The notes under the pieces: generated by a model
Database searches by the model: none
Told to the model about the DNA's origin: nothing
The model's input: the letters and a program-made list of their open reading frames with translations, nothing else
Position numbers and translations under genes: made by a program
In this document: one piece after another, positions 1-4,386 of the stretch
Layout: each line of letters starts with the position of its first letter
Position numbering within the stretch: position 1 is the stretch's first letter
DNA from: a virus
Lineage: Duplodnaviria; Heunggongvirae; Uroviricota; Caudoviricetes
Reading direction: 5' to 3' (one strand)
DNA: 4,386 nt
IMG/VR virus record: IMGVR_UViG_3300010262_000095
Span: 1-4,386 of that record

Positions 1-156
1 GGGCTTGCAGTAAAAGACTTCGGGTTCGCCGATGACATTGAATTCGCTATCGGTGCGAATGGCTGCGAACTGTGCAGGGCGATCTAACGCGGGGTGCGTG
101 CCAAAGGTTTCGTAATCGTGAAAGAGGAAGGTAGGTTGTTTATCTGTGTCTGTCAT
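1..156 (-). CDS. sbcB: Exodeoxyribonuclease I (SbcB-like), 5'-terminal 52 codons only; gene continues beyond the window start
   Basis: Reverse-complement of 1-156 translates in frame from ATG (154-156) as MTDTDKQPTFLFHDYETFGTHPALDRPAQFAAIRTDSEFNVIGEPEVFYCKP with no stop to the window edge. FLFHDYETFG is the N-terminal DEDDh exonuclease motif of Exo I. Absent from the ORF track because the fragment is short and partial. Confidence 0.7.
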   Translation of the reverse strand, partial: MTDTDKQPTFLFHDYETFGTHPALDRPAQFAAIRTDSEFNVIGEPEVFYCKP

Positions 157-176
157 TGTCTAGCATTGTCCACTGT

Positions 177-188
177 AGTTAATTAACT
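177..188. promoter_or_regulatory. Perfect 12-bp palindrome AGTTAATTAACT in the sbcB/int junction region; candidate protein-binding site (operator or recombination core element)
   Basis: Seen directly: 177-188 equals its own reverse complement. It lies 21 bp from the sbcB-like ATG and within a run of TGTC motifs (147-191). Confidence 0.3.
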
Positions 189-284
189 GTCTGTTATAAC
201 TCGAAAAACAACCATTTTTTCACCTGAGTATGTCTACGAACGTCAAATATAGTTGTTTACTGTGCGCTGTTGTCCATGTGATAT

Positions 285-329
285 TGTGTACCAGATGTGT
301 ACCAAACCATTATTTCTGAGCGTACCAAA
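285..329 (+). repeat. Three direct GTACCA-core repeats (TGTGTACCA at 285-293 and 296-304; GTACCAAA at 299-306 and 322-329) immediately upstream of int; candidate arm-type integrase binding sites or int regulatory sites
   Basis: Seen directly: GTACCA cores at 288-293, 299-304 and 322-327, spaced 11 and 23 bp (about one and two helical turns). The last copy ends 11 bp before the int ATG. Confidence 0.4.
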
Positions 330-337
330 TATTATTT

Positions 338-1516
338 ATGGCTATAAGCGACACAAAACTGCGTACTATTTATGGTAAACCATATTCGGGCCCACAAGAA
401 GTGGCTGATGCCGATGGCCTCAGCGTACGAATTTCACCGAAGGGGGTCATCCAGTTCCAGTACCGCTATCGCTGGCATGGCAAGCCTAATCGACTTGGGC
501 TTGGTCGATACCCATCCCTGTCTTTGAAGGATGCCAGACAGATCACTGCTGACTTGCGAAAGCTCTATTTCTCAGGAACGGATCCACGCACTTATTTTGA
601 AGAGAAGGTGGAGAACTCCATGACGGTCGCCCAGTGTCTCGACTACTGGTTCGACAACTACGTCTCTACAACTCTCAGAGAAAAGACCCAGGCACTTTAC
701 CGATCAACGGTTATGAAGCGCATGCATGACGCCTTTCCTAATCGTCCGGCATCTTCTATCACGGTTAAGCAATGGGTTGACCTGCTTACCGAAGAAGAAA
801 GAGATAATCCACGCCGAGCAAGGCAGGTGCTAAGCCAACTAAGATCAGCAATAAGTTGGTGCATGCGGCGTCAGTTGATAGATAGTTGCGCAATTATGAG
901 CATCCAACCAAGGGACTTCGGCTCCCGCGCTGAGGTAGGGGATCGGGTACTGTCGTATCACGAACTGGCTAAGATTTGGCTTGCTATTGAAAGAAGCCGT
1001 GCGTCTACGTCAAATAAGCTCCTTCATCAGATGCTTATGCTGTGGGGGGCGAGGCTCTCAGAGCTTAGGCTGGCAACAAAGACAGAATTTGACCTGCTGG
1101 ACAACGTATGGACCGTACCGAAAGAGCATAGCAAGATGGGTAATGTTATCCGCCGTCCAATCTTCGAACAAATTAAGCCTTTCCTCGAAAAGGCCATGAC
1201 AACGTACAATGATGTTCTTTTCCCTGGAGAAGACATAAACAAACCGATCAGCATCGCTGCAGCCAACCGATTCGTAAATAGAATAAGGGGAGGGATGGAT
1301 CTAGGTTACTGGCGAACACACGATTTCAGAAGAACGCTTGTTACACGTCTGTCCGAGATGAATGTCGAGCCCCATGTTACTGAGCGAATGCTCGGTCATG
1401 AACTTGGCGGGATAATGTCCGTATACAATAAACACGATTGGATAGAGGCTCAGCGCAAAGCGTATGAGCTTCACGCTGATAAATTGTTCTGGCACATCAG
1501 GAGCATTTCTGATTAA
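338..1516 (+). CDS. int: Site-specific tyrosine recombinase, P4-type phage integrase (392 aa)
   Basis: Long ORF with the first in-frame ATG at 338, preceded by an in-frame stop at 317-319. The N-terminus (LSVRISPKGVIQFQYRYRWHGKPNRLGLGRYPSLSLKDAR) resembles the arm-DNA-binding domain of P4-like integrases. C-terminal catalytic signature present: HDFRRT (1319-1336), GHELGG His (1397-1399), candidate nucleophile Tyr in SVYNKHDW (1424-1426). No clear SD upstream. Confidence 0.9.
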   Translation: MAISDTKLRTIYGKPYSGPQEVADADGLSVRISPKGVIQFQYRYRWHGKPNRLGLGRYPSLSLKDARQITADLRKLYFSGTDPRTYFEEKVENSMTVAQCLDYWFDNYVSTTLREKTQALYRSTVMKRMHDAFPNRPASSITVKQWVDLLTEEERDNPRRARQVLSQLRSAISWCMRRQLIDSCAIMSIQPRDFGSRAEVGDRVLSYHELAKIWLAIERSRASTSNKLLHQMLMLWGARLSELRLATKTEFDLLDNVWTVPKEHSKMGNVIRRPIFEQIKPFLEKAMTTYNDVLFPGEDINKPISIAAANRFVNRIRGGMDLGYWRTHDFRRTLVTRLSEMNVEPHVTERMLGHELGGIMSVYNKHDWIEAQRKAYELHADKLFWHIRSISD

Positions 1517-1688
1517 CGCCACCGTTAAGAATCCACCCTTCAACAGCTTCACGAAGGTATGATTTGGGGTGGGTTCTGACTGGCTTCGGAAATCCATGCC
1601 GTTTGGTATAGTTCCAGATTGTCTGACGTGATGAAACACCGAGCTTGTTCATCACTTCTTTCTCAGGAATCAGGCTGGTATCGGTCAT
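1497..1688 (-). CDS. AlpA/Vis-family helix-turn-helix protein, putative excisionase / recombination directionality factor (63 aa)
   Basis: ATG at 1688-1686 with SD GGAG (1696-1699) 7 nt upstream. Sequence SLIPEKEVMNKLGVSSRQTIWNYTKRHGFPKPVR...YLREAVEGWI fits the AlpA-family pattern. It lies immediately beside int and its 3' end overlaps the int 3' end by 20 bp. Confidence 0.75.
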   Translation of the reverse strand: MTDTSLIPEKEVMNKLGVSSRQTIWNYTKRHGFPKPVRTHPKSYLREAVEGWILNGGVNQKCS

Positions 1689-1702
1689 CTTAATTCTCCA
1701 GG

Positions 1703-1729
1703 CAAAAAGAAACCGCCATCAGGCGGTTT
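1703..1729 (-). terminator. Rho-independent terminator: 8-bp stem (1710-1717 / 1722-1729, 5 GC pairs), 4-nt loop, then a U-tract on the minus-strand transcript (1703-1709); possibly bidirectional
   Basis: Seen directly: AAACCGCC-ATCA-GGCGGTTT. The minus-strand RNA continues CUUUUUG; the plus-strand RNA continues GGUGUUCUUUC. The hairpin contains the stop codon of the 55-aa ORF and lies between that ORF and the excisionase-like gene. Confidence 0.6.
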
Positions 1730-1886
1730 GGTGTTCTTTCAGTTCTTCAATTCGAATATTGGTTACGTCTGCATGCGCTATCTGCGCCCATATCATCCAG
1801 TGGTTATAGCAGTCGTTGATGTCCTCTGCTTCGATAACCCTGTCGAATGGCTCTCCATTCCATTCACCTGTGACTCGGAAGTGCAT
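1719..1886 (-). CDS. Hypothetical small acidic protein (55 aa), not in the supplied ORF track
   Basis: ATG at 1886-1884 immediately preceded by an in-frame TAA. SD GGAG (1894-1897) 7 nt upstream. Translation MHFRVTGEWNGEPFDRVIEAEDINDCYNHWMIWAQIAHADVTNIRIEELKEHQTA (11 acidic, 4 basic residues). The TGA stop (1721-1719) sits in the terminator loop. Same strand as the operon. Confidence 0.55.
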   Translation of the reverse strand: MHFRVTGEWNGEPFDRVIEAEDINDCYNHWMIWAQIAHADVTNIRIEELKEHQTA

Positions 1887-1958
1887 TTATCATCTCCATA
1901 AAACAAAACCCGCCGTAGCGAGTTCAGATAAAAGAAATCCCCGCTATTGCGAGGATTG

Positions 1959-2243
1959 TTATTCATTGCCGATATTCACCTTTATCGCGAACACCTTTAC
2001 CGGTTTATCACCGAAGTGCGGATGTGTGATTGTCTTGATTTCATATCCGTCATACGGAACATCAATTCTGCGGCTGGAATCGTCGCGCTTCGGATATCCC
2101 TTTGTGATAATCAGGCGGTCATACTCCCGGAACATAATTCGCTTATTCCAGTAGTCATTACACAGGCGATACTCTTCCGTTTTCTCTCCACTAATCATGG
2201 CATCGAAGTATTCACCTTTGACGGAAAGTTGCAGGTTAGCCAC
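1959..2243 (-). CDS. ASCH/PUA-like small protein (94 aa); start revised to GTG 2243 instead of TTG 2318
   Basis: GTG at 2243-2241 with AGGAGG (2250-2255) 6 nt upstream; it overlaps the upstream gene's stop by 8 bp. Contains GEKTEEYR (2166-2189), matching the GxKxxExR hallmark of ASCH-type PUA-like domains. The ORF-track start at 2318 is a TTG deep inside the upstream gene without an SD. Confidence 0.6.
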   Translation of the reverse strand: MANLQLSVKGEYFDAMISGEKTEEYRLCNDYWNKRIMFREYDRLIITKGYPKRDDSSRRIDVPYDGYEIKTITHPHFGDKPVKVFAIKVNIGNE

Positions 2244-2454
2244 GGTTAACCTCCTGCGCCGTTTTGATGATTGCTGCCAGACAATTCTTGCAAGGAACAA
2301 GCAGCGCTCCCTGCTCAATGCTCAACAGCGCGTGCTGAGCATCCTGAAACAACCAGTCTGAAAATTGTGGCGCATGTCCGCACCACGTTTCTATTTCATG
2401 CTTTGCAAGTTTAACTCCCTCTCGATAGTCATATTTGATGATGTGCTTGCTCAC
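2236..2454 (-). CDS. Hypothetical 72-aa protein with a possible Cys/His metal-binding arrangement (C25, H27, C55, C58)
   Basis: GTG at 2454-2452 with AGGAGG 7 nt upstream; GTGA overlap with the stop of the preceding gene (2451-2453). Translation MSKHIIKYDYREGVKLAKHEIETWCGHAPQFSDWLFQDAQHALLSIEQGALLVPCKNCLAAIIKTAQEVNRG. No family recognised. Confidence 0.55.
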   Translation of the reverse strand: MSKHIIKYDYREGVKLAKHEIETWCGHAPQFSDWLFQDAQHALLSIEQGALLVPCKNCLAAIIKTAQEVNRG

Positions 2455-2642
2455 GACTTCACCTCCTGTTGAGCAGAAACCTGATTTTTGAGTGATTCAG
2501 AAATATTCCTGCAATACCTAGCGGATTCATCGTCGAAAATGCTTTCGAAATACTCAGCAATCCAGCCGAACACAACAACCTGCTCATTGCTTGGATTTGC
2601 GCTTTGATTGAAGGCGGTTATTAGTGATGCACTCATACTCAC
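2451..2642 (-). CDS. Hypothetical small acidic protein (63 aa; alternative ATG start at 2636)
   Basis: GTG at 2642-2640 overlaps the upstream TGA stop (2639-2641); ATG two codons later at 2636-2634. AGGAGG upstream (4 nt from the GTG, 10 nt from the ATG). 8 acidic and 4 basic residues. No family recognised. Confidence 0.55.
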   Translation of the reverse strand: MSMSASLITAFNQSANPSNEQVVVFGWIAEYFESIFDDESARYCRNISESLKNQVSAQQEVKS

Positions 2643-3319
2643 TTAACCTCCTGTTTTGGTGCTGCTGGAAGCGGCATCCAGTGGGTTATGATTACTTCGC
2701 GAGGATTGCAGTCGTCCTCTACTGGCTGCCACTCCGTCCATCCGTTGGTTTGATAGACAAAGAAATAAGCAGGAATGTAGCCTGGTTCATCTCCTTCAAA
2801 ATATGTTCCCCAGCAAAGATACAAGCAATTGCTATCAGGCATTCGCTCACTACAGCTTATCCAACCATCCGGAATTACCGGAGAGTTGCCACCGGGAATA
2901 TTTTCCGGAATATTTTGTTGTGCGTTTTGTGGTTGTTCGGATTTACCCTGAAGCATAGCGGCACGGCAGGCGTTCCAGCCTCTCACCTCTGCAATAGCAG
3001 CAACAGCATCGACCGCGTACATTTTAAGAGGGTTAGGCATTGGTTTTTCTTCAGGTACTACTGGCACTGGAGGGGCGGCATAAACAGGAATAACGTCCGA
3101 TTGATCTTTATTGCTTTCATCTGTTAAAGCCCAGAATAATTTTCCAGCCGGATGTTTGAAAATATAAGCAACTGGTTCTGCTTCCAGCGATGCCAGCGCC
3201 AACTTGAACGCCTGAAGCTCAATGGCACTGTTGGTATCCAGTCCAAACGGTAATTCATCACGATTGGCTTCGTATTCAGCGATAGTTTGCTTCAGCCATT
3301 CTTTGGTTAGTTCAGCCAT
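2639..3319 (-). CDS. DUF551-domain prophage protein (226 aa from ATG 3319; ORF-track start 3370 judged less likely)
   Basis: C-terminal region DGWISCSERMPDSNC...GWTEWQP...VIITHWMPLPAAPKQ matches the DUF551 signature (WI..ER.P ... THWMPLP.PP) as I recall it. ATG at 3319-3317 lies 4 nt after the upstream stop (3324-3326) with a weak AGGG/AAGGGG SD. ATG 3370 has no SD and would overlap the upstream gene by 47 bp. Confidence 0.65.
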   Translation of the reverse strand: MAELTKEWLKQTIAEYEANRDELPFGLDTNSAIELQAFKLALASLEAEPVAYIFKHPAGKLFWALTDESNKDQSDVIPVYAAPPVPVVPEEKPMPNPLKMYAVDAVAAIAEVRGWNACRAAMLQGKSEQPQNAQQNIPENIPGGNSPVIPDGWISCSERMPDSNCLYLCWGTYFEGDEPGYIPAYFFVYQTNGWTEWQPVEDDCNPREVIITHWMPLPAAPKQEVK

Positions 3320-3323
3320 ATCC

Positions 3324-3776
3324 CTAATTCCCCTTGATGCTGACTTTGACGCCAACCTTGCGAATCTCATCGGCGCATCTGTTCACGATACTCCGGTGAA
3401 ACTCACAAAAAATTTTCGCCGACTGCGGCCCTAATGGGTGAACATTGTGCGCACGCGGCAGTACAACCTCCCGCGCCTCCATGTCAGCAATCCGCTTGTC
3501 TTTGGCTTCCAGCTCATCCAGCAGCGCCAGCACGGTAGCTGGATTGGCTGCGGCGATGAATTCAGCATTGGCCTGCTGTTCCATTTGGAAATCTTCATCG
3601 AAACCGCTTTCAGGATGCGCTCCTTCAATTCTGCAAATGGGAAGATATCCAACAACTTCACGATGAATTAGCGCATCATCAGCATCAAATCTCTCCTCTC
3701 CATATTCGAGCGACCACACACCACTCGTTGCTTTCTCTGCCGCTTCACGCAGTGCCTGATAGTCAATCTTGCTCAC
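3324..3776 (-). CDS. Ea22-like (ead/Ea22 family) prophage protein (150 aa)
   Basis: GTG at 3776-3774 with AAGGAGG 6 nt upstream; GTGA overlap with the upstream stop. N-terminal IDYQALREAAEKATSGVWS and internal FIAAANPATVLALLDELE match motifs I recall from lambdoid ead/Ea22-like proteins. Confidence 0.65.
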   Translation of the reverse strand: MSKIDYQALREAAEKATSGVWSLEYGEERFDADDALIHREVVGYLPICRIEGAHPESGFDEDFQMEQQANAEFIAAANPATVLALLDELEAKDKRIADMEAREVVLPRAHNVHPLGPQSAKIFCEFHRSIVNRCADEIRKVGVKVSIKGN

Positions 3777-4204
3777 TGGTTGCCTCCTTTGCGAAGCTGG
3801 GCAGCAAAGTCACGGATAGTGTCATCAAGGTCTGGGCACAACAGATGGTCAGCAAACATCTCCACGCCCTGCGCCCGTACTTCATCCAGAAAAGCATCGG
3901 TGGCTGGGGTTTCAGTAACATCATCTTCCCATTCGCTAAACTCCTCACGACAAAAGTCATTAAATTCCTTCTCAGATTGCTTAAGCGATGTATTTTCTGC
4001 AGCCATCTTCGCGCATTTAGCCTCAAGGTTATCAATCGTGATTCCAGCAGAACGACACTCCCGCAACGCCGTTTCCAGTTTTGATTCAAGTTCACCGAAC
4101 TTACGGACAAGATATTCAGCGTTTGTTTCGTTAATCTTTAAATCTCGTGGGATGTATTTACCTTTCAGAAAACCATCCATCTCAATTAGTGACATTTGTT
4201 TCAT
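3773..4204 (-). CDS. Coiled-coil prophage protein, possibly the N-terminal partner of an Ea22-like pair (143 aa from ATG 4204; ORF-track GTG start at 4222)
   Basis: ATG at 4204-4202 forms an ATGA overlap with the upstream stop (4201-4203). GTG 4222 has no SD. The central region ([38 protein letters not shown]) looks coiled-coil. The C-terminal [21 protein letters not shown] resembles segments of Ea22-like proteins, from memory. Confidence 0.55.
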
Positions 4205-4383
4205 TTCTTCCCACTCCGCCACATCGCATTCAGATATTTGTTTTGATTTACTGACGGAAAAGAATTTCTCTTAAGCAATTCCTCTCTCGATGGCATTGGC
4301 TTTACGCGTTGGCGAATAATCATTTCTGCCGGAAGAATGCCGGGATTGTATGCAAGTCCTCTCATGGTAAATTCCTCAGTCAT
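4201..4383 (-). CDS. Hypothetical small protein; 5' end uncertain (frame is open to the window edge; candidate starts at ATG 4383 and at SD-supported ATG 4365)
   Basis: Frame is open from 4386 to the TGA at 4203-4201. ATG 4365-4363 is preceded by GAGG 6 nt upstream. Translation from 4365: [54 protein letters not shown]. No family recognised. Confidence 0.4.
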
Positions 4384-4386
4384 TAC

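Follow-up and report, generated by a model that had tools for sequence, protein, structure and literature searches.

The stretch of DNA analysed here (4,386 nucleotides, hereafter the window) opens with the left boundary of a lambdoid prophage, which occupies the known sbcB site of Escherichia coli, and the anatomy of this junction is clear. Positions 1–110 are host sbcB, the gene for exonuclease I (ExoI), and the DNA from position 124 onward is that of the phage. We hold with high confidence the whole account developed below, in which attL lies inside the start of sbcB and the 5' end of the gene has been restored by the phage. Regulatory consequences for sbcB, as judged from the sequence, appear plausible at low probability. 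The features on which the argument rests are as follows (window positions).

1–110, minus strand: host-derived sbcB (exonuclease I), hybrid codons 16–52 plus the first two bases of codon 53
111–123, unstranded: 13-bp att core CGTAATCGTGAAA, the attL crossover region, common to attP, attB, attL and attR
124–156, minus strand: phage-supplied hybrid sbcB codons 1–11, MTDTDKQPTFL, with the ATG at 156–154; present in virion genomes, missing from empty sites
157–337, unstranded: P' arm of attP, the entire sbcB–int intergenic region; phage DNA by the virion genomes and the four-way att relation
286–295, plus strand: predicted arm-type Int binding repeat P'1, GTGTACCAGA, by motif match
297–306, plus strand: predicted arm-type Int binding repeat P'2, GTGTACCAAA, by motif match
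320–329, plus strand: predicted arm-type Int binding repeat P'3, GCGTACCAAA, by motif match
338–1516, plus strand: tyrosine integrase, type 2851, 392 aa; by Pfam domains and identity to phage int genes
1497–1688, minus strand: AlpA-family helix-turn-helix protein, likely the excisionase; phage records name it AlpA family or "similar to excisionase"

The att core and the prophage boundary

The sbcB gene exits past the start of the window, and the matching E. coli genomes all annotate positions 1–110 as this gene. The window was aligned to a prophage-free K-12-type locus (L001), in which dacD is the divergent neighbour. As the initial annotation had anticipated for such an alignment, similarity breaks off within the window: it is full over positions 1–123 (100% identity to K-12 sbcB), patchy over 124–140 (13 of 17 positions match) and lost past 140. 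Phage records match the window from base 111 on, and positions 124–337 are therefore phage DNA. The segment 111–1520 is found at ~99% identity in the virion-derived genomes HK140, mEp234, HK544 and Sf101, whose records mark attP at this place.

The core, read on the minus strand (123–112), encodes F-H-D-Y of ExoI. The HDYET segment of the enzyme contributes the initial acidic residues of the DEDD motif (Asp15 and Glu17, K-12 numbering), and the core thus falls in one of the best-conserved stretches of sbcB. A search of the fetched loci with CGTAATCGTGAAA gave an exact four-way relation: attP (virion genomes of mEp234 and HK140) consists of P arm, core and P' arm; attB (K-12) of sbcB body, core and native 5' end; attL (the window, 14EC017, STB20-1 and phage 1717) of sbcB body, core and P' arm; and attR (STB20-1) of P arm, core and native sbcB 5' end. 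The empty site has sbcB and dacD adjacent to each other, and the occupied site has the prophage between them. The suggestion that an att core overlaps the 5' end of sbcB, with a look-alike replacement supplied by the phage, is thus borne out by the core at 111–123 and by the look-alike segment carried in virion attP.

A duplicated core was also expected at the opposite end of the prophage, and it was found in the intact lysogen STB20-1 (L003). There, a 38.5-kb P22-like prophage lies between sbcB and dacD, and its right end, gtattgcgCGTAATCGTGAAAcaaaaaggtagattgttgcttaccgtcattcat, reads from phage DNA through the 13-mer into the native sbcB 5' end, which sits at attR. This attR comes from a lysogen related to the window, with 98% identity across the portions they have in common; the window itself ends inside the prophage. 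In the attR of STB20-1 (L003 40386–40445, minus strand), the displaced promoter and the first 16 native codons open a 20-codon orphan ORF, MMNDGKQQSTFLFHDYAQYP plus stop, which runs into the prophage antisense to its last gene (S24 peptidase/UmuD-like).

In the mechanism that we propose, the tyrosine integrase encoded at 338–1516 recombined the attP core with the identical 13 bp in the F-H-D-Y codons of sbcB; in K-12 numbering, the codons at the crossover include that for the catalytic Asp15 of the DEDD exonuclease motif. The native 5' end of sbcB is displaced by ~38 kb to attR, adjoining dacD. The P' arm of attP in turn brings in a diverged look-alike, which has its ATG in frame, 11 codons and, upstream of them, 181 bp of DNA, and the ExoI ORF is left intact.

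Among 5,426 complete E. coli genomes, 582 (10.7%) match all of window 1–340, and essentially all the remaining ones match only ~1–140; a second, junction-centred query again returned 582 genomes. Every one of the 582 genomes with the MTDTDKQP N-terminus carries the phage junction through 340, as do none of the others. These counts bear on the alternative that MTDTDKQP is a natural sbcB allele and that the prophage truly ends elsewhere, either upstream of the sbcB start codon or before window position 1. The native N-terminus of Salmonella diarizonae, MTDDKQQPTFL, is similar, so such sequences do occur as host alleles. However, positions 124–337 stand next to the P arm in virion DNA, the MTDTDKQP N-terminus is confined to the 582 junction-bearing E. 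coli genomes, and the displaced native 5' end sits at attR. The virion genomes, the four-way att relation and the 582-genome count refute the natural allele, to which we assign next to no probability. The initial annotation had itself named two ways in which it could fail, namely prophage-free strains identical through 1–337 and a boundary beyond the window start; positions 124–337 are absent from prophage-free strains, and the boundary lies inside the window at 111–123.

The phage-supplied 5' end and the hybrid exonuclease

The minus-strand ORF that leaves the window (156 to 1) translates to MTDTDKQPTFLFHDYETFGTHPALDRPAQFAAIRTDSEFNVIGEPEVFYCKP, and the N-terminus of K-12 ExoI at the prophage-free locus is MMNDGKQQSTFLFHDYETFGT; both the MTDTDKQP start and the K-12 start given in the initial annotation proved correct. 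It had been proposed that the phage might supply the start codon and the first ~8 codons. The phage does provide the start codon and N-terminal codons, but their number is 11 (124–156), and only ~8 residues look different because the last three phage codons (T-F-L) encode host residues. MTDTDKQPTFL stands where K-12 has MMNDGKQQSTFL, and the phage T-F-L codons differ from those of the host despite specifying the same residues (TTC CTC vs TTT TTG). The ribosome-binding region and the entire 181 bp upstream of sbcB are likewise contributed by the phage. The arrangement is of the Campbell type, with the core inside the coding sequence and a phage flank that gives the ATG and 10 more in-frame codons. 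With the crossover inside the reading frame, 12 codons from the native gene start have moved to attR along with the promoter and the ribosome-binding region.

Hybrid ExoI has 474 aa against 475 aa for the native protein and aligns to the solved E. coli ExoI without gaps from Met2. The Pfam RNase_T domain begins at hybrid residue 12, the first core-encoded codon. Across native SbcB of ~80 enterobacterial species, residues 1–8 are highly variable (MNDGKQQP, MTDDKQQP, VSDSAARP, MQDSANQP and others) and (T/G)FLFHDYET is conserved. Because the replaced residues precede the exonuclease domain and fall in a naturally variable segment, the hybrid enzyme is, on this sequence comparison, most likely fully active, and we would expect it to work normally. 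Hybrid sbcB is annotated as complete and non-pseudo in both lysogens examined (14EC017 and STB20-1), and phage 1717 differs from the window at base 139, inside the supplied codons, by a synonymous AAA-to-AAG change.

We also looked for a donor of the 33-nt look-alike. No specific source emerged among the ~80 species, since identity to every native sbcB 5' end examined was 17–23 of 33 positions (Citrobacter amalonaticus 23, S. diarizonae 22, K-12 21). In 14EC017 (L002 3338–4903) the junction is 100% identical to window 1–340 and the integrase is truncated by IS1, which leaves the prophage end unable to excise by its own Int and the hybrid gene fixed in place.

The P' arm and sbcB expression in lysogens

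The int ATG begins at 338 and the sbcB ATG occupies 156–154, which leaves the 181 intergenic bases counted in the initial annotation. The P' arm makes up this whole region and must therefore contain the 5' untranslated region and promoter of sbcB in the lysogen, and also the promoter of int. The int-associated repeats that had been noticed in the junction DNA correspond to the predicted arm-type sites at 286–329. Chance predicts 0.03 occurrences of their motif, GYGTACCARA, in the window; it occurs there three times, a number not attained in any of 200 shuffles. The P arm of attP and attR holds another two copies, 55–77 bp left of the core (L003 ~40320–40345). The predicted sites thus flank the core on both sides, with two on the P arm and three on P'. 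With arm-type sites on the P' arm, the sbcB start codon and all DNA that could hold its promoter would come to lie inside a functional P' arm. A search with the IHF consensus gave matches below chance expectation, and the P' arm yielded no convincing one. Within this arm, an AT-rich inverted repeat (AAACAACCATTTTT at 206–219 and AAATATAGTTGTTT at 245–258, 86% complementary) separates the arm-type sites from the sbcB start; an accessory protein could bind there.

A scan of window 1–500 found no sigma-70 consensus promoter. In a looser PWM scan, the best candidate directed toward sbcB is a weak one, TGGACA (276–271) and TATATT (251–246) with 19 nt between them, and its score of 10.2 is within the shuffle range (median 8.7, 95th percentile 12.1). 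The native K-12 upstream region scores lower still. The candidates are no better than shuffles in the phage-supplied region, in the native K-12 region and in the int direction, and with the native region equally poor the scan cannot separate the two. We suppose that sbcB in the lysogen would be transcribed from a weak promoter inside the P' arm.

A harsher outcome would be that the insertion cripples sbcB, the upstream phage DNA having no adequate promoter or ribosome-binding site and the lysogens being ExoI hypomorphs. Consistent with this, the 181-bp phage-supplied region has no consensus promoter and just a weak GGA Shine–Dalgarno-like element 12 nt upstream of the ATG, and papers on Shiga toxin-producing E. 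coli (STEC) often term occupied sbcB "disrupted" (or speak of its "occupancy"). However, K-12 fares no better: its native upstream region scores just as poorly in that scan, and it too has a GGA 12 nt before Met2, which aligns with the phage ATG. The look-alike retains the frame, the length and the conserved P/S-T-F-L, with differences of the synonymous type; such a pattern would be expected under selection on the restored gene. An intact ORF is also present in ~11% of genomes, among them a remnant whose integrase is dead. We consider a crippled sbcB improbable and retain the reading of a restored gene.

The integrase carries Arm-DNA-bind_3 (PF13356, residues 4–85) and Phage_integrase (PF00589, residues 204–366) domains, and the motifs GARLSEL, HDFRRT and VYNKH in its translation were assigned to R, H-x-x-R and Y by inspection only. 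The AlpA-type ORF (1497–1688) had no Pfam match at E ≤ 0.001; int and this likely xis are convergent and overlap by 20 bp (1497–1516). Farther in, the minus strand, which also encodes sbcB, carries a mosaic early-left region (window 1719–4383) with Ead/Ea22-like, DUF551 and ASCH-type genes and several small ORFs. Coverage of the window reaches at most 76% in any complete E. coli genome, and none of the 5,426 therefore represents this combination of early-left genes. Three terminator-like hairpins lie on the minus strand just upstream of xis (1957–1936, 1925–1906 and 1729–1710, the last of them bidirectional), and between xis and sbcB there is just one weak terminator-like site (1195–1176).

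On induction, anti-terminated early-left transcripts, running antisense through int, could conceivably read into sbcB. This is one of two routes by which the prophage might actively rewire sbcB, coupling ExoI to the phage state and shifting its dosage to the benefit of the phage, for example through altered recombination or ssDNA-sensing defence systems; the other would be Int acting on the P' arm-type sites in the sbcB promoter region. The three predicted sites (286–329) do fall within the sole DNA available for an sbcB promoter, early-left transcription past the hairpins at 1957–1710 would meet only the weak site at 1195–1176 before sbcB, and at least one phage-defence system, DRT10, is sensitive to ExoI dosage. 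Against this, the argument is purely positional, stable lysogens contain little Int, the early-left strand has three terminator-like hairpins ahead of xis, and the geometry follows from attP architecture alone and needs no selected regulatory role. We therefore give active rewiring a small chance. For the ~11% of E. coli concerned, and for most Stx2c O157 strains, ExoI would be made from attP DNA that contains Int arm-binding sites and is situated downstream of the early-left operon, and it is possible, though we think it rather unlikely, that its dosage differs or responds to induction. Were dosage altered, recombination, the processing of ssDNA ends and the firing threshold of DRT10- or retron-type ssDNA/cDNA defence might change.

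Phage relatives, comparable systems and other genera

The junction belongs to the already described type 2851 integration module, the site of which is published. Phage records match window 111–1520 at 98.7–99.2% nucleotide identity over 1,410 nt; they comprise the Stx phages 2851, 1717 and the Stx2a_WGPS series, the HK97-like HK140, mEp234 and HK544, and the Sf6-like Sf101. Phage 2851 itself stands at 98.7% over this length and other members at up to 99.2%. The window has the 13-bp core, the near-identical integrase and the insertion in the sbcB 5' end beside dacD that define type 2851. Compared with the phages of this module (2851, 1717, Sf101, HK140, mEp234 and HK544), the core is identical, integrase and P' arm agree at the same 98.7–99.2%, and nothing essential differs; the prophage of the window has another early-left gene mosaic. 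CGTAATCGTGAAA has been published as the attP of phages 2851 and Sf101, together with the finding that the Sf101 integrase is 99% identical to those of HK544, mEp234 and 2851 (Jakhetia et al.). GenBank records label the 13 bp as "prophage attachment site (type 2851)" and as "duplication due to insertion of stx2c phage."

In E. coli O157 typing, sbcB is a routine and standard marker for Stx-phage insertion, and the occupied gene is here seen to be rebuilt, not disrupted. The accessible papers report the core and the site and do not take up the restoration of the reading frame or the displacement of the promoter, and literature searches for sbcB expression or an N-terminal change in lysogens gave nothing relevant.

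Restoration of a gene end by a phage arm is classical and familiar from Campbell's reviews, as with phage 21 and e14 in icd and the tRNA-targeting P4, P22 and Sf6. Like these, the present phage has its core inside a gene and an arm with a diverged copy of the gene end. They restore the 3' end and leave the host promoter and start codon untouched, whereas here the 5' end is replaced and the start codon, ribosome-binding region and promoter therefore all become phage DNA. The 5'-end version is less common because the control region is also swapped. Lambda attP shares a tyrosine integrase with an N-terminal arm-binding domain and a short identity core, and its P1–P2 and P'1–P'3 sites resemble the two-plus-three layout of direct repeats predicted here. 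Lambda, however, inserts between gal and bio and touches no coding sequence, unlike the insertion in sbcB, and it co-transcribes xis and int, whereas the integrase here is of the Arm-DNA-bind_3 (P4-like) group and convergent with xis. Prophages of active lysogeny, such as Listeria phi10403S in comK, likewise lie within a host gene involved in DNA transactions. They split that gene, which is inactive until excision, whereas the sbcB frame is restored in the lysogen, so that excision is unneeded for an intact gene. If the new control region alters ExoI levels, the prophage would confer a change in host DNA metabolism on about one-tenth of E. coli strains; if levels are unchanged, which is the likelier case, the junction is a clean example of the less common 5'-end restoration.

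Integrases 59–61% identical to that of the window occupy the same position relative to sbcB, upstream of the gene, in Kluyvera sichuanensis (L033), Kosakonia oryziphila (L046) and a third record (L042).

L033, 627–1802: related integrase; sbcB start near 2001
L042, 627–1802: related integrase; sbcB start near 2001
L046, 648–1823: related integrase; sbcB start near 2001

In each, the N-terminus supplied is a different one with a GTG start (V-T-V-K-N-D-N-I-Q-R-TFL or V-T-D-K-N-G-S-I-Q-S-TFL). With related integrases at sbcB in several genera, the 5' end of this gene appears to be a target of a wider integrase family.

Intestinirhabdus alba (L077, ~1940–2000) has the upstream motif ggcgtgtacatcagGTGaca and a VTDKNDSIQP N-terminus common to the Kluyvera and Kosakonia junctions. 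No related integrase lies within 2 kb of its sbcB, and the locus is probably a fixed attL remnant. Two E. coli and Shigella loci with odd sbcB N-termini, Shigella flexneri SFBU0723 (L010, 1970–2010) and E. coli ECGI0523 (L022, ~1240–2010), were considered as new junctions and rejected; they are empty or degraded, with apparent indels that seem to reflect faulty assembly or decay. In ECGI0523, dacD is fragmented as well. The L042 record (CACSKA010000001.1) is titled Chryseobacterium sp. 18061 and holds an enterobacterial sbcB, 87% identical to the E. coli protein, with a Kluyvera-like junction; it is probably mislabelled or contaminated.

Follow-up and report, generated by a model that had tools for sequence, protein, structure and literature searches.

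The window analysed here is a 4,386-nucleotide stretch of a tailed-phage genome (Caudoviricetes; IMG/VR record IMGVR_UViG_3300010262_000095, positions 1 to 4,386). It contains a short minus-strand reading frame that stops within an apparent transcription terminator, which raises the question of whether the frame is a gene and, if so, how it is expressed and what its product does. A preliminary description had drawn attention to this 55-codon frame, preceded by a GGAG Shine-Dalgarno (SD) sequence at 7-nt spacing and starting directly after an in-frame stop. Reading the sequence confirmed each of these features: the minus-strand frame starts with ATG at 1886-1884, stops with TGA at 1721-1719 and encodes 55 amino acids, and an in-frame TAA (1887-1889) abuts the start codon (Table 1).

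Table 1. Positions of orf55 and the features surrounding it in the window
Feature	Position	Strand	Basis or remark
ASCH-domain protein, 95 aa, phrog_625; gene upstream of orf55	1959..2246	minus	context
Upstream terminator hairpin 1 with T-tract (AATCCTCGC-AATA-GCGGGGATT + TCTTTTAT)	1927..1957	minus	terminator scan, folding
Upstream terminator hairpin 2 with T-tract (GAACTCGC-TACG-GCGGGTTT + TGTTTTAT)	1898..1925	minus	terminator scan, folding
Shine-Dalgarno GGAG	1894..1897	minus	7-nt spacer ATGATAA to ATG; read from sequence
orf55 homolog, 55-aa acidic protein (MHFRVTGEWNGEPFDRVIEAEDINDCYNHWMIWAQIAHADVTNIRIEELKEHQTA)	1719..1886 (including stop codon)	minus	phrog_676 match, lambda identity, pN/pS, AlphaFold2 model
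Downstream predicted intrinsic terminator (AAACCGCC-TGAT-GGCGGTTT + CTTTTTGCC)	1701..1729	minus	terminator scan, folding
AlpA-type HTH regulator/excisionase, 63 aa; next gene downstream	1497..1688	minus	SD GGAG 1696-1699; outside conserved cassette

Identity and coding capacity of the reading frame

Because the window holds 51 open reading frames of at least 30 amino acids, length alone is uninformative, and a frame of 55 codons is not by that measure beyond chance; its significance comes from conservation and selection. The translated frame matched phrog_676 (E 1.3e-38), with residues 1-55 aligned to positions 1-55 of the 55-position profile, and shared 92.7% amino acid identity over the full 55 residues with lambdap35 of phage lambda and ORF55 of phage 434. 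RefSeq and GenBank annotations concur on this identity. The preliminary description had recognised no family, and in this it was mistaken: the frame is the RefSeq-annotated lambda orf55. We regard it as almost certain that the frame is an ortholog of lambda orf55 and encodes a real protein.

Homologs are widespread. A tblastn search retrieved 87 phage records, including lambda, 434, DE3 and Stx phages, and the cassette formed by orf55 and its bracketing terminators was found in 2592 of 5426 complete E. coli genomes, in up to five copies each. Phages of Yersinia, Proteus, Morganella and Citrobacter carry homologs at 35-57% identity that retain the length and motifs of the protein, and distant homologs also lie in the pL operon, adjoining N, kil and cIII. 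A HMMER profile search run exhaustively over 1.84 billion representatives returned 53 proteins, mostly family members or fragments with a few long multi-stretch hits, so that the Orf55 family is, on the sequences searched, small. Truncated or chimeric copies occur in HK022, P27 and several database proteins, and such copies in some prophages indicate that the gene is dispensable. Most genome-contig matches at 93% identity come from non-enteric taxa and resemble lambda DNA contamination; these were dropped as evidence of host range. The 'ORF55' of anti-defence and phiKZ papers proved to be name collisions (the DruSM1 DNA ligase and a phiKZ nvRNAP subunit).

One competing reading of the locus was that there is no gene, only a frame open by chance within sequence conserved for its terminators or its RNA. 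The cassette is indeed highly similar at the nucleotide level within the E. coli clade (approximately 91-100% identity), and 51 of 54 alleles have an open antisense frame as well. The distribution of polymorphism, however, follows the sense frame only. Across 54 alleles pN/pS was 0.23 overall and 0.16 for codons 1-52, and 18 of the 33 polymorphic sites fell at codon position 3 as against 3 at position 2. The antisense ORF (plus strand, 1728-1901) lacks this pattern of selection; polymorphisms fall at its codon position 1, it is interrupted in 3 of the 54 alleles, and it was rejected as a candidate gene. Also against a chance frame are the protein homologs at 35-57% identity in unrelated DNA, a confident AlphaFold2 model, and conservation of the start codon and of the SD, which is unchanged in a five-phage alignment and kept in nearly all upstream variants. 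The conservation analysis thus effectively refutes the chance-frame reading, to which we give next to no weight, and the pattern of substitutions indicates that orf55 is a true protein-coding gene under purifying selection.

The preliminary description had also called the product strongly acidic, which holds for this protein (11 Asp and Glu against 4 Lys and Arg, with 4 His; pI 4.72; net charge -7) and is a trait of the whole family (median net charge -5, median pI 4.7). Scans of the ORF with Pfam, NCBIfam and PADLOC gave no match, a profile search of all PDB sequences found nothing significant (best eL20, E 0.1), and the seven inspected of the 53 HMMER matches showed no tie to Gp2 or to a named family. 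Two outcomes had been named in advance as counting against the preliminary description, a frame that is not conserved and a mundane function assigned by homology. Neither appeared: orf55 is conserved, and no mundane function was found.

Bracketing terminators and expression

orf55 lies on the strand of the entire early-left gene string, and the operon context put forward at the outset stood up to comparison, the region being the early, accessory exo-xis part of the pL region. As its last small gene, orf55 closes the exo-xis accessory segment of the early-left (pL) operon, here in a P22-like or lambdoid prophage integrated next to E. coli sbcB. The 63-aa gene downstream matched phrog_66, labelled 'excisionase and transcriptional regulator' (E 1.9e-8), and, below the gathering score, Pfam Phage_AlpA (E 0.003); its counterpart is assigned to the AlpA family in the APC_JM3.2 annotation.

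A terminator scan found five terminator-like sites in the 1-kb region where 0.8 were expected. At three minus-strand sites (1957-1936, 1925-1906 and 1729-1710) a GC-rich stem-loop runs straight into a T/U tract of the transcribed strand. The first hairpin begins 1 nt past the stop codon of the ASCH gene and corresponds to what the records of HK022 and 434 call 'tL4' and to lambda t3; some relatives have a different hairpin at the same place. The second is the counterpart of lambda t4, and its T-tract runs directly up to the orf55 SD. Alleles of its stem include a G.U to A-U change and a double compensatory change of C-G to U-A. When folded, the upstream segment with both hairpins reached -25.9 kcal/mol (z = -4.5). 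This tandem pair is absent from the preliminary description.

The third hairpin, counterpart of lambda t5, is the one in which the stop codon had been said to be embedded, and TGA does lie in the loop of this T-tailed hairpin, a predicted terminator. Codons 53-55 form the 5' arm (1729-1722), the loop TGAT spans 1721-1718, and the 3' arm (1717-1710) is followed by CTTTTT. A 51-nt segment folded at -14.2 kcal/mol (z = -2.4), and for a 45-nt segment z was -3.7, with none of 200 shuffles equally stable. Both the 3' arm and the loop are unchanged in 29 of 30 downstream variants, codon 54 in the 5' arm varies among A, T, S, D and N without compensation, and at least five unrelated downstream contexts start right past the T-tract. 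A DNA alignment with lambda, 434, HK022 and APC_JM3.2 showed all three hairpins retained. In lambda, t3-t5 were already in-silico terminator predictions (PMC4195576). We describe all three as predicted intrinsic terminators whose structure appears to have been kept in evolution.

orf55 travels as a compact cassette made up of a tandem pair of predicted intrinsic terminators, the SD, the 55-codon frame and one further predicted terminator, whose loop contains the stop codon; mosaic recombination joints sit right outside this cassette. A simple consensus search, which may miss a weak or activator-dependent promoter, found no sigma-70-like site on either strand between 1400 and 2400, and there is no room for a promoter between the upstream T-tract and the orf55 SD. 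The cassette was considered as a phage 'moron', an autonomous promoter-gene-terminator unit, and this class was rejected as no promoter of its own was found. Because no promoter was found and the SD directly follows the T-tract, transcription is expected only from RNA polymerase that reads through the terminators. In lambda the exo-xis genes are transcribed from pL (PMC4195576). We infer that the orf55 transcript is N-type antiterminated pL read-through, which would make orf55 a delayed-early gene, silent in the lysogen. Expression dependent on antitermination is, in our judgement, very likely. The triple terminators probably also shield xis and int from unmodified transcription.

The position of the stop codon suggests another role, in which the ORF would be a translated leader with a mainly cis-acting role: on reaching the stop in the loop, a ribosome would block folding of the terminator and so gate read-through into xis and int, the peptide being secondary. 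Ribosomes near a terminator lower its efficiency, which counts for such a role, as do the codons making up the 5' arm and the variety of integration modules that directly follow the cassette. In a divergent clade (L005 and L034) the stop codon again lies in a T-tailed hairpin, one with other stem sequences, and the folds there are not significantly better than shuffles. Against this, the protein sequence is under purifying selection and folds confidently, the Yersinia and Proteus homologs keep the protein without the terminator, the codon-54 variants weaken the stem without compensation, and N-type antitermination would override the terminator anyway. We consider a mainly cis-acting leader very improbable and return to orf55 as a protein-coding, delayed-early gene.

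Predicted fold and candidate functions

AlphaFold2 predicted a β-β-α-β fold (pLDDT 93.3) in which a 49-residue domain is followed by a disordered 6-residue tail. An invariant W9-N10-G11 turn and a patch of E19, E21, D22, D25 and H29 stand out in the family. An AlphaFold model of orf55 with the same fold and neighbours, along with functional speculation, has already been published (Donaldson 2021, PMC8614690). No Foldseek match, that to Gp2 included, reached E ≤ 0.001. The nearest structural neighbours with a phage function were T7 Gp2, phi29-type p56 (a UDG inhibitor) and AcrIE2. All are small acidic phage inhibitors of host proteins, so the earlier suggestion of a host-takeover factor is reasonable; its more specific part, a DNA mimic or anti-defence protein, gained nothing particular from the analysis.

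Orf55 is too small to be an enzyme. It would most likely act stoichiometrically, by binding a host protein that handles nucleic acids. We lean towards a protein-binding modulator, a prediction whose whole basis is small size, acidity and fold neighbours that are not significant. The literature searched contained no experiment on the Orf55 protein. A CRISPRi screen found all tested pL genes except N dispensable for plaque formation, with lambdap35 outside the tested set for want of a PAM (PMC10695390), and the lambda Y2H map does not mention orf55. Taken as a whole, an orf55 ortholog expressed as an N-dependent delayed-early gene, with a product that binds a host protein, is probably the best explanation of the locus.

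Several more specific functions were weighed within this frame. As a DNA mimic or anti-defence inhibitor, like phi29 p56 or a small Acr protein, Orf55 would block a DNA-binding enzyme or an immune system. The conserved acidity of the family and the accessory, dispensable and mosaic nature of the gene agree with such a role. In the lambda pL operon, gam and ral inhibit host nucleases and restriction, which we counted in the same direction. Yet dozens of unrelated proteins give structural scores just as weak, -5 is a modest net charge for some 50 residues beside bona fide DNA mimics, and there was no co-variation with a particular defence context. No PADLOC model matched either, a weak argument since that library describes defence rather than anti-defence proteins. 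On balance this function seems improbable.

Equally, Orf55 could contribute to lambda 'bin', a block of the initiation of host chromosome replication attributed to the orf73-ea22-ea8.5-orf55 segment. PMC9239242 cites Sergueev et al. 2002 for inhibition of host replication initiation by these four adjoining genes, and PMC3824215 counts orf55 in the exo-xis region, where a change of dosage affects both lysogenisation and induction. The phenotype was mapped to the segment, however, and never to orf55 singly, and Orf73 (TraR-like) and Ea22 have documented activities able to explain it. Nor does orf55 depend on those partners: in the window, as in many relatives, it has other neighbours and ea8.5 is missing. 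A contribution to 'bin' is thus rather improbable in our view.

Under the hypothesis of Donaldson 2021, Orf55 would be remotely homologous to T7 Gp2 or its functional analogue, binding the RNA polymerase β' jaw with sigma70 region 1.1 and damping sigma70-dependent host transcription early in lytic growth. The top Foldseek matches in the PDB were structures of Gp2 in complex with E. coli RNA polymerase (4lk0_M, with probability 0.98, TM 0.58-0.61 and 23% identity, and 4llg), and Gp2-type inhibitors were the sole named neighbours among the BFVD matches. Topology, size (55 against 64 aa) and acidity are similar (median net charge -5 against -4), an hhalign alignment falls in the structural register, and a compatible docked model was built in PMC8614690. 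Sequence comparisons speak against the relationship. Pfam PF16857 was matched neither by the window protein (E ≤ 0.1) nor by any of 40 family members (E ≤ 10). The hhalign probability was 1.2% with the first Gp2 profile (A4) and 1.4% with a second (A5), widened with Ningirsuvirus, Kayfunavirus and Minipunavirus members, and BLASTP against the divergent Sibilus Gp2-like protein (33% identity in the Foldseek alignment) found nothing.

The functional residues of Gp2 also differ. All 21 Gp2 sequences have R56 and R58. Among 40 Orf55-family members, the equivalent of R56, N43, is N in 28, D in 5, E in 5, S in 1 and G in 1, and never R. That of R58, R45, is R in 11, Q in 10, E in 10, D in 4, H in 3 and V in 1, and so is acidic in 14 of the 40. 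Moreover, lambda needs host RNA polymerase throughout its cycle, and a strong Gp2-like block would be self-defeating. We consider a Gp2 analogue or homolog unlikely, and host RNA polymerase a doubtful candidate as the specific target.

In a further reading, Orf55 might be a temperate-phage counterpart of Gp2 that docks on host RNA polymerase or another DNA-handling machine through the W9-N10-G11 turn and the E19/E21/D22/D25/H29 patch instead of the arginine pair of Gp2. It would transiently re-tune host transcription or replication in the delayed-early phase, with its production and xis/int read-through gated by the terminator that holds the stop codon. This reading is unlikely; if true, it could explain part of the 'bin' and exo-xis phenotypes. 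orf55 is one of the few lambda genes without an experimental function, despite the presence of its cassette in so many of the complete E. coli genomes, and was passed over in genome-wide screens of lambda. Knowing its host target would fill this gap for the best-studied of the temperate phages and would be relevant to the induction of Shiga-toxin prophages, as the exo-xis region modulates the lysis-lysogeny decision.

Comparison with known systems

Some fold matches of Orf55 come from unrelated biology. Archaeal ribosomal protein eL20 (LX) and PurS share the fold, so fold likeness alone cannot assign a function, and the predicted fold is a common minimal β-β-α-β unit. The RNA polymerase epsilon subunit YkzG/RpoY (PDB 4njc, 6wvk_E), unlike orf55, is a cellular protein of Gram-positive Firmicutes, and comparison with the Orf55 family found no sequence similarity and no Pfam match. 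The p56 protein acts as a dimer and a DNA mimic. Compared with Orf55, phi29-family p56 (PDB 4l5n, 2le2, 8ail) shows 0-13% sequence identity and a Foldseek probability of at most 0.41.

T7 Gp2 (PF16857; PDB 2wnm, 2lmc, 4lk0, 4llg) is, like Orf55, a small acidic phage protein with a β-β-α-β arrangement, 64 aa long and produced early. Identity in the Foldseek comparison was 22-24%, and an ungapped alignment of the two superimposes several acidic positions and sets R58 on R45. The R56/R58 pair lies on strand β3 of Gp2 and contacts the β' jaw, and is not conserved in the Orf55 family. Phages with Gp2 are lytic and have an RNA polymerase of their own, whereas lambdoid phages need that of the host.

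The closest system is lambda itself, and our result is a re-identification: the ORF, its predicted fold, the Gp2-like speculation and the flanking terminators are all in the literature or database records. orf55 is already known, though functionally uncharacterised, and is not a new kind of element. The window gene has the same SD and start context as lambda orf55 (lambdap35, NP_597778) and 434 ORF55 (AAA67903), and differs from lambda by four substitutions (D15N, D22N, N28D and T54A). The three hairpins (t3 or tL4, t4 and t5) are those of lambda, the t5 loop again enclosing the stop codon, and in both phages the gene occupies the end of the exo-xis segment farthest from the promoter, immediately ahead of the integration module. 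Its surroundings are not those of lambda: an ASCH-domain gene takes the upstream place of ea8.5, and downstream are an AlpA-type regulator and a convergent P4-type integrase in place of xis-int.

Identity of orf55 and its predicted flanking terminators

Direct reading of the window bore out the 55-codon ORF of the preliminary description, which had reported a GGAG SD sequence at 7-nt spacing and a start directly after an in-frame stop (a TAA immediately before the ATG). As had also been stated, the product is strongly acidic (11 Asp + Glu versus 4 Lys + Arg, with 4 His; pI 4.72) and the TGA stop codon lies in a terminator hairpin, within the TGAT loop of the T-tailed hairpin 3. The description was accurate but incomplete, as predicted terminators flank the ORF on both sides, with tandem hairpins 1 and 2 upstream. 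Its remark that no family could be recognised did not hold. The protein matched PHROG 676 end to end (E = 1.3e-38) and corresponds to lambda lambdap35 and phage 434 ORF55; searches of Pfam, NCBIfam and PADLOC returned no match. The lambda RefSeq entry for this CDS reads 'hypothetical protein, predicted by GeneMark', the name ORF55 appears in the 434 record of 1991, and orf55 is the last ORF listed for the lambda exo-xis region (PMC3824215).

By tblastn, 87 deposited phage records matched orf55, with 85-98% identity in lambda (29121-29285, complementary strand), 434, DE3, HK106, mEp phages and Stx phages. Within the phage collection, the P22-like APC_JM3.2 was closest at the DNA level (97.5%) and had the same neighbours. 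A 276-base query (1690-1965) spanning the cassette of hairpin 1, hairpin 2, SD, orf55 and hairpin 3 was 100% identical to the sbcB-adjacent prophage of E. coli NT1F10, and the cassette was present in 2592 of 5426 complete E. coli genomes, at up to 5 copies per genome.

Features of the orf55 region and of homologous loci
Feature	Position	Strand	Basis or remark
Integrase gene	338-1516	plus	prophage gene, directly upstream of sbcB
Hairpin 3	1729-1710	minus	AAACCGCC/GGCGGTTT, 4-nt loop TGAT, then CTTTTT; consensus scan and folding
orf55, 55 codons	ATG 1886-1884, TGA 1721-1719	minus	read from sequence
Antisense ORF, 57 codons	1728-1901	plus	overlaps orf55
orf55 SD, GGAG	1897-1894	minus	7-nt spacer to ATG
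Hairpin 2	1925-1906	minus	T-tract, upstream of orf55; consensus scan
Hairpin 1	1957-1936	minus	T-tract, upstream of orf55; consensus scan
Operon ORF, 72 aa	2236-2454	minus	phrog_4090, of unknown function
Operon ORF, 63 aa	2451-2642	minus	phrog_23654, of unknown function
L005 stop-codon hairpin	L005 3120-3165		then T6; clade of ~50% aa identity
L034 stop-codon hairpin	end of L034 homolog		then T6; clade of ~50% aa identity
Orf55 C-terminal remnants	P0048, P0049, P0056, P0058, P0067, P0069, P0086-P0088; L009 (phage P27)		

A consensus scan of 1 kb recovered five terminator-like sites where 0.8 were expected. Hairpin 3 was more stable than shuffled sequences (z = -2.4 for 51 nt and -3.7 for 45 nt), and hairpins 1 and 2 folded jointly at -25.9 kcal/mol (z = -4.5). 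The lambda counterparts of the three hairpins were previously predicted as t3, t4 and t5 (PMC4195576, Table 4); by coordinates, hairpin 1 coincides with the feature named 'tL4' in the 434 and HK022 records. As a lambda gene, orf55 was already known; its flanking terminators had been predicted and a structural hypothesis published. The present contribution comprises a quantitative test of selection, the limits and invariant residues of the family, the lack of conservation of key Gp2 arginines, the location of the mosaic boundaries at the terminators, and the recurrence of the stop-in-hairpin arrangement in a divergent clade. The importance of orf55 is modest: it is ubiquitous, and no function is known for it in the temperate phage that has been studied best.

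Selection on orf55 and extent of the family

The 116 loci collected yielded 54 alleles of the E. coli-clade ORF that differ in nucleotide sequence. Their 33 polymorphic sites were distributed 12, 3 and 18 over codon positions 1, 2 and 3, with mean pS 0.093 and mean pN 0.022 (ratio 0.23; 0.16 without the three codons within the terminator stem). Interruption in related prophages, which the preliminary description had said would count against the ORF, was found in only 2 of 115 copies: P27 (L009), in which the 5' part is replaced, and HK022, with a 1-base deletion after the ATG. Judged from these alleles, orf55 is a real element under selection. The overlapping antisense ORF is open in 51 of the 54 alleles; it was rejected as the selected frame because 18 of the 33 polymorphic sites fall at its first codon position, a pattern that shows it to be a by-product of the sense frame.

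The HK022 records (L002 = X51962, about 345; NC_002166) read ATGC-CTTCC at the orf55 start. The remainder is 98% identical, and the ORF is unannotated there because of the deletion, which is a true frameshift or else an error from early sequencing.

A profile search retrieved homologs at 35-57% identity from Klebsiella, Citrobacter, Enterobacter, Leclercia, Atlantibacter, Yersinia, Erwinia, Proteus and Morganella. The family appears small and confined to Enterobacterales phages, as only 53 proteins were recovered when 1.84 billion representatives were searched exhaustively with HMMER. Members are uniformly acidic (median net charge -5, median pI 4.73), and F3, T6, W9, N10, I18, E19, A20, E21, D25, H29 and A39 are invariant or nearly so. 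In distant phages the homolog lies in the early-left operon beside N, kil or cIII, not xis.

Many database proteins carry the C-terminal 20-40 residues of Orf55 joined to unrelated N-termini, so that recombination or deletion has also created joints within orf55; the 'portion of orf55' reported in phage 933W is consistent with such remnants. The lambda allele (93% identity to the window) also occurred in non-enteric assemblies (L011-L026, L028), including Shewanella, Pseudomonas, Kitasatospora, Oceanobacillus, Bradyrhizobium, Algoriphagus, Enterococcus and others; the contigs carrying it were often ~48.4-48.5 kb long or else tiny and of low coverage. The source is almost certainly lambda DNA, used as a control or ladder, that contaminated public assemblies.

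Cassette boundaries and expression

In an alignment with lambda, 434, HK022 and APC_JM3.2, DNA identity was ~95% across the stretch bounded by hairpin 1 and the T-tract of hairpin 3, both included, and similarity ended immediately beyond these limits. Across loci, at least five unrelated downstream contexts begin right after that T-tract (lambda xis, 434 ORF114, the AlpA gene of the window and two others), and upstream contexts are many and differing. Alleles of hairpin 2 include a G.U to A-U change and a double C-G to U-A change, and in some loci a different hairpin occupies the spot of hairpin 1. The loop and 3' arm of hairpin 3 are kept, and in its 5' arm the substitutions at codon 54 (A, T, S, D or N) are not compensated. 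L005 and L034, from a divergent clade, also place the stop codon in or at a hairpin loop; the hairpin is T-tailed and built on a different stem (GGGUCGCU/AGCGGCUU; AGGUCGC/GCGGCCU). Because the stop codon/terminator overlap recurs there with different stems, it may be maintained by selection. Neither of these two folds was significantly more stable than shuffles (z = -1.8 and -1.3), L008 gave no convincing fold, and the arrangement is absent from the Yersinia and Proteus clades.

No sigma-70-like promoter was found in window 1400-2400, and the orf55 SD abuts the upstream T-tract. From these two observations we infer that only pL transcription complexes modified for antitermination (through N in lambda and its analogue here) transcribe orf55; expression would therefore be delayed-early, and silent in the lysogen. 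The three predicted terminators would also keep unmodified transcription from xis/int. Ribosomes interfere with terminators, and because a ribosome completing orf55 would occlude hairpin 3, translation could lower termination at t5.

Predicted fold, candidate targets and genomic setting

An AlphaFold2 model of Orf55 from a 40-sequence alignment (pLDDT 93.3) comprised strands b1 (2-9) and b2 (12-19), a helix (23-37), strand b3 (41-49) and a disordered tail (50-55). Donaldson, using AlphaFold and RoseTTAFold, likewise modelled three beta-strands and one helix, listed phi29 p56, the RNAP epsilon subunit and T7 Gp2 as PDB neighbours, and put forward, as an openly speculative idea, that the protein interacts with RNA polymerase in the way of Gp2 (PMC8614690). 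Our top Foldseek match in the PDB was Gp2, the T7 inhibitor of host RNA polymerase, bound to E. coli RNAP (4lk0_M; prob 0.98, TM 0.58-0.61, 23% identity), followed by YkzG/epsilon and p56; no PDB match reached E 0.001. Nor did any in BFVD, where the sole named neighbours were Gp2-type inhibitors. The published neighbours are reproduced, but a minimal beta-beta-alpha-beta unit such as the modelled one is generic.

Membership of Orf55 in the Gp2 family was not demonstrable, because profile, Pfam and arginine comparisons were all negative: hhalign against two Gp2 profiles gave probabilities of only 1.2% and 1.4%, and no family member matched PF16857. Gp2 alignments are invariant at R56, R58, P59, G51, F52, Y47, V29, P30 and A33. 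Among 40 Orf55 members, the counterpart of R56 (N43) is never Arg, and that of R58 (R45) is Arg in 11 and Asp/Glu in 14; the arginine on which the published docking model depends is not an Orf55 family feature. A Gp2-like RNAP target, suggested by the Gp2-RNAP complex as first PDB neighbour (E-value 0.064), is unlikely given that these key arginines are not conserved, but Orf55 may bind RNAP through another surface. A DNA-handling or defence enzyme, bound in a p56- or Acr-like manner, is an improbable target.

The literature searched contained no direct experiment on orf55, and the lambda yeast two-hybrid map does not mention it. It was untargeted, having no PAM, in the lambda CRISPRi essentiality map, in which all other pL genes tested were dispensable except N (PMC10695390). 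According to Sergueev 2002, as cited in PMC9239242, orf55 and three adjoining genes are jointly implicated in blocking host replication initiation (bin); that machinery as the target of Orf55 itself is doubtful. We favour Orf55 as an antitermination-dependent, dispensable accessory protein that would bind a putative host protein via its conserved acidic patch.

Upstream in the operon, neither the 72-aa nor the 63-aa ORF had a Pfam family match at gathering score; the starts and stops of both overlap with those of adjacent genes, an arrangement that points to translational coupling. At its left end (1-170, minus strand), the window holds the coding sequence for the N-terminus of host exonuclease I (sbcB; MTDTDKQPTFLFHDYETFGTHPALDRPAQF...), and NT1F10 is annotated with int beside sbcB and tsuB/yeeD. 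As the integrase gene lies directly upstream of sbcB, the attachment junction should fall in the ~170-nt gap (171-337). The integrase gene (plus, ending at 1516) and that of an AlpA-type regulator/excisionase (minus, ending at 1497) converge with a 20-nt 3' overlap (1497-1516). This P4/CP4-57-like integration module (Arm-DNA-bind_3 plus AlpA) has been joined to an early-left operon of lambdoid type, whereas in lambda xis and int are co-directional.

Follow-up and report, generated by a model that had tools for sequence, protein, structure and literature searches.

The two small overlapping genes described here are best explained as two adjacent, separable accessory cassettes from a lambdoid E. 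coli prophage, where they sit in the pL-driven exo-xis (ea) region and are carried within one long coupled early operon, and we place the probability of this reading at roughly 70%. They lie within the window, the 4,386-nt stretch of viral DNA that was analyzed as a whole, and encode an acidic protein of 61 amino acids followed by a Cys/His-containing protein of 72 amino acids (Table 1). The rationale for not treating them as a dedicated pair is that the family of the 72-aa protein is far more widespread, that it stands behind many different upstream neighbors, and that either gene is found without an intact partner.

Reading of the open reading frames places both genes on the minus strand, and the layout in the original prediction was borne out: the genes share the tetranucleotide GTGA at 2451-2454 (a 4-bp overlap), a strong Shine-Dalgarno (SD) sequence, AGGAGG, precedes each of them, and the upstream product is acidic, with a pI of 4.4 and a net charge of -4.5. 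At pI 6.9 the 72-aa product is neutral, and its AGGAGG lies 7 nt ahead of the GTG start. The claim that the proteins are orphans did not survive, since the upstream protein belongs to phrog_23654 (full-length profile match, E=7.1e-47 over 61/61) and the downstream protein to phrog_4090 (E=2.7e-44 over positions 1-69 of 71), both of which carry the PHROG annotation 'unknown function'. Remote homology and structure prediction, the route initially suggested for placing the proteins, yielded these families together with fold models, and produced no relatives in Pfam, NCBIfam or the PDB.

The window is the int-xis-exo-xis (ea), early-left region of a lambdoid E. coli prophage. On its minus strand the gene order is Ead/Ea22, DUF551, 61-aa, 72-aa, ASCH, orf55 and AlpA/xis, with int on the plus strand; an Ea22-like N-terminus is present, int/AlpA lie on one side, the λ orf55 homolog is 93% identical, and in relatives genes for anti-RecBCD, Erf/RecT and SSB are located further upstream. 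The pair is thus found where exo-xis accessory genes are found, between xis and the recombination genes, on the strand of pL transcription and among coupled small ORFs, in a region that is pL-driven, early and auxiliary (PMC10834534). The DUF551 gene is the upstream neighbor of the 61-aa gene in 10/10 contexts, and its stop abuts or overlaps the 61-aa start such that no intergenic space exists upstream of the pair. At the other end, the ASCH-like gene overlaps the 72-aa gene by 8 nt and is the last gene before terminator-like hairpins detected by a terminator scan at 1936-1957 and 1906-1925. A consensus-only sigma-70 scan detected nothing promoter-like anywhere on the minus strand of the window, the sequence before the pair included, and Rfam and tRNA scans of the window returned no RNA features.

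Table 1 Coordinates of the two small genes, their neighbors, the linkers and the sites within the 72-aa gene.
Feature	Coordinates	Strand	Details
Upstream neighbor with C-terminal DUF551 domain	2639..3319	-	Probable start ATG 3319, 226 aa; Pfam DUF551 E=3.9e-14
Linker CAGGAGGTTAA between DUF551 gene and 61-aa gene	2643..2653	-	DUF551 gene tail ...KQEVK; SD of 61-aa gene
Alternative longer form of 61-aa gene	2451..2642	-	GTG 2642, giving 63 aa
61-aa acidic gene	2451..2636	-	ATG 2636, TGA stop 2451-2453; phrog_23654 member, predicted three-helix protein
Linker CAGGAGGTGAA between 61-aa and 72-aa genes	2458..2468	-	SD of 72-aa gene; encodes QEV in the ...QQEVKS tail of the 61-aa protein
72-aa gene	2236..2454	-	GTG start 2454, TAA stop 2236-2238; phrog_4090 member, probable zinc-binding small alpha/beta protein
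Codons 17-36 of 72-aa gene, divergent recombination patch	2347..2406	-	Spans hypervariable loop 27-33 between C25 and W34
C55-C58 codons, P-C-x-x-C motif at start of C-terminal helix	2281..2292	-	C55 2290-2292, C58 2281-2283
Other ligand-type codons	2443-2445, 2380-2382, 2332-2334	-	H4, C25 and H41, respectively
Linker CAGGAGGTTAA ending 72-aa gene	2246..2256	-	Tail ...AQEVNRG; SD of downstream ASCH gene
Downstream neighbor, ASCH-like 94-aa gene	1959..2243	-	GTG 2243; phrog_625 E=2e-50; ASCH annotation in relatives

The family of the 72-aa protein is large, comprising 422 clusters at 50% identity, and all 28 of the diverse relatives submitted to a PHROG scan matched phrog_4090, while three further families each drew a hit from a single member. 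The family is carried by temperate phages, jumbo phages and phages taken here to be virulent, and members occur in Kagunavirus, Jerseyvirus, Klebsiella, Vibrio, jumbo and Synechococcus phages, all without the 61-aa gene. The laboratory phages mEp043 and mEp213 also carry phrog_4090, and in mEp213 the two small genes are annotated as the hypothetical proteins gp30 and gp31. Pairwise comparison of four divergent alleles of the 72-aa gene gives dN/dS values of 0.09-0.19, which together with the size of the family shows that this ORF is no product of chance. No match to the 72-aa protein was obtained in Pfam, NCBIfam or PADLOC, PDB sequence searches with both family profiles returned noise only (best E 0.41), and a literature search under either PHROG identifier retrieved nothing.

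The zinc-like site initially assigned to C25, H27, C55 and C58 holds for its three cysteines and fails for its histidine. The protein contains H4, H19 and H41 in addition to these four residues, and among 149 family representatives C25, C55 and C58 are each present in 149/149, whereas H27 is kept in just 5/149. Conserved besides the cysteines are H41 (147/149) and position 4, which is H in 105 representatives, C in 30 and a gap in 14, such that all 135 aligned sequences have H or C. Four invariant ligand-type Cys/His residues, as expected of a structural zinc-binding domain, are therefore found in phrog_4090, and this conservation makes it very likely that the 72-aa protein has a Cys/His metal site. 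The structural model is confident, with a helix at 56-70, and has no PDB match. We propose that the protein would form a stand-alone small alpha/beta domain around one metal ion, most likely Zn, held by four of the five residues [H/C]4, C25, H41, C55 and C58. The cytidine-deaminase-type zinc motif (H-A-E ... P-C-x-x-C) resembles the 72-aa protein in that one helix opens with H-A-x and the next with P-C-x-x-C; a deaminase-like assignment (H-A-x...P-C-x-x-C) was rejected, as the Glu is missing, the spacer is short and no fold match was obtained.

Variation in the 72-aa protein is concentrated beside this putative site. The entropy of loop 27-33 is 1.59 bits versus 0.30 for the core, and the alleles of the loop include HAPQFSD and HRPGSFE. 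The window and mEp213 diverge solely in a patch of 60-80 nt within the 72-aa gene, with 63-73% identity over codons 17-36 and 97-100% elsewhere in the pair. Located next to C25, the loop may serve as a specificity surface by which the protein would bind a host or phage macromolecule, and through such binding the protein may, like other exo-xis proteins, tune early infection or the choice between lysis and lysogeny. A small Cys/His protein also occupies the same xis/orf55-ea22 slot of the pL early-left operon in λ, namely Ea8.5, a hybrid homeodomain/zinc-finger protein (Kwan et al. 2013 as cited in PMC10834534) that is auxiliary and non-essential. When the six λ exo-xis proteins, Ea8.5, Orf61, Orf63 and Orf60a included, were compared with both families by BLASTP and by profile, nothing significant was found.

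Would such a loop be directed against host immunity? The 72-aa zinc protein could be specifically an anti-defence factor that inhibits a bacterial immune system, and not a modulator of development or host physiology, with the hypervariable loop driven by an arms race. Hypervariability upon a conserved scaffold speaks for this, as does early expression in a hotspot that in relatives holds anti-RecBCD and Lar restriction-alleviation genes, and the occurrence of phrog_4090 across jumbo phages, temperate phages and phages taken here to be virulent points in the same direction. However, the protein has no homology to a characterized inhibitor, and its peptide strings did not turn up in a text search of the supplements to one large accessory-gene screen. 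A conserved partner was also sought beside distant phrog_4090 members, and the neighbors vary (UvrD_C-like, DUF3310, metallophosphatase and small ORFs with no domain match); the replication or nucleotide-metabolism genes beside distant members fit a role in DNA transactions equally well. We consider an anti-defence role unlikely, if the best placed of the alternatives. Somewhat less probable still is that phrog_4090 represents an unrecognized zinc-binding fold acting as an early host-targeting or anti-defence effector in very diverse phages (temperate, virulent, jumbo and cyanophage), with loop 27-33 setting its specificity and the 61-aa protein serving as its lineage-specific modulator in E. 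coli lambdoid phages.

A modulator of this kind leads to the question of whether the two genes belong together at all. Among 5426 complete E. coli genomes, 42 contain either gene. The two stand side by side in 27 of these, nine carry the 72-aa gene but lack the 61-aa gene, and in six the 61-aa gene is present with nothing directly downstream that matches the window's 72-aa allele. One isolate accounts for five of these six, and there NinX follows the 61-aa gene; the remaining genome has an 85-aa gene inserted between the two small genes. When IMG/VR was probed with an alignment of closer phrog_4090 relatives, 50 intact loci were recovered that display at least 15 unrelated upstream neighbor families, with the 61-aa gene upstream in 12/50 and the other 38/50 lacking it. 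The window's own 72-aa allele, at 99% identity, is found behind other genes where no 61-aa gene is present. Loss is seen from the other side as well: in phage HF4s the 72-aa gene is frameshifted and the adjoining 61-aa gene is intact, and in one UViG a nonsense mutation interrupts the 72-aa gene beside an intact 61-aa gene. Conservation and synteny across relatives, suggested initially as a check on the pair, thus show no co-conservation for the 72-aa gene. Of the original view that these are phage accessory or anti-defence factors in a longer coupled operon, the accessory genes and the operon are retained and an anti-defence pair is not, since the genes are separable.

From the standpoint of the 61-aa gene the association appears tighter, in that a phrog_4090 gene lies directly downstream in 13/13 viral contigs and 10/10 sampled genomes. 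Judged from distribution alone, the 61-aa protein may therefore depend on the 72-aa protein without the reverse being so. A dedicated two-component unit, in which the acidic protein, at least where an E. coli lineage has both, binds and modulates, chaperones or inhibits the zinc protein, would account for this constancy, for the adjacency in 27/33 E. coli genomes with the 61-aa gene and for the translational coupling through the 4-bp overlap. However, very recent shared ancestry accounts for this near-constant adjacency, since the six 61-aa gene copies compared are 98.4-99.5% identical in DNA sequence and the flanks are 97-100% identical apart from the single patch in the 72-aa gene. Moreover, the same coupling linker joins unrelated genes, the same 72-aa allele occurs in other prophages that lack the 61-aa gene, the latter for its part persists next to inactivated 72-aa genes and next to NinX, and no such partner is present across the 422-cluster family. 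A dedicated unit is accordingly doubtful, and a shade less credible than the effector reading above. Under the preferred reading of two separable cassettes, the 61-aa gene would keep its phrog_4090 neighbor through recent descent and not through functional need.

If the genes are separable, how does their paired appearance arise? A motif search identified three matches to the CAGGAGGTNAA linker, the source of the ...QEVK protein tails, in the window versus 0.01 expected. In E. coli LR-24, where the upstream gene is unrelated, similarity begins exactly at the linker motif, such that the identity breakpoints coincide with the linker, and 41/50 of the proteins encoded upstream of the phrog_4090 loci end in E[VA][KQ]. 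A conserved short linker of the form CAGGAGGT(G/T)AA(G)..(G/A)TG(A) closes many unrelated genes of the region with ...QEVK and acts both as a translational coupling signal and as micro-homology for cassette exchange. The paired look of the two genes, with a stop/start overlap and a strong SD in the preceding tail, is therefore the layout that a generic boundary linker produces. Short conserved gene-boundary sequences have been proposed as homologous-recombination sites that reassort neighbors in HK620/P22 (Clark et al. 2001; Susskind & Botstein 1978; both as cited in PMC3029335), and the CAGGAGGTNAA/...QEVK linker acts in exactly this way. A literature search on microhomology at lambdoid gene boundaries found nothing. 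The cooperation of neighbors in this region may nevertheless be hinted at by one distant homolog, the sole fusion seen in a Pfam scan of longer or fused members, in which phrog_4090 is joined to DUF551.

The 61-aa gene itself is far more restricted than its neighbor. The start at ATG 2636 (61 aa, 186-nt CDS) is the one annotated in GenBank/RefSeq records of relatives, and it is likelier than the 63-aa form because AGGAGG lies 10 nt before ATG 2636 and just 4 nt before GTG 2642. The relatives in phrog_23654 form only 14 clusters, all at least 97% identical, and every cluster with a source name derives from E. coli; among isolated phages the gene is present in only four distinct ones (10 records), and its range does not extend beyond E. 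coli lambdoid phages. Pfam, NCBIfam and PADLOC gave no match except a sub-threshold hit to SEN1_N (E=0.02), and no DNA-binding fold was recognized. We suggest that the gene is a young, E. coli-restricted cassette that would have been inserted between the gene ending in DUF551 and the phrog_4090 gene. By analogy, candidates for its kind are λ Orf63, Orf61 and Orf60a, which promote lytic development (PMC10834534) and share with the 61-aa protein the 60-63 aa size class, the operon and the auxiliary status; λ Orf63 and Orf60a are annotated DUF1382 and DUF1317, and the window proteins match neither.

Such narrowness could also indicate a recently acquired, chance-open spacer in place of a functional protein gene. 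The near absence of diversity, the lack of a domain match and the many singleton amino-acid variants of the protein in assemblies agree with this idea. Against it, the ORF takes up exactly the space between two coupled genes and has an SD at the proper distance, and all 13/13 viral contigs with the gene give a full-length match. The six copies compared all stay open and differ by four synonymous versus one internal non-synonymous change, a pattern weakly consistent with coding. Moreover, the AF2 model, built from essentially a single-sequence alignment, is a compact three-helix prediction with pLDDT 76.6 (helices 3-10, 17-33 and 37-60), and the exact 61-aa product occurs in 2240 blocks of an assembly collection. 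A chance-open spacer is consequently quite improbable.

The resemblance to a type II toxin-antitoxin module, in which an acidic upstream antitoxin and a Cys/His toxin would stabilize the prophage or abort infection, ends at two small overlapping genes with an acidic upstream product, and we regard such a module as close to negligible, since by the sigma-70 consensus scan the minus strand carries no promoter-like site of its own for the pair, neither protein falls in a toxin, antitoxin or defence family (PADLOC defence models included), neither has the expected DNA-binding or toxin-like fold, and the genes are not co-conserved, with the putative toxin on its own in nine E. coli genomes and likewise in phages taken here to be virulent, toxin-only arrangements common, and the putative antitoxin persisting after toxin loss.

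As originally posed, the locus is ordinary: the two genes are hypothetical, and among the hypervariable accessory regions of lambdoid phages theirs is the best known. Nevertheless, phrog_4090 is a reasonable structural and functional target, with its five-residue Cys/His signature, its confident fold without a solved relative and its hypervariable loop. The locus also provides a worked example of how an SD-containing linker both couples translation and shuffles cassettes, and it carries the caution that an overlap with a strong SD in such regions should not be taken as a sign of functional pairing.

The two genes, which code for an acidic protein of 61 (alternatively 63) aa and, downstream, a 72-aa Cys/His protein, are best explained as accessory cassettes that can be separated from each other and that share a coupled early operon. 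Taken from a lambdoid E. coli prophage, whose integration-proximal end it represents, the window carries on its minus strand a single run of closely packed genes, listed below in order of transcription. The product of the 55-aa gene has 93% identity to λ orf55, and the Ead protein has an N-terminus in common with λ Ea22; the pair therefore sits in the exo-xis (ea) region, whose early transcription in λ starts at pL and whose role in growth is auxiliary (PMC10834534). This position bears out the original prediction of phage accessory genes in a longer coupled operon. By megablast, parts of the window were matched in 568 phage records (lambdoid and Stx phages for the most part), and all complete E. 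coli genomes also gave matches. The region is mosaic, since no record held 80% of the window as a single stretch. The promoter scan revealed no sigma-70-like promoter on the window's minus strand; overall, the window holds 11 terminator-like sites (4.2 expected) and one promoter-like site (6.4 expected).

Features of the window, with minus-strand genes in order of transcription
Feature	Position	Strand	Order in run
Tyrosine integrase, 392 aa	338-1516	+	
Coiled-coil protein	3773-4222	-	1
Ead/Ea22-like protein	3324-3776	-	2
Protein with C-terminal DUF551 domain	2639-3319	-	3
61/63-aa ORF	2451-2636/2642	-	4
72-aa ORF	2236-2454	-	5
ASCH-like gene	1959-2243	-	6
55-aa gene	1719-1886	-	7
AlpA/Xis-like gene	1497-1688	-	8
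CAGGAGGTNAA, junction before the pair	2643-2653	-	
CAGGAGGTNAA, junction between the two genes	2458-2468	-	
CAGGAGGTNAA, junction after the pair	2246-2256	-	
Two terminator-like hairpins directly 3' of the ASCH-like gene	within 1906-1957	-	
Bidirectional terminator-like hairpin 3' of the orf55 homologue	1710-1729	-	

The mechanical ORF of the DUF551 protein (243 aa, 2639-3370) overlaps the Ead/Ea22 gene, and the true start is likely the ATG at 3319, which gives 226 aa and lies 4 nt past the Ead stop; PHROG matches of the long ORF start at residue 16-18. The integrase and AlpA/Xis-like genes are convergent, with 3' ends that share 20 bp (1497-1516). Matches to phage records begin only at about base 111 of the window, those to prophage-containing records at base 1; the latter records bear, in this first part of the window (within 1-337), a 'duplication due to insertion' annotation for Stx phages. 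For this reason, the attL or att core of the 2851-type integrase probably lies near base 110. Relatives are integrated beside sbcB, the exonuclease I gene being seen in one of their contigs (L019).

Neither protein proved to be the orphan originally supposed, since the 72-aa protein belongs to phrog_4090 (E=2.7e-44) and the 61-aa protein to phrog_23654 (E=7e-47). A word-indexed search yielded 47 close clusters of the 72-aa protein, in Escherichia, Salmonella, Enterobacter, Citrobacter and Cronobacter, and an exhaustive profile search yielded 422 family clusters at 50% identity (E<=1e-3). By tblastn the family is present in 60 phage records, which include the lambdoid phages mEp043, mEp213, IME10 and HF4s, Guernseyvirinae (Kagunavirus, Jerseyvirus SETP3) that we take to be virulent, Klebsiella and Vibrio phages, 250-kb jumbo phages and Synechococcus phages. 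The 72-aa protein has no match in Pfam, NCBIfam or PADLOC, and the source names of its family offer nothing beyond 'hypothetical protein'. A metal site had been proposed from C25, H27, C55 and C58, all of which are present. Among 149 phrog_4090 representatives, one per 50% cluster, C25, C55 and C58 are invariant (149/149 each), H41 occurs in 147/149, and position 4 is H in 105, C in 30 and a gap in 14, such that every aligned sequence has H or C there; position 27 is H in only 5 and mostly R, A, E or K. Based on this conservation, the proposal was right in spirit and named the wrong histidine. W24, G26, W34 and F36 are also near-invariant. The five ligand-type residues (position 4, C25, H41, C55 and C58) probably serve one tetrahedral zinc site. 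A resemblance to cytidine deaminases (H-A-x...P-C-x-x-C) was rejected: the family lacks the Glu, 108/149 sequences have a 13-residue spacer and the fold search returned no deaminase.

What might such a protein do? The loop at residues 27-33, which adjoins C25, is hypervariable in close relatives (1.59 bits versus 0.30 in the core), and in a comparison of the whole pair with mEp213 strong divergence is confined to one patch of 60-80 nt that covers the loop, where identity is 63-73% against 97-100% in the rest of the pair. The loop is likely a specificity surface, through which the protein would recognize its target. Two distant family members (P0122 and P0209) hold two tandem copies of the domain in one polypeptide, and some relatives have a helical or DUF551 extension, arrangements more in keeping with a binding module than with an enzyme. 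We hypothesize that the 72-aa protein is a zinc-stabilized, stand-alone binding module which, early during infection or induction, would act on a macromolecule of either the host or the phage, with a role akin to that of other exo-xis proteins in modulating host physiology or the lysis-lysogeny choice, or possibly in anti-defence. An anti-defence role specifically is a doubtful candidate. In the distant homologue P0104 (174 aa) the phrog_4090 domain is fused to a C-terminal DUF551, and in E. coli prophages the gene directly upstream of the pair or of a lone 72-aa gene usually ends in DUF551 (contigs L006, 2206-2733, and L005, 2184-2672), joined to varied N-terminal domains such as dATP/dGTP pyrophosphohydrolase and Ead/Ea22. 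DUF551 and phrog_4090 may be functionally linked; alternatively, DUF551 may merely be a promiscuous domain.

One question is whether the two genes form a unit, as was first suggested and as co-conservation and synteny should reveal. Either gene occurs in 42 of 5426 complete E. coli genomes, the adjacent pair in 27 and the 72-aa gene without the 61-aa gene in 9; in five of these nine the lone gene is the window's own allele (99% identity), preceded by a DUF551, dATP/dGTP-pyrophosphohydrolase-DUF551 or Ead/Ea22 gene. Upstream of 50 intact phrog_4090 loci in IMG/VR lie 15 unrelated neighbour families, the 61-aa gene being upstream at 12 of the loci. The upstream gene in Kagunavirus XY1 codes for an unrelated basic 61-aa protein, and the neighbours of three distant members include a UvrD_C-like protein, DUF3310, a metallophosphatase and small ORFs without domain match. 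By these distribution data, the 72-aa gene is not part of a unit with the 61-aa gene. Viewed from the 61-aa gene, a phrog_4090 gene almost always follows (10/10 sampled contexts, 13/13 viral contigs). This adjacency is weaker as evidence because one isolate has NinX downstream instead, E. coli ZF8-1 has an 85-aa gene inserted between them, and the 72-aa gene is broken beside an intact 61-aa gene in isolated phage HF4s (frameshift; L001, 3321-3532) and in one IMG/VR UViG (nonsense mutation at W34; L088, 1683-1895), copies that could be genuine pseudogenes or sequencing errors. The inserted gene (L004, 1747-2004) has no family match and bears the same linker on both sides, a clean case of single-cassette insertion. 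The 61-aa protein is very narrowly spread, with 14 clusters that are all at least 97% identical, E. coli as the source wherever one is named, and close matches among isolated phages in four lambdoid phages only (10 records); the DNA of six copies is 98.4-99.5% identical. Given this near-zero diversity and near-identical flanks, the constant neighbourhood most simply reflects recent common descent of one DNA segment. A dedicated complex of the two proteins would agree with that constancy and is, set against the varied partners of the 72-aa gene, unlikely.

Both ORFs look like real genes. Four divergent alleles of the 72-aa gene give pairwise dN/dS of 0.09-0.19, and six copies of the 61-aa gene differ by four synonymous changes and one internal non-synonymous change. 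That the latter ORF is non-functional might accord with its narrow spread, and is quite improbable for a reading frame that occupies the exact interval between its neighbours; it would rather encode a young, lineage-specific accessory protein with a target of its own.

The layout first described was found in full: GTGA at 2451-2454 is common to both ORFs as a 4-bp overlap, and AGGAGG precedes both starts, at 7 nt from the GTG of the 72-aa gene and, for the upstream gene, at 4 nt from GTG 2642 or 10 nt from ATG 2636, the latter being annotated in database records (61 aa). The upstream product is acidic as described (pI 4.4, charge -4.5) and the 72-aa product is neutral. The motif search located three copies of CAGGAGGTNAA in the window against 0.01 expected, each holding the next gene's SD and coding for QEV of the preceding tail (...KQEVK, ...QQEVKS, ...AQEVNRG). 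When the window is aligned with other prophages, this linker marks the exact point at which similarity to unrelated arrangements begins or ends, and 41/50 upstream neighbours of phrog_4090 in viral contigs have E[VA][KQ] as their C-terminal ending (29 have QEVK), although 15 unrelated families are represented. The pattern looks like cassette shuffling by micro-homology, a behaviour already proposed for lambdoid mosaics and their 'boundary sequences' (Clark et al. 2001; Susskind & Botstein 1978, as cited in PMC3029335). Since unrelated genes share the linker, the overlap and strong SD belong to the region and not to the pair. The type II toxin-antitoxin module that the layout had suggested is hardly credible, as the pair shows none of the testable features that define such systems.

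The closest known counterparts are the λ exo-xis small proteins, above all zinc-binding Ea8.5, which occupies the same slot in λ; sequence comparison with λ exo-xis proteins found no homology of the pair to Ea8.5, Orf61, Orf63 or Orf60a. Existing catalogues list both genes as hypothetical proteins and as PHROG families; the two are therefore lambdoid exo-xis accessory genes and not a new system. What remains of interest is phrog_4090, a large phage family without a structural representative that, judging from its conserved residues, probably binds zinc.
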